Assembly (NCBI GenBank): GCA_022072055.1 | Contig: JAJVIK010000007.1 | Span: 513,442-577,441 of the forward strand | Direction: 5' to 3' | From: a bacterium | GTDB taxonomy: Bacteria > Hinthialibacterota > Hinthialibacteria > OLB16 | Length of the DNA stretch: 64,000 nucleotides | Shown here: positions 1 to 64,000 of the stretch, piece after piece | Layout: each line of letters starts with the position of its first letter | Numbering within the stretch: position 1 is the stretch's first letter | Notes under the pieces: generated by a model | What the model was told of the DNA's origin: nothing | The model's database searches: none | Seen by the model: only the letters and a program-made list of their open reading frames with translations | Translations under genes and position numbers: made by a program

Positions 1-1
1 G

Positions 2-679
2 GCGGCCTTTCAGAATGCGCATTACACCTTTGGGCCTTACCTCTCCCCCTTTTATTCCCCCGAAATCTTCGGGGATTCGCACCACGCCCTGTTTGGACCC
101 AAGCCGGGGTGGTGGCCGGGGTGGCTGCCGTTTTCGCCGGCCTTTCTGATCCTGTGGGCCCCAGCGGGTTTCCGCTTCACCTGCTATTACTATCGCGGGG
201 CCTATTACAAGGCCTTTTGGGCCGATCCGCCCAACTGCGCGGTGGGCGAACCGCGCAAATCCTATTGGGGCGAGAACTCCTTCCCGCTCATCATGCAGAA
301 CATTCACCGATACTTCTTCTATCTCGCCTTCGCGTTCATCGTGATTCTGGCTTATGACGCTTGGAAGGGGATGTGGTTCGAGGATCCCGCCACCGGGGCC
401 ACTTCCTTTGGGATCGGGATCGGCACTCTGGTCTTGATCGTGAATGTCCTGCTCCTGGGGAGCTACACACTGGGGTGCCACTCGCTGCGGCATTTGGTTG
501 GCGGTCGGTTTGATCATCTTTCGGCGCGGCCCGGGCGCATGAAGGCTTACCACTGTGTGAGCTGCCTTAACCGCAAGCACATGCTGTGGGCTTGGTTGAG
601 CCTTTTCTGGGTCGGGTTCACCGATGTCTATGTCCGGCTCTGTTCGATGGGGATCTGGACCGATTGGAGGATTCTCTGA
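2..679 (+). CDS. sdhC: Succinate dehydrogenase/fumarate reductase cytochrome b membrane subunit, 5'-partial (continues upstream of window)
   Basis: Frame open from window start to TGA at 677-679; hydrophobic helices with conserved His (HSLRHL); stop overlaps sdhA ATG (TGATG); ORF-track 242..679 is the same frame. Confidence 0.6.
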   Translation, partial: AAFQNAHYTFGPYLSPFYSPEIFGDSHHALFGPKPGWWPGWLPFSPAFLILWAPAGFRFTCYYYRGAYYKAFWADPPNCAVGEPRKSYWGENSFPLIMQNIHRYFFYLAFAFIVILAYDAWKGMWFEDPATGATSFGIGIGTLVLIVNVLLLGSYTLGCHSLRHLVGGRFDHLSARPGRMKAYHCVSCLNRKHMLWAWLSLFWVGFTDVYVRLCSMGIWTDWRIL

Positions 680-2502
680 TGGCCATCGACTATCAGACTC
701 ACGAATATGATGTGCTGGTGGTGGGCGCGGGCGGAGCGGGGTTGCGCGCGGCGATTGAAGCGGCGAACGCCGGGGTTCGGGTGGGTGTGATCTGCAAGTC
801 GCTGCTCGGCAAAGCGCACACGGTGATGGCGGAGGGGGGAGTCGCGGCGGCCATGGCCAATGTGGACGAACGCGACAACTGGCGGGTGCACTTCTCCGAC
901 ACCATGCGCGGCGGTCAATATTTGAACAATCCGCGCATGGCGGAGCTTCACGCCAAGGAGGCTCCGGATCGAGTCCGGGAGTTGGAGGCCTGGGGCGCGG
1001 TGTTCGACCGGACCGAGGATGGACGCATCCTCCAAAGGAATTTCGGGGGTCACCGCTATCCGCGCCTGGCGCATGTGGGCGACCGCACCGGCCTGGAGAT
1101 GATCCGCGTGCTTCAGGATCACGCCGTGCACCTTGGGATGACTTTTCACATGGAGTGCACGGTGGTGGATCTCCTCAAGGATGGGGACCGGGTCGCCGGG
1201 GCATTCGCCTATGACCGCGAGCGCGGGCGATTCATGGTGCTCAAGGCCAAGGCGGTGGTGCTCGCCACCGGCGGCATCGGGCGCGGGTTCAAGATCACCA
1301 GTAACAGTTGGGAATACACCGCCGACGGGCAGGCGTTGGCTTACCGCGCCGGGGCGGAGCTGATGGACATGGAGTTTGTCCAGTTTCACCCGACCGGGAT
1401 GGTCTGGCCCCCCAGCGTGCGCGGAATTCTGGTGACCGAAGGGGTGCGCGGGGAGGGCGGAGTCCTCAAGAACAGCAAGGGGGAGCGTTTCATGTTCAAC
1501 GACATCCCCGACCTGTACAAGAACCAGACCGCCGACAACGAGGAAGAGGGTTGGCGGTATGTGCTCGGCGACCGCAACGCGCGCCGTCCGCCCGAGCTCC
1601 TGACCCGCGACCATGTGGCGCGCTGCATCATGCGCGAAATCAAGGAAGGCCGCGGCAGCCCGCATGGCGGGGTGTTTTTGGACATCGCCTGGATCAAGAG
1701 TCGGGTCTCGGGAGGCGCGGAGCACATCAAAAGGAAGCTCCCGAGCATGTATCACCAGTTCAAGGAGCTTGCCGGCATCGACATCACCGAGGAGCCGATG
1801 GAAATCGGTCCAACCACCCACTATATGATGGGCGGCATTCGGGTGGACGCGGACACCCAGATGGCCCGGGTTCCGGGCTTGTTCGCCGCCGGGGAGTGCG
1901 CCGCCGGGTTGCATGGGGCGAACCGATTGGGTGGAAACTCCCTTTCCGATTTGCTCGTGTTTGGGAAGCGCGCCGGCGAATTCGCCGCAATTTTCGCCAG
2001 GGAGCGCGGCGACGCCAAGGTTCATGAATCCCAGGTCGAGGAGGCGGCCCGGCGCGCCTTGGCCCCCTTGGAGCGTCAAGCCGCCACGGGCTCGGAGGGA
2101 CCTTTCCAGGTTCAGCAATCGCTCCAAGACACCATGCAGAGCCTGGTCGGGATTGTCCGCACCGAGGCCGAGATGGCCCATGCGGTCGAGGAGATCGGAA
2201 AGTTGCGCGAACGGGCCGCGAAAGTTGCCGCCTATGGAAACCGGGAGTACAACGCGGGCTGGCACACCGCGCTGGACCTGGAGAACCTGCTCACCATATC
2301 GGAGGCCATCGCCCGCTCCGCGCTGGACCGCAAAGAGAGCCGTGGAGCGCATTTTCGCGAGGACTATCCCAACAAGGACCCGGAATTCGGTAAACTGAAC
2401 ACAATCCTCGAACGGGGCGCGGATGGGTCCATGAAGCTCCGTCGGGAACAGCTCCCCCCAATGGCCGAGGAGCTGGCGAAGGTGATTGAGGAGATGAAGT
2501 AG
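679..2502 (+). CDS. sdhA: Succinate dehydrogenase/fumarate reductase flavoprotein subunit
   Basis: N-terminal FAD fold VLVVGAGGAGLRAA, covalent-FAD His region, HPTG and RLGGNSL motifs, length about 607 aa; start MAIDYQ at 679. Confidence 0.9.
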   Translation: MAIDYQTHEYDVLVVGAGGAGLRAAIEAANAGVRVGVICKSLLGKAHTVMAEGGVAAAMANVDERDNWRVHFSDTMRGGQYLNNPRMAELHAKEAPDRVRELEAWGAVFDRTEDGRILQRNFGGHRYPRLAHVGDRTGLEMIRVLQDHAVHLGMTFHMECTVVDLLKDGDRVAGAFAYDRERGRFMVLKAKAVVLATGGIGRGFKITSNSWEYTADGQALAYRAGAELMDMEFVQFHPTGMVWPPSVRGILVTEGVRGEGGVLKNSKGERFMFNDIPDLYKNQTADNEEEGWRYVLGDRNARRPPELLTRDHVARCIMREIKEGRGSPHGGVFLDIAWIKSRVSGGAEHIKRKLPSMYHQFKELAGIDITEEPMEIGPTTHYMMGGIRVDADTQMARVPGLFAAGECAAGLHGANRLGGNSLSDLLVFGKRAGEFAAIFARERGDAKVHESQVEEAARRALAPLERQAATGSEGPFQVQQSLQDTMQSLVGIVRTEAEMAHAVEEIGKLRERAAKVAAYGNREYNAGWHTALDLENLLTISEAIARSALDRKESRGAHFREDYPNKDPEFGKLNTILERGADGSMKLRREQLPPMAEELAKVIEEMK

Positions 2503-2504
2503 CT

Positions 2505-2717
2505 ATGGCCAGCATACTTGTTAGGACTCGCGTGGAATCGGACACGCTCAGAATCCCCGAGCTATCGTCATTCATCGGCAAGAATGTCGATGTTTATGTG
2601 ACCGAAGCTCGGGCTGAGGAAATCGATCCCGCATGGAGGAATTTTTTCGACAACGCGGCTGAGGATACGATCGACCTCAACGCCGTGATCGAACTTCGCC
2701 AGGCCAGCATGACATGA
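2505..2717 (+). CDS. Putative antitoxin (AbrB/SpoVT-like VapB candidate)
   Basis: 70-aa ORF starting 2 nt after sdhA stop, stop overlaps the downstream PIN gene start (ATGA); lower GC than flanks. Confidence 0.45.
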   Translation: MASILVRTRVESDTLRIPELSSFIGKNVDVYVTEARAEEIDPAWRNFFDNAAEDTIDLNAVIELRQASMT

Positions 2718-3109
2718 CCGTTCTCCTGGACACGAACGTTCTCGTGGACCTCTGGCGGCAACCGTTCGAGAGCGCGCTGGACCGCCTTCCCATGGGGAGA
2801 GCTGCAATTTGTGGCGTGACACGGGCTGAGCTCCTCCAAGGGGCTCGTTCCGCGACGGACAAGGAAACCATCAATCGACGGTTGCGAATGTTCATCCAGA
2901 TTCCGATCACGGAGGACTTGTGGGGTGAGCTCGGCGATATCTTGGCCTGTCTTCGTAGGCAAGGGATTTCCGTCCCATTTCCTGATGCCCTCATTTCCAC
3001 GGTGGCATTGCATGAAGGGATCGCGCTCTGGACCAACGATTCTCATTTCGGGTTGATTCAGCGGGCCTTTCCCAATTTGGATTTATACATCCCCACGAGG
3101 AGCGAATAG
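2714..3109 (+). CDS. vapC: PIN-domain ribonuclease toxin VapC
   Basis: MTVLLDTNVLVD N-terminus with acidic residues typical of PIN; 131 aa; translationally coupled to the upstream small ORF. Confidence 0.75.
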   Translation: MTVLLDTNVLVDLWRQPFESALDRLPMGRAAICGVTRAELLQGARSATDKETINRRLRMFIQIPITEDLWGELGDILACLRRQGISVPFPDALISTVALHEGIALWTNDSHFGLIQRAFPNLDLYIPTRSE

Positions 3110-3111
3110 CA

Positions 3112-3852
3112 ATGCCCCCTGTAACCTTCAACATCTGGCGCGGCGGCGCCGAAGGCGGAGAATTCAAGGAGTATCGGACCGAGGTCACCGAGGGCATGGT
3201 GGTCCTGGATGCCGTGCACCAGATTCAGGCCGAGTCCGCCAATGACCTCGCGGTGCGCTGGAACTGCAAGGCCGGAAAGTGCGGCTCCTGCTCCGCCGAG
3301 ATCAACGGCAAACCGCGCCTGATGTGCATGACCCGCATGAGCGACCTCCCGGTCAATCAGCCCGTGCGCATCGAACCGATGCAGGCCTTTCCCTCAATCA
3401 AGGACCTGGTCACGGATGTCTCCTGGAACTTCGAGGTCAAGAAACGCCTTAAGAGGTTCAAGCCGCGCAAGCCGGACGCGCCGGATGGGTCTTGGCGCTT
3501 CGCGCAGGCCGACACCGACCGGGTCCAGGAGTTCCGCAAGTGCATCGAGTGCTTTCTGTGCCAGGATGTCTGCCATGTGTTGCGCGACCACCACAAGCAC
3601 GAGGAGTTCATCGGGCCTCGCTTCTTCGTTTACTCCGCCGCGCTGGAGATGCACCCGCTGGATGAAGAGGATCGCCTGGAGGACCTCAAGCGCGCGAACG
3701 GCATCGGCTACTGCAACATCACCAAGTGTTGCACCAAGGTCTGCCCCGAGCACATCACCATCACCGACAACGCGATCATCCCGCTCAAGGAGCGCGTGGT
3801 GGACCGCTTCTATGATCCCGTGCGGATGCTGCTCCGGGTGATTGGGGGATAA
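3112..3852 (+). CDS. sdhB: Succinate dehydrogenase/fumarate reductase iron-sulfur subunit
   Basis: Cys clusters CKAGKCGSCS, CIECFLCQDVC, CTKVCPE for 2Fe-2S/4Fe-4S/3Fe-4S centres. Confidence 0.9.
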   Translation: MPPVTFNIWRGGAEGGEFKEYRTEVTEGMVVLDAVHQIQAESANDLAVRWNCKAGKCGSCSAEINGKPRLMCMTRMSDLPVNQPVRIEPMQAFPSIKDLVTDVSWNFEVKKRLKRFKPRKPDAPDGSWRFAQADTDRVQEFRKCIECFLCQDVCHVLRDHHKHEEFIGPRFFVYSAALEMHPLDEEDRLEDLKRANGIGYCNITKCCTKVCPEHITITDNAIIPLKERVVDRFYDPVRMLLRVIGG

Positions 3853-3866
3853 CGGGAAACCCGAGA

Positions 3867-4898
3867 CTATTGCGCCTTCTTGATCTTCGCAGTGGCGAAG
3901 ATCTTGCGGTGGAGGGTCACGAAGTTGGCGGCGTAGGATTTCGGGTTCACCACGATTCTCAGTTCCGGATCGGAGCTGAAGGTGGTTCCCTCGTCGCTGG
4001 TTCGCATCGAGCCTTCAATCAGCAGGAAGCGGTCATAGGGGTGTTGCGGAGACATCATCCGCTGGATGTAATCCCGCGCCGCGCTGCTGGACACCGGGAT
4101 GCTTTTGAACTGGGAGTCGCTCGCGGTGATGATCTTCTCCTGGAGCTTGGGCTTGCGCTCCTTGTATTCCTTGGAGGTGGGAAGCAGGGACTCAAAAATG
4201 CCCCCGCCCGGAAGCCCCAGGATGGCGTCCAACCCCACCTTGTCCTCTTCCCCCTTGCGCGGAGTGGCCACCAGCTCGTTCAAGGTGACGTCGAGAATCG
4301 GAATGGCCGGTCGCTCGGCGCGATCCCTGCCGCGCCCCATGTTGGGGTAGTGGCGCTCCAGCCGCGAGACCTGATAGTTGGCGAGGAAAACCTCAACTCC
4401 CAAGAATGGGTCATAAAGGTAAGCGAGATCATCCTGGGCGGTCTCCATGTACTTCTTGAATTCCGGGGTGACAATCCAGGCGTATTCGGGAACAAGCAGC
4501 TCCGCGAAGGGGATGGTGTCGATGGCCTTGGCGGCCTCGCCCGGTTGGCGACCAAGCGCGAGGATCAGGGCCTGGCGGGCCTTCTGATGCGCCCAATACC
4601 AGTAGTCGGCGTTCTCTCCGCGGTTCTCATTCATGAATTTCTTGTCGCCCTCCGGATCACGCTGGAGGATTTCGGCCTTGTTCTTGGCGATGGTCCGGAC
4701 CGACTTACGGGTCATGAGGGTCACAAAAGCGTCGTTTTCCTCCAGGATCGCGGCTTCCTGTTCGCTAAGCTCCTTGGGAACATCGGCTTGGCGGACCTTG
4801 GAAAGGGCGGCGCCCTCTTGGGGTGTCGCCATCAGGACACAGGCGAACGCGGCAAGGATCGTGGGAAAGAAGTGGGGGAGAAGTCGGTGCGCTTCCAT
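3867..4898 (-). CDS. Hypothetical secreted protein (N-terminal signal-like hydrophobic segment)
   Basis: 343-aa ORF, non-repetitive composition, hydrophobic N-terminus; no recognisable catalytic motif. Confidence 0.5.
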   Translation of the reverse strand: MEAHRLLPHFFPTILAAFACVLMATPQEGAALSKVRQADVPKELSEQEAAILEENDAFVTLMTRKSVRTIAKNKAEILQRDPEGDKKFMNENRGENADYWYWAHQKARQALILALGRQPGEAAKAIDTIPFAELLVPEYAWIVTPEFKKYMETAQDDLAYLYDPFLGVEVFLANYQVSRLERHYPNMGRGRDRAERPAIPILDVTLNELVATPRKGEEDKVGLDAILGLPGGGIFESLLPTSKEYKERKPKLQEKIITASDSQFKSIPVSSSAARDYIQRMMSPQHPYDRFLLIEGSMRTSDEGTTFSSDPELRIVVNPKSYAANFVTLHRKIFATAKIKKAQ

Positions 4899-4969
4899 CG
4901 GGGATCAGATTTCCTCCAGGCAGAGCTATGGTGCCACTCCCGAGCGTCGCTTGGCAAGGCGGTCAGCGT

Positions 4970-5335
4970 TCAGGCGCTGTCCCGGTGGACTGTGGCGGGC
5001 GAAAAGGCCGGGACACACACCGCGATGTATTCCGCCCCCTCTTCGACTGGGGTGCTGTATTGGACCCATTCCCCGGCGTGGGCGATGACCGCCTGACCCG
5101 CGCTCACATCCAGGCTGCCTTCCTTGTGGGTTACTCGAAGCAGACCCTTGAGGACCACGGTGAACTCATCAAATTCGGGCGTTTGACCGGGTTCGACCCA
5201 GCCTGCGGGGCTGCGCATGTGGGCCACGCTCGCGGCTTCGATCCGGCTGTTCACCCGGCCAATGTACTCCTCGATAATCTTGGGTTTGTTCCCGGCGGCT
5301 TCGATCCGAGTCGGGGCGGCGATCAGGGTCGGCAT
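4970..5335 (-). CDS. Cupin-domain protein
   Basis: 121 aa; small beta-barrel-like pattern with conserved His/Glu positions. Confidence 0.5.
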   Translation of the reverse strand: MPTLIAAPTRIEAAGNKPKIIEEYIGRVNSRIEAASVAHMRSPAGWVEPGQTPEFDEFTVVLKGLLRVTHKEGSLDVSAGQAVIAHAGEWVQYSTPVEEGAEYIAVCVPAFSPATVHRDSA

Positions 5336-5449
5336 GGGGGTTCTCCTTCGCGGATTCGCGGGCGGATTGTCACCCGCGTTTCTCTCCCGGATACTACCAA
5401 TCCGAGTCGCGCTTGTCGCGTCCCCATTGCTTCATCAAAGGAAGCGTCC

Positions 5450-6124
5450 ATGCCTCGCCTTTTCTTCATTTCGATTGCCTTTGTGTGCCTGTGCGCGCTT
5501 TGCGGTTCGGGAAGGGCCGAGGCCCCCGACGGCGTCGAGTGGCCGGTGGTGTTCAAGGAGGATTTCTCCGCTCCCACCTCGGTGGAGCGTTGGGAATTCG
5601 CCGATCCTTCCGCCTGGAGGCTCGCGAGCGGGGAGGGTTTTCCGTTTCTCTCCACCTTCAAGGACAGCGCCCACAAGCCTCCGGTTCGCTCCCCCGAGAA
5701 CATTGCCTGGATCAAAGACCTCGAGGTGGGGAGTTTTGTGTTGGATGCCACCGCGCGGTCCACGGAGCGGGAGTATGGCCACCGGGATGTTTGCGTGCTA
5801 TTCGGAAGGCAGGACCCCGCTCACTTCTATTATGTCCATCTGGCCACCAAGGCCGATGAGCACGCGCACTCCATCTTTCTGGTGAATGGCGAGCCGCGCG
5901 TGTCCATCGCCCAAGCTCGGACGGATGGGGTTGCCTGGAACGAGAGCTGGCATCACATCCGGGTTGTGCGCAATGTTCAAGCGGGGGATATCGTGGTGTT
6001 TTTCGACAATATGGACACCCCGATCATGCGCGCGGTGGACACCCACTTCGCCAAGGGGCGCGTGGGCTTCGGCTCCTTCGACGACACGGTCGATCTGCGG
6101 GAGATCGTGATCCGTGGGGAGTAG
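5450..6124 (+). CDS. DUF1080 (3-keto-disaccharide hydrolase-like) secreted protein
   Basis: ATG at 5450 followed by signal peptide MPRLFFISIAFVCLCALCG; DUF1080-like C-terminal motif GRVGFGSFDDTVDLREIVIRG; long upstream extension in the ORF track rejected. Confidence 0.7.
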   Translation: MPRLFFISIAFVCLCALCGSGRAEAPDGVEWPVVFKEDFSAPTSVERWEFADPSAWRLASGEGFPFLSTFKDSAHKPPVRSPENIAWIKDLEVGSFVLDATARSTEREYGHRDVCVLFGRQDPAHFYYVHLATKADEHAHSIFLVNGEPRVSIAQARTDGVAWNESWHHIRVVRNVQAGDIVVFFDNMDTPIMRAVDTHFAKGRVGFGSFDDTVDLREIVIRGE

Positions 6125-6166
6125 GGCGCGTTTCGTTCAGCCTATTGCGCAAGCGCGAGGTGAGAC

Positions 6167-6961
6167 TTACAACTCCTCGAAGGTTTTCACGGTCACCTCG
6201 GCAATCTTCACTCGGTGAGTCCCGGCGCCAAGACCATGTGCGATGAGGATGAGTTCCAGACTGTTCATCTGCGTCCGCGTCCAAGCTCCCCCATACTCAC
6301 CGGCCCACTCGCCATACTCAAAAGTTAAAACCTGGGGACTTGTCAGTGGCGGAAAAGTCAGAGGGAGCGCAACGAAATAGGGTTCAGCGAAGGCCTGTCC
6401 CGCAATTCTCACGTTGACTTCGAGATCATCAATACTGCCATCGCGTTCAGCGACTAGTCGGACTTCGAGCTTCTTGATTCCCCAATCCTGATTTGGATTA
6501 TCGAAACCATAGATCTGAGGAACATCATTGTCCTCAGAACTCACACGCGCCTCAATATAGGTGCCAAGGCTATTGTCTCTCAGAAGGGCGTGGTCACTAA
6601 CATGCCATTCCTGTGTAACGCTGGCATTTGGACTGAGGGGATAGTTTGCGGCAGTCGTCGTAGAAATCGAATTCTGACTTTGATGGGTATTAAGATCACT
6701 CATCAGCTCCACGACTTTTATCCAATACTGGGTGTTCTCATTCAGTCCGGAAACAGTGCATGAGCCAGTCGTCTGACCTTGTACATACAGGGCATCAGCC
6801 CCTGGTTCCCATGGCCCGCTCGCGGAAGTTTGTGAGATGTAAACTGTCGCGCTTAGTGGGGAGATGCCCCCGGCTGGAGGTGTCCAATCCCACTGCACGG
6901 TCAGCGTGCCTGGCGTACGTTTCGTCACGGCCTCATTCGATAGCCATACACCCATTGTCAT
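6167..6961 (-). CDS. Hypothetical protein with fibronectin type III-like N-terminal region; lower-GC orphan gene
   Basis: 264-aa ORF; FN3-like pattern (TVQWDW...GLNENTQYWIKVV); visibly lower GC than the flanking atp genes. Confidence 0.5.
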   Translation of the reverse strand: MTMGVWLSNEAVTKRTPGTLTVQWDWTPPAGGISPLSATVYISQTSASGPWEPGADALYVQGQTTGSCTVSGLNENTQYWIKVVELMSDLNTHQSQNSISTTTAANYPLSPNASVTQEWHVSDHALLRDNSLGTYIEARVSSEDNDVPQIYGFDNPNQDWGIKKLEVRLVAERDGSIDDLEVNVRIAGQAFAEPYFVALPLTFPPLTSPQVLTFEYGEWAGEYGGAWTRTQMNSLELILIAHGLGAGTHRVKIAEVTVKTFEEL

Positions 6962-7084
6962 ACCCAGAGCTTCTCCTTCTCATTCCATAGCTGTGACGGA
7001 AAGTTCTTCCGTTGCCACGGAATTGTCAAGGGAAAAATTTGCCGTTACCCACTGCAATGAGGAAAGTCGGTGGAGCTGTCCGCC

Positions 7085-10124
<3,040 letters not shown>

Positions 10125-10140
10125 GATTGTGTTCGTGCTC

Positions 10141-10719
10141 CTACGAATTGGAGGTCGCGGCCAAGGCCCCGGCGGGGTCCGTCAGGGTCTCGCGCAACCG
10201 CTCCAGTTTGGTCTTGACGCTCGCGTCCAGGATGGAGTTCCCCATGCGAATCCGCACGCCCCCGATGATCGAGGGATCGAGAGTGAACTCCAGTTCGGGC
10301 TTCTTTCCGGTGATCTTGGCGACCACCTCGGCGATCTTTGCCTTGGCCGCTTCGTCCGCCGGCGCGGGCACGGTCACCTCGGCCTGAATCACTCCCGCCT
10401 CTCGTCGCCCGAGCTCATCGAAGGCCGCCACCATCTGCTCCAGGTGGGCGATGCGGCGTTTGCGGATCACCAGGCGCAGGAAGTTGTGGGTTATTTCGGA
10501 GAGGCCGAGCTTGGCGCGGAGGTCGCCGAGGAGTTCCAGACGGGTCTTGTTGTCATAGGCCGGGTCGAGCATGACCTCGCGCAGACGGCTCCCCTCGCCA
10601 AAGAGATCGAGAAAGGTGTGCAGATCGCGGGCAACCACCGGGAGTTGGTCGGTGCCGCGAACCACCCGCAGGAGCCCATCCGCGTAACGTTGCGCCAAGA
10701 CACTGGTGTAGGCCATCAA
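10141..10719 (-). CDS. atpH: F1 ATP synthase delta (OSCP) subunit
   Basis: 192-aa ORF immediately upstream of atpA with OSCP-like C-terminus ([18 protein letters not shown]). Confidence 0.8.
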
Positions 10720-10728
10720 TCTCTTCCG

Positions 10729-11022
10729 TTATTCCGAGGCGTTTTTCAAACACACGGATTCATTTTTGTATCGCAGCCCGATCAGCAGCAGGGAGAGCAG
10801 GTGTCCCGCCGCGAAGGCAACCACCGCCGAGTCCATCCGAATTCCCGGGATCAGCGCGCCCGCCGCAAGCAAGGCCCCCACGGCGAGGATTCGGATGAGC
10901 GAATCCAGGCGGAGTCTTGTGGAACCTCCCACGGTTCCGCGCTCGCGCGCTCCCAAGGCCCGCACAAGCAGGCCCGTGTGCAGGGCCGCCGCAACAAGCC
11001 CCCACAGCGCGCCCACGAGCAT
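10729..11022 (-). CDS. Small membrane protein (three hydrophobic segments; possibly AtpI/AtpZ-like)
   Basis: About 97 aa from internal Met MLVGALWG; sits where an Fo b-subunit gene would be expected but lacks the b-subunit coiled coil. Confidence 0.35.
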   Translation of the reverse strand: MLVGALWGLVAAALHTGLLVRALGARERGTVGGSTRLRLDSLIRILAVGALLAAGALIPGIRMDSAVVAFAAGHLLSLLLIGLRYKNESVCLKNASE

Positions 11023-11200
11023 TGAGAGAAACACCGAAACCCTCTTGCTGTATCGTCCGGGTTGCCAGTGGGCAAAGAGAAGCGACCGACCACCGGAAGG
11101 AATCGGGCCAAGCGCCGAAGGGGAGCGGAAAACCTCCCTCCGGCTGCACCGGGCGGATTGTGCGGTCCCCGGCGTTCCTGTCAAGTCCCCAGGAGGGGAC

Positions 11201-12946
11201 TTACCCGTTCACCCACTCGCTCTCCAGGTCCACTAGGCTCTTCCGGTAGGCGGTGGAAAAGGCATCTTCGATGCTCTCCCCGTCGCCAATCGCCTCAATC
11301 AACCGTCGCGCCTTGGGCCAGCCCCCTTTGTCCTCGATCAGGAAGCGGACGAATAGGAAGGATTCCAGGTATACCTGAGCGGCGATGGCGGAGTCGGAGA
11401 TCCCCGCAAACTCCCCCACCAGTTTGCTGGGCATCGGCAACCTCCCGGAGGCCAGCGAGTCCATCACTTGGCGGCGGAGCAGCGGGTTGTCCGGATTCTG
11501 GCCCGCCGCCATCTGCGCCAAGCCCTCATGCAGCCACACCGGAATCTTCGCGGGCGCGGTCCGGTTGTGCAGCAAGGCGTGGGTGTACTCATGGAAGACC
11601 AGCTCGGCCAGATACTGCCCGCCCGAAATCAGGTCGGATTCGCTGAGGTCCGAGAGCGGGAGGCGGATCTTCCCGTCATAGGCCCCGCCCGCCCAACTGT
11701 GGAGTCCGGTGATCTTGGAAAACTGGCCGCCACTGTAAATCACCACTGGGATGGTTCCCTTGGGGCGCAGGCCGAACTTGCGCCCGACCTCGCGCGCCGC
11801 CTGCTCCAGGAGCTTGCGGGTTTCCTTGGCCACATGCGCCACCTCGCGCCCCTCGAACGAAATCCGGAAGAAGCCCCGGTCTTGGGTCACAAAATCGCCC
11901 GCCTCGTCGATCTCCAAGCGGACCTTCTCGATCAGTTCGCCGAGCTCGGCCTGCGGGGCGCCCTCGTAGGCGCGCTCGAAGTAGTCCAGCGCGGTGTCGA
12001 GATCGTATTCCTGATAGGCCAACTGTCCGATCTGAAAAAGCGCGCCGGGATGATTGGGGTCATGCTCCAGCGCCTTCTTGAAGAGCATCTCGCGGCGACG
12101 GGTCTCGGTGGAGGGAAAACCGAGGGCCTGGTCCACATACAGCGAGGCGAGCGCGGAGCGCACCTGCGGCTCCAAATGCGTGTCGCCGCTTCCGGCAAGG
12201 AGCGAGAGGGCTTCCAGAAGTTTCCGTTCCCCGACCCCATAGTTCCCGGAGAGACGGAGCTCATTGCCGTTGCCCGCCACCGCGAAGGCCAGGTTCAGGC
12301 GAACCGCGGATTGCTCCGGCAGGTTCTGGTAGGCCTTTCGCAGAACCTGTTCGGCCTCCTCGAATTGGCGCGCCTCCGCCGCGCGGACCCCTTTTTCGTT
12401 ATAGAGGAAACCGAGGAGTTGAATGCGTTCCGTGGCGGAGAGGGATTGACCCTGCGGACTCTCCAGCACCAGGCGGATTTTCTCATCCACCGAGAGCTTC
12501 TCGAAGGCCGGCCCGAAGGGGTTGCGGATCAAGGCCACCCCGGCGGAATGCGGTTCAAAGGAGAGGCTCTCCTCGACGGGTTCGGGAAGCGGGGGCGCGG
12601 GGGCAGCGAACTCCCCGGAGAGGAGGACCTGGGTCACCTTCCCCGCCTCGAGGGTCAGGATCCCGCGCGAGTGTTCCAGTCCGGCGGCGAGCTTGTACTG
12701 ATAGATCCCGGGTTTGGGAACCTTGAACGAGGCAGTGGCGCTTTCCACCAGCTTCGAGGTGCGGATGAAACCCTTTCCGAGCACTGAGAAGTTGACCTCG
12801 CCGGGAACCTCGGAGCGGATGAGCACGGTGGGACGGGCGCTCGCGCTTTCAATCTGATGGAGGTGAACCTCCACTTCGGCGGAGGACCGTTGAGCGACGG
12901 CTAGCGCGACGAGGGTTGTAAGAAGGGCGAGCCGAGGCGCGCGCAT
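11201..12946 (-). CDS. Secreted TPR-repeat protein with HExxH zinc-metallopeptidase motif
   Basis: Signal peptide MRAPRLALLTTLVALAVAQ; TPR-like helical repeats; HEYTHALLH motif near C-terminus. Confidence 0.7.
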   Translation of the reverse strand: MRAPRLALLTTLVALAVAQRSSAEVEVHLHQIESASARPTVLIRSEVPGEVNFSVLGKGFIRTSKLVESATASFKVPKPGIYQYKLAAGLEHSRGILTLEAGKVTQVLLSGEFAAPAPPLPEPVEESLSFEPHSAGVALIRNPFGPAFEKLSVDEKIRLVLESPQGQSLSATERIQLLGFLYNEKGVRAAEARQFEEAEQVLRKAYQNLPEQSAVRLNLAFAVAGNGNELRLSGNYGVGERKLLEALSLLAGSGDTHLEPQVRSALASLYVDQALGFPSTETRRREMLFKKALEHDPNHPGALFQIGQLAYQEYDLDTALDYFERAYEGAPQAELGELIEKVRLEIDEAGDFVTQDRGFFRISFEGREVAHVAKETRKLLEQAAREVGRKFGLRPKGTIPVVIYSGGQFSKITGLHSWAGGAYDGKIRLPLSDLSESDLISGGQYLAELVFHEYTHALLHNRTAPAKIPVWLHEGLAQMAAGQNPDNPLLRRQVMDSLASGRLPMPSKLVGEFAGISDSAIAAQVYLESFLFVRFLIEDKGGWPKARRLIEAIGDGESIEDAFSTAYRKSLVDLESEWVNG

Positions 12947-12950
12947 CGGG

Positions 12951-13319
12951 CTAATCCTTCCTCGCGCGGCTGAGCGGCTCGGTGTCTTCGAGCTCGCCCC
13001 AGGTGACTCCGGGCTCCTCGACCCAATCGGGCCTTCGCTTGGGGTCGAACCGGTCGAGCTGGACTTCGAGGGGGGAGCGTTGGGGGCGCGGTCTCCCGGC
13101 GTTGCGCCACTTCTCGCGGTGCCACGCGCGGATGCGTCTCCGCGAGTTGTCGTAAACCGCGACACAGACCATGGCCAGGATCGAGACTCCAAACCCCAGC
13201 GCCCAATAGAGAGGCTCCACCGGACTCAGTCCCCCTTCGCCCTTTGGGGGAGTATATCGGAAGGGCGGGGGCGGGGGGAATAGAAGGGGGGAATCGGAAA
13301 CGCCTTCGCTTTCCGACAA
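12951..13319 (-). CDS. Small hypothetical single-pass membrane protein
   Basis: 122-aa ORF with Pro-rich N-terminus and one hydrophobic helix; abuts the downstream metalloprotease gene. Confidence 0.3.
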   Translation of the reverse strand: MSESEGVSDSPLLFPPPPPFRYTPPKGEGGLSPVEPLYWALGFGVSILAMVCVAVYDNSRRRIRAWHREKWRNAGRPRPQRSPLEVQLDRFDPKRRPDWVEEPGVTWGELEDTEPLSRARKD

Positions 13320-13324
13320 CCGGT

Positions 13325-13723
13325 TCAGCGCCTTGCCCAGTTCTCCAGTCGCAGATCCGGGATCCTTCCGAAGCGCTTCACATTGTTTGTGACCAAGCAG
13401 TAATCGAGCATGAGGGCGCTTGCGGCGATGATCAAGTCAAAGTCGTCGAGAACCTGGCCCTTCCGCGAAAGGTCTGCTTTCAGTGACGCGTAGGTTTCCA
13501 TCACGCCTCGAGTTATCCCGATCACCGGGAAAACTTCGATGAGTTGGCGAACATTTGCCGTGTTTTGGCGAGGGTTTTCCGATTTCTCCGCCCCATGCAG
13601 GAGCTCTCCGTAGCTGATCATCGAGATCGCTTTCGGGAAAGGTTCTTTCTCTTTGAGGGTCGCGAGAACAGACCTATTCCCTCGCAGGATGAAGACGAGG
13701 ATGTCGGTATCAATCAAAAACAC
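13325..13723 (-). CDS. vapC: PIN-domain toxin VapC (probable GTG start)
   Basis: VFLIDTDILV PIN N-terminus; no in-frame ATG, GTG at 13723 overlaps the antitoxin stop. Confidence 0.7.
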   Translation of the reverse strand: MFLIDTDILVFILRGNRSVLATLKEKEPFPKAISMISYGELLHGAEKSENPRQNTANVRQLIEVFPVIGITRGVMETYASLKADLSRKGQVLDDFDLIIAASALMLDYCLVTNNVKRFGRIPDLRLENWARR

Positions 13724-14024
13724 GAAGCATTTTCTCCCGCCGGGATGAAAACCGCCGGGCTTTCCGGATCGAATCCGCAATCTCCTCGGCCGACCTTGAA
13801 TCCTTCCAGGTCCCGGCCAGCTTCAAGAGCTCTCGCGTGGCCTTCGCTGGGTCCTCCTCCGGTCGCGAGAGGCCCTCCTGGATGAGTGTGACCACCTCCT
13901 GGCTGATGGACCGGTTGTTCCTTTTCGCCCTTGCCCCCAGGGCGCGATACAAGTTGTCGTCCATTCCCTTGACTTGCAGATTCGCCACGATGGTCTCCCA
14001 TTCCAATCCTGACCCCTCAATCAT
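13710..14024 (-). CDS. vapB: Ribbon-helix-helix antitoxin (VapB/FitA-like)
   Basis: N-terminal beta-strand then helices (ANLQVKGMDDNLYRALGARAKRNNRSISQEV), RHH-like; overlaps the PIN gene. Confidence 0.6.
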   Translation of the reverse strand: MIEGSGLEWETIVANLQVKGMDDNLYRALGARAKRNNRSISQEVVTLIQEGLSRPEEDPAKATRELLKLAGTWKDSRSAEEIADSIRKARRFSSRREKMLRVFD

Positions 14025-14210
14025 CCTATCGGGTCTTTCATGAGAAGGCAACCGAATTTCATGAAAGGGCATCCGAACCGCTCTGGAATCCTTCGTGGTT
14101 AAGGTTCACCAGGGTTCTTCGACACCGGCAAACTCGATATACTCTACCCTCACTTCCGCCGACCTCTCCAAGCCGCGAGGGACGCGGTGGTGGTGGCGGG
14201 CTAACCGAGG

Positions 14211-17051
14211 ATGGGCCAACCGATGCACGCAAAGACCCGCCGGATCCTTTTCAGCGCTGTGGTGACACTTCTCTCAACCCTCGGAGTCACGATGCGGGCC
14301 GAGTCCATGACACCCACCCATCTCCGCTGTGAATACCTGGTGAACCCGATCGGAATCGATACGGCCGTCCCACGCCTGAGCTGGCGACTCGCTTCCAGCG
14401 CGCGCGGCGCGCGGCAGAGCGCCTACCGGATTCTGGTGGCCTCCTCCACAGCCGAGCTGAGCAACGACCAAGGCGACCTGTGGGACTCCGGGAAGATCGA
14501 GTCCTCCGAGACCACGCAGATTGTCTATTCCGGAAAGACGCTTTCACACGGTCTTGAATGCCATTGGAAGGTCCGCGCCTGGGACAGCGCGGGGACCCCT
14601 TCCGGATGGAGCGAGGTCGCGCGCTGGTCAATGGGTCCGATGGAGAGCTCGGATTGGACCGCGAAGTGGATCGGCAACGAGGCGCCCTCCCCGCCCACCC
14701 AAGACCCGCTTCCGGCCCAGATGCTTCGCAAGGAATTCGCCCTTGCTTCCTCGCTCCGTCGCGCGGTGGTGCATGTTTCCGCCCTGGGCCTCTATGAGCT
14801 GCGCCTCAACGGCGCGCGCGTGGGGAACCAACTCCTCGCGCCCGAATGGACCGACTATCCCACCCGGGTTCAATATCAGACATACGAAGTGACTGGCTTG
14901 CTTCGCGCCGGAGAAAACGCGGTTGCGGCGCATCTCGGCGATGGGTGGTATTCGGGGCGGATCGGTCTTTCCAACATCGTTCCCGATGGACCGTTGCGCG
15001 GCATTTATGGTCCAAGACCCCGGTTGCTCGTTCAGCTGGAGATCGAATTCGAGGATGGACTTAAGGAGCGGGTGGTCAGCGATGGGAGTTGGCGGCTGAC
15101 CGATGAAGGCCCGATTCGCTCGGCGGACATCCTGGATGGGGAGGTGTATGACGCCCGCCGGGAAAAGCCCGGATGGGACCAGCCCGGTTTTGAGGATTCC
15201 GATTGGAAACCGGTCCAAGTTGAAGAGGATTTCCAGGGCAAGCTGGTGGCCCAGAGGAACGAACCGATCCGAGTGGTCGAGGAGCTGAAACCGATCGCGA
15301 TCACCGAACCGGCGTCCGGCGTGTACATCTTCGATCTCGGGCAGAACATGGTGGGCTGGTGCCGCGCGCGCCTCAGGGGCGAGGCTGGGCGCGCCATCCG
15401 GCTGCGTCACAGCGAGGCGCTGAAGCCGGATGGAACCCTCTATCGAGACAATCTGCGCATGCCGAGTGATGGAGGTCCCTTGGGAGCGCGTCAGGAGGAT
15501 CTCTACATCTGCCGCGGCGAAGGGCCGGAGTGGTTCGAGCCGCATTTCACCTACCATGGTTTCCGCTATGTCGAGGTGACCGGACTTGCGGAGCGACCCA
15601 ACCTCGATTCGCTTGTGGGGCGGGTGTTCTGCTCCTCCGCGCCGGAGACCGCGACCTTTGAGTGCTCCGAGCCGATGCTGAACCGGCTCATGAAGAACAT
15701 CCTCTGGACCCAGCGCGGCAATCTGATGAGTGTTCCGACCGACTGCCCGCAGCGGGATGAGCGTCTAGGTTGGATGGGGGATGCCGGAATCTTCTCTCCG
15801 GCGGCGTGCTTCAACATGGACATGGCCGCATTTTTCACCAAGTGGCTCCAGGATGTTCGGGATTCCCAGGCCGCGGATGGCCGCTTTCCGGATTTCGCGC
15901 CGCATCCGTTCGGTCCGAACGAACGTTTCTCCGGGGTTCCGGCTTGGGGGGATGCCGGGGTGATTGTCCCGTGGGTGGTTTATCGCTGGTATGGGGACAG
16001 TCGGCTGATCGAGACCCATTTCCAGGCCGCCGCGCGCTGGGTGGACCGGATCGCGGAGAAGAACCCGGATCGGATCTGGCGGAACTCTCGCGGCAACGAC
16101 TATGGCGATTGGCTGAATGGCGACACGCTGATCCGGGAGGGGTGGACGCGCGCTGGGGCGGCGATCCCGAAAGAGATCTTCGCGACCCTCCTGTTCGCCA
16201 ACTCGGCAACCCTGGTGGCCAAAATGGCGGCCGTGATCGGCAAGGAGCGGGAGGCCGAGAAGTACAGCGAACTGGCGAGGACCATCCGCGCCGCGTTTGT
16301 CCGGGAGTTTGTGGACAGCGAAGGGCGCATCCAGGGGGACACCCAGGCGGGGTATGCCCTCGCGCTCTCCTTCGAAATGCTCCCAGCGGAGCTCGAGGCG
16401 AAGGCGTTTACACACATGGTGGAGGCTATCGAGAAATATAACCAGCATCTCTCAACCGGGATTATCAGCACCCTTCACCTGATGAACGAGCTGGCGAATC
16501 GCGGCCAGGTCGAGCTGGCCTACCGTCTCCTTACTCAGCGGACCTTCCCTTCCTGGGGGTATGCCATCGAGCAGGGCGCCACCACGATCTGGGAGCGTTG
16601 GGATGGGTATGTGGAGGGCCGGGGATTTCAGGACCCCGGGATGAACTCCTTCAACCACTATGCCCTGGGGGCGGTGGGCGAGTTCATCCATCGAAACATC
16701 CTCGGGATCAACCCGGACACGGACCATCCGGGGTTTGCGCATGCGCGGATTCACCCTCGTCCCGGCGGGGGTTTGACCTGGGCGCGTGGAGCCTATGACT
16801 CGATCCGCGGTCCGATCCGGGTGAGCTGGAGAATCAACGACGCCGGTGGGTTCCGGTTGGAGGTGGAGCTCCCCGCGAACACGAGTGGGACTGTTTACCT
16901 CCCCGCGCGGGAAGCCGCCCAAGTGAGTGAAAGCGGCAAGTCGCTCCGGGAGGCGGAAGGGATTCTCGCGAGCAGGGCCGAGGGAGAGGTCACCGCCGTG
17001 GAGGTGGGTTCGGGGGCGTATGCCTTCGAGGTTTCTCACGCGCCAAGGTAA
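14211..17051 (+). CDS. Alpha-L-rhamnosidase (glycoside hydrolase family 78)
   Basis: 946 aa with signal peptide; GH78 blocks (DCPQRDERLGWMGDAG, six-hairpin region, C-terminal beta-sandwich). Confidence 0.85.
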   Translation: MGQPMHAKTRRILFSAVVTLLSTLGVTMRAESMTPTHLRCEYLVNPIGIDTAVPRLSWRLASSARGARQSAYRILVASSTAELSNDQGDLWDSGKIESSETTQIVYSGKTLSHGLECHWKVRAWDSAGTPSGWSEVARWSMGPMESSDWTAKWIGNEAPSPPTQDPLPAQMLRKEFALASSLRRAVVHVSALGLYELRLNGARVGNQLLAPEWTDYPTRVQYQTYEVTGLLRAGENAVAAHLGDGWYSGRIGLSNIVPDGPLRGIYGPRPRLLVQLEIEFEDGLKERVVSDGSWRLTDEGPIRSADILDGEVYDARREKPGWDQPGFEDSDWKPVQVEEDFQGKLVAQRNEPIRVVEELKPIAITEPASGVYIFDLGQNMVGWCRARLRGEAGRAIRLRHSEALKPDGTLYRDNLRMPSDGGPLGARQEDLYICRGEGPEWFEPHFTYHGFRYVEVTGLAERPNLDSLVGRVFCSSAPETATFECSEPMLNRLMKNILWTQRGNLMSVPTDCPQRDERLGWMGDAGIFSPAACFNMDMAAFFTKWLQDVRDSQAADGRFPDFAPHPFGPNERFSGVPAWGDAGVIVPWVVYRWYGDSRLIETHFQAAARWVDRIAEKNPDRIWRNSRGNDYGDWLNGDTLIREGWTRAGAAIPKEIFATLLFANSATLVAKMAAVIGKEREAEKYSELARTIRAAFVREFVDSEGRIQGDTQAGYALALSFEMLPAELEAKAFTHMVEAIEKYNQHLSTGIISTLHLMNELANRGQVELAYRLLTQRTFPSWGYAIEQGATTIWERWDGYVEGRGFQDPGMNSFNHYALGAVGEFIHRNILGINPDTDHPGFAHARIHPRPGGGLTWARGAYDSIRGPIRVSWRINDAGGFRLEVELPANTSGTVYLPAREAAQVSESGKSLREAEGILASRAEGEVTAVEVGSGAYAFEVSHAPR

Positions 17052-17060
17052 GGTTCATGG

Positions 17061-17228
17061 GCGGAGTCCAACTCCGCGGTCCGGTTCCGCCCAGGAGTCC
17101 AACTCCTGGGCGAGCGGAGGGTTAGAGCATTTCTCACTCGGATGTCGTGTTGGAGGGGCGCGGTCCCTCGCGTCCGGACACGACAGAGCTACGGGGGCGT
17201 CCGGACACGACAGAGCGTGTCCCTCCTG
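17061..17228. repeat. Mosaic GC-rich palindromic repeat, copy B1 (two TCCAA-loop hairpins, TTAGAGC module, GGACACG hairpins)
   Basis: Fills the convergent gap between rhamnosidase and rhaT; homologous to segments at 40720-40772, 53925-54020 (inverted) and 60552-60637. Confidence 0.6.
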
Positions 17229-17229
17229 G

Positions 17230-18285
17230 CTACGGGGTCGCGTCCTTCAGGTAATTCCCCACTCCAATGATGAGGGTGGAGAGGATCAACACCGCGATGC
17301 CGCCTTGGAGCAGCCCCTTGGCCTTCGGGCTGGTTCCGCTCCATTCACGCAGCCAGAGACCCCACAGATTGCTGAACACGATGATGAAGGCCATGTGGAG
17401 GGTCCAACTGGAGAAATCATACTCGCCCATGCGCGTGGTCCCCATCCCATAGAAGAAGAATTGCAAGTACCAGGTGACCCCGGCCAACGCGGAAAAGATG
17501 TAGTTCCGCGTCATCCCCGGCTTGGTGGTGTCGAGATATTCCCCGACCGTGCCGTTGGAATAGTGCAGCAGGGCGCACCAGATCAGGTTGGTCGTGAATC
17601 CGCCCAATAGAACCACCACGAGCACCGGGGTGTTTTGCCAGATGTCCGGCGTGCCCATCTCAATCGCCAGACCGGCGATGGGCTTGCCGGCCTGAAAGGC
17701 GAAGGCCATGCAGGCGCTCATGATCCCGCAGAAGACCGCCACCCAGACCCCCTTGGTGAACTGGTATTCGGCCACCGCGTTGGCCTTTTCGGCCACCGAG
17801 AGCTCCCGCTCCTTAAGGACCCCAGCCCAACCGCTGACCCCGATTCCCGCGATGCACACGCACACCCCGAGAAGAATGGCCCATCCGGAAGCTTGGGTGA
17901 GAAGAACTCCCAAGGTTCCCTCGAAGAGCGGCGGGAGAAGGGTCCCGAAGGTGGCGCAAAGTCCGAGCGCCAAGGCATACCCCAGCGAAAGCCCCAGATA
18001 GCGCATGGTCAACCCGAAGGTGAGTCCGCCCACGCCCCACAGAACCCCGAAGAGGTAAGTGTTGAAGAGCGCCGCCGCGGGGGCGCTGGAGAGGATCTCA
18101 AACAGACGCGGATTGAGCAGACTGGCCGCCACCAGCGGCGCGATGATCCAGGAGAACACCCCGCCCACCGCCCAGTAGGTCTCCCAGGACCAGCCCCGAA
18201 CCTTCTTGAACGGGAGGTAAAAGCTCCCCGCGGCCAGCCCCCCGACCGCGTGCAAAAACACACCCAGCATCGGATTCGCTTCCAT
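17230..18285 (-). CDS. rhaT: L-rhamnose-proton symporter
   Basis: About 351 aa, 10 TM helices, RhaT-like N-terminus MEANPMLGVFLHAVGGLAAGSFYLPFKKV; upstream extension in the ORF track rejected. Confidence 0.85.
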   Translation of the reverse strand: MEANPMLGVFLHAVGGLAAGSFYLPFKKVRGWSWETYWAVGGVFSWIIAPLVAASLLNPRLFEILSSAPAAALFNTYLFGVLWGVGGLTFGLTMRYLGLSLGYALALGLCATFGTLLPPLFEGTLGVLLTQASGWAILLGVCVCIAGIGVSGWAGVLKERELSVAEKANAVAEYQFTKGVWVAVFCGIMSACMAFAFQAGKPIAGLAIEMGTPDIWQNTPVLVVVLLGGFTTNLIWCALLHYSNGTVGEYLDTTKPGMTRNYIFSALAGVTWYLQFFFYGMGTTRMGEYDFSSWTLHMAFIIVFSNLWGLWLREWSGTSPKAKGLLQGGIAVLILSTLIIGVGNYLKDATP

Positions 18286-18311
18286 GTGTCCCTCGCTCGC
18301 TCGAAATTGTC

Positions 18312-19814
18312 TCAGCAGACACTTGCGAAGTCCCAATCCATCAATGCGGCCACCTTCCGGAATTGGGAACTGTTGTGGCCCACCGACATGGCCACATGGT
18401 GAGTGGGCCCCAGGGCGAACCACTCGTTCATGAACTGGGTCGGACCCTTGGGGAAGCGCACGGGGGTCATGGTGTTGCCGATGCGCAGAATCTCTCCATC
18501 CGTGGCCATCCCTTGATTGGAAATGGCGAGGAGTTTGCCCGCGCGGGTTTGGGTGATCCCCAAGTTGGTGATCGGTCCGGTTCGGACCTTGGCCTCCACC
18601 GAGACCCCGCTGCCCCACTTGCCATGGTAAAGCCCCATTCCCCGGAGGATCGGCTTACGGTCCGAGATGCCCACATGGAAGGGGCCATCATGCCCCATCA
18701 GGATGGTCTGATCGACAAAATCGGTGGCCACAATCTCGCTGTAGCTCCCCCCCACCCCCAAGGTGTCGCAGACCTTCATCGCCACCGCGGTCTTCATGTC
18801 CCCCTCCCCGGAACAGGGGATGCCGCTTCCGGTGAGGAGCGAATGGCCGAGGATGAAAGCCTCTTGCAGACGTTCGTATTCGTTGCCCTCGGCCCCACGG
18901 TAGTAATAGGTGAGCGCATCCAGGTCGAACTCGCGGACAAGCTTTTCCTGCGCCACCGCGACCGTGCAGGACCAATCGAGCTGCTCGGGAGTGGGCTTCT
19001 TGGCGAGGGGGTCGGCGGGAGAATCCTCGCTGATGATGAAGAAATCCTCCACCTCGCGGAGCTTGGTTTTCTTTTCCGCCTCGGTGACAGTCGGCAGGAG
19101 CTTCATCAGGTCGCACATTTCCAGGATTTCCACATGCAGCCCGGTCTTGGCCTGGATTAGGGTGAAGTCGCTGTACATGTCGAGCATGCCGGGGTAGGTG
19201 TGGCCGAGAAAACCCATCCGTCCATATTGAAGGGTGCGAGCCACCCCCGCCGCGCGGGCCCACTCTTCGATCTCCTTCCAGGCCGAAACGGCATCGGGAT
19301 GGGAGCGGGTGGCTTCGTTGGCCACCGAGATCGCGGGGGTGCTCTCCAGACCGAGCAACCCGCTCACCACATGGAACGGAATGCCGGAACGTTCAAAGGC
19401 GTTGGAGATCTCCGGCACACAGCAGGCGACGCAATGAGCCAGCCATTCGCCGGTGGCGGTCTTGGCGTAATTCATCCGTTCCGCGGGTTGGAGATTGAGG
19501 ACCACCACCGGGCGCCTGCAAATCTGGGAAACCGGGAGATGCGAGGCGCTCATGGCGTAGGTGGAGACATGGCAGAGGATCAGGTCCACATTGCGCTCGT
19601 TGAACCACTCCCCGGCCTTATGCGCCTTGGACTCCTCATCCACCATCCCGAAGTTGTGCACCTCGGCCCACTCGGAGAGACGTCCCTCCACAAACTTGCC
19701 ATACCCCGCCAAGCGGTCGAGCAGTCCCGGGAATTGAACCCAGTAATGGGGATGGCCGATTGAATAGAGTCCGATGCGACCTTTGAGGGGGGGCTTGATC
19801 CGTTGAAAAGTCAT
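18312..19814 (-). CDS. L-arabinose isomerase family sugar isomerase
   Basis: About 500 aa; blocks matching AraA (GEGDMKTA, HHVAMSVGHN). Confidence 0.7.
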   Translation of the reverse strand: MTFQRIKPPLKGRIGLYSIGHPHYWVQFPGLLDRLAGYGKFVEGRLSEWAEVHNFGMVDEESKAHKAGEWFNERNVDLILCHVSTYAMSASHLPVSQICRRPVVVLNLQPAERMNYAKTATGEWLAHCVACCVPEISNAFERSGIPFHVVSGLLGLESTPAISVANEATRSHPDAVSAWKEIEEWARAAGVARTLQYGRMGFLGHTYPGMLDMYSDFTLIQAKTGLHVEILEMCDLMKLLPTVTEAEKKTKLREVEDFFIISEDSPADPLAKKPTPEQLDWSCTVAVAQEKLVREFDLDALTYYYRGAEGNEYERLQEAFILGHSLLTGSGIPCSGEGDMKTAVAMKVCDTLGVGGSYSEIVATDFVDQTILMGHDGPFHVGISDRKPILRGMGLYHGKWGSGVSVEAKVRTGPITNLGITQTRAGKLLAISNQGMATDGEILRIGNTMTPVRFPKGPTQFMNEWFALGPTHHVAMSVGHNSSQFRKVAALMDWDFASVC

Positions 19815-19918
19815 GGGCCTTCTCCAGCTCTTGGGGGCGGCCAAGAAAGTGCGATTCCGCGGGGATGCGCTCCGCGAACGATTGAAGTCGGTATGCTACC
19901 GCCGGAGGTTTCGAGACT

Positions 19919-22135
19919 CTAGAGCTCGGCGGAGAGCATCAGCAGGAAGAAGGCGTTGTGAGGGAGCCAAGGCTCGCAGGTCTCCGCGCCGGGGAGGGAG
20001 CCGATCTTGTCACGGAAGTCAAACCAAGGTCGGTCCGAGTTGCCCGGCTCTCGCGCGATGCCGTTGGGAATCGCGCCCGGAACCGCGCCGCGCGGGTGGT
20101 CCGGCGACTCGGCCAAGAGGTGATGGTAGTGGATTCGAGCGGAGCTCCCGACACCTTCGAGCATGCACAGGTCCAGCGGATTCAGGCCCAGAACCCAGTG
20201 CACCTGGCTCGCGGCGTGCTCGCGGAGCAGTCCGGCGAAGGCGGGCTCATCCTCGAAGGTTCTTGCTGAGAGATAGGCGGCCCAGGCGGTGGAGAGATAG
20301 GCGCTGTTCGCGCCCCCGAACCAACTCGCCCGGCTGGGGAAAAACTGGGGCTCTCCACCCGCAAGATGGCGGATGAGACCGAACGGGTTGTCGGCCATCC
20401 GGAGACTCCATTCAAAATACAGTCGGAGCGCGGAGCGGATCCGGTCCCGGTGGATCGATTCGGGGTGGTGAAGCAGAACAAAAGCCAGCGCCGCCGGGGT
20501 CACCCCCTCATCCACCAGCTTGAATTCCGGCCCGGCGCCCGGAGTCCTCGCGAACCAGCCCTCTTTGTGTTGCAGTTCGAGGACTCGTGGAGCGAGGATG
20601 TCCGCGGCCGCGGCAAACTCCTCGCGCCGGGTTGTGCGATAGAGCTCCAACGCGGCGAACAGGGACCGAGGGTCGCGGCCCTCCAGCATCCTTTCGCGAT
20701 AGACCCGCCACAGGCTCTCCGCGCTCGTGAGGTAGCTCGACTCCGGGTGCTGACGCGCGAGGGCCGCCCACGAGGCGATCACCCAGGCCCCCAGATCGGC
20801 GGGGTCTCCGACCCCAATCACACGGTCATCGGCGGTTCCCGGGATGCCGTCGGTTTCCTGCTCCGGCAGACCATAGTATTCGATGTCGTTGGTGACATTG
20901 GCCCAGAGATGTCCGCTTTGAGGATCGACCATCTTCAGAAACCAGTCCGCGCCCCAGGCCGCCTCATCCAGCAGGTCCGCGCGCCCGTTTCCATCTCGGT
21001 CGAGGGTATCGAAGAAACCGGGCGCGCGCTCATGGGCGGAGACCATCCCATAGACCGAGATCGGCGCGTTGTCCCCCATGTGTTTGTGGGAGTCCCCCGC
21101 GCTGTGGAACCCGCCGCTCACATCCACATGCGTTCCATCCGGGAGCGCGCCATCATCCACATGGCAGGCCTCATGCCAGCCCTCCACCGCGCACCCGCAA
21201 CGCTGGACCGAGTAAAACCGGTAGGCGAGCTCCCCGGTGGTCCTCAGGCGCTGCGAGGGCCCGACCCGGATCCCCCCGCGCTCGGTTGAGGCGTTGTCGA
21301 TAAACGCCGCGAGATGGTAGGTCCCCGGACCCGGATCGGGGACAAGACCCTCGAAGAAATATCCACCCCAGTCCGTTTCGTGTTGACCGAGGGTTTTTCC
21401 GAGGGGAACCAGGTCGCCTCGATAGCGGAGTCCACCGGCGTCCGACACCTCAAAACGAGCTTGGCCTTCAACCGGAAGGAGGCTTGAGCGGACCAGGAAC
21501 CGGAGCGGTCCGGAGGCGTTATACCCACCCTGGTCGACCAGGATGCGGAGGTCGTGCCTTGGTGGACGGAGGCTCAAGAGCCCCACGGACCGAACTCGAT
21601 AGATTCCGGCCTCCGAGGGAAAAGAAAGGAACAGGCGCGCCTGCTTGGCATTCGGATCGAGAGGAATCGGGGGGGAGGTGATCTTTCTCTCCCGGCCTTC
21701 CATCACGACTTGATCGAAGCGCTCCTCCTTGAGCAGGCCCGTGCGCCCAAGCTGTTGGAGGAGGATTGTGGGAGACGGTCCGGTCATGTCGGTCAGTATC
21801 GCCTCGGCCACAAGCGGGCTGGAGGTGGAGCCCGGAACCACGGGCGCGGCGGACAGGACAAACTCCCCGACCGTTTTTTCGACTTCAAGAAAGCTCTGTC
21901 GTTGGACCTTCCGGACACGGAAGTCCGCTTCCGCCTCACTCCTCCGGTTGGCGCTGAAGTAGGCTCTCCGCCAGTCCCTCGGAATCTGTTCGACCGCGCC
22001 GCCGGACAACCCGCCGGATTCGGTCTCCTTGAATTCACTGTTGAGCAGGAGGGAGTCCGATCCCACGCCCGCCTCCGCCAGGAATAGAACTGCCATCGCG
22101 AGTCCCGCGAGGAGCGCGCGGCTGAGTGAGGTCAT
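19919..22135 (-). CDS. Glycoside hydrolase family 9-like secreted protein
   Basis: Signal peptide MTSLSRALLAGLAMAVLFLA; GH9-like motifs (GGFHSAGDSHKH, HHLLAESPDHPRGAVPG). Confidence 0.7.
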   Translation of the reverse strand: MTSLSRALLAGLAMAVLFLAEAGVGSDSLLLNSEFKETESGGLSGGAVEQIPRDWRRAYFSANRRSEAEADFRVRKVQRQSFLEVEKTVGEFVLSAAPVVPGSTSSPLVAEAILTDMTGPSPTILLQQLGRTGLLKEERFDQVVMEGRERKITSPPIPLDPNAKQARLFLSFPSEAGIYRVRSVGLLSLRPPRHDLRILVDQGGYNASGPLRFLVRSSLLPVEGQARFEVSDAGGLRYRGDLVPLGKTLGQHETDWGGYFFEGLVPDPGPGTYHLAAFIDNASTERGGIRVGPSQRLRTTGELAYRFYSVQRCGCAVEGWHEACHVDDGALPDGTHVDVSGGFHSAGDSHKHMGDNAPISVYGMVSAHERAPGFFDTLDRDGNGRADLLDEAAWGADWFLKMVDPQSGHLWANVTNDIEYYGLPEQETDGIPGTADDRVIGVGDPADLGAWVIASWAALARQHPESSYLTSAESLWRVYRERMLEGRDPRSLFAALELYRTTRREEFAAAADILAPRVLELQHKEGWFARTPGAGPEFKLVDEGVTPAALAFVLLHHPESIHRDRIRSALRLYFEWSLRMADNPFGLIRHLAGGEPQFFPSRASWFGGANSAYLSTAWAAYLSARTFEDEPAFAGLLREHAASQVHWVLGLNPLDLCMLEGVGSSARIHYHHLLAESPDHPRGAVPGAIPNGIAREPGNSDRPWFDFRDKIGSLPGAETCEPWLPHNAFFLLMLSAEL

Positions 22136-23385
22136 GGCGTCTCCTCGATGGCAAGATTTCCGGTTTGCCAAGGGTCGTGACGTCTTGTCGGCCAGGGGAA
22201 ACGGGAACGGTTCCAGGCGCCTCCGAGCGACAAGCAGTGCAGGACCCCATTGTGGTCGGCGATCAGGATTTCGGTCTCCCCATCGCCGTCCGTGTCCGCC
22301 AAGGTGGGGGTGGCGGAGATGCGTTTTCCGGTGGCGTAGCTCCACTCCAGGTCACCTTCCGCGGAGAGGCAGTAGGCGTGGCCATCCGCCGACGCGCAAA
22401 CCACCTCGAACGCCCCATCTCCATCCACATCTCCGACCGTGGGGGCGCTTTCGATCCAATCCCCGGCCTTGAACCACCAGAGTTCCACACCACGCGAGTC
22501 GAGACAGTACAGGTTCCCAAAATAATCGCCGTACAGGACCTCGGGGGTTTCATCGCCGGTAAGGTCGGCGACAGCGAGGGTGGTGTCGATCCGGCAGGGG
22601 GTGGTGCGGTGGTTCCAGATCGGTTCTCCCGATCTTCCATCCAGGCAAAAGAGCGCCCCATCCCCGGAGGCGATCAGAACCTCGAGGGCCATGTCTCCCG
22701 TGAGGTTGGCGAGCACGGCCCCGCAGTCGAAGGCGGCGTTCCCCATGAAGCGCCATTCCACGCTTCCATCGTGGTTGACACACACCACCGCGCCGTTCCC
22801 GCTTCCGCTCACCACCTCCGCAAGGCCATCCCCATCCGTATCCCCCAATGCCGGCGGCCCCATCGGTCCCTTGGCGCCCAAATCCAAGCTCCAGCGCGGG
22901 CCTCCGTCAGGGTTGCGGCATTCCAGGAGGCCCGCGAGAGAAACCCAGTAGATCTCCTTTCCGCCATCGTTGTCGGCATCCGCAACCACGGGGTTCCCCC
23001 AAGGGATGTCCTGCCCCTCGGAAGCCCTCCAAAGCAGCTGCCCCTCGGTGGAGAGGCATGCGATTCCCTGCTTCCGCGTGGCGATCAGGATTTCGGGTCC
23101 GCCATCGGAGTCCAGGTCGGCGAGCGTGGGGGTGGAGGTCACCCGGAGGGTGAAATCATCCTGGGTCCAGCGGACCTTTCGCTCGGAGTTCAGGCACAGA
23201 ATCTTCCTTTCGGCGCTGGAGACCAACACCATCTCCGGACCGGGATCGGGGAGCAGGTCGGCCACCACCGGGGCTGAGTAGACCCGGCTCCCGCAGGAAA
23301 AGGTCCATTCCAACCGCGGCTCCGCGCCCGCCACTTGGAGCGACGCGATGAGGAGGGTCAGGATCACGCCGACCATCCGGTTCAC
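22132..23385 (-). CDS. FG-GAP/VCBS repeat beta-propeller protein, secreted
   Basis: Repeated DxDxDGxxE motifs (DLDSDGGPEIL, DTDGDGLAEVV, DVDGDGAFEVV); signal peptide; 4-nt overlap with the GH9 gene start. Confidence 0.7.
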   Translation of the reverse strand: MNRMVGVILTLLIASLQVAGAEPRLEWTFSCGSRVYSAPVVADLLPDPGPEMVLVSSAERKILCLNSERKVRWTQDDFTLRVTSTPTLADLDSDGGPEILIATRKQGIACLSTEGQLLWRASEGQDIPWGNPVVADADNDGGKEIYWVSLAGLLECRNPDGGPRWSLDLGAKGPMGPPALGDTDGDGLAEVVSGSGNGAVVCVNHDGSVEWRFMGNAAFDCGAVLANLTGDMALEVLIASGDGALFCLDGRSGEPIWNHRTTPCRIDTTLAVADLTGDETPEVLYGDYFGNLYCLDSRGVELWWFKAGDWIESAPTVGDVDGDGAFEVVCASADGHAYCLSAEGDLEWSYATGKRISATPTLADTDGDGETEILIADHNGVLHCLSLGGAWNRSRFPWPTRRHDPWQTGNLAIEETP

Positions 23386-25004
23386 TTGGGGACCACCGCG
23401 CCCTTGCCGCTCGCGCTTTTTTCAGCCGCCTCGATCACCGCGATGGCTCGGCGCGCCTCCTCGGCCTTGACCGCGAGCTCCTCGCCCATCGTGAGATGGT
23501 CGGCGATGTTCCGGTAGTAGGCGTCCCAATCCCCCTTCTGGAAGGGAACCTTGCCGCTGATCGGAGCGCCGCCGGAGTGGCTGGTCAGGGTCCAGCCCGT
23601 GTCGGAGTAGTCTTTCATCGTGGCCGCGCCCAAGGTCCCGAGCACGCGCCAGCGATCCTTGGGGGCGGCGGCGAGGGAGCTGATCTCGGCGGTGGCCAGC
23701 GCGCCATTCTCGAATCGAATCATCGCCACGGTGTGATCCTCGTTGGTGACCCCATGCCAGACCCTCTTCTGAAACGACCCGGTGACACTCGCCGCCGGGG
23801 AGGGGATCAGATTCAGAATCCAGTCGATGAAATGCGCGCCCCAATCATAAAGGCAGCCGCCGGAAATCGCCTTGTCCGAGCGCCACCACCAGCCCGGATG
23901 GCCGTAATTTCCTCCAAAAAGCTCCACCTGGAACACCTCTCCAATGAGTCCGTCGGCGATGAGCTTGCGGAGCGCCAAGTAGTCTCCATCCCAGCGGCGG
24001 TTATGGAACACGCTGAGCAAGACGCCGCTCTTGCGCGCGGCGGCGATCATCGCATCCGCCTCGCGGGTGTTGAGGCACATCGGCTTCTCGGTGATGACAT
24101 GCTTCCCGGCCCGCGAGGCCCGGACCGAGAGCGCTGCGTGGGTGTTGTGGGGAGTCACCAGGACCACCAGATCAAGGTCTTTTTTCCTGAGCAGACGGCT
24201 CACGTCATTGAAAGTCTCAACATGGGGGAAATCGGCCTGGGCGGCGGCTGTTCGGGCGGGATCGAGATCGCAGACCGCGGTCAGCTCCAGCCCCTCGATC
24301 CGGGTGATGGCGTCCGCGTGGGTCTTGCCCATGTTGAAGGCCCCGCCATAACCGATCACGCCGCAACGAACCGGCGGTTTCTCTTGGTCGCCCGTGGCCC
24401 AGCGAAGGGAACGAGCCACCAGTTTTCGGAAATCGGGGTGGTTGAACGCCGCGATCCCATGCCCAAGGGCGAGATACACAATCCGCCCCCGGCCCTCCTC
24501 GCGGACATACGCCATCGGCTGGAGCGCGCCCCTCCAGGGGGAGGTCATCAACGTGGTCCGGCGCGAGGCATCCCCGTCCAGGAGATACAGCTCATCCTCG
24601 ACCGTGAAGGGGCTCATGCGTCGCGTGATGAAGTGGGGTGGGCCCGTTGCCGAGACCTCGAAGGGATGCACCGGACCGTGCCCCACAAACTCCCCGCCGA
24701 GGAGAAAGACCCACTCCCGATGGTTCCGGAACGAATCCGAGGCGCAGTGCAGGCCCACCAGCGCGCCTCCCGCGCGAGTCCAGGCCTCAAGCTCCGCCAC
24801 CTGTTTGCGGCTGAGCCCATCCCCTTGAGTGTAGACCAAGAGGGCATCGTGTTTGTCGAGGAAGTCTCTTCGGATACAGCCGCGGTCCTCGACGCGCGTG
24901 ACCTTGAAACCCAGTTCGGAAAGGAATCCATCGAGGATTCGCCCGCAGGTCTCGAAGTCGTGGTAGCCGCCGCCGGTGAGTAGGAGAACTTTCTTGGGTG
25001 TCAT
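23382..25004 (-). CDS. Fusion protein: ThuA-like domain plus Gfo/Idh/MocA oxidoreductase
   Basis: N-terminal ThuA-like region; C-terminal Rossmann VRCGVIGYGGAFNMG and EKPM motif. Confidence 0.75.
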   Translation of the reverse strand: MTPKKVLLLTGGGYHDFETCGRILDGFLSELGFKVTRVEDRGCIRRDFLDKHDALLVYTQGDGLSRKQVAELEAWTRAGGALVGLHCASDSFRNHREWVFLLGGEFVGHGPVHPFEVSATGPPHFITRRMSPFTVEDELYLLDGDASRRTTLMTSPWRGALQPMAYVREEGRGRIVYLALGHGIAAFNHPDFRKLVARSLRWATGDQEKPPVRCGVIGYGGAFNMGKTHADAITRIEGLELTAVCDLDPARTAAAQADFPHVETFNDVSRLLRKKDLDLVVLVTPHNTHAALSVRASRAGKHVITEKPMCLNTREADAMIAAARKSGVLLSVFHNRRWDGDYLALRKLIADGLIGEVFQVELFGGNYGHPGWWWRSDKAISGGCLYDWGAHFIDWILNLIPSPAASVTGSFQKRVWHGVTNEDHTVAMIRFENGALATAEISSLAAAPKDRWRVLGTLGAATMKDYSDTGWTLTSHSGGAPISGKVPFQKGDWDAYYRNIADHLTMGEELAVKAEEARRAIAVIEAAEKSASGKGAVVPK

Positions 25005-25143
25005 CGCGTGTCGCCCCTTGGTGGGAATCAGGATGGGGGGAATTGTCTCACCTGGGGGAGGCTCGATAAAGGAGAGAGGGAAACCCTCCCAAACCGCCTC
25101 TACAGCGTCATCGAAAGGGGGCGGAGCTCTTGATTCATCGGAT

Positions 25144-25449
25144 TCAGAACCCGTTCCATGGCCTCAAGGGCTTTCGCGCCGAGCAGGTTCCCGGCACTCC
25201 ACAAATCACCGGGGCGGCCCCGCCCGCGCCGCGATATTCGAAATAAGCGTCACTCAGCTCGCGCGTAATTTCCTCGCCATTGGCAAGAGAAGCGGTTCGC
25301 TTTCGGTACGGTCGAATCCCCAGTCCCTCAAGCAAGTCCCTTGGCGCCACCGAGTACACCGCGCCTGAAGCGACCAGAAAGGCAACCCTCTTCCCCGGTT
25401 TTGTGCCATGCCTCTTCTTGATCAACACGTGCACTTTGATCAGTCCCAT
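25144..25449 (-). CDS. Retropepsin-like (clan AA aspartic protease fold) protein lacking the catalytic Asp (DTGA replaced by ASGA)
   Basis: 101 aa; pattern GKRVAFLVASGAVYSVAPRDLLEGLGI matches the bacterial retropepsin-like core except at the catalytic residue; starts 12 nt after lepB stop. Confidence 0.4.
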   Translation of the reverse strand: MGLIKVHVLIKKRHGTKPGKRVAFLVASGAVYSVAPRDLLEGLGIRPYRKRTASLANGEEITRELSDAYFEYRGAGGAAPVICGVPGTCSARKPLRPWNGF

Positions 25450-25460
25450 GATCAACTTCG

Positions 25461-26225
25461 CTACCCCTGAAGCGCGCGCTCCCCGAGATTGGAGATGACC
25501 CGCGGGGTTGAAGGCTCCGGCGGGATCGGGTTGACGCTCTCCCCGTGGATCGGTCCCAAACGCGAAAGCGGCCAGAAACGCACAAACGCCTTTCCGATAA
25601 TGGCATCCTCCGGGATCGGCCCCCAGTAGCGCCCATCATAGCTGTTCCCGGAGTTGTCTCCAAACACCAGCACATGCCCTTCGGGAACCACCATCTCATG
25701 GAAGACCTGGCCGTTCTGGAGACGGTCGTAATATGGGTTCCTGCGGAAGAACGGGGGGTCGGAGACCTTCCTGCCGTTGACCACCAGGTGGTTGTCCACA
25801 ATTGCCACACGGTCCCCGGAGACTCCGACAATCCGCTTGATCCAGATCGGTTTCGCCGGATCGTAGTCTGGGATGGTCTTGGGAACCTTAAACACCACGA
25901 TGTCCCCCACGCTCGGCTCCTCAAACAGGTACGCGAGCCGGAACACAAACACCCGGTCGTTGATTTTGAGGGTGTCGAGCATCGAGGGGCTGGGGATGTA
26001 GAAGGCGGTCACCACCGTGCTGCGCAGGAGGATCACCAGGGCGATGGTAAGGGTAAGCGACCAGGCCTGGCTGTAAAAACCAAGCCGCTGGACCACGTGT
26101 TCGACTACCCGCTTCCCGCGAGGGGATTTCTCCAAACGGAGGGCGAGCCACCCAAAAAACACCGCGGAAAGGGTCCTCCGTGGCGGTTTGGCTTCGGGTG
26201 ATTCGACTGTCTTCTCTTCGGGCAT
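25461..26225 (-). CDS. lepB: Signal peptidase I
   Basis: Catalytic boxes SPSM, KRIVGVSGD, GDNSGNSYDGRYWG; N-terminal TM anchor. Confidence 0.85.
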   Translation of the reverse strand: MPEEKTVESPEAKPPRRTLSAVFFGWLALRLEKSPRGKRVVEHVVQRLGFYSQAWSLTLTIALVILLRSTVVTAFYIPSPSMLDTLKINDRVFVFRLAYLFEEPSVGDIVVFKVPKTIPDYDPAKPIWIKRIVGVSGDRVAIVDNHLVVNGRKVSDPPFFRRNPYYDRLQNGQVFHEMVVPEGHVLVFGDNSGNSYDGRYWGPIPEDAIIGKAFVRFWPLSRLGPIHGESVNPIPPEPSTPRVISNLGERALQG

Positions 26226-26474
26226 GAACTCGGAAAACCTCCCTGGAAGGTGCGCTTCGGCGCTTGGATCATTATATGTGGAACGTTTGGAATGTCACCG
26301 GGTGATTCCGCGCGCCTTCGGCCCAAGTCCCGGAGCGATGGTCGGTTGGGCTGTAAGCTTGACGGGTCCCGGGATCATTTCTAGCATGAAGTCCAACGGG
26401 CTGGCGCTAGGCCGATGGGGGAGCGCCCCGCGGCGGCTAGGCCGGATTCGAGCGCGGGTATAGGCGGCGATCTC

Positions 26475-28115
26475 ATGGCCCATGTGGCTTTTGTATCCCT
26501 TTTTGATGAGTGGTGCCTGGGTGTCCGGAGCATGTCCTCGATCTTGAGGAGCAAGGGGCACCGGGTTTCCATCACCTATTTCCGCGACATGGCCGCCCTC
26601 AACGACACCGAGGGGGAGTCGGACCCGGAGGGGTACCACAATCCCCCAGGCAGCGTGAGCGGCCGGGATGTCGCCGCGCTCCTTGGTCATGTTCGCACCC
26701 TCGAACCCACATTGATCGGGTTCACCTTCATGTCCAACTTCCACGGTCTGGCCAAGTTCCTGACCGAGCGTCTCAAGAAGGAATTTCCGAATACTCCGAT
26801 CATTTGGGGTGGGTCCGACTCCACGGTCAACCCGGATTTGGGCGCGCGCATCGCGGACTACCTCTGCCAAGGCGAGGGGGAAGAGGCGATTGTGGAACTG
26901 GTCGACGCGCTTGACCGGGCAGGCGACACGCGCGCCATTCCCAACATCTGGGTCAAGACCGGCGAGGGATTCATCAGCAATTCTCCACGATCCTCGGAGA
27001 AGGACCTGGACCAGTACCCATTCACCGATTTTGAGCAGAGAGACAAGTACTATCTGCGTTCCGGCAATGTCGAGCGGGGTGTCTATCCCCCCGCCAGCCA
27101 TCTGCACACCAACTACCCGACTCTGACCTCGCGCGGCTGCCCATACAATTGCAGCTTCTGCTGCAACTCGAACTATCGCGATCTGTATGGCCCGGCCCAC
27201 TATGTCCGCCGGCACAGCGTGGATTATGTGATCCGCGAGCTCAAACGCCGCAAGGAGACCTTTCCCGGATTGCGATTCATTGAGTTTCATGATGATGTGT
27301 TTACTTTCAAGTCGCAGTGGCTCCAGGAGTTTTCCGTTCGCTACAAGGAGGAAATCGATCTCCCGTTTTTTGCCTACACCCACCCCTCGATGTGCAAGAA
27401 CGAGGACCTGGAGGCCCTTCGGCGCGCGGGCTGGGCCACCACCGTGATGGGTGTGCAATCCGGCAGCGAGGAGATCCTCAAGATGTACGACCGCAAAACG
27501 GCGCGCCGGCGAATGATCGACACAGCGCACCTCTTGCAGCGCATCGGGGTCCAGCTGGTGATTGACCTGATCGGAAACAACCCCATGGAATCCGAGGACA
27601 ACATGCGGGAGACCTTTGAGATGCTGCTGGAGTTTCCGCGCGACTTCACCATGCACGAGGTCAACCCGCTCGCCATGTACAGGAATTTCGAGATTGCGCG
27701 CATCGCCAATGAGCGCGGGATACTCGGAACCTTCTTGGAGGGGCGCAACGCCGCCCTCGCGCCGGTCATTCCGGCCTACCGTTTCTGGAACGCGATGTGG
27801 ACCATGACCCAGGTGGGGCAGATTCCCCGGGAGACCCTTCGCGCCATGGCCGATGATCCCTATCTTCACGATCACCCGGAGGTGGTGGAAGGGTTAGCCC
27901 AAGCTTTCCTCAGCACTTCTTATGTCCCGGGAACCATGGTCAAAAAGGACCGCCGTCTCCAGGAACTGGAGGAAGAGCGCGGTCGCCTGGTGGGCAGTCG
28001 CGCCTACCGCTGGGCGAACAAACTGCGAAAAGCTCACACTTTTGTCATCTCACACCTTGCCATCAAGAACGGCAACACCAACCAGCCTCCCGCCCGGACC
28101 ACCCAAACGGTCTGA
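26475..28115 (+). CDS. B12-binding domain radical SAM protein
   Basis: N-terminal B12-binding-like domain then CxxxCxxC (RGCPYNCSFCC); ATG at 26475. Confidence 0.8.
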   Translation: MAHVAFVSLFDEWCLGVRSMSSILRSKGHRVSITYFRDMAALNDTEGESDPEGYHNPPGSVSGRDVAALLGHVRTLEPTLIGFTFMSNFHGLAKFLTERLKKEFPNTPIIWGGSDSTVNPDLGARIADYLCQGEGEEAIVELVDALDRAGDTRAIPNIWVKTGEGFISNSPRSSEKDLDQYPFTDFEQRDKYYLRSGNVERGVYPPASHLHTNYPTLTSRGCPYNCSFCCNSNYRDLYGPAHYVRRHSVDYVIRELKRRKETFPGLRFIEFHDDVFTFKSQWLQEFSVRYKEEIDLPFFAYTHPSMCKNEDLEALRRAGWATTVMGVQSGSEEILKMYDRKTARRRMIDTAHLLQRIGVQLVIDLIGNNPMESEDNMRETFEMLLEFPRDFTMHEVNPLAMYRNFEIARIANERGILGTFLEGRNAALAPVIPAYRFWNAMWTMTQVGQIPRETLRAMADDPYLHDHPEVVEGLAQAFLSTSYVPGTMVKKDRRLQELEEERGRLVGSRAYRWANKLRKAHTFVISHLAIKNGNTNQPPARTTQTV

Positions 28116-28180
28116 TTGGTCCCACCTTAGGTCCAAAAAGTCCCAATTCTCGTCGTTGGTCCGTCCCAATGGAATCGGAC

Positions 28181-28210
28181 TTGACTAATCATATAAAAAT
28201 GATTTATGAT
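28181..28210 (+). promoter_or_regulatory. Candidate sigma70-type promoter (TTGACT-N18-TATGAT) upstream of the two-component operon
   Basis: Hexamers in a locally AT-rich stretch about 40 nt upstream of the kinase start; sequence match only. Confidence 0.25.
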
Positions 28211-28251
28211 GATTCGGGGCTGGAGAATCACATCGAGGGAGATGGCGGAGA

Positions 28252-29697
28252 GTGGCTCAAAAGAACACGGAAAGCGCCCGTCAGCGGACTTTTGTGCTTC
28301 CCTTGATGGTGGCTCTGCCGGTTTTCTTCCTGATCTTTGCCCTCACCGAGGGCTGGTACCTGGTCAGTCTGATTGAGCATGGTTGGGATAGCGGACACGG
28401 CAATGTCTGGCAGACCCTGCGATCGGTGGACAAGGTTGTGTGGGTGTTTGGGGGGGTTGCGGCGCTGGCCGGGTGTATCTGGGCCTGGGTGATTCTCCTC
28501 CCGATCAAGCGCTACAAGGCCTTCCTGGATCGTCTCGCGGAGGAAGGCGCCGGGGAACCGCCGGAATTGGATCAATCCTCGGAGCTCGCGGCGGTCGCGG
28601 CTTCCTTCAACCGGGTCCTGCAGGAAATGGCCGCGCCGCTTCCGAAACGCGCGCGGGCGGTCCTGGACACGATTTCGAGCGGAGTCCTGCTCTTGGATGG
28701 GTCCGGGAATGTCGAATGGATGAATCCGACCGCCTCGCGTTTGCTGGAGGCTCCGGGCGAGCGATTGAAGGGAACCCCTTACGGCGAAGTCTTCGCCCGT
28801 TGCCCGGCGATGGTCGATGTGATCCGTCGCGCGCTGGAGAGCGGTTCGGACTTCCCCGAGGAGTCGGTCGAACTCATCGACCGCTTCGACGAGAAGCGCG
28901 CGGTGGGGACCCGCGCGGCCTGGGTCCGGGATTCGGATGGGAAGCCGTTGGCGCTGGCGCTCACATTGGTGGATGTCACGCGCCTCGAATCCTTCGCCTC
29001 CGGAATCCGCACCGCCGGGCGGCTCTCTTCCCTTGGGAAGGTCGCCGCGGGGATCGCCCACGAGGTCCGCAATCCGCTGGCTTCCATCCGCGGCTTGGCG
29101 CAGCTCCTGGAATCCGCCGAGAGCATCCAGGAAGACAAAGTCCGCGCGTACACCAAGGTCATGATTTCCGAGGTGGACCGGGTCAATCGAGTGGTGGACC
29201 GCCTATCGCTCCTGGTCTCGATGGCCGAGGAGCAGCCCGCGCTCACTTCGATCAAGTCCCTCTTTGACTCGGTGGTGGAGATGGCGGGCCACTTGGCCCG
29301 GCGGCGGAATGTGCGCCTCGAAACCGCGCTGGAGGATGCGGACCTTGCCGTGGAGCTGCGCCCCCAACACATGACCCAGGCGGTCTTGAACATGGTGATC
29401 AACGGGGTCGAGGCGGCGCCCGCGGGGGCCTGGGTGCGTCTCGGGGCGAGGCGCAACAGCGAAAGGGGGGAAGATGTCGCCATTGAGGTTGAGAACGAGG
29501 GACCGTCGATTCCGCCCAGCGAGCTCGATGACCTGTTCCAACCGTTCCACACCACCAAGCAGCACGGCACCGGGCTGGGGCTCGCCATCACCGAATCGAT
29601 TGTCCGCGAGCATGGCGGCGAGGTTTCCGTGCGCAGCGGCGGCAACCGGACCCTGTTCACCGTGCTGCTGCCGGCGTCCGGCGGAACGAAAGCGTGA
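28252..29697 (+). CDS. Sensor histidine kinase (PAS-containing, NtrB/AtoS-like)
   Basis: TM helices, PAS-like region, H-box AAGIAHEVRNPLASIRG, HATPase G-boxes (TGLGLAI). Confidence 0.8.
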   Translation: MAQKNTESARQRTFVLPLMVALPVFFLIFALTEGWYLVSLIEHGWDSGHGNVWQTLRSVDKVVWVFGGVAALAGCIWAWVILLPIKRYKAFLDRLAEEGAGEPPELDQSSELAAVAASFNRVLQEMAAPLPKRARAVLDTISSGVLLLDGSGNVEWMNPTASRLLEAPGERLKGTPYGEVFARCPAMVDVIRRALESGSDFPEESVELIDRFDEKRAVGTRAAWVRDSDGKPLALALTLVDVTRLESFASGIRTAGRLSSLGKVAAGIAHEVRNPLASIRGLAQLLESAESIQEDKVRAYTKVMISEVDRVNRVVDRLSLLVSMAEEQPALTSIKSLFDSVVEMAGHLARRRNVRLETALEDADLAVELRPQHMTQAVLNMVINGVEAAPAGAWVRLGARRNSERGEDVAIEVENEGPSIPPSELDDLFQPFHTTKQHGTGLGLAITESIVREHGGEVSVRSGGNRTLFTVLLPASGGTKA

Positions 29698-29717
29698 CAA
29701 GGGAGAACTGGGGATCG

Positions 29718-31202
29718 ATGGAAGACAACGGCCGGCATGTTCAGGTGTTGCTCGCGGATGATGAGGAGAATGTCCGCTTCGCGATGAAGGAGACTCTCGC
29801 GCCGATGGGCTGCGACTGCCGCGAGGCCGCCAACGGGCGCGAGGCGGTGGAGATGTTCGCGGCGGGGAGCTACGACCTGGTCGTCCTGGATTATCGCATG
29901 CCGGAACTGGATGGGATCGAGGCCCTTAAGGAGATCCACCGGGTGAACCCGGACGTGCCGGTTCTGTTTGTGACCGCCTACGGGACCAAGGAGCTCGCGC
30001 TGGAGGCGATGCGCGAGGGGGCCTATGACTATTTCACGAAGCCCTTCGATGTGGAGGAGATGCGGGTGGTGGTGCGACGCGCGCTGGAGCGCCGACTGCT
30101 CCGCCGCAGGCTGCAAATCCTCTCGCGCCAGATGGACTCCTCGCTCGGGTTCGACCAGATCATCGGCTCCACCGCCGAGATGCGCGAGATCTTCCGCCTG
30201 ATCCAGAAGATCGCGGGTCAGGATGTGACCGTGCTGATCCTCGGCGAGTCGGGCACCGGCAAGGAGCTGGTCGCCTCGGCGATCCACCGCCATAGCAAAC
30301 GTCGCAACGGCCCCTTTGTGGCGATCAACTGCGCGGCGATTCCGGCGACCCTGCTTGAGAGCGAGCTGTTCGGGCATGAGCGCGGGGCCTTCACCGGGGC
30401 CTTCGCCCAGAAGGTGGGCAAGTTCGAGCACGCCCATGGCGGTACTATCTTCCTGGATGAGATCGGGGACATGGACGCCCTGCTGCAGGCCAAGATGCTC
30501 CGCATCCTCCAAGAGCGTCAATTCCAGCGCGTGGGCGGCAACAAGAATGTCCAGGTGGATGTGCGGATCATCGCCGCCACGAACAAGGACCTGGCCCAGG
30601 AGGTCGCCAAGGGGAATTTCCGCGAGGACCTCTATTTCCGCCTTAACGTGATCCCGATCTTCCTCCCTCCGCTCCGCAATCGGAAGGCCGATGTTCCCTT
30701 GCTCATCGAGCATTTTGTGCGCAAGGCCAACGCCCAATACGGAAAGGCCATCTCCGGAATCTCGCGGGAGGTCATGGAGCGCTTTCTCGCGCACCCCTGG
30801 CCGGGGAATGTCCGCGAGCTGGAAAATGTGATTTCCCGCGCGGTCATCCTGTCGCATGGGGCCCAGATCACCTCAACCGATCTCCCACTGGGGTTCAGCG
30901 ACCTCCAATCCGGGGCGGTGGAAGATCGAGCGGGGGGCGCGGAGTCCGTGCGCGCGACCATCGAGCTCGCTCCGGAAGGGGGCGGAGACCCTCGCCAAGG
31001 CTTGATCGCCTCGGTGATGAAACAAATCGAAGCCGGAAAATCCCTCCAGGATGCCGTGGAGGAGGAGATTCAGCGAGTGGAGAAGGATGTCATTCTGGCC
31101 TCGCTGGAGCGCAACCGCTGGCGTCGCGGGCTGACCGCCACCTTCCTCGGAATCAGCCGGAGGAACCTGCTGCGTAAGATGCAGAAACTGGGGATCGAAT
31201 AA
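29718..31202 (+). CDS. Sigma-54-dependent response regulator (NtrC family)
   Basis: Receiver domain, AAA+ sigma54 activator domain (GESGTGKE, GAFTGA), C-terminal HTH. Confidence 0.9.
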   Translation: MEDNGRHVQVLLADDEENVRFAMKETLAPMGCDCREAANGREAVEMFAAGSYDLVVLDYRMPELDGIEALKEIHRVNPDVPVLFVTAYGTKELALEAMREGAYDYFTKPFDVEEMRVVVRRALERRLLRRRLQILSRQMDSSLGFDQIIGSTAEMREIFRLIQKIAGQDVTVLILGESGTGKELVASAIHRHSKRRNGPFVAINCAAIPATLLESELFGHERGAFTGAFAQKVGKFEHAHGGTIFLDEIGDMDALLQAKMLRILQERQFQRVGGNKNVQVDVRIIAATNKDLAQEVAKGNFREDLYFRLNVIPIFLPPLRNRKADVPLLIEHFVRKANAQYGKAISGISREVMERFLAHPWPGNVRELENVISRAVILSHGAQITSTDLPLGFSDLQSGAVEDRAGGAESVRATIELAPEGGGDPRQGLIASVMKQIEAGKSLQDAVEEEIQRVEKDVILASLERNRWRRGLTATFLGISRRNLLRKMQKLGIE

Positions 31203-31211
31203 GACCAACGC

Positions 31212-32183
31212 ATGAACCGAAACGACTCCGAACCTCGACCGCGAGTCCTTTTCTGTGGAACCCCGGATTTCGCGGTTCCTTCGCTGCGAGCCTTGCTGGA
31301 TTCGCCCTATTGTCCCATTCTGGTGGTGACCCAGCCGGATCGCCCACGCGGGCGAGGTCAGCGGGTCTCCCCTTCCCCGGTGAAGCAGGCGGCCCTGGAA
31401 GCCGGCTTGCCGGTCCTCCAGCCCGAACGATTCAACTCGGAGGAGACCCTCGCGCGCATCCGGGAGGCTCGCCCGGACCTCGCGGTGGTTGTGGCTTATT
31501 CAGCCAAGATCGGAAAGCGAGCCCTTGAAATGGTCCCGGAGGGGTGGCTGAACCTGCACCCCTCGCTCCTTCCGGCCTATCGAGGCGCCGCCCCGCTTCA
31601 GTGGGCGCTCATTCGCGGAGAGACCCGGACCGGAGTCAGCACGTTTTTCCTCAACGAGGCCTGGGATGCCGGTCCCATCTGTCTTCAGGAGGAGCTCGCG
31701 ATCCGGCCGGAGGAGGATTACGGGACTCTCTCGGCCCGCGCGGCTGAAGTGGGAGCGGCATTAATCCTGCGTTCGGTTGAGGCGGTGGCGGAGGGGGTCG
31801 CCCCGAGAGGGCCTCAAGACGATTCCCGGGCGACTTTCGCCCCCTTGCTCAAGCCGGAAGACTCGCGCCTGGCTTGGGAAAGCTCAGCTTCGGACATCCA
31901 CAATCGCGCGCGCGGTCTGTCTCCCCAGCCGGGCCTCTTCGCCCGTTGGGGGGGTAAGCTATTGCGGGTTGAAAAGACCGGCCTCCTCGCGGAGCAGGGG
32001 ACCGGCGCGGCTCCAGGTCAAGTGCTTCGCGCCGACAAAGGCGGTTTGGTGGTTCAGACGGGCCACGGGGCGATTGAGCTCCTGCGGGTCCGTCCGGAAA
32101 GCAAAGGCTCCATGTCCGGGCGTGACTTTGTGAACGGCGCGCGGCTCAAGCCTGGCGACTTTCTCGAAAACGGCCCACCCTGA
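31212..32183 (+). CDS. fmt: Methionyl-tRNA formyltransferase
   Basis: Formyltransferase motifs (HPSLLPAYRGAAPLQWAL) plus C-terminal domain. Confidence 0.9.
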   Translation: MNRNDSEPRPRVLFCGTPDFAVPSLRALLDSPYCPILVVTQPDRPRGRGQRVSPSPVKQAALEAGLPVLQPERFNSEETLARIREARPDLAVVVAYSAKIGKRALEMVPEGWLNLHPSLLPAYRGAAPLQWALIRGETRTGVSTFFLNEAWDAGPICLQEELAIRPEEDYGTLSARAAEVGAALILRSVEAVAEGVAPRGPQDDSRATFAPLLKPEDSRLAWESSASDIHNRARGLSPQPGLFARWGGKLLRVEKTGLLAEQGTGAAPGQVLRADKGGLVVQTGHGAIELLRVRPESKGSMSGRDFVNGARLKPGDFLENGPP

Positions 32184-32263
32184 CCGATTTCCGGTTGGCG
32201 CGCCCGCCAGGCAGCCGTAACATGCGCCAGGGATGACGCAAAACGGGAACGAGGGACCCAGCC

Positions 32264-34348
32264 ATGCAAGAAAAGGTTCCACCAGCCACGGACCGAAGCA
32301 TCCTGAAGCGAATCCTGTTTCGGGCCTCCTTGATCGCGTGTGGGCTCCCGCTCCTGATCGCCGCCGCGCTCCTCGCGCTCCCCTCCGCAACCAGGGGGCA
32401 GCTGGGTTGGCCCACGGTCCTGACCCTCTCGGTCACCGCGACCTGCTCGGTCTTGGGGTTGTACCTCTTGATTGAAATCCTCTTTCGGTTCTTCCCCTTG
32501 TCGAAGGGGCTTAAACGCCTGCTCGAGTCGACCGATGACGGGGCGGAGCACCCCTCCCGGATGACTGAGGTGTCGAAGAAGATCGACACGCTCGGAATGA
32601 TCACCGAGGACTTCCGGCAAAGCGCGCTGGAGCTCCACGGATTAATCCGCCAACTGGCCACCCTGGGGGAGGTTACCGAACTCACCTCGCGCATCCCGGA
32701 CCTTAAGGGTCTCCTCGGCGTGGTGCTTCGCAAGGCGCTGATGGCCACCCGGGCGACCAAGGGAACGATCCTGGTTCAGGAGGAGGAAGGGGGGGGATTG
32801 CATGTCCTGGCCGCCGAGGGGTGGTCCCCCAACATCGTCGGTCCGATCGATCCCGCGGACACGCTGGCGAGCAAGGTGATCGCGACCGGCAAACCGCTCT
32901 TGGCCCTCGATGAGGAGGGGGTCTTGGCCGCGGGCGGGGCCAACGATCCTCATCGCTACGCCTCCTCCTCGTTCCTGATCATGCCGCTCAGCACAACCCG
33001 CGGGACCATCGGCGCGCTGTGCCTTTCCGAGCGGGTGGGAGGGGCCTCGTTCACCGACCACGACCAACAGTTCCTCGCCGCGCTTCTCGCGCAAGTCGGG
33101 TTCGCCATGGAAAACGCCCGAATGATCCAGCAGATGCGCGAGGCCATGAACCACCTTGAGGAGACCGTCCACCGTCAGGAAACCCTGCTGCGGGATGCGC
33201 GCCGCAAGGTGCTTCACGCCAACCGTCTCTCCGAACTCGGACAACTCATCGCCGGAGTGGCTCATGAACTCAACAACCCGCTCACCTCGGTGCAGGGATA
33301 CGCGCAGCTCCTGCTCGAGCGGGATGAGGCGGCCCGGGACAACCGTTGGCTGAGGACTGTGTTCGATGAATCCACGCGCGCCACCGCGATTGTCCGGAAT
33401 CTCCTCAATTTCGCCCATGAGAGCAGCCCCGGAACCTCCCCCGCCGATCTCAATGAGGTTGTGGAGACCGTGGTCCGACTCCGCCGCTATGACCTGCGCA
33501 TGCGCAACATCGACATCTCCACCGATCTCGATCCCAGCCTTCCGGCGGTCATGGGGGAGCCGGCTCGCTTCCAGCAGGTCCTCCTCAACCTCATCAACAA
33601 TTCGGTTCAGGCGATGCCGCCGGAGGGGGCGCGGAAGATCCGCCTGGGGACCACTCACTCAGACCAGGAGGTTTCCATCTGGATCGCGGACACCGGACGC
33701 GGCATCCCCGAGGATATCCGCGACAAGGTGTTTGAGCCATTCTTCACCACGCGGACCGACCTTGCCCATACGGGTCTCGGACTGACCATCTCTCGCGCGA
33801 TCATCGAGGACCTCGGCGGGGCGCTCGACATCCTGAGCGTGGAGGGGCAGGGAACACGGGTCACCATCCGTCTCCCGCTGGTCGAGGCCCCCGAGGCCAC
33901 GGCCGAGGTTCGCTCGCTCCTCGCCCCACTCCCCCTCCGATTCGACCACCTCTTCGCGCTCTCGGTGGATGACGAGCCGGCCAACGCCGAGCTGGTTGCC
34001 TCGATCCTCCAGGAAATCGGTTTCCGGGTGGAAATCGCCACCAGCGGGAATGACGCCAAGACTCGCCTGTTGCACGAATCCTTCGACCTGGTGGTGTGCG
34101 ACCTGCGCATGCCGCAAATGGATGGGCGACTGCTCTTTCGGGACCTCAAGCGAACTCGCCCGAGTTCGATCAAGCGGATTCTCTTCACCACCGGGGATGT
34201 GTTTGATCCGGAGGCGCGTCTCTTCGCCCAGAACAACCAGCTACGGCTGGTGGCCAAACCCTTCGTGAAGGAGGATCTCCTGGCCGCGGTCCGTGAGGTC
34301 TTCGCGCGGGAACCCGCTATCCTTCGCCATGTGGCGGGACGCCGATAG
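32264..34348 (+). CDS. Hybrid sensor histidine kinase with GAF domain and C-terminal receiver
   Basis: N-terminal TM, GAF-like region, H-box GVAHELNNPLT, HATPase, receiver (DDEP...DLVVCDLRMP). Confidence 0.8.
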   Translation: MQEKVPPATDRSILKRILFRASLIACGLPLLIAAALLALPSATRGQLGWPTVLTLSVTATCSVLGLYLLIEILFRFFPLSKGLKRLLESTDDGAEHPSRMTEVSKKIDTLGMITEDFRQSALELHGLIRQLATLGEVTELTSRIPDLKGLLGVVLRKALMATRATKGTILVQEEEGGGLHVLAAEGWSPNIVGPIDPADTLASKVIATGKPLLALDEEGVLAAGGANDPHRYASSSFLIMPLSTTRGTIGALCLSERVGGASFTDHDQQFLAALLAQVGFAMENARMIQQMREAMNHLEETVHRQETLLRDARRKVLHANRLSELGQLIAGVAHELNNPLTSVQGYAQLLLERDEAARDNRWLRTVFDESTRATAIVRNLLNFAHESSPGTSPADLNEVVETVVRLRRYDLRMRNIDISTDLDPSLPAVMGEPARFQQVLLNLINNSVQAMPPEGARKIRLGTTHSDQEVSIWIADTGRGIPEDIRDKVFEPFFTTRTDLAHTGLGLTISRAIIEDLGGALDILSVEGQGTRVTIRLPLVEAPEATAEVRSLLAPLPLRFDHLFALSVDDEPANAELVASILQEIGFRVEIATSGNDAKTRLLHESFDLVVCDLRMPQMDGRLLFRDLKRTRPSSIKRILFTTGDVFDPEARLFAQNNQLRLVAKPFVKEDLLAAVREVFAREPAILRHVAGRR

Positions 34349-34527
34349 ACATGGGTCCACCGAGGGGAACCTGGCTGTCCCGCTCCGGCGGAGGCGGGTG
34401 TCTTTCACCACAAGCCGATCATCCCCCTCCGTGTCTTCCCCACGACCAAGGGATTTCGGCGGGTCCCCGGGAAAGACCGATTGGCCCCGCGCTTGACTCA
34501 AGGGCGCTCTCCGGATAAGCGTACCGC

Positions 34528-35232
34528 ATGAAAAGAACCCGTGGACCCCAGTTTCGCGAATTTGCCCAGCCGCTTTTCACCCTGTGGCTTCTGACGGGCT
34601 TGATGATTGCTCCCGCGGCCGCCGAGGACCCCACGCCGAGCGCCTTGGAGGCGGACCCCTCGGGTTGGGAGGATCTGTTGCCGTCGGCGGACCTCAAAGG
34701 CTGGTCGCGGGTCCCGGTCCCACCCGGGGATCCGTTGGGCCGGCCTCAATGGACCATCGAGGAGTCCGACAAGGTCCTGGTGTGTAGCGGCGAGGGAGGG
34801 CATGACATGCTCCTGTGCGACCGGGAATTCGGGGATGCGATTTTCCACGTGGAGTTCCGGTACGCCAAGGTCGAGGGGAAGACAGGCTACAACAGCGGAA
34901 TCTACGCGCGAAACTCGAATGACGGAGCGCTTTGGCATCAGGCCCAGATCGGCGATGGAAACGGCGGCTATCTGTTCGGAGAGACCCCAACCCCTGAAGG
35001 GAAAAAGAAGTTCTTCACCACCATGAACGAGGTTGGGAATGGCCGGGTCAAGCCGGCGGGGGAATGGAACACCCTCGAAATCACCGCCCTGGGGAAGACC
35101 TTGTCATTGTGGGTCAACGGGGCGGTCACCTGCCGCTTCGGCGAGTGCGGAAGCCCCAAGGGCCTGGTGGGCGTTGAGGGCGAGGGATATCGGATTGAGT
35201 TCCGCAACCTCAAGATCAAGGAGCTGAAGTAA
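34528..35232 (+). CDS. DUF1080 (3-keto-disaccharide hydrolase-like) secreted protein, second paralog
   Basis: Signal peptide; beta-sandwich motifs resembling the 5450-6124 ORF (GEGYRIEFRNLKIKEL). Confidence 0.7.
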   Translation: MKRTRGPQFREFAQPLFTLWLLTGLMIAPAAAEDPTPSALEADPSGWEDLLPSADLKGWSRVPVPPGDPLGRPQWTIEESDKVLVCSGEGGHDMLLCDREFGDAIFHVEFRYAKVEGKTGYNSGIYARNSNDGALWHQAQIGDGNGGYLFGETPTPEGKKKFFTTMNEVGNGRVKPAGEWNTLEITALGKTLSLWVNGAVTCRFGECGSPKGLVGVEGEGYRIEFRNLKIKELK

Positions 35233-35303
35233 CCCCTCCTTGTCGTCGAGGCCGAGGCTCCTCCGCAACCCGGAAACATCCGACCTCAGGGAGTGAGGCA
35301 CGC

Positions 35304-37004
35304 TCATTCGGCGGGGTTCCAGAGGGACTCCCGGAGCCTTTCGATCACCCATCGGGTGTCCTCCAGGCGGCTCTTCATCTCCTCCTCGCCGAAGGCCGCC
35401 ACGAACCATTTCCGGATTTCGCTGTTTTGGGGCGCGGCCAGGGTGGTGTAGGCCAGGGATACATTCTTCCGGTCGCCGATATTCGGGAAATAGTCGGGCA
35501 TTCTTGTGCCTGGGGCCAACTCCTGCGGCTCGATCAGCCAGTCCCTCAGCCAGTCATGCCGCAAGCGGGACCGAACCAGGGACAAGGGCGGGGCCAGGTT
35601 CAGCTTATCCGGCATGACGTGGAGTTCGGATTCGTGGGTCGGGTGGCAGGAGGCGCACTGAAACGCCTCCGCCAATTTCCGCCCGGCCTCAAGGTCCAGG
35701 TCTTGAACAGGCCCCGGAGCGGGCGGGGTGTCCTCCGAAGTCACTCCCTCCAGCGCGCGGAAGTAGCGGACAAGCGCCTCGGTTTCTCCCTCCGCGAAGG
35801 CGTAGGTCGGCATCCGAACCTTGAGCCAGAGACGGATCGCAGAAGGCTCCTTCAGGTAAGTCGCAAGCCATGCCGCTTGCACCTTGCGGCCCTCTCCAAC
35901 GAGTGTGGGCGGGTGGTGGCCGGGGTCCTCGATCCGCGCGCGCAAGTCCCCTCCCCAAGCGCCTTGTTCCGCCATCCGCTCCACCGTGTGGCAGCCGATG
36001 CAGTTCAACCGTCGCACCGACAGGCGACCCGCAGCCACTTCCGCATCCGCTCCCTCTTTGGGAGCGGGCTTATTCGCGGCCGCCACAAGGGCCTCCACTT
36101 CACTTTCCGGAAGGTTGAACTGGGGGACCAGGAGGTCTTCGGTCTCCCCGGTCTGATGGATGCCCATAAAATCTTCCCCAGTCCAATCCGAGATCGCGGA
36201 GCCGATCCGCTCAGCCTCCTCAAATCCGGGAATGCCGTGGCACCCGAAGCATCCCTTTTCCTCGATGAGCTGCTTCCCCTCCTCAATCCGATCCTGGTCG
36301 GAAGTCGCCTCCGATATCTCGGTCGGGATACTACCCTTGAGGGTGAGCAGATACGCGGTGATGTCGAGCGCCTCTTGGTCCGAGAGCCGCAAGCTCGGCA
36401 TGGGGGTTTCCGGGTCCCAATCCGCCGGATTCTTCAGCCAATGAAACAGCCACGCGGGGGATGTCTTGGACCCGAGGGCGGAGAGATTCGGACCCGCGAC
36501 CGCGGGCGGCGCGGCCTCACCGGTTTCGAGCGAATGGCAAGCCAGGCAGCCGATCTCCGCCACCAACGCCTGGCCGTTTTCGGCGCGGCCTTTGGCGGGG
36601 TCCACTGTTTCAAACGATGTCGGGGTGGATGAGTGGAGGAGGTAAGCGGCGATGGCCTGGCTCTGTTCCGCGCTCAGCCCGAAATCCGGCATGAGGCGGT
36701 GAGCGGATAACTCGGGAGAACCATTGAGCCATCGGATCAGCCAAGACATGCTGACCTTCGAGGCGACCCTTGAAAGCGGCGGGCCGTTCTTTTTCCAGGT
36801 GGTTCCGGGGATATCATGGCACCCCACGCATCCGTGCTGATGGAGAAGGTGTCCGCCAAGCTCCTCCGGCGACCCGATGGCGGGCGCGGAGTCCGCCGGG
36901 CGGATGGATGCGAGTTCCGCGGCCATGAAAACGACCGCGGCGAGAAGCAGCGAAGCGGGAGTCGGATGGCGCGACTCAAGGGGCGGTCTTCTCGGAGATC
37001 CCAT
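35304..37004 (-). CDS. Multihaem c-type cytochrome (five CxxCH motifs)
   Basis: CVGCH, CLACH, CFGCH, CIGCH, CASCH; N-terminal signal sequence; start could alternatively be 37022. Confidence 0.75.
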   Translation of the reverse strand: MGSPRRPPLESRHPTPASLLLAAVVFMAAELASIRPADSAPAIGSPEELGGHLLHQHGCVGCHDIPGTTWKKNGPPLSRVASKVSMSWLIRWLNGSPELSAHRLMPDFGLSAEQSQAIAAYLLHSSTPTSFETVDPAKGRAENGQALVAEIGCLACHSLETGEAAPPAVAGPNLSALGSKTSPAWLFHWLKNPADWDPETPMPSLRLSDQEALDITAYLLTLKGSIPTEISEATSDQDRIEEGKQLIEEKGCFGCHGIPGFEEAERIGSAISDWTGEDFMGIHQTGETEDLLVPQFNLPESEVEALVAAANKPAPKEGADAEVAAGRLSVRRLNCIGCHTVERMAEQGAWGGDLRARIEDPGHHPPTLVGEGRKVQAAWLATYLKEPSAIRLWLKVRMPTYAFAEGETEALVRYFRALEGVTSEDTPPAPGPVQDLDLEAGRKLAEAFQCASCHPTHESELHVMPDKLNLAPPLSLVRSRLRHDWLRDWLIEPQELAPGTRMPDYFPNIGDRKNVSLAYTTLAAPQNSEIRKWFVAAFGEEEMKSRLEDTRWVIERLRESLWNPAE

Positions 37005-37012
37005 GTCCAGTC

Positions 37013-38002
37013 CTAATCCCACCCGCCGGGGCGTATGCCCTCCACTTTGGTCCGAACCTGGTAGACCGAGGTTTTCGCGGTGATAAACAGGGTCTTTCCA
37101 TCCTCACCCCCAAAGGCGCAGTTGGCCGGTTGCTCGGGGGTCTTTAAGAGCCCCACCCAGTTCCCCTCACGGTCCCAAATCCAAACCCCCTCCGGCCCGG
37201 TGACATACACATTCCCCTCCTTGTCCACCTTCATCCCATCCGCGCCGGGACCATCGAGGCGACTGAACACAATCGGCTCCCCGAAAGTCCCATCCGGGCT
37301 GACCGGGAAGGCGTTGACCAGCATCGCCACGGTGTCGGCCACATACAGGATGGTTTCATCGGGGGAAAGGGCGAGTCCGTTGGGGCGGTTCATGGCGCGA
37401 GAGCCAAGATGGAGCTCGCCGTCGGGAGTGACACAGAACACCCCCTGGAAGTCGAGTTCGCGCTCGGAGTCGGACGAGAGTCCATAGGGGGGATCGGTGA
37501 AATACACTCGACCATCGGAGGCCACGACCACATCATTGGGGCTGTTGAGACGCTTTCCCATGAAGGTTTCGGCCACCACTTCCACGGTTCCATCGGAAAG
37601 GGTCCGTGAAACCCGCCGCGCGGAATGCTCACAGGCGATCAGGCTCCCGCGACGATCGAAGGTGAGGCCGTTGGAGTTCCGGCTCGGCTCGCGGAAGACG
37701 CTCGCCTCCTTGCCCGGCTCCCAGCGGAGAATACGGCTCCCGGGAATATCGGAAAAGAGCAGATAGCCCGAGGGATGCCAGAGGGGACCCTCGGTGAACT
37801 GGTGGCCAGTTGAGATTCTCTCAAGCGTCTCGACCTCGACCAGTTTTTCCGGTTGGCCGGGTGGCTGCGCCAGAGTTCCGGGGGGATTTCCCATGAGCCC
37901 CAATGGCCCCACTAGGGTCAGAATCCTGAACCAACCCCTGAGCTTGTCCCTCGACCCCTGTTCCACCCGGTCCGCCACACACCGCATTGTTGACCCTCCC
38001 AC
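37013..38002 (-). CDS. SMP-30/gluconolactonase/LRE family protein
   Basis: Six-bladed propeller motifs (EGPLWHP, NGLTFD, NDVVVASDG, NGLALSPD). Confidence 0.8.
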   Translation of the reverse strand: MGGSTMRCVADRVEQGSRDKLRGWFRILTLVGPLGLMGNPPGTLAQPPGQPEKLVEVETLERISTGHQFTEGPLWHPSGYLLFSDIPGSRILRWEPGKEASVFREPSRNSNGLTFDRRGSLIACEHSARRVSRTLSDGTVEVVAETFMGKRLNSPNDVVVASDGRVYFTDPPYGLSSDSERELDFQGVFCVTPDGELHLGSRAMNRPNGLALSPDETILYVADTVAMLVNAFPVSPDGTFGEPIVFSRLDGPGADGMKVDKEGNVYVTGPEGVWIWDREGNWVGLLKTPEQPANCAFGGEDGKTLFITAKTSVYQVRTKVEGIRPGGWD

Positions 38003-38110
38003 CCAAACGCACTAGCCTAAACAAGAGTTCATGGGGGCCATACTTTCCTCTGGAATCCGGGCGGCGTCCAGTCTCAGCCGCGCGAGGAACTTGAAGGAGG
38101 AGTCCACGCC

Positions 38111-39658
38111 ATGCGGGAAGTCATCCGTCCTGTTCGAGCGGCGAAGCATCGCCTGTGGGTCGGCGCGTTCCTCGCGGGAACTGTCCAGGGGCTACTGGTT
38201 CTTGCCGCCTTGGTGATCCTCCCCGCGGCCGCCATCCGCCTGTGGGAGTTTCCCTGGAACCCGTTTGCGCTCCTTTCGGCCTTGTTGCTGGCTCCGGCAT
38301 GGGGTCTGTATCGTTTGTGGCGCGCGCGGATCAATGACGCCGCCGCGTCGGTCGAGGTGGACCGCCGTTTTCGCCTCGCGGAGCGTCTCTCCAGCGCCTA
38401 TCTCCTCCGTGAGCGACACGACCCGATGGTGGAGCTCTTGAAGGAGGACGCCTCCCGTCACGCCGCCACGCTCCAGGTCCCGAGCCGTTTCCCCATCGAG
38501 CCGCCCAAGCGAACCCCCATCGTGGCCGCGGAGCTGGCCGCTTTCTGCGCGGTGGCGCTCTGGCTTCCGCCCTTTCCCAAGGAGGCCGAAGAACCTGTCC
38601 GTGTCGTTCGCGAGCAGCCTCTTTCGGAGAAGAAGGAAGAGGAGCTCGCCAAGCTTCTGAAGAAGCGCGAGGAGAATCTTCGCAAGCATGAAATCCCCGA
38701 GGCGGCCACGGGGGGACTGGAGCTCAAGGACCCGCTCTCGCTACTGGCCGAACAACTCAAGAAGGAGAAGCTCTCCCAGAAGGAGGCCATGACCCTGCTC
38801 TCCGAGGGGGAACGGGAGCTGCGCGAGAAGAAGGAGAAGCTCGACCGGATCGAGCAGGCCCGGAACCGGATTGCGCGCAACCTGGAGGACCAGCGGTTTA
38901 CCAAGGATGTTCGCGAGTCCCTCTCCGCCGGGGACTATGAAAAGGCCGCCGAGGCGCTGAAGGAGCTTTCCAGTCAACTGGCTTCGTCCGAGCTCTCTCC
39001 GGAGGACATGAGCAAGCTGACCCGTGAGCTGGAGAACTTGGCCAACGATCTGGAGGGAAACCCGGAAATCGCCCAGGCGATCCGTGATGCCCTCAAGGGT
39101 CTGAAGGAGTCCAGCTCCGGCCAGGGTTCTCCCAAGCTTTCCGGCGAAAACCTCGCCAAGGCGCTCTCGGGTCTTTCCAAGGCGGGCGCGAGCCTCTCGG
39201 AGCTCAAGCGCTTGGCCGAACGGAGCGGCGATTTGAACCGTCTGCTCCAGGACGCCGAGCTGGCGAAGCTCGCGCTTGGGGACGCCAGCAAGCAATGCAA
39301 GGCCTGCGGGAAGATCTGTTCCGGCACGATGTGCGCGAAGTGCGCCGGGGGCTGTAATTCGGGCATGGGCGGACCGGGACAAGGGCGCGGCAACACCGCC
39401 AATCCCTATGAGAATCCAAATGCCGGCTTCCAGGATGAAAAGGTCTCCAGCGCCTGGCATCCGGGGCGGATTCTCGGCGTGGTGGAGACCGAAGCGGAAA
39501 ACAGCCCGGCGGTTTCGACCCTGGGGACCGGAGTCGTGTTTGTCGAGGCGGGCGCCCGTGAGCAGGCGGTTGTCCAGGAGGAGATCCCGCCCGGATATGA
39601 AGAAATTGTGCGCGGGTATTTCGACCGAGAGACTCAGCCGCCCGCGACCTCGCCTTGA
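38111..39658 (+). CDS. Membrane-anchored coiled-coil protein with C-terminal Cys-rich (C-x2-C...C-x2-C) motif
   Basis: Two N-terminal TM helices, long K/E-rich coiled coil, CKACGKICSGTMCAKCAGGC. Confidence 0.55.
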   Translation: MREVIRPVRAAKHRLWVGAFLAGTVQGLLVLAALVILPAAAIRLWEFPWNPFALLSALLLAPAWGLYRLWRARINDAAASVEVDRRFRLAERLSSAYLLRERHDPMVELLKEDASRHAATLQVPSRFPIEPPKRTPIVAAELAAFCAVALWLPPFPKEAEEPVRVVREQPLSEKKEEELAKLLKKREENLRKHEIPEAATGGLELKDPLSLLAEQLKKEKLSQKEAMTLLSEGERELREKKEKLDRIEQARNRIARNLEDQRFTKDVRESLSAGDYEKAAEALKELSSQLASSELSPEDMSKLTRELENLANDLEGNPEIAQAIRDALKGLKESSSGQGSPKLSGENLAKALSGLSKAGASLSELKRLAERSGDLNRLLQDAELAKLALGDASKQCKACGKICSGTMCAKCAGGCNSGMGGPGQGRGNTANPYENPNAGFQDEKVSSAWHPGRILGVVETEAENSPAVSTLGTGVVFVEAGAREQAVVQEEIPPGYEEIVRGYFDRETQPPATSP

Positions 39659-40485
39659 GCCTCGCCCGTTTGGTTCTCCTTGTGGTGGTCTGTTTCCTCC
39701 TGTCGGGAGGGGTGCATCTCCTTTCGAGACGTTTCGGGTGGACACGTCCCCGGCGTCTGGGAAGAAACAAATCCCTCGATCCTCCCACCTCCGAGGGGGG
39801 GGTGGCGTTCCTGCTCGCGTTCTTGGTTTGCCTCGCGGCCTCGGTTCCCTATCTGGAGAGTGACCTGCTGCTTTCCCCGGAGGAGATGCGCGCCCATCAC
39901 CTCGGCCTCGGGGCCGCTTTGGTTTGCCTCTTTGCGGTTGGCCGCTGGGGGGATGGCAAGTCTCACTCCCATTGGATCCATTTGTGCGCCCTATTGGTTG
40001 CGGGACTGATCCTGGCGCTCTCGGGGTTTGCGATCGAGACCCTGCGCGTGGGTTCCACGGTCCATGCGCTGGGGGTGCTGTCGGTTCCGGCCACCATTCT
40101 GTGGCTGATTGTGATCTCCGAGTTCTTCCGTCTTTTTGATGGACTCGATGGGCTGTTGGTGAGCTTGGTGTTGGGGGTGATCGCGCTTCAACTTGGATTT
40201 GTGCTTGAGGCGGAGGAGGGGTATGCGCGGGCGCTGTGTCTGGCCGCGGTCCCCGCGCTGCTCGGATTGCTCCCCTGGCGGATTTACCCGGCGAGGATTG
40301 AGCTCCGAGGTATCGGGGCGTTTCTCCCGGGGTTTGTGGTGGGGGCGATCTCGATGGCTGGGCGCGAGAAGGCCTTCACCACCAAGGCGGTGGTGGCCCC
40401 CACCATCGCCGCCATCGCGGTGTTCTCATTGTTCTGTCTGTGGCTGCTGGAGCAGCATTTGTTTTTGCCGAAGAGGAAGGGTTAG
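39655..40485 (+). CDS. MraY/WecA-like polyprenyl-phosphate sugar-phosphate transferase family membrane protein, apparently C-terminally short
   Basis: Multiple TM helices; FDGLDGL matches the NxxNxxDGxDGL motif; TTG start; ends where the repeat-disrupted region begins. Confidence 0.55.
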   Translation: MSLARLVLLVVVCFLLSGGVHLLSRRFGWTRPRRLGRNKSLDPPTSEGGVAFLLAFLVCLAASVPYLESDLLLSPEEMRAHHLGLGAALVCLFAVGRWGDGKSHSHWIHLCALLVAGLILALSGFAIETLRVGSTVHALGVLSVPATILWLIVISEFFRLFDGLDGLLVSLVLGVIALQLGFVLEAEEGYARALCLAAVPALLGLLPWRIYPARIELRGIGAFLPGFVVGAISMAGREKAFTTKAVVAPTIAAIAVFSLFCLWLLEQHLFLPKRKG

Positions 40486-40722
40486 AATTTCCGGCAAGAG
40501 GCCACGATCATACGGGAACTTGAGATTAGGAAAAACGAGATCGAGAAGCTGTGCACGAAGCATTCTGTCCGACGCCTGGAAGTATTTGGCTCCTCGGTGG
40601 AAGGCCGGTTTGACCCCGAGGCCAGTGACCTAGTAGTCTTGGATTCCCGCTTTCGCGGGAATGACGAATATCAGGGACTCCTTCAAGAGCTCGCGCGTCT
40701 TCTGCAGTCATCTTCGCCGTAG
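40486..40722 (+). pseudogene. Remnant of an MNT-type nucleotidyltransferase (HepT/MNT antitoxin family), no start codon, C-terminus replaced by repeats
   Basis: Open frame encoding IRKNEIEKLCTKHSVRRLEVFGSSVEGRFDPEASDLVVLD, then the repeat-encoded DSRFRGNDE; absent from the ORF track. Confidence 0.55.
40641..40669. repeat. Short palindromic element, family A copy 1 (GGATTCCCGCTTTCGCGGGAATGACGAAT)
   Basis: Perfect 7-bp-stem hairpin; identical 29-mer at 59506-59534. Confidence 0.6.
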
Positions 40723-40772
40723 AGCATCTCTCAACCCGAATGTAGCGTCGGAGGGACGCGCTCCGTCGCGTC
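40720..40772. repeat. Mosaic GC-rich palindromic repeat, copy B2 (TAGAGC module plus GGAGGGACGCG hairpin)
   Basis: Aligns with 17122-17175 and with the reverse complement of 53960-54020. Confidence 0.5.
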
Positions 40773-40849
40773 ATGTTGCCCCGGAAGACCCACCACGATT
40801 GGGCGTGGCCCTCCGAGGATTTGCAGGATATCATTAACCGCTCAAGTGA

Positions 40850-41818
40850 TCACACATAGTCTGGGGACCTCCGGAGGCCCCCCTTTTTGAACCTCAGCAG
40901 TAGCGACCTCCCGCCCAGCAGCATCCCTAGCCGTTGGGTCCAGCGCATGTCATAACGGTCCACGGTCCCCTGGTGGGCCACTCTGGAAGCGATCCAGACA
41001 AAGAGCGCGAGCGGCAATAGGAACCATTGCTTGCGACGCGGCATGAGCGAATCCATCTCAACCAGCTCCAGCCCGGCATAATCCCCCGCGAGCTTCCAGT
41101 GGGAGGCTGAGAACACTGAAAGATGAGGGGGACTCGCAAGCTTGTCCGCTCCACGGTCCTTGTTCGCCGGTGGCCGCGCGGCGGAGCCTTTGAGGAGATA
41201 CCCCACCCGGCGCTCGATGCTCGAGTAATTCGGGGTGCAGACCACCAGCTCCCCGCCCTTCTTCAGAACCCGCGCAAACTCCCGAAAAGCAAGCCAAGGG
41301 TTCTCCAGATGCTCCACCCCCTCGGCGGAAACAACCACATCAAAGCTCTCATCCGGGAGCGGGAAGGGCTGGTTCATGTCCACTCGGACCGCGGACGCGC
41401 CCCGGCCCTGATAGTGCTCAGGAAAGAGGTCGGCGGCGGTCACCTCAAAACCCTTTCCGCGAAGCTCATGGGTCAGCCACCCCGGGCCGCACGGGAGATC
41501 GAGGATGTGACCGCCGGGGGGAAAAGGAATCCGCGCAAGGAGTTCATCCAGGATCCCCGCCCGCGAGGACCGCTTGGGGGCATGCCCCGCCTCATTCAAT
41601 CGTTCCTCGAACCAACGAGACACCTGGGGCGGCGGTGCGAGCTCTCCCGCCTCAATCCGGCCCAAGTCCGAGTCCGAAATCCGAAGCATCCGAGCCAACA
41701 CCGGCCGCAGGGCATGCTCACCCGGTTGACGTTTCCGCATGAAGCGGAGTTGACGCCCGAATTCGGGTTGGGACAGGGCCCCGGAATCCTCTGTTTGGGG
41801 TGAATCGGTCGCGGTCAT
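40850..41818 (-). CDS. XRE-type HTH domain fused to class I SAM-dependent methyltransferase
   Basis: N-terminal HTH-like segment (LARMLRISDSDLGRIEAGE); SAM-binding motif ILDLPCGPGWLT. Confidence 0.7.
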   Translation of the reverse strand: MTATDSPQTEDSGALSQPEFGRQLRFMRKRQPGEHALRPVLARMLRISDSDLGRIEAGELAPPPQVSRWFEERLNEAGHAPKRSSRAGILDELLARIPFPPGGHILDLPCGPGWLTHELRGKGFEVTAADLFPEHYQGRGASAVRVDMNQPFPLPDESFDVVVSAEGVEHLENPWLAFREFARVLKKGGELVVCTPNYSSIERRVGYLLKGSAARPPANKDRGADKLASPPHLSVFSASHWKLAGDYAGLELVEMDSLMPRRKQWFLLPLALFVWIASRVAHQGTVDRYDMRWTQRLGMLLGGRSLLLRFKKGGLRRSPDYV

Positions 41819-41885
41819 CGACGAGGGGCTTTCGTTTTCCTATGCTCCCGGCAAGTCTCCCATTCTAAACCAGTTTCGGCGGATC

Positions 41886-43046
41886 ATGCACGGACTCAAG
41901 CCGGAAACACCCCTCAGGATCGCCTTGCTGATGGGGAACCGTCTCAACAAATGGCACACCCGCATCTACCTGGAGGCCAGAAACCACGGCGTGGACATCC
42001 GCGCCTTCACCTACCGCCCCTTTCGCTATCCCCTGGATGAAGTCGACCTTCCCCACGAGGTGGTCCCCACCGAGGCTGAGCTTCGTGGCCTGCCGCGAAG
42101 GATTCTCGAAGGGGTGGAAAACCGTCTTTTCGGCGCCGAGATCAGCGAACGCCCCAGCGGGTTGGTGGAGCGCCTCGAGGCTTTCGACCTGATCCACTCA
42201 TGGGAGCTGTTCACCTCGGACACCGAGGATGCCCTTGAAGCGCGCGCCCGGTGGGGGACCCCGGTGTTGGTGACTGTCTGGGACAACATCCCCTTTCACC
42301 GCGAGGAGGACCCAATCTTCGCCGCCCGCAAGGCGCGCGCTCGGGAGGAGGCGGCCGGCTTTCTGGTTTACACGCGCGAGAGCGCCAGGACCTTGATCGC
42401 CGAAGGGATCGAGGAAACGCGCATCCACCAGGTCTTCCCCGGCATCGACCTTGAGACTTTCAAACCGGCTCTTTCCACGCCGAACCCACCCTGCATCTTG
42501 GGAATCGGCCGGATGGTCGAGGAAAAAGGGTTCGAGGACCTCCTCCAAGCCGCCGCGCTGCTTGCCAGACAGCAGCCCCAGTTGGATTTCACCCTCCGCC
42601 TTGTGGGGGAGGGTCCGCTTGGTTCGAGACTGGATCAGCTGGCGAGAGCGGCGGGGCTCGGACAGCGCTACCGACGAATCCCCTCGGCCCCGCACCGCGA
42701 CCTTCCCGATATCCACCGCGCCGCCTCCATCCTGGCGCTCCCCTCGCGTCCCACCTCCGACTGGAAGGAGCAGTTCGGAATGGTCCTTTTGGAGGCGATG
42801 GCCTCGGGGGTCCCGGTGGTGGCATCACGCTCGGGGGGGATTCCTGAAATCGTGGGAGAGGCCGGTCTGCTCTTCGACCCCGGAGACTTTGTGGGATTGG
42901 CGGATTCCCTCGAACGCCTCCTGCTCTCACAAGCACGGTGGCAAAAATTTCGCCAAGCCGGATTGGAGCGCTGTCGGGCACGTTTTGATGTCCGAACAAA
43001 CGCGAAGGAACTAGTAACCATCTACAAAAAGTTCCGCTCGACCTGA
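41886..43046 (+). CDS. Glycosyltransferase family 4 (GT-B, RfaG-like)
   Basis: C-terminal GT1/GT4 signature (EQFGMVLLEAMASGVPVVASRSGGIPEIV). Confidence 0.8.
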   Translation: MHGLKPETPLRIALLMGNRLNKWHTRIYLEARNHGVDIRAFTYRPFRYPLDEVDLPHEVVPTEAELRGLPRRILEGVENRLFGAEISERPSGLVERLEAFDLIHSWELFTSDTEDALEARARWGTPVLVTVWDNIPFHREEDPIFAARKARAREEAAGFLVYTRESARTLIAEGIEETRIHQVFPGIDLETFKPALSTPNPPCILGIGRMVEEKGFEDLLQAAALLARQQPQLDFTLRLVGEGPLGSRLDQLARAAGLGQRYRRIPSAPHRDLPDIHRAASILALPSRPTSDWKEQFGMVLLEAMASGVPVVASRSGGIPEIVGEAGLLFDPGDFVGLADSLERLLLSQARWQKFRQAGLERCRARFDVRTNAKELVTIYKKFRST

Positions 43047-43082
43047 CCCCTCAATTGGGCTACTCTGTCCTTCAGGTTCACT

Positions 43083-46000
43083 ATGAGAATCCGCCCATTC
43101 TCGCTCTTGGCGTTTCCTCCGTTGCTTTTTTGCCTCCTTGTGCCTGGGGCGCGAGCCGCCACGTTCACGGTCACCAACACGAACAACAGTGGGGCGGGAT
43201 CCCTGCGTCAGGCGATCCTGGAGGCCAACAGCGTGCTGCCTCCAGAAGCGGTGTTTATTCATTTTAACATTATCGGAATGTTCGTGTTCCCGATTATCAA
43301 TCCCTCTTCTCCGCTTCCCAACATCCTTCGTCCGGTCACCATCGATGGAACCACTCAGCCGACTTCCAACAACCGCGTGGCCATCCAAGGCATTAACGCG
43401 GGGGCCAACGCGGATGGTCTCCATTTCGGTCCCAACTCCGATGGCAGCGTGGTCCGCGGTCTGGTTATCAACAGTTGGAGCGATGACGGCATCGAGCTTG
43501 AGCAGAGCGATGGCACGGTGGTGGCCAGGAATTGGATCGGAGTCGATTTCGCCTTGGGGATGGTCGATCTGGGTAACGGCGCGGCTGGAGTTCATGTCAA
43601 TAATTCGTCCCACACAAGTATTGGTGGACTCACCGCCGCGGACCGAAACGTGATTTCAGGAAACAACGGAAACGGTGTATGGATCATTAATGGCTCCACT
43701 GGGACTCATGTGATCGGAAACTACATCGGAATTGGCGCTGATGGAGCCACCGCCGTCCGCAACACGAACACGGGGGTCCTTATTGCGGCCTGCTCCGACA
43801 ATTATGTCGGTGGTCCGACAGTCGGGGAAAGAAACATCATTTCCGGCAACGGAAACGGAGTGACTGTGCTGGGGGCCAACGCCAGGAACAATGTGATCCA
43901 AGGAAACTGGATTGGAACCAGCGCGAATGGTTCTGCCGACTTGGGGAATGTGGTGGATGGCGTTCGGATCGAATCGGCGCAAAACACGCTGATCGGAGGG
44001 GATGCATCGTTTGAAGGCAACCCGCCGGGGAATGTCATTTCGGGAAACGACATGGCGGGAGTCCACATTCTGGGGGCAAGCCGCACCTTCATCCAGGGAA
44101 ACGCCATCGGGAAGGATGGCAGCGTGGTGGTCGCGATCCCCAACGGAGGGGATGGAGTTCTCGTTGAAGCCGAGACGCTGGGAGCATGGCCCCGACACAC
44201 GGTCATCGGCGGCAGGGGAGGACTCGGCAACGACATCTCACACAATCAGCTGAGCGGGATCGCGATCGAGGATGGAACCGGTGTGCTGATCCAAGGAAAC
44301 AGCCTCTCCGGGAACGGCCAATATGGCGTACGCCTTCGTAGCGACGACAATGTCGTGGGCGGCCCCAGCCCCGAGGACGGCAACGTGATCGCCTTCAACG
44401 GCCGAAGCGGAGTCTATGTAAACGCATCGAGTGGAAATTTGATCGGCGGGGCCACCGAGGAAAGCGGGACCTTCATCTTTGGGAATCAGGAACATGGCGT
44501 CCTGATCAGCGGTCTCACTGGAGAGAACAATCGGATCGAGGGGTGCAATATCGGACGCACCGTGGGGGGGGGCGCATCGGGAAACCTCCGAAACGGCGTC
44601 CGAATCAGCATGTCAAGCAACAACATCGTGGGGGGAACGGAGCCCCACAAGGCCAACGTCATTGTCGCCAACCAGGAGGGGGGCGTGGCGATTCTCAGTG
44701 AGCTCACCCACGGCAACCGAGTTCAAGGAAACGGGATCGGGGTCAGCCTCGAGATTGTAAACAAAGGGACCTACTCCAACTCTGTTGGGGTGTTGATCGA
44801 TGGCGCCAAGAACAACCTGATCGGCGGAACCGAGCCGGGCGCGAGGAATCTGATCTCAGGTAATGACGGGGATGGCATCCTTCTTCGCAACTCCGCCTCA
44901 AACAACCGCATTCAAGGCAACCTGATCGGCCTCGCGGGGGATGGAGTCTTCGGTGTCGGCAATGGCGCAGCGGGGATCGAAATCCTGAATTCCCCCAACA
45001 ACCTCATCGGCGGCACCATGCCCGGCGCGCGCAATGTGATCGCGGACAACAGCGACGGCATCTTTATCCTCGGAGGAGCCCTCTCCGCGAACAATGTCAT
45101 CCGGGGGAATTACATTGGGACCGATGTCTCCGGCGCGCTGGCTCGAGGGAATCATGTTAACGGGGTCTTCGCCCAAGCGGCGGAATTTGTGGTCGGCGGG
45201 ACCGAACCGGGCGCCGGAAATCTGATTTCCGCGAACAGGCTGCGAGGAGTGTTTCTCTCCAGCTTCGATTCCACTCACTGCCGGGTCCAAGGCAATCGGA
45301 TCGGAACCGACGCCTCCGGCATGGCCGCGCTGGGGAATGGAGGCGACGGGGCCCTCCTGGAGAGCACGATCCAGTGCGCCATCGGCGGAACCGCGCCGGG
45401 CGCGGGCAACCTCATCTCCGGGAATGGCGGGAATGGTGTCTGGCTGGTCACCGGAGCAAGCGGAAATGTTGTCGCGGGCAACTTCATCGGCACGAATATC
45501 ACTGGGGACACAAGTCTCGGGAACGGCCAGAGCGCGGTCCTTATCGAGGACGCCCAATTGAACCGGATCGGGGGAAACCAGCCCGGCGCCGCCAACATCC
45601 TCTCCGGCACCAACCAATATGGGGTCCACATCAATCATCCGCTGGCCAAGGAGAATCGCATCGAGGGCAACTTCATCGGGACCGACATCACGGGCTCATT
45701 GCCCCTCGGCAACAGGTTCGGCGGAGTGTTGATTGTGGACGCCTCGGACAACTATATCGGCGGGACAACACCCGGCGCGGGGAACTTGATCTCCGGAAAC
45801 GGAGGCTCCGGCATCCGCCTGTTCAAGACCATGAACACCCCCGGAAGAACCTTCATTCAGGGCAATCGGATCGGAACCGACGTCACCGGAGTGTTGCCGC
45901 TGGGGAACATGAGTCGAGGCGTCGACCTTTCCGCGACAGTCGGAGTGGAGATCGGAGGGATCACCGAGGGCGCGCGAAACCTGATCTCCGGGAACGGGTT

Positions 46001-47342
46001 CTCCGGAATTCTGTTCCACGATGAGGCGCGCGAAACCCTGGTCCAGGGGAATTTCATCGGGACCGACATCACCGGGCTTCTGCCGGTTCCGAATGGTCTT
46101 GATGGGGTCTTCATCGAAAACGCCCCAAGCAATCTGGTCGGAGGCGCCACTCCCGGCGCGGGAAACCTGATCTCCGGGAACGCCCGCTATGGCGTCTATC
46201 TCCTCGATAGCAAGGCGGTCGGGAACCGTGTCCAGGGGAATCGCATCGGCACGGATCTCACCGGTTCCTCGGATATCGGCAACGCCTCGGCGGGGATGTA
46301 CATCAAAGCCGCGACCGGCAATGCTCTAGGCGGAACCGGAGCGGGCGAGGGGAATCAAATCGCCTTTAACCTCGCCGGGGTGACCATCCTTTCCGGCTCG
46401 ATGAACCCCATCCTCTCCAACTCGATCTTCTCCAATGATGGCCTTGGAATCGATCTTGGCGAGGACGGAGTCACCGCCAACGACGAGATCGACTCCGACA
46501 CCGGCGCGAACGATTTCCAAAACTATCCGATCCTCACCGACGCTCGAATCGCCGAGGCCCAACCGGACAACATCCTGTCGATCACAGGAACCCTGCACAG
46601 CGCCACAGCCACGGAGTTCCTGCTTCAGTTCTTCGCAAGCGAGATCTGCGATGCTTCCGGTTTCGGTGAAGGAAGGGTCTTCATCGGTTCGGCCACTGTT
46701 GTGACCAACGCCTCCGGAGACGTCACATTCACATTCGATTTTCCCATCCAACTTACTGGAGCTCTCCAGCTCACCTCAACCGCCACGGACCCCATCGGCA
46801 ACAGCTCGGAGTTCTCCCAGTGCCTGGAGGTGGTCGGCATTCCGACCCCCACTCCGACCGCGAGCGCCACGCTCACCCCCACCTCGACCCCATCGCCGAG
46901 CGCCTCGCCCACGGAGACCGCGACAGACACGCCAAGCGCCTCTCCGACTCAATCGTCCTCTCCCTCGGCGACCTTCACCGGGCAACCGACCGTCACCGCG
47001 AGCGCAACCCCCTCGGCGACCGCCACGGGACAGCCAACATCCACGCCGACCGCGACCTCCTCATCCGCTCCGAGCGCAACTCCCACTCCCACAACCACGG
47101 GTAGCCTACCGGCGACGTCAACTCCCACTCCCACCACGACCGGCAGCCAAGCGGCCACCCCCACGGCCACTTCCACCTGCGCGCCGGACTACAACCTGGA
47201 TGGGCTGGGGGCGATCGACGCGCGGGACCTTCTGCAGCTCCTCGCCGCGATCCGCTCAGGCGACCCCCAAGCGGACTTCAATTGCGATGGCGCGGTGGAT
47301 GGGGATGATCTGCTCGAGTTCAGTGGGAGGTGGAAGGAATAG
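43083..47342 (+). CDS. Giant secreted right-handed parallel beta-helix repeat protein with Pro/Thr-rich linker and C-terminal dockerin-like domain
   Basis: Signal peptide; tens of PbH1-like repeats (NxIxGNxIGxxxxG); dockerin-like Ca-binding loops DYNLDGLGAIDARDL and DFNCDGAVDGDDL. Confidence 0.8.
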   Translation: MRIRPFSLLAFPPLLFCLLVPGARAATFTVTNTNNSGAGSLRQAILEANSVLPPEAVFIHFNIIGMFVFPIINPSSPLPNILRPVTIDGTTQPTSNNRVAIQGINAGANADGLHFGPNSDGSVVRGLVINSWSDDGIELEQSDGTVVARNWIGVDFALGMVDLGNGAAGVHVNNSSHTSIGGLTAADRNVISGNNGNGVWIINGSTGTHVIGNYIGIGADGATAVRNTNTGVLIAACSDNYVGGPTVGERNIISGNGNGVTVLGANARNNVIQGNWIGTSANGSADLGNVVDGVRIESAQNTLIGGDASFEGNPPGNVISGNDMAGVHILGASRTFIQGNAIGKDGSVVVAIPNGGDGVLVEAETLGAWPRHTVIGGRGGLGNDISHNQLSGIAIEDGTGVLIQGNSLSGNGQYGVRLRSDDNVVGGPSPEDGNVIAFNGRSGVYVNASSGNLIGGATEESGTFIFGNQEHGVLISGLTGENNRIEGCNIGRTVGGGASGNLRNGVRISMSSNNIVGGTEPHKANVIVANQEGGVAILSELTHGNRVQGNGIGVSLEIVNKGTYSNSVGVLIDGAKNNLIGGTEPGARNLISGNDGDGILLRNSASNNRIQGNLIGLAGDGVFGVGNGAAGIEILNSPNNLIGGTMPGARNVIADNSDGIFILGGALSANNVIRGNYIGTDVSGALARGNHVNGVFAQAAEFVVGGTEPGAGNLISANRLRGVFLSSFDSTHCRVQGNRIGTDASGMAALGNGGDGALLESTIQCAIGGTAPGAGNLISGNGGNGVWLVTGASGNVVAGNFIGTNITGDTSLGNGQSAVLIEDAQLNRIGGNQPGAANILSGTNQYGVHINHPLAKENRIEGNFIGTDITGSLPLGNRFGGVLIVDASDNYIGGTTPGAGNLISGNGGSGIRLFKTMNTPGRTFIQGNRIGTDVTGVLPLGNMSRGVDLSATVGVEIGGITEGARNLISGNGFSGILFHDEARETLVQGNFIGTDITGLLPVPNGLDGVFIENAPSNLVGGATPGAGNLISGNARYGVYLLDSKAVGNRVQGNRIGTDLTGSSDIGNASAGMYIKAATGNALGGTGAGEGNQIAFNLAGVTILSGSMNPILSNSIFSNDGLGIDLGEDGVTANDEIDSDTGANDFQNYPILTDARIAEAQPDNILSITGTLHSATATEFLLQFFASEICDASGFGEGRVFIGSATVVTNASGDVTFTFDFPIQLTGALQLTSTATDPIGNSSEFSQCLEVVGIPTPTPTASATLTPTSTPSPSASPTETATDTPSASPTQSSSPSATFTGQPTVTASATPSATATGQPTSTPTATSSSAPSATPTPTTTGSLPATSTPTPTTTGSQAATPTATSTCAPDYNLDGLGAIDARDLLQLLAAIRSGDPQADFNCDGAVDGDDLLEFSGRWKE
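46839..47177 (+). repeat. Low-complexity Pro/Thr/Ser-rich linker-coding repeat inside the beta-helix gene
   Basis: About 113 codons of T/P/S/A with a reiterated TPTPTTTGS unit. Confidence 0.6.
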
Positions 47343-47373
47343 GGGAGTCTCCAGACGGTGGATATCGAAAATC

Positions 47374-47628
47374 TCAATAGTGGTACCTGCAGGCAATAAT
47401 GGTCAGTGTTTCACCCTCCACTTCATAAACGAGGCGGTGTTCACGGTCGATTCGCCTTGACCAACAATTCCTCAGCTGCCAACGAAGAGGCTCAGGTTTT
47501 CCGATTCCCTGGAATGGGTTTCGCTGGGTGTCTTTGATGAGCTCATTGACTCGCTTGAGCATCGCTTTGTCGGTCCGTTGCCAGTGGAGATAATCCTCCC
47601 AAGCCGCCTCCGTGAAGAGGATTCTCAA
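47374..47628 (-). CDS. yoeB: YoeB toxin (Txe/YoeB family mRNA interferase)
   Basis: Near-consensus YoeB sequence (WEDYLHWQRTDK...WSRRIDREHRLVYEVEGETLTIIACRYHY). Confidence 0.9.
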   Translation of the reverse strand: MRILFTEAAWEDYLHWQRTDKAMLKRVNELIKDTQRNPFQGIGKPEPLRWQLRNCWSRRIDREHRLVYEVEGETLTIIACRYHY

Positions 47629-47631
47629 ACT

Positions 47632-47889
47632 CTACTCCTCCTCCGCAAGTTGCCGCTCCTCAGCCTTTCCCGAGCGAGCATCGGCCAACGACTTCATCAA
47701 CCTCTCCTCATTCCTTGGACACCGCAACAGGTACGCCGTCTCCTCCATTGACTCGTAATCCGAAAGAGAAAGGAGTACGGCTGGCGGATGGCCTGAACGC
47801 GAAATGATCACCGGCTCGCAGTCCGCCTCGATACGATCCAGGACGGTCGTGAGGTTCTTCTCGAACTCCGCAAGAGATACAGTTTCCAT
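47632..47889 (-). CDS. yefM: YefM antitoxin (Phd/YefM family)
   Basis: 85-aa ORF 3 nt upstream of yoeB with Phd/YefM-like N-terminus (PVIISRSGHPPAVLLSLSDYESMEET). Confidence 0.85.
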   Translation of the reverse strand: METVSLAEFEKNLTTVLDRIEADCEPVIISRSGHPPAVLLSLSDYESMEETAYLLRCPRNEERLMKSLADARSGKAEERQLAEEE

Positions 47890-48175
47890 TCCGCTCTCCC
47901 ATCGTCTTTCGCCATTCGGTTGTCAAACCAAATCGCGCATCCCCCTGGATACCGGCACCCTCCGGTATGACGGGTGAGGCGCATGACGAGAACAGGGTTT
48001 GTGGCGCATCCGACCACCGGGATGACCGCCTCATTTCCATCCTAAAGCCAGTCTGGCCGGATGCAAAGGCCCCGTGTGTGAGGGACTGGGTGATTGCTCT
48101 CGGGACTTAAGTTGACAGTCGTTCTCTCGCCCACCATTCTGATTACGTAAGGCGACATCCACCCCCTACAAAACC

Positions 48176-48628
48176 ATGCCCGCCCTCACCATCCGCCCTT
48201 ACCAAGACCCCGAAGAAGCCTCGGTGGTCGCGCTCTGGGGCGAGCTGCTTGACGATGGCTCCCCGCACAACGATCCCCTCACCTCCCTTCGCCGTAAACT
48301 GGCGCTGAGTCGGGAATTACTTTTCGTCGCGCTTCTGGATGACCTTGTGGTTGGAACCGCGATGGGCCGATACGATGGGCGCCGGGGATGGATCCATTCG
48401 GTCGCGGTCAAGCCGGAATTCCAGCGCCACGGGATCGGGACCGCCCTCATCCGGAGGGTCGAGGAGGATCTCAAGTCCTTGGGTTGCCCCAAAGTCAACC
48501 TTCAAATCCGCGCCTCGAACAGCGGAGTCGCGGGTTTTTACCAACGCCTTGGTTACACGGTGGAGGAACGGATCAGCATGGGAAAACGCCTCCATGACCG
48601 AGCAGTTCCCCCTCCCTCCACGCCTTGA
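48176..48628 (+). CDS. GNAT family N-acetyltransferase
   Basis: Acetyl-CoA binding motif region (RRGWIHSVAVKPEFQRHGIGTALI). Confidence 0.75.
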   Translation: MPALTIRPYQDPEEASVVALWGELLDDGSPHNDPLTSLRRKLALSRELLFVALLDDLVVGTAMGRYDGRRGWIHSVAVKPEFQRHGIGTALIRRVEEDLKSLGCPKVNLQIRASNSGVAGFYQRLGYTVEERISMGKRLHDRAVPPPSTP

Positions 48629-48691
48629 CCCCTGGGCGCGCCGCCGGTAGCCTCAAACCCACCAATCCCAAGCGCGGCGGAGGTGTTTTCC

Positions 48692-49171
48692 ATGAAAGGC
48701 CATCCCGAGGTCATCGAGGTCCTCAACGAGGCGCTCTGCGCCGAACTCACCGCCATCAACCAGTTCATGATCCACTCCAAAATGTGCCAGAACTGGGGCT
48801 ACCGGAGGCTCTTCAAGAAGTACTACCACGAGTCCATCGAGGAGATGAAACACGCCGAAACGGTGATCGACCGGATCCTCTTCCTCGAAGGCGTTCCCAA
48901 CATGCAGAAGTACCACAAGATCTGTGTCGGGGCCTCCCCCAAGGAACAGTTTGAAAACGACCTCCAGCTCGAGCTCGACGCCGTGGCGCTATACAACCGA
49001 GGGGTCCAGGTCGCCGCCAAGGTCGGCGACAACGGCAGCCGCGATCTGCTGGAAACCCTGCTCCGCGACGAGGAAGAGCATGTGGATTGGATCGAAACCC
49101 AACTTCACATGATCGAGGAGCTCGGCATCCAGCATTTCCTCGCCCAGCAGATGCACGCGGAGGCGGAATAG
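48692..49171 (+). CDS. bfr: Bacterioferritin
   Basis: MKGHPEVIEVLNEAL start, ferroxidase-centre Glu/His pattern, about 159 aa; GGAGG RBS upstream. Confidence 0.9.
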   Translation: MKGHPEVIEVLNEALCAELTAINQFMIHSKMCQNWGYRRLFKKYYHESIEEMKHAETVIDRILFLEGVPNMQKYHKICVGASPKEQFENDLQLELDAVALYNRGVQVAAKVGDNGSRDLLETLLRDEEEHVDWIETQLHMIEELGIQHFLAQQMHAEAE

Positions 49172-49202
49172 GCGTGAGAGCAAGCGCACCCGTGGAGCCT
49201 CC

Positions 49203-50270
49203 ATGAAGAAAGACCAACTCGAATTTCTGAAAACACTCCTCGCCGCGCATGGCCCCTCAGGCTATGAGGAAACCATCCGCGCGGCGTGGCGCAAGCGCGT
49301 GGAGAAGTTCGCAGACACGGTGACCACCGATGTCATGGGGAACTGCATCGCCACCCTCAATCCCAACGGCTCCCCCAAGGTCCTGCTCGCCGGTCACTGC
49401 GATGAGATCGGGTTTCAAGTCTCCCACATCGACGACAAGGGGTTCCTGTTCTTCCGTCAGATCGGCGGGCACGACCTATCCATCGTTCCGGGCAGACGAG
49501 TGCTGATCCACACTCACAAGGGACCGCTCGCCGGGGTGACCGGCAAGAAAGCCATCCACCTGATGTCTCCGGAGGATCGCAAAAAGGTCCCCGAGGTCCA
49601 TGAGCTCTGGATCGACATCGGCGCCAAGGACAAGGATGAAGCCGCCTCGCTCGTCGAGCTCGGGGACAGTGTGACTCACGACCTCGGTTATCAGGAACTG
49701 CGCAACAACCTGGTGGCCTCGCGCGCGCTGGACAACCGCACCGGGGCGTTTGTCGCGGCGGAGACACTGGTCACTCTCGCGCGTGGGAAGGGCAAGCTCG
49801 CGGCATGCGTGGTGGCGGTGGCCACAGTCCATGAAGAGATCGGTCTGCGCGGCGCGATCACCGCCGCTTACGGAACGAACCCGGACATCGGAATCTGCAT
49901 CGATGTGACCCACGCCACGGACAGCCCCGGACTGGATCCTAAGAAGGATGGCGTGGTCAAGCTCGGCGCGGGGCCGACTCTCACCAGGGGAGCGGCGGTG
50001 AACGCGAAGCTCACGCGCCATCTGATCGAGCTGGCGAAGAATGAGAAGATTCCTTACCAGATCGAGGCCAACCCGGGACGGGTCGGGAATGACACCTGGA
50101 GCATTCAGGTCGCCCGCGCGGGTGTGACCACCGCCGACATCGGGATCCCGTTGCGCTACATGCACACCCCCAGCGAGGTCGGATCGCTCGAGGACCTGGC
50201 CGCGGCGGTGAAGCTCCTGAGCGCCTTCTGCGGCGGACTCAAGAAGGGCGCGCGATTCGGAGTGGAGTGA
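49203..50270 (+). CDS. M42 family metallopeptidase (FrvX/CelM-like aminopeptidase)
   Basis: Conserved M42 blocks (LAGHCDEIGF, metal-binding His/Asp/Glu pattern), about 355 aa. Confidence 0.85.
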   Translation: MKKDQLEFLKTLLAAHGPSGYEETIRAAWRKRVEKFADTVTTDVMGNCIATLNPNGSPKVLLAGHCDEIGFQVSHIDDKGFLFFRQIGGHDLSIVPGRRVLIHTHKGPLAGVTGKKAIHLMSPEDRKKVPEVHELWIDIGAKDKDEAASLVELGDSVTHDLGYQELRNNLVASRALDNRTGAFVAAETLVTLARGKGKLAACVVAVATVHEEIGLRGAITAAYGTNPDIGICIDVTHATDSPGLDPKKDGVVKLGAGPTLTRGAAVNAKLTRHLIELAKNEKIPYQIEANPGRVGNDTWSIQVARAGVTTADIGIPLRYMHTPSEVGSLEDLAAAVKLLSAFCGGLKKGARFGVE

Positions 50271-50285
50271 GGGCGCGATGCCTGC

Positions 50286-51839
50286 ATGGAAGAGATTCCG
50301 CCTCTCCGGTATCCTCCCCACATGCGCGAGCACCTGCGCCGCTACCGTTTACCGCTGGCTTTTCTAACCGCCGCGCTTGCCCTGGCGCTTCCTCCCAGCG
50401 ACCGGGAGTGGCTCACCAAGATGTATTACCCGATCCTCTTCGGAAGGTATTCGACCGCCCGTGTCGCCTGGATTCTTTCCCTCCTCTTGATGTCACTCAC
50501 CGCGCTCCTCCGCGCGGAAAGCCTCTTGCATTCGCTTCCGCGGGAACAGAGGTGGGCGCGGTTCCGGGTAAACCTGCTGATCCCCGCCTACACCCTCGCG
50601 GCGGCGTTCGGGATGGTGGAGTTCTACTTTCAGCACAACCCCTCCAGGGTTTCCGGTCGCCATGATGAAACCTGGGTGGAGTCCATCGTTTTCCAGAGAA
50701 TGGCGGAGCGGCCCAAGGATGAGGAATTGGGAATTCTCGGGACTCCCAACATGGAGAAGGACAATAGCGAACTCCTGGAGTATTCGGTCCCGCTGCTCTA
50801 CGCCCCCGCCGAATGGAACCGACTCCCCTTCCCGCGCGTCCGCTACAGGTCGGACTCGGACGGCTTCCGCAACGACACTCAAGTGAACCAGGCCGACCTG
50901 GTCGTGATCGGGGACTCCTTCACTCACGCTCCCATGATTGAGCGCTCCGAAATCTGGTCCTCGGTGCTGGCGAGCCGATTGGGAATCTCGGAACTCAACC
51001 TCGGAATCTGCGGGTATGGCCCGCAACAAGAGGCCCGGGCCCTGTGGCGATATGGAATCAAACGCGGGCCGAAGCTGGTCGTGATGCAGGTCTTCCTCGG
51101 AAATGATGTTCAAGACTCGCTTGTGTTCAAACGATGGAAGACCTCCGGAATGGGATATGTGGAATTCCAGCGCGAACAACATGGGGTCCGACCGATCGTG
51201 CCGACCTGGGTGTTCCTGGCCAACCTGGCGCGACAAGTCCTTCCGGCGCCCGGGAAAGAGAAATGGGACAAGACCCCCGGCTGGTTTCGTCCCGTGGAGC
51301 TCCAATTGCGGGACAGGAGAATCCCCGTGGGATTCGACCCCGACCTAAGGCGCCTCCTCCGCTCCGAGAGAGAGTGGTCCCGAAGCGAGGGGCTGGACAC
51401 CCTCATCCTGTCGATCATGGAGGCGCGCGCCATCACCACCCGCGCGCGAGCGAAATTCGCGGTGATGCTCATCCCCACGAAAACCAGGGTCCTGTACGAC
51501 TTCATCGCGGACCAGGAAAACCGCTCGCGTTTCTACACGCAACAGGCCACCTTCCTGTCCGACTTCGATCCGGACGAACTGGAGCGCCTCCACCTGGAAA
51601 ACAGGGACTCGCAGGCGACTGTCCTCGGCGAATTCCTGGATCGCCAGCGAGTCGCGCGCTTTGATTTCACCCAACCCTTTGTGGATCGAACTCGAACGGA
51701 CGGGGAACTGCTTTACTACGCGCTGGATGCCCATTGGACCCCCGAGGGGCATCGGTTCGCGGGTGAGACTCTCGCTCAGTGGGTCCGGGATCGAGGGCTT
51801 CTTCCCGCCGAGGGGACCCCGTTTGCCGGACCCCACTGA
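50286..51839 (+). CDS. Membrane-anchored SGNH-like DHHW-motif protein (AlgJ/AlgX-like putative O-acetylation protein)
   Basis: N-terminal TM segments; GDSFTH and DAHW motifs. Confidence 0.6.
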   Translation: MEEIPPLRYPPHMREHLRRYRLPLAFLTAALALALPPSDREWLTKMYYPILFGRYSTARVAWILSLLLMSLTALLRAESLLHSLPREQRWARFRVNLLIPAYTLAAAFGMVEFYFQHNPSRVSGRHDETWVESIVFQRMAERPKDEELGILGTPNMEKDNSELLEYSVPLLYAPAEWNRLPFPRVRYRSDSDGFRNDTQVNQADLVVIGDSFTHAPMIERSEIWSSVLASRLGISELNLGICGYGPQQEARALWRYGIKRGPKLVVMQVFLGNDVQDSLVFKRWKTSGMGYVEFQREQHGVRPIVPTWVFLANLARQVLPAPGKEKWDKTPGWFRPVELQLRDRRIPVGFDPDLRRLLRSEREWSRSEGLDTLILSIMEARAITTRARAKFAVMLIPTKTRVLYDFIADQENRSRFYTQQATFLSDFDPDELERLHLENRDSQATVLGEFLDRQRVARFDFTQPFVDRTRTDGELLYYALDAHWTPEGHRFAGETLAQWVRDRGLLPAEGTPFAGPH

Positions 51840-51907
51840 CCCTGTACACTCGCGTTCGCGTCCTTGGGCGCATCCATTCAGTCATAAGGAGGGAGTTCAC
51901 ACTCCCC

Positions 51908-53899
51908 ATGAAAGCAAAGAGTTCCATGACAAAGCGACCGGCTCGTTTGATCACGGACCTGGTCGCGCTTTCCCGCAAGTATGGAAACGATCCGAGCCAC
52001 ATCATCGCCGGCGGCGGAAACACCTCGGTGAAGCTCGGCGAGCGGATGTGGATCAAGGCCAGCGGCCACTCCCTTGCCACCATCGGTCCCGAGGGGTTCC
52101 TCGAACTGCGGATGCCCGAGGTTCTCGGCATCCTGGCGCGAAAGGACTGGAGCGCCGACCGCGACGAGCGCGAGGCGCAGATTGTCCGGGTGTTGCTCAA
52201 TGCCCGCGTGAACCCGCCTTCACCGAATGTGCGCCCCTCGGTCGAGTCGACCCTGCACGCCCTCATGCCGCAGGCGTTCGTGCTGCACACGCATGGGGAA
52301 CTCGCCAACGGTGTCACCTGCTCGCGGAAAGGCGAGGCGGCCTTCAGACGTCTTCCCTTGCCGCGCAAGGTCCGAGCGGTGTGGATTCCCTATGTCGATC
52401 CCGGCATGCCCCTGGCCCAAGCGCTCGCGAAGGCGCTTAAGGGATACCAAGCCAAGCATGGGGTCCCGGCCAACACGGTGTTCATGGGCAAGCACGGTAT
52501 CCTGGTCGCCGCCGATGAGGCCGCCGAGGCGGACTCCCTCATGCAGGCGTGCGATGAGACCATCCGCGGGGAATTGCGGCGCGGCGCGAGGAAGCGCCGA
52601 ACCGAGATTCAAGTGGTGGATCGCGACCTGGAGGCGGCGGTGGTTCCGGCGCTCCGCTCACTCCTACCGGACCCGACCTGGCTCGTCCGAAGAATCGAGG
52701 AGCCCGCGCTCGATGCCCTGCTCTCGAAAGACCTTGCGAGCCGCGCGGCGCTGCTGCCCGACCAGGTGGTCTATTGCGGGACCTTTCCGCTCTGGGTTCC
52801 GCGCCCGCGGTCCCTTGAACCCGAAGTGGTCCGAGCCGCCGCTGGAGAGGCGCTACAGAGGTTTGTCGAGAAGCACGCGCGCGCGCCGCAAGTCTATCTG
52901 ATCGAAAACCTCGGGGCCTACGCGGGCGGGGCGACTGAGAAGGACTTGCGTAACACCTCCGAGATGTTCGCCTCGGCGATGCGCATGACGGTCAACACCC
53001 GCCCCTTTGGCGGACCCAACCCGCTCACGAAGCGCGAGTACGCTTTCATCGACACCTGGAATGTCGAACAGTACCGTCGCGGCCTGGCCGCCGGAAAATC
53101 CGCCACGGGACGGGCCCAAGGGAAGGTCGCGCTGATCACCGGGGCCGGCCAGGGGGTCGGCAAGGAGATCGCCGAAGGGCTTGCCGAAGAGGGCGCGCGC
53201 CTGGTGCTCGTGGACCTGAATTCGGCGACCTTGAACGAGACTGTTCGGGAGATCAACGCGCGTCACGGCGCGGGCCGCGCGGTCGCAGTCCAGGCCAATG
53301 TCGCCATGGAGGAAGACCAACGCGCCGCGGCGCGTCTTGCGGTGCGAACCTTCGGCGGCTTGGACATCGCCATCGCCAACGCGGGCATTCTCAAGGCCTA
53401 CAAGGTGACTCAGTTTCCCGCCGAGGCGTGGCGCTCCATCATCGATGTGAACCTGGTGGGGGCTTTCCTGTTGGCCAAGGTCGCGGCGGAGGTGATGCAA
53501 TACCAGCGCTCCGGCGACATCATCCAGATCAACTCCAAGTCCGGAAAGTCCGGCAGCAAGTACAATTCCGCCTACGCCGCCTCCAAGTTCGGGGGCATCG
53601 GCCTGGTTCAGAGCTTGGCGCTCGATCTGATCGAGGATGGCATCCGGGTCAACGCGATCTGTCCGGGGAATTTTCTCGATCTGCCGCTCTGGTCCGCGCC
53701 GGGCGGGCTGTTCGACCAATATCGCGCCAAGTACGACAATGCAACGCGCGAGGAGGTCCGCCGGATCTACGAAAGCAAGGTGCCGATGGGACGCGGGTGC
53801 CGTGTTTCCGATGTGGTCCGGGCGATCCTGTACATCTTGGAACAAGACTATGAGACCGGCCAGGCCTACAATGTCACCGGCGGCCAGGAGATGCGCTAG
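51908..53899 (+). CDS. Bifunctional rhamnulose-1-phosphate aldolase / short-chain dehydrogenase
   Basis: N-terminal class II aldolase-like domain; C-terminal SDR (GAGQGVG, YNSAYAASK); ATG at 51908. Confidence 0.85.
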   Translation: MKAKSSMTKRPARLITDLVALSRKYGNDPSHIIAGGGNTSVKLGERMWIKASGHSLATIGPEGFLELRMPEVLGILARKDWSADRDEREAQIVRVLLNARVNPPSPNVRPSVESTLHALMPQAFVLHTHGELANGVTCSRKGEAAFRRLPLPRKVRAVWIPYVDPGMPLAQALAKALKGYQAKHGVPANTVFMGKHGILVAADEAAEADSLMQACDETIRGELRRGARKRRTEIQVVDRDLEAAVVPALRSLLPDPTWLVRRIEEPALDALLSKDLASRAALLPDQVVYCGTFPLWVPRPRSLEPEVVRAAAGEALQRFVEKHARAPQVYLIENLGAYAGGATEKDLRNTSEMFASAMRMTVNTRPFGGPNPLTKREYAFIDTWNVEQYRRGLAAGKSATGRAQGKVALITGAGQGVGKEIAEGLAEEGARLVLVDLNSATLNETVREINARHGAGRAVAVQANVAMEEDQRAAARLAVRTFGGLDIAIANAGILKAYKVTQFPAEAWRSIIDVNLVGAFLLAKVAAEVMQYQRSGDIIQINSKSGKSGSKYNSAYAASKFGGIGLVQSLALDLIEDGIRVNAICPGNFLDLPLWSAPGGLFDQYRAKYDNATREEVRRIYESKVPMGRGCRVSDVVRAILYILEQDYETGQAYNVTGGQEMR

Positions 53900-53924
53900 A
53901 GCGGGTAACGTCAGCGTGTGGCAC

Positions 53925-54020
53925 CTGGAGGGACACGCTCCGTCGTGTCCGGGCGCGAGGGGCCAAGGGACGCGACGGAGCGCGTCCCTCCAACGCAACA
54001 TCCGAGTGAGATAGGCTCTA
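53925..54020. repeat. Mosaic GC-rich palindromic repeat, copy B3 (inverted orientation; long imperfect hairpin)
   Basis: Reverse complement aligns with 17122-17225; about 24-bp stem pairing GGAGGGACACGCTCCGTCGTGTCC with GGGACGCGACGGAGCGCGTCCCTCC. Confidence 0.6.
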
Positions 54021-54030
54021 AGTTGGGGTG

Positions 54031-55311
54031 TCAGTTCCCGACCGGATCGAGCAGAAACGCGCGGTATTTCCCGTTAATCGTTCCCTCTCCCACAATCTGG
54101 CCCTTGTTGTTGATGTCCTTCGCGATCAAAAGGACCCAGCCTTTCCCATCCACAAGCTGGTTGGTCAGATCATAGAGCGCTCCATCTTTCCACAGGACCG
54201 CGGAGCTTTTCGCGCCGATCCGGTCACTGATCTGGTTCCAGAGTTGACGGACCCAGCGGAACTGCTTGAATCTGTTGTAGAACTTTTGCGCGAGGGGAAT
54301 GTCGATTCCGTCCCCGACAATTTCACCTCGATCATTGAGGGCGAGCGGCCGACAACTCTCGAAAGACTTCATCGCAAGGAAAGCATGGGTTCCGTTGTCC
54401 CAGAGGAAAGGTTCGTATTCGTCAAAATCTCCACCGGTGGGGAAAGCCCCCGCCACTTGACCGCGCTGGTTTAAGGCCGCCGCCGAGCTGCCCTTCATGC
54501 CGCTTAGATGAATGTCCCGCATCCCTTTGTCCGGAGTCCAAACAAAGGCGTGCTGCTCGCCGCTTGCGGTGGAGCCGTATCCGGCGATCCAGCCGGAGGA
54601 GTTTACCGCGGCAGGGTGGACAACGGGGCCTCCGAGATCACCCAAGTCCTCAAAACCACATTCCGAGGTCCATCGGAAGAGGCGTCGATAGGGCCGAGGG
54701 GGCGCCCTTTTCGGACCCTCCATGTCCTGCGCGGCCACCACGAAGGCTCCTCCCGATCCGAAAAGAACGTCCTCGATGGAGGTGAATCCCGTGATGGAAA
54801 GAACAACCTCCTCGGCTGAGGCAGACCGGATGAGGTGAATTCTCTTTGGCTGTCTCAGCGGCGCGCCCGCGCCATACACTCCGAAGGCGCCGCCATAGAC
54901 CGAAGGACCACCCGGCGTGAACTCCTCCACAGTTTCCACAACGAGGATTCTCCCGAGGGGGTCGATTTCGACCGCTGTTCCCGTGGTCCCCTGGGAGAGG
55001 CCCAGGTCTTTCATTCCCGATTCTCTTGTCCACAGAAAGGGATGGGTGACGAAGGGTGGAACAAACTGTTGCATGTTGCCGGGAGACGAATCTTTGGGGC
55101 GCGGAACCGCGGCGCTCCCGACCACCTCGCCTCGATCATTGATGGCCACGGCACGCACTTGCGCGTGCTTGGAGAGAACCCCCAGATCGGTGATGCGATA
55201 ACGAGGTCCCGAGGGCCAGGCCAACAACCACCACAAGAAAAGCGCCCCGAATGCAAAGACCGCCGCCTGGAGGAACGTCTTACGCTGGGTTATTGATTTC
55301 CCCTCAGCCAT
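54031..55311 (-). CDS. HAF-repeat family extracellular/anchored protein, paralog 1
   Basis: N-terminal hydrophobic anchor, PSGPRYRITDLG, HAF-like repeats (INDRGEVVG, QHAFVWTP), C-terminal GKYRAFLLDPV. Confidence 0.7.
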   Translation of the reverse strand: MAEGKSITQRKTFLQAAVFAFGALFLWWLLAWPSGPRYRITDLGVLSKHAQVRAVAINDRGEVVGSAAVPRPKDSSPGNMQQFVPPFVTHPFLWTRESGMKDLGLSQGTTGTAVEIDPLGRILVVETVEEFTPGGPSVYGGAFGVYGAGAPLRQPKRIHLIRSASAEEVVLSITGFTSIEDVLFGSGGAFVVAAQDMEGPKRAPPRPYRRLFRWTSECGFEDLGDLGGPVVHPAAVNSSGWIAGYGSTASGEQHAFVWTPDKGMRDIHLSGMKGSSAAALNQRGQVAGAFPTGGDFDEYEPFLWDNGTHAFLAMKSFESCRPLALNDRGEIVGDGIDIPLAQKFYNRFKQFRWVRQLWNQISDRIGAKSSAVLWKDGALYDLTNQLVDGKGWVLLIAKDINNKGQIVGEGTINGKYRAFLLDPVGN

Positions 55312-55347
55312 GATCCAAGGCCCTGTATTTCGGGATAAACGGTTCCT

Positions 55348-55740
55348 CTATATCACTTGAACACACGGTCCTGAATCGAGCCGCGACGCTCTCCTGGCGA
55401 ACCCTCGGTCGAAGGTGGCGAACGCCTCGGAACACGAGCTGCTTCCCCAGTGAAGCGCGTCGGCAAAATCAATCCCCCGTTCATAGGCCTCCAGCGCGGA
55501 CACGACCGCGATGGGGTCTTCCAGCACAACCTGAGAAAGCCCGCAGAGCCTTCTGAACGATTCGAGGATCACCGTTCTCGGCAGCTCGTAAGTGTATCGG
55601 AGCACCCATTCGCACTCGAGGAGGACTGTCTTCGGGATGTGGATGGAATTGGCTTCAAAGAGCTCAGTCGCTCGGCGCGCCTGCGCGGGATCATCCCGTG
55701 TCAGGAGGCGAACCAGAATGTTGGTATCGACCGAGATCAT
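55348..55740 (-). CDS. vapC: PIN-domain toxin VapC
   Basis: MISVDTNILVRLL start; 4-nt overlap with the upstream antitoxin gene. Confidence 0.75.
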   Translation of the reverse strand: MISVDTNILVRLLTRDDPAQARRATELFEANSIHIPKTVLLECEWVLRYTYELPRTVILESFRRLCGLSQVVLEDPIAVVSALEAYERGIDFADALHWGSSSCSEAFATFDRGFARRASRLDSGPCVQVI

Positions 55741-55988
55741 CTTTGTCTCGACACACCCTTGCGGATCGCGCCCTCCATTTCGGCGAGCGACTTGCGCGCT
55801 CCGGTGTAGCCCGTGCAGCCGATCACTTCGCGGAGCGTGGTGGCGGGGAAAGGTTGGGTGGGGCGAAGCAGGACCCCCCCGGAGTGCTCCTCCACCAGGA
55901 ATTCGACCCCCGGGCCCCATCCGTGACTTACCCGGATGGCCTTGGGGATGATGATCTGCCCCTTGCTGGAGAGTCGCGTGGTTTCCAT
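55737..55988 (-). CDS. vapB: AbrB/MazE/SpoVT-type antitoxin VapB
   Basis: SpoVT/AbrB swapped-hairpin signature (SSKGQIIIPKAIRVSHG). Confidence 0.75.
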   Translation of the reverse strand: METTRLSSKGQIIIPKAIRVSHGWGPGVEFLVEEHSGGVLLRPTQPFPATTLREVIGCTGYTGARKSLAEMEGAIRKGVSRQR

Positions 55989-56062
55989 GTTCCCCCTCCT
56001 TGGTAAGATTACGGTAAGATGATCCTACCGGCGGCGGACAGTTCGGTCAATGCGAAGAGAAG

Positions 56063-57316
56063 TCACTCCACCGGGTCAAGCAGGAACGAGCGCGTGTTTC
56101 CCTGGAAGGTCCCCTCGCCCACAATCTGTCCCTTGTTGTTGATGTGCCTGGCGGACCAAAGGACCCAGTCGTCCCCGTCCACAAGCTGGTTGTTCAGATC
56201 ATATAACTCCCCATCCTTCCACAGGAGCGCGGAAGCCCTCTCCTCGAGCCAGTTCTCGCCCCAGTCTTCGAGCCAAGGGACAGCCCAGGCGGCCCAAGGT
56301 CGCTGCATGAGCGCTGTCAAAATCCTCTGGGTGGCGGGACGGTACGATCCGCCCCCGACTATCTCTCCAGGATCGTTGATATCTTGGGCCTCGCAACGTT
56401 CGAAATGCTCCACGGGGAGCGGGGTGTAGGTTTCCTTCTCCCAGAGGAAGGGTTTCGACCCACCCCACCCGCCGCGTGACCAGGAAAATCCCACGACCTG
56501 ACCTCGGTTGTTCAACCCCTGTGCGTGGCTGATCCGCTCGTCGGTCGGATGGATGTCCCGCATCCCTTGAACCGGAGTCCAGATAAACGCGTGCTGTTCC
56601 CTGCTCGCCGTGAGGGCATATCCGGCAATCCAACCGTTTTCGTTCGCCGATTCTGGAATGACTTGGTTGCCCCCCAAGTTCCCGAGACTTTCATATCCCT
56701 TCTCCGCGCTCCACCGAAGAAGGTCTTCAGACTGGGTCCCCACCGTGGTCAGGCCGCTCGCCGGCATCAGCAGGGTCTCATTCGGTCCGAGGGCGACCTG
56801 ACCCAAGGAGATGGCGCGAGTTTCGGTCAGGATGATGTGCGCGCCGGTGGCCGAATGGATCACATAGGTGCGCTTTATGGGTTGTGGTCGGGGAGTCCCA
56901 TAACCTCCCGGCCCACCGTAAGGTTGCACGGCGGATGGGGAGAGGTCTTGATGGTGCTCAACGACCAGAATCCGGCCGCGTTCGTCAATGTCCCGGGCGG
57001 AGCCGGAATTGCCCTCCAAGAGGCCGAGGTCCCTTATCCCCGACTCGCGGGTCCAGAGAAAGGGGTGTGTGACATAACTCCGGCGTCGTCCCCCCTCGGA
57101 AGGGGTGGCGGATTCAACCGGAAGGGGAACCGCCATGCCGCCAACCACCTCGCCACGCTCATTGAGGTCGGCCACTTGATCCGCCACCCTGCTCGCCCCG
57201 ATTTGGAGGTCGGTGATGCGATAGCGGGGACCGGAGGGCGGAGATGAAAGGAGCAGGAGGGCAAGCGCGCCGAGGGCGACAATGGCTGAAAGGAGGAACG
57301 CGATTCGCTTCGGCAT
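56063..57316 (-). CDS. HAF-repeat family extracellular/anchored protein, paralog 2
   Basis: Same architecture as 54031-55311 (PSGPRYRITDL, HPFLWTRESGIRDLG, QHAFIWTP, C-terminal RSFLLDPVE). Confidence 0.7.
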   Translation of the reverse strand: MPKRIAFLLSAIVALGALALLLLSSPPSGPRYRITDLQIGASRVADQVADLNERGEVVGGMAVPLPVESATPSEGGRRRSYVTHPFLWTRESGIRDLGLLEGNSGSARDIDERGRILVVEHHQDLSPSAVQPYGGPGGYGTPRPQPIKRTYVIHSATGAHIILTETRAISLGQVALGPNETLLMPASGLTTVGTQSEDLLRWSAEKGYESLGNLGGNQVIPESANENGWIAGYALTASREQHAFIWTPVQGMRDIHPTDERISHAQGLNNRGQVVGFSWSRGGWGGSKPFLWEKETYTPLPVEHFERCEAQDINDPGEIVGGGSYRPATQRILTALMQRPWAAWAVPWLEDWGENWLEERASALLWKDGELYDLNNQLVDGDDWVLWSARHINNKGQIVGEGTFQGNTRSFLLDPVE

Positions 57317-57356
57317 TCGAGCAGCTCACGCTCCAGCAAAACGAATGAAGGCGATG

Positions 57357-57545
57357 TTAGTCCTTGGTCGCCATGGGGGCGCCGGGGTGAACAATCCGCT
57401 CGGGATGTTCACGCTCCGCCTCGCGGAGTTTCTCGCAGAATGTGTGCAGATCAGACCCGGCCTCCCTGAAAAGGTCCGCCCCGGCCCGGCGAGTCTCCTC
57501 CACAATAGGGTCATCCCACGTGTAAACCTCATCGTTGGGCATCAT
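57357..57545 (-). CDS. Small acidic hypothetical ORF downstream of the disrupted PIN gene
   Basis: About 62 aa (MMPNDEVYTWDDPIVEETRRAGADLFREAGSDLHTFCEKLREAEREHPERIV); start uncertain. Confidence 0.25.
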   Translation of the reverse strand: MMPNDEVYTWDDPIVEETRRAGADLFREAGSDLHTFCEKLREAEREHPERIVHPGAPMATKD

Positions 57546-58033
57546 CAAGCAGTTCCTCCGGTGTACAGATCGTCGGTGTTGAGAATCCTTCTCTTTGGTT
57601 AATTTGCCGCACTCGACGGCGAATATGACCGTTGGCGATATGCCTGCAGTTCCATGTTGCCAGAAACATCGTGCCCCAAACAGAGGCAGGGGCAATGTGA
57701 AGGGCATCACGCGCGGCATCCGTGGGCAGGTCAGATTTCCTCGAGATAGACACTGGCCAGCCGCTCCACTTCGGCGGACACATGGAGTTCTGAAAACCCG
57801 CGCAGCGAGGCCAGTCGCTTTCTCGCCGCATCCTGGTCACCGCGTGACGCCTCGGCCAGGACTACCTCGGATATGAAGACCTCGTACCCCGGAAGCGCCT
57901 CCTTCCACCACCGACGAGTGATCTCTTGGTGGGCCAGAACAAGGATGTCCCTCGACGAGCGGGCTTCGAGATAGCCGACAACTGAAGTTTCGAGGTACAG
58001 GCGTGGCTTATCAGCCATTATCGATGGTTCCAC
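57529..58033 (-). pseudogene. PIN-like nuclease gene split by an apparent frameshift near 57731-57745
   Basis: N-terminal part (RLYLETSVV...YEVFISEVV) ends at stop 57731; C-terminal part (DALHIAPA...FLATWNCRHIANG) continues in another frame. Confidence 0.5.
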
Positions 58034-58059
58034 CTTTCATCTGCGTCATACTTGGAGGA

Positions 58060-58437
58060 TCACTCGACCGGGTCAAGAATGAACCCCGCGTCTTTCCCCT
58101 TGTACTTTCCCACGCCGATGATCTGGCCGTTGTCGTTAATGTCGTTCACACCCTTCGCGTTTCCCTCTTGGCCCACCGCAAAACCGAGATTCTTCATTCC
58201 GCTTTCGTGAGTCCACAGGAAGGGGTGAGTAATCTCATCCGTGCCGGACTCGACCCCGTAGTGGCCGACCACAACCCCATCGCTATTGATGCTGGTCGGC
58301 CAGATCTCGCCATCCCCCAATTGCTCCAGCTCCGTGATCCGATACCTCGGCCCTTCCGGCGCCCGCCGAAGGTAATAGAACGAGGCAAGGGCGGCGGACA
58401 GGAGAACAAGGATGAGGAGGAGATTTCGCTTGGGCAT
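58060..58437 (-). CDS. HAF-repeat family protein, short paralog 3
   Basis: About 125 aa from MPKRNLLLILVLLSAALA; keeps the N-terminal PEGPRYRITEL, one repeat and C-terminal GFILDPVE. Confidence 0.6.
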   Translation of the reverse strand: MPKRNLLLILVLLSAALASFYYLRRAPEGPRYRITELEQLGDGEIWPTSINSDGVVVGHYGVESGTDEITHPFLWTHESGMKNLGFAVGQEGNAKGVNDINDNGQIIGVGKYKGKDAGFILDPVE

Positions 58438-58459
58438 CGGAATTCCTCGTTGCACAACC

Positions 58460-60241
58460 TCAATTCGCCGCTTCTCCCAGCCCGGACCGCCCCTGTCCCT
58501 GCTCCAGGACCCAATCGCGGATGAACTGCGGTGGGAGCTGGTGCAGCGAGAAAAGCCGCTCCCCGCGATAGGCCACTGTGGCCAGCGCCGGGAGCTCCGC
58601 CAAGACCTTCCGCGCCGCCGGATGAAGGTCGCTATAGCGGCTCCCGATGCACGCGAAGACCTGAAGGCCGGGATTGGCGAGCTCCGCCGAGAGCTCGAAC
58701 CGAAACACTTGCAGCCCCTCCGGAATCGCGGGCCAGCCCTCCGGGCCCTCGCGATAGACCGCAGCCGCTCCGCCCTCCAGCAGCAGCACATCCCCCGGAC
58801 GCGCGAGTTCCTGCAGTTTCGGATTGAGCCGATGCATCGAAACCCCCAGGTAATCCAGATCAAACCCCAAGTGTTTCGCCCCGGAGGGCCCGCCGATCAA
58901 GGGCGTGTAGTAGATCAAGTTGTGCGGGTAAACGCGCAGAGATGGAAACAACACAGCCGTCCCCAATGCGGCGAACAGGCTCCACCGAATCGGGCCGGAG
59001 AAACCGGGGTTCCACCGCGACAAGGCCCAACGCCAACCCTCGCGCAGCTCCATCGCGGCGAGCGCACACATCGGGCCATAGGCCGGCAGCAGCAAGCGGA
59101 CCCCATCGAACTTGGGCACGCTCGGAATCGAACTGATCGCGAGCGGCAAGGCGAACGCCACCCACAGCAAACCTTCCTCGCTTCCCCAACCGATCTCGCG
59201 TGTTCGGAACAGGCGCGCGAGTTTCCGAAGCGCGCGCACCGCCACGGGAACCACCAGAAGTGGCGGGAGCGCGAGGGCCGTGAACACCCACGGGTAATGC
59301 CAGGGGGCAAGATTCCAGTGGTTGTAAACGACTCCGAAATAATAGACCGGGATCTTCAGGTGGTTTCCGATGAAGTCGGCGTACTCCTTTATCCCCTTGG
59401 GGAAATCCAGCCACAACGCGGGCCAGAGCAGAAAGGCCGCGAGCAGCGCAAGGAGAGAGAGGAGAAGCGCCATGAGCGCTTCCCTGAGGCTCCGTCGGAG
59501 CGGCTCGCCGCTCCTGGATTCCCGCTTTCGCGGGAATGACGAATCTTCAAGGGGCAGGGATTCCTCATTGTTCCCGCCGCGCCCGTCATCCCCGCGAAAG
59601 CGGGGATCCACGCCCATCGCGGCAAGCTGTGTGGAGAGCACCCAGAACCCAAGGAGTGCGACCAGGTACATCCCCTGCACCTTGGTGAGCAGCGCGAGCA
59701 CAAACAGGACCAGCGCCACGACCTTCCACGCATGGCTTCTGTTCCAGCCCATGAGCGCGAGCGTGGCAAGGCCATACAGCGCGCCAATCAGCCCATCGAT
59801 TCCGAATCGAACCCCATGCAGCACAAAGCGCGGGCTGCCCAGGAACAGCAGCGCCGCAATCAATCCCGCCTTTCGGCCCATCCGCGACGCGAGAAAGGCA
59901 TACGAGGCCGCGCACCAGATTGAGGTGACCAAGGCCACAAACACACGACACGACCCAAGCTCGCCAAGGCTTCGTCGAAACAGGGCGTTGCAGAATCCGC
60001 CCCCGATTTCCATCAGCGGCGGGTGGCGGTGCGCGTCGGGGAAGTACGCGCGCGGCTCGAAAAGACTCGGGGCCGATTCAGCGGTCCACCAGGACTCCAG
60101 CCAGCGACTCCAAGGGACCGCGCGGTTGTAGAACAGCCAGGAATCCCAGTAGGGTCCGAACCCAGGACTGAGTAGGATGAGTCCCCAGAGGATGATGGCG
60201 CCAAGGAGAGTGGCCTCAAGGCCAAGCCGACTTCGGATCAT
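58460..60241 (-). CDS. Polytopic membrane glycosyltransferase, GT39/PMT-ArnT-like, carrying a repeat-encoded hydrophilic insertion
   Basis: 593 aa, many TM helices N-terminally and a soluble C-terminal domain; family assignment from architecture only. Confidence 0.55.
   Translation of the reverse strand: MIRSRLGLEATLLGAIILWGLILLSPGFGPYWDSWLFYNRAVPWSRWLESWWTAESAPSLFEPRAYFPDAHRHPPLMEIGGGFCNALFRRSLGELGSCRVFVALVTSIWCAASYAFLASRMGRKAGLIAALLFLGSPRFVLHGVRFGIDGLIGALYGLATLALMGWNRSHAWKVVALVLFVLALLTKVQGMYLVALLGFWVLSTQLAAMGVDPRFRGDDGRGGNNEESLPLEDSSFPRKRESRSGEPLRRSLREALMALLLSLLALLAAFLLWPALWLDFPKGIKEYADFIGNHLKIPVYYFGVVYNHWNLAPWHYPWVFTALALPPLLVVPVAVRALRKLARLFRTREIGWGSEEGLLWVAFALPLAISSIPSVPKFDGVRLLLPAYGPMCALAAMELREGWRWALSRWNPGFSGPIRWSLFAALGTAVLFPSLRVYPHNLIYYTPLIGGPSGAKHLGFDLDYLGVSMHRLNPKLQELARPGDVLLLEGGAAAVYREGPEGWPAIPEGLQVFRFELSAELANPGLQVFACIGSRYSDLHPAARKVLAELPALATVAYRGERLFSLHQLPPQFIRDWVLEQGQGRSGLGEAAN
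59506..59599. repeat. Family A composite palindromic element (29-mer plus inverted partner CGTCATCCCCGCGAAAGCGGGGATCC) inside the glycosyltransferase ORF
   Basis: Left arm identical to 40641-40669; right arm is its reverse complement with compensatory changes; translated in-frame as a loop. Confidence 0.6.
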
Positions 60242-60265
60242 GATGGGCGCGCCGGGTCCGCGCGG

Positions 60266-60523
60266 CTACTTGATCTCCCGCCAGACCGCATCCTCGGCAT
60301 CTCGACTGGGAGGGATCGGTTTAGCCGTCCAGTAGATCCGCCAAGCCAGACCCACCAAGGCGAACCCTCCCAGGAAGCAGAACGCCGCGACCGCCACCGC
60401 GAGGATCAGAGGGAACAAGAGGATCAGGAGACCCAGGGCAAGGAGAAACAGGCCGCCCGAGAGGAACTTCCATGCAACCGCCCGCGACAGCGCCTCGCTG
60501 GATGTGAGATGGACAAACCGCAT
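60266..60523 (-). CDS. Small hypothetical membrane protein (two hydrophobic helices)
   Basis: 85-aa ORF with ATG at 60523. Confidence 0.4.
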   Translation of the reverse strand: MRFVHLTSSEALSRAVAWKFLSGGLFLLALGLLILLFPLILAVAVAAFCFLGGFALVGLAWRIYWTAKPIPPSRDAEDAVWREIK

Positions 60524-60551
60524 GGGTTTCCCTCTCCTCGTACGGATCTGC

Positions 60552-60637
60552 GTGAGTGCAACTCACCTTACCGGCTCCGCCCCGGAGTGCAACTCCCGGG
60601 CGAGCGTGGGGCCGCGACGGAGCGCGGCCCTCCTCAC
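60552..60637. repeat. Mosaic GC-rich palindromic repeat, copy B4 (two TGCAA-loop hairpins plus GGCCGCG hairpin)
   Basis: Aligns with 17061-17121; stems differ by compensatory substitutions while loops are conserved. Confidence 0.55.
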
Positions 60638-61018
60638 TCAATCATGAACAATGCCGCGATAGGCCGTGGCATCCAGGAGCGTGTCGAGGTCCGCCGAATT
60701 GGCCGGAGCAATCCGGAACAGCCATCCTTTTTCATACGGGGATTGATTGATCCAATCGGGGTGTGTGGCCAGGTCGGCGTTGATCGCGGTCACCGTCCCT
60801 CCCACCGGGGCGTAGACATCCGAGGCCACCTTGGTCGATTCGACCACACAGCAAGCCTCCTTGGCCGCGACCGCGCGCCCGACCTCGGGGAGCTCCACGA
60901 ACACAATGTCGGTGAGTTCATGCTGGGCGAAGTCGGTGACCCCCACCACCACTTGGCCGTCTTCCAGGCGAGCCCATTCGTGAGTTTCGGAATATTTCAA
61001 GGTTTCCGGGACAATCAT
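60638..61018 (-). CDS. gcvH: Glycine cleavage system H protein
   Basis: Lipoyl-lysine region ESTKVASDVYAPVGGTV; 126 aa. Confidence 0.9.
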   Translation of the reverse strand: MIVPETLKYSETHEWARLEDGQVVVGVTDFAQHELTDIVFVELPEVGRAVAAKEACCVVESTKVASDVYAPVGGTVTAINADLATHPDWINQSPYEKGWLFRIAPANSADLDTLLDATAYRGIVHD

Positions 61019-61226
61019 CGTTTAATCAGCCTTTCCAGGAGTAAGCACTGGCGTCTCCAAGACCCCCTCAGCGCGGGATGGGACACTTGCGGACCGGAGA
61101 GTATTCTCATTCCCCCGGGGGGTCCGTCAAGGTGTCGGGATGCCACCGGACCCGAAAGGTCTTGGAGAATCGCGAAATCCTCTTCAGAATGAGAGATCAA
61201 TCGAAAGGACTCCCCTCGCCACTCCC

Positions 61227-62678
61227 ATGTTTTTTTCGCGCGTTGGGTTCAATCCCGCCAGAGTCGCTGTCTGTGGGGTTCTGTGCTTGAGCGTGGCGGT
61301 GTTCGGCCAGCCGGGTGGAGGACCGCCGCTGTTCAGCGTGCAGGTCACCCCGGCGATTGAGAAGGAGATCGCCGCGAGCTTGGAGTTCACCGGGTCGATC
61401 AATCCCTGGCGGGAGATCGCGCTTTCCTCCCAGGTCGGGGGTCTTGTGGAGCGAATCCCGATTGAGGCGGGGGATTTTCTTGAAGGCGGGCGGGAGGTTT
61501 GTTTTCTGAACACCGAGGCGGCGGAGATCGAAGTGCGCCGTCAACAGGCCCTGGTCGCCGCCGCCAGCGCGGAGTACTCCCGGCTCGCGGCGGGATTCCG
61601 TCGGGAGGAAATCGAGGAGACTCGCAAGAAGGTCGAGATGGACCGAGCCCGATTCAAGCGCGCGGAGGATGAATGGAACCGGCGCCGACCGCTTGTCGAG
61701 CAGGGGGTGATCACCCAGAGCGAGGGAATCACGCTCGAGATGGCCTTCATGGAACTGGAGGCGGCCCTGCACAGCTCCGAGGCGCGCCTGAGGCTGCTTG
61801 AGGCCGGGTACCGCAAGGAGGAGGTCGCGGCCGCGAAGGCCAAGCATGAGATGCAGCGGGCCGAGCTCGCCGAAGCCGAGCGCAAGCTGAAGGAGCATAC
61901 GATCTCCACGCCGATGCTCGCCGCCGTGGTGTCGCGATTGGTCGAGCCGGGGGAATGGGTCAAGGAGGGGGATTCGGTCGCGAGCTTGGTGGTCCTCGAT
62001 CCGCTTCGCGTCCGCATCGAGATCCCCCAGGTGTTTTTCTCCAAGGTGAGTCAGGGTCAGGAGGCGACCATCGAAGTGGATGGCCTGCCCGAGCGGCGCT
62101 TCACCGCCACGGTGGACCATGTGGTTCCGGGCGCGGGAGCCGGGACTCGCAATTTCCCCGTGCTCATGAAACTCGACAACACGGATGGGGCTTTGATGAG
62201 CGGGCTCTTCGCGCGCGTGCGCCTCAAACTCGGCGAGAAAGCTCCCGCCGTGCTGGTTCCGCGCCAAGCGGTGTTGGTGCGCGGGGAATCCACCGTGGTC
62301 CTGGTGGCCGAGCCGCTCAAGGCCGCGCCGCCCTCTCCGGCGCAATCCGACCGGTCGCCCTCCGACACAACGCAGACGAAACCCTCCGGGGGCGGCAATC
62401 CCGCCCAAGCGGGACCCCCGGGAGCGGGCGGACCGCCCGGCATGCCCGCGCCCATGCCGGACGCCACCATTCGGGAGGTGACTGTCCGAACCGGGGGCGA
62501 GGAGGGGGATTGGGTCGCGGTCGAGGTGATCGGCGCCGAACCGATTCGGGCGGGCGAGCTGATCGTTTCGCTGGGCGGGATCCGGCTGCAGAACGGCATG
62601 CCGGTTCGGATCCTCAACCGGGAGACCTCCACGGCCGAGGCGCCGGCGGCGAATCCCCCCGCTGAGTCCGTTCGATGA
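61227..62678 (+). CDS. Efflux RND transporter periplasmic adaptor subunit (HlyD family)
   Basis: Signal/anchor segment, coiled-coil hairpin, beta-barrel and MP domains; ATG at 61227; stop overlaps the next gene start (ATGA). Confidence 0.85.
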   Translation: MFFSRVGFNPARVAVCGVLCLSVAVFGQPGGGPPLFSVQVTPAIEKEIAASLEFTGSINPWREIALSSQVGGLVERIPIEAGDFLEGGREVCFLNTEAAEIEVRRQQALVAAASAEYSRLAAGFRREEIEETRKKVEMDRARFKRAEDEWNRRRPLVEQGVITQSEGITLEMAFMELEAALHSSEARLRLLEAGYRKEEVAAAKAKHEMQRAELAEAERKLKEHTISTPMLAAVVSRLVEPGEWVKEGDSVASLVVLDPLRVRIEIPQVFFSKVSQGQEATIEVDGLPERRFTATVDHVVPGAGAGTRNFPVLMKLDNTDGALMSGLFARVRLKLGEKAPAVLVPRQAVLVRGESTVVLVAEPLKAAPPSPAQSDRSPSDTTQTKPSGGGNPAQAGPPGAGGPPGMPAPMPDATIREVTVRTGGEEGDWVAVEVIGAEPIRAGELIVSLGGIRLQNGMPVRILNRETSTAEAPAANPPAESVR

Positions 62679-64000
62679 TTCTGATTTCCGCCTCGCTCAA
62701 GAACGGCACCGCGGTTGTCGTGGGGATCTTGCTGGTGATCCTGTCGGGGTACCTTGCGTTCACCCGAATTCCTATTCAGCTCAACCCGACCATCGATTCC
62801 CCGTTCATCACGGTCGAAACCCTCTACCCGGGGGCGTCCGCGCTGGAGGTCGAGCAGGAGATCACCAACCGGTTGGAGGAGAAGCTCGCGGCGGTGGAGA
62901 ACTTGCGCGAGATGCGCTCCAGCTCCCGCGAGGGGGTCTCCGAGGTCGTGCTCAAGTTCGATTGGGGGATCAACAAGGACCTCGCGCAACTCGATGTTCT
63001 CCAGAAGATCAACCTCGCGGAGGAGCTCCCCGAGGACGCCGAGGAGCCGCAGATTCTCACGGTCAACCGTCGCGAGCAGTCCACCGTGATGTGGCTGTTC
63101 CTTAAGACCAACTCCCTCGATGTCAACCAGCTTCGACGTCTCGCGGACGATGTCATCATCCCTCAGATCGAACGAGTGCCGGATGTCGAGACTGTGCGAC
63201 GGTTCGGGGGCGCCGAGCGCGAGATCCATGTGCTGGTGGACCTGGCCGCCATCGCCGCGCGCGACCTGGCGCTCAACGATGTCGCCCGCGCGCTCGCGCG
63301 CGAAAATCGCAATGTGCGCGGCGGCAATATCGACCGCGGCCCCTCGCGTCTGGTGGTCCGGACCCTGGGCCAATACGACCACCTCGAACAGATCCGGGAA
63401 ACCGCGGTCACCAACGGTCCGAACGGACCGGTCCGCATCCGCGACATCGGGGAGGTCAGGGACGCCAACGAGGATCTGGAGGTGTATGTCCGAGTCAACG
63501 GCCAGCCCACGATCTCGCTCGGAGTGGTGCAACGCATCGGCTCGAACACCCTCAAGATCGCGGAGGATGTGAAGAAGCTCCTTGAGCGGATGAACGAATC
63601 GCTCGCCTCGCGCGGGGTGGAGATCAAGGTCTCCTACGACTCCTCGGTGTACATCTGGGGGGCGATTGACCAATTGATCCGCAACCTCTTGGTGGGCGCG
63701 GCGCTCGCCACGATGATCCTGTGGTTCTTCCTGCGCTCGATGACCTCGACCCTGATCGTGGGACTGACCATTCCGATCTGCATGATGGCGACCTTTGTCT
63801 GCCTGATTGTGTTCGGGCGCTCGGTCAATGTGGTGTCGCTTGCGGGCTTGGCCTTCGCGGGCGGAATGATCGTGGACAACGGCATCGTGGTGGTGGAGAA
63901 CATCTATCGCCACCGCACCGAGCTGGGCAAGTCGATCCTGATCGCCGCGCGGGATGGAGCCCGCGAGGTCTGGGCGCCGATTGTGGCCTCGACTCTAACC
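62675..64000 (+). CDS. Efflux RND transporter permease subunit (AcrB/HAE1 family), 3'-partial at window end
   Basis: Open frame from ATG 62675 to window end; AcrB-like N-terminus (TM1, large periplasmic loop, GLAFAGGMIVDNGIVVVENI). Confidence 0.85.
   Translation, partial: MILISASLKNGTAVVVGILLVILSGYLAFTRIPIQLNPTIDSPFITVETLYPGASALEVEQEITNRLEEKLAAVENLREMRSSSREGVSEVVLKFDWGINKDLAQLDVLQKINLAEELPEDAEEPQILTVNRREQSTVMWLFLKTNSLDVNQLRRLADDVIIPQIERVPDVETVRRFGGAEREIHVLVDLAAIAARDLALNDVARALARENRNVRGGNIDRGPSRLVVRTLGQYDHLEQIRETAVTNGPNGPVRIRDIGEVRDANEDLEVYVRVNGQPTISLGVVQRIGSNTLKIAEDVKKLLERMNESLASRGVEIKVSYDSSVYIWGAIDQLIRNLLVGAALATMILWFFLRSMTSTLIVGLTIPICMMATFVCLIVFGRSVNVVSLAGLAFAGGMIVDNGIVVVENIYRHRTELGKSILIAARDGAREVWAPIVASTLT

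Follow-up and report, generated by a model that had tools for sequence, protein, structure and literature searches.

The window analysed here, a stretch of bacterial DNA of 64,000 nucleotides, contains two copies of a hairpin doublet, both of which are intergenic. Upstream of copy A (17061-17115, + strand), a GH78-like rhamnosidase gene (14211..17051, +) ends at its stop codon; on the other side, an opposite-strand gene for a RhaT-like permease reaches its 3' end. Copy B (60552-60605, + strand) has gcvH (60638..61018, -) on one side and a small membrane ORF (60266..60523, -) on the other. The features of the two sites are as follows.

17061..17077, + strand: copy A hairpin 1, GCGGAGT-CCA-ACTCCGC, 7 bp (from sequence, DNA fold and covariance model)
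17088..17112, + strand: copy A hairpin 2, CGCCCAGGAGT-CCA-ACTCCTGGGCG, 11 bp, perfect (from sequence, DNA fold and covariance model)
17113..17115, + strand: copy A conserved 3' tail, AGC (from sequence and alignment A2)
17122..17229, no strand assigned: cluster of a second repeat family with a longer shared module, directly 3' of copy A (repeat families I2, I3, I18 and D12; a BIME-like mosaic)
60552..60566, + strand: copy B hairpin 1, GTGAGT-GCA-ACTCAC, 6 bp, apex GAGTGCAACTC (from sequence, DNA fold and covariance model)
60578..60602, + strand: copy B hairpin 2, CGCCCCGGAGT-GCA-ACTCCCGGGCG, 10 of 11 pairs, with a C.C mismatch at 60583/60597
60603..60605, + strand: copy B conserved 3' tail, AGC, which on the - strand is a 5' foot GCT
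60609..60630, no strand assigned: adjacent hairpin of the other repeat family, GGGCCGCG-ACGGAG-CGCGGCCC (repeat family D12), missing from the orthologous spacer of a related genome (L201)

All four hairpins of the doublets share the apex GAGT-SCA-ACTC, and a linker of 10-11 nt separates hairpin 1 from hairpin 2. The GAGT cores are spaced 31 nt in copies A and B alike, so that the two align without gaps; they are identical at 44 of the 62 aligned positions. A preliminary description of this DNA had placed two hairpins in each copy and proposed that compensatory base changes preserve both. The hairpins are present in both copies as described there, and in hairpin 1 two true double changes between the copies (C-G to G-C and G-C to T-A) keep the pairing. 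The compensation claimed for hairpin 2 does not hold, as the quoted stem 'CCGGAG...CTCCCGG' is not self-complementary and copy B has its C.C mismatch where copy A has an A-T pair. Copy B is slightly decayed by this one mismatch. The conserved GGGCGAGCG block reported after the hairpins is real, but it is not a separate element: it consists of the 3' arm of hairpin 2 (GGGCG) plus the conserved AGC tail.

The hairpin pairs in the window exceed chance expectation. The exact 11-mer with S at its first loop position is expected about 0.06 times per 128 kb (both strands), whereas four were seen, as two identically spaced pairs. Matches with one mismatch numbered six, compared to 2.1 in shuffled sequences. 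Folding of the + strand DNA gave z-scores of -6.6 and -3.2 for the two copies, and the two-hairpin fold was found on both strands of both copies, well under the shuffled controls. The covariance model R1, which was built from alignment A2 with sequences mostly of other genomes, found exactly two sites in the 64 kb, with scores of 63.1 and 51.8 bits. The next-best score in the window (14.6 bits) was the reverse strand of an already found site. A solitary hairpin, GGGAGTTCACACTCCC, at 51885-51917 weakly matched the hairpin-1 half of R1 (11.6 bits, E = 0.39), probably by chance.

We searched reference genomes for pairs of GAGTNCAACTC cores 15-25 nt apart and found at least 117 loci. About a quarter of these were coding tandem repeats, which are irrelevant here, and the remainder were intergenic multi-copy families. 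Among the matches listed, doublet families occurred in an Armatimonadota chromosome, a Chloroflexota genome, several Hymenobacter genomes and the uncultured CAYZUX and CAZORO. Related families with a different tail were present in Lysobacterales, other Gammaproteobacteria, Chthonomonas and rumen Bacteroidales. The unit was carried by at least 11 8-kb windows from one Armatimonadota chromosome and at least 14 from the CAYZUX genome. In this unit, the core of hairpin 1 is extended by 3-7 pairs, a linker of about 9 nt follows, hairpin 2 has 11 bp (seven of them outside the core), and A-R-C forms the 3' tail. A full-text literature search with six literal 11-mers matched only PCR primers of unrelated papers.

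Alignment A2 contained 50 units of several phyla and provided a much broader basis for the structural observation than the two copies of the window. Overall, 92.4% of cells were paired, compared to 71.0% after shuffling, and none of 500 shuffles reached the observed value. The search pattern imposed the four core pairs, and the alignment filter two or three closing pairs, so that core conservation and inner pairing are partly by construction. Double changes were found at 12 of the 20 pairs, and pairing fell to 36-51% in partner-sliding controls. Hairpin 2 was 97% paired with seven covarying pairs. These included the four outer pairs, which were required by neither the search pattern nor the filter and which were paired in 80-98% of the sequences, each in three to four pair types. 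From the alignment, RNAalifold independently predicted the identical two helices. The pair counts were made without a MAFFT alignment of the closest subfamily (A5), in which gaps had been misplaced within hairpin 1 of copies A and B.

In the retrieved loci, R1 matched 158 sites, including copies without the exact 11-mer that showed compensatory variants of the core (CAGT..ACTG, GGGT..ACCC and GATT..AATC). In the copies recovered by R1 the loop N-C-A is kept, with any base at N. The stems covary, while the apex T-NCA-A closed by GAG/CTC is constant. Selection for pairing, as the preliminary description had proposed, is borne out by this covariation, which is strong in 50 sequences and would be a weak claim from two copies alone. 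That description was right in substance about the structure and wrong in one detail.

The gcvH spacer could be compared between related genomes. In the closest of these (L201), where gcvH is 87% identical and followed by the same ORF, the doublet is found downstream of gcvH at the same place and in the same orientation. Its hairpin 2 is perfect, with an A-T at the pair where copy B has C.C. The sequence of the window itself also occurs in GCA_013360775.1. No doublet was found in the 60-nt gcvH spacer of the CAYZUX genome (L205; gcvH 68% identical, same synteny), which has many doublet copies elsewhere, and it was likewise absent from the gcvH spacer of L202. A doublet present in one relative and absent from two others is distributed like an inserted repeat rather than like a conserved leader or trailer. 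The nearest named gcvH relatives belong to Candidatus Omnitrophica (61%) and Limisphaerales (54%).

The spacers that hold the doublets also contain other repeats. The adjacent hairpin at 60609-60630 makes the gcvH spacer a mosaic of two repeat types. It belongs to a second hairpin-repeat family, GGGNCGCG-ACGGAG-CGCGNCCC followed by TCC, which occurs in the window at 17150-17229, 40750-40775, 53924-53995 and 60609-60630 and adjoins both doublets. The stems of this family also covary (GGACACG/CGTGTCC, GGACGCG/CGCGTCC and GGCCGCG/CGCGGCC). It is probably another mobile REP-like family, because its 60609-60630 copy is absent from the L201 spacer. A longer shared module, TTAGAGCATYTCTCACTCGGATGT..GTTGGAGGG, precedes hairpins of this second type at 17122-17175, 53968-54021 (inverted) and 40724-40760 (repeats I1 and I2), and the module and hairpins together form mosaic clusters in three intergenic regions.

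A third repeat, TGGATTCCCGCTTTCGCGGGAATGACG, was found in the window at 40637-40669, 59512-59544 and 59584-59610. Two inverted copies of it lie inside a 593-aa PMT_2-like ORF (58460..60241, -), where they leave the frame intact and encode ..FRGDDGRGG..SFPRKRESRSG... This repeat is also found beside a doublet in a related genome (L034). The window further contains at least nine tandem coding repeats at 44820-46381 (families D1 and D2), which have a period of 186-195 nt (62-65 aa; IGGTEPGARNLISGN..), are of parallel beta-helix style and lie within a large ORF.

Outside the window, the doublets are usually parts of a larger element. The usual order in related genomes is '- - + +', in which two reverse-complemented hairpins, a variable spacer of 16-70 nt and two direct hairpins follow each other, with the long hairpins and tails pointing outwards. 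The CAYZUX arms are of two types, with a GGTCCAG-type or a CGCCCAC-type stem. Copies A and B of the window are of the CGCCCAC ('B-end') type and are solo arms ('+ +'), not full inverted pairs. According to crude ORF-based gene calls, used only as a rough indication of flank orientation, the flanking genes converged at roughly 16 spacers, were co-directional at 17 and diverged at 4. Of the solo arms located in co-directional spacers, three were sense to transcription and three antisense. Calls of elements inside genes in high-GC loci, including one for copy B, were spurious-ORF artefacts. Di Nocera et al. 2013 (PMC3733652) describe REPs as favouring convergent and unidirectional spacers and as arranged in inverted dimers.

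An all-against-all comparison of the ORFs in these loci returned one family of about 185 aa that was common to five or more lineages. It matches Pfam Y1_Tnp (PF01797), a Y1/HUH protein, and scores 94-120 bits on the NCBIfam model NF047646 'REP-associated tyrosine transposase' (RAYT; cutoff 80). The RAYT protein that reached 120 bits on this equivalog scored 32 bits on the IS200 model, under its cutoff of 55. The sole solved relative is E. coli TnpA_REP (4ER8, E = 6e-8). A RAYT gene was present in 8 of about 90 random 8-kb windows, which is far above chance for a normally single-copy gene.

At 15 loci or more, a RAYT gene of about 180 aa is flanked by the units, with an inverted arm before it and a direct arm after it. 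In the CAYZUX genome (L102), an arm at 2784-2846 (-) is followed by the gene at 2905-3447 (+) and a second arm at 3453-3515 (+). The gene is bracketed similarly in L022, L071 and L103, while both arms are direct in L024. We also looked up the four closest homologues of the L102 protein (79, 60, 56 and 52% identity; the RAYT-flanking loci are L208-L213), and R1 matches were arranged as '- arm, gene, + arm' around all four. The arm that abuts the RAYT start codon in L209, GCGGAGTACAACTCCGAGG..GTTCCGCCCAGGAGTGCAACTCCTGGGCGAGCGG, equals hairpin 2 and tail of copy A save for the free loop base. Upstream of this RAYT gene (1220-1450) lies a long run of a 15-nt tandem repeat, CCGCCGCTCGCCCAG, which is broken by an assembly gap and whose unit is the foot plus outer stem of hairpin 2. 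The order around the gene matches the 'inverted arm, spacer, direct arm' of the small elements, which is how REPtron and REPIN are related.

No RAYT gene was found in the 64-kb window, where a search at E <= 10 gave noise only. From the relatives, we infer that the source organism carries a cognate RAYT. The identity and synteny of the CAYZUX gcvH show that the genome bearing the cognate RAYT of L102 is a relative of the window organism.

To more distant RAYTs the association extended in part. Using a three-protein alignment (A4), we collected 80 metagenomic loci with relatives of the L102 protein at 35-45% identity. The exact 11-mer was found in none of the 80, so the apex is not universal to the protein clade. 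R1 doublets with variant cores directly flank the gene in seven of them (L121, L130, L131, L140, L143, L153 and L154). Most others carry their own lineage-specific inverted hairpins, as identified by a plain hairpin scan. Many of these share the T-NCA-A apex (GGATT-GCA-AATCC, CGTT-GCA-AACG and AAGTT-ACA-AACTT), and others have GAA, AGA or AGGA loops. The hairpin type covaries with the lineage of the RAYT protein.

The RAYTs are 181-196 aa long and, as read from the alignment, have the motifs NHFH/NHAH/NHLH/THFH, VWQ/FWQ and YLHQNP/YLHDNP/YIHGNP. Those beside doublets of the window type read NHFH/THFH, VWQ and YLHQNP/YIHGNP, which would fit RAYT subclass 2.6, an assignment made by motif reading with close rather than exact motifs. 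A second set (L022, L024, L048 and L001) has NHVH and YIEWNP/YIENNP and by motif fits subclass 2.4. It adjoins hairpins of the same apex with the tail G-N-TCC. The 2.6-like and 2.4-like RAYTs are only about 25% identical. In one locus of this set, from a cyanobacterial genome (L001), a doublet (2018-2075) lies inside the RAYT gene (1834-2487), where the tblastn alignment spans an insertion of about 40 aa. In-frame REP insertions have been reported for subclass 2.4, and this doublet within the gene matches them. In a Hymenobacter RAYT (L103, 3149-3691), GNEAK aligns where relatives read (E/G)YHP(I/V), so that this column lacks the tyrosine conserved in other members of the clade. A shifted alignment or an inactive copy could account for this.

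In several respects, the doublets resemble the REPs and REPINs of E. coli and Pseudomonas fluorescens (PMC2817692, PMC3116915, PMC3479197). In related genomes they are short GC-rich extragenic hairpins in many dispersed copies, mostly form inverted pairs round a short spacer, and bracket a single-copy Y1/HUH gene (REPtron); the window has two copies, both of them solo arms. They also lie mainly downstream of genes, form BIME-like mosaics with other repeat types and are associated with a protein homologous to 4ER8. With hairpin lengths of 15-17 and 25 nt in the window, we judged them comparable in size and palindromic character to REPs (20-40 nt, GC-rich). Unlike canonical REPs, they have no 5' GT[AG]G foot and possess a GCT/GTT foot instead (the AGC/AAC tail on the + strand). 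In place of a single hairpin, each arm has two different hairpins in direct order with a common apex, and the conserved part is the apex rather than the foot plus stem irregularity, with the same 11-mer apex in several phyla.

Subclasses 2.6 and 3 are documented exceptions without GT[AG]G (PMC6006769). Subclass 2.6, which corresponds to RAYT Group 5 of Bertels et al. 2017 (PMC5581495), was described by Quentin et al. 2018 (PMC6006769) as proteins of about 179 aa with NH[LIV]H, WQ, YIH[QN]NP and an insertion between alphaC and beta4. They were mostly from Bacteroidetes, and 'atypical secondary structures' flanking them were noted by manual inspection (PMC6006769). Table S1 of that study includes CGTTGGGATT-ACA-AATCCCAACG-AGCG, and GCTAG and GCTGG are among its feet. 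The system described here is similar in the length of its protein (about 180 aa), in the motifs NHxH, (V/F)WQ and Y(L/I)H(Q/D/G)NP, and in the T-NCA-A apex, AGC tail and GCT(R)G feet of the Table S1 hairpins; the GCT foot on the - strand of copy B resembles the latter. It differs from the published subclass in that the family is found in Armatimonadota, Chloroflexota, the PVC-like uncultured lineage of the window and others, and in having a defined two-hairpin arm and four-hairpin miniature element, with the assignment to 2.6 made by motif reading.

Two other systems share single traits with the doublets. Like IS200/IS605 elements (IS608, ISDra2), they are associated with a Y1 HUH transposase and resemble its recognised subterminal single-strand hairpin ends. 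In IS200/IS605 both ends share one strand (direct), and the gene occurs in multiple copies and often together with tnpB, whereas here the arms are inverted and the gene is seemingly single-copy per locus. TwoAYGGAY and other tandem-hairpin motifs of Rfam likewise have two adjacent hairpins, an identical conserved loop and covarying stems. Unlike these, the doublets match no Rfam model, occur in both orientations and flank a transposase.

The preliminary description had implied a transcribed structured RNA. The doublets would then primarily be RNA elements, either structures that terminate or protect the 3' UTRs of the gcvH, rhaT and rhamnosidase mRNAs or a small structured RNA, and the covariation would reflect RNA folding. 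The positions lend themselves to this, since both copies lie just downstream of genes and, on the - strand, follow a stop codon in the same orientation, and the family as a whole favours convergent and co-directional spacers. REPs of E. coli are also known to influence mRNA 3' ends, and a secondary RNA effect is plausible. As the primary role, we nevertheless consider it unlikely. Searches against Rfam 15 gave no match bearing on the doublets at the gathering threshold in the window or in 18 loci, and chance-level matches only when the site was searched at an E-value threshold. Neither hairpin is followed by a T-run on either strand, no intrinsic terminator (GC-rich hairpin with a T/U run) was called overlapping either doublet, and the even split of solo arms between sense and antisense shows no consistent orientation. 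Full elements, moreover, carry both orientations side by side and bracket a transposase gene in many lineages, and a relative with many copies elsewhere lacks the doublet in its gcvH spacer. The possibility that the preliminary description had set against its own proposal, namely that the elements act only as DNA sites, appears close to what this evidence favours.

If the elements are DNA sites, they could be bound as double strands, as operators of a dimeric regulator (GAGT-N3-ACTC, three helical turns apart) or as MITE inverted repeats of a DDE transposase. Such sites would explain the palindromic core, the two sites 31 bp apart, the inverted ends of full elements (some lineages end in ...CA) and the position of copy B upstream of a small ORF. 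We regard them as highly improbable. The NCA centre is asymmetric and strand-specific and yet conserved, and the flanks of the core, which are free to vary, stay self-complementary for up to seven further pairs that duplex binding does not need. Neither doublet looks like a promoter, and copy A is flanked by convergent genes, where there is no promoter for a regulator to act on. The sole recurrent neighbour is an HUH/Y1 enzyme, which acts on single-stranded hairpins, and not a DDE transposase or regulator. A chance likeness of GC-rich palindromes, or a local duplication without a wider family, has in its favour that there are only two copies in 64 kb and that one-mismatch 11-mers are near the shuffled level. 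It can practically be dismissed, given scores of 63 and 52 bits where the rest of the window stays below 15 bits, hundreds of homologous units in other genomes and an orthologous copy in a relative.

Other identities were rejected on their sequence features. A sigma-54 promoter would need TTGCA, which arises only when N is G, at a position that is free to vary. For a tRNA T-arm mimic the loop is not long enough, and a CRISPR does not agree with a period of 31 nt and two units only. The sequence does not fit an integron attC, a boxB-like pentaloop, type III antitoxin repeats, parS, dif or uptake sequences. Separately, a Lysobacterales locus (L041) contains an Acido-Lenti-1 RNA (RF01687) at positions 205-249, at gathering score (37.1 bits), and a weaker copy at 444-488. 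This element is unrelated to the doublets and lies outside the phyla for which that RNA family is named.

Each site in the window is thus very probably a REP doublet, that is, one arm of a four-hairpin REPIN-like miniature element of an atypical subclass 2.6-type RAYT (TnpA_REP; HUH/Y1). By analogy with the TnpA proteins of IS200/IS605 (including IS608/ISDra2) and with E. coli TnpA_REP, the structural constraint is most likely exerted on hairpins of single-stranded DNA that the transposase recognises. The hairpins would fold when the DNA is single-stranded, for example on the lagging-strand template, and the RAYT would read the hairpin shape plus specific unpaired bases. These would probably be the loop and the GCT/AGC foot, and not the canonical GTAG foot. 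The RAYT would then cut and rejoin the strand, by which the element is copied or moved. Because only copies that still fold would be propagated, this would yield the compensatory pattern. Binding and cleavage of the hairpin as single-stranded DNA by a RAYT is known only for E. coli TnpA_REP (PMC3479197). The window copies may additionally affect the 3' ends of the gcvH and rhaT mRNAs, as E. coli REPs do.

The apex itself was seen in Armatimonadota, Chloroflexota, Bacteroidota and the lineage of the window, and, joined to another tail, in Gammaproteobacteria, a cyanobacterial genome and Chthonomonas, and it adjoins both 2.6-like and 2.4-like RAYTs. That it is shared across phyla and two RAYT subclasses makes it a moderately interesting feature. 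We tentatively suggest that the apex (a loop NCA closed by T-A and GAG/CTC) is a transposase recognition code distinct from the GTAG foot and that the two-hairpin arm is a bipartite end, although we would not put this above a conjecture. The distribution would then imply either that REP-RAYT modules spread horizontally between phyla or that lineages converged on one especially favourable DNA hairpin, and the two-hairpin arm would be analogous to the guide-plus-hairpin ends of IS200/IS605.

The doublets are most likely REP doublets of a RAYT and so belong to an already known class of mobile DNA hairpins; a new structured RNA is the less likely reading. An annotation of these spacers should call them REP repeats instead of candidate riboswitches or small RNAs, and the same probably applies to the neighbouring repeat families. 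Subclass 2.6 RAYTs form the least described REP system, for which the literature records only atypical structures found by eye. New here are a covariance model and a concrete anatomy, in which the arm has two hairpins, the apex T-NCA-A is fixed, the foot is GCT and a miniature element of four hairpins has the layout of the gene-carrying unit; also new is the occurrence of a subclass 2.6-like system outside Bacteroidota. If the loop and not the foot determines recognition, REP recognition would be more varied than the E. coli structure suggests.
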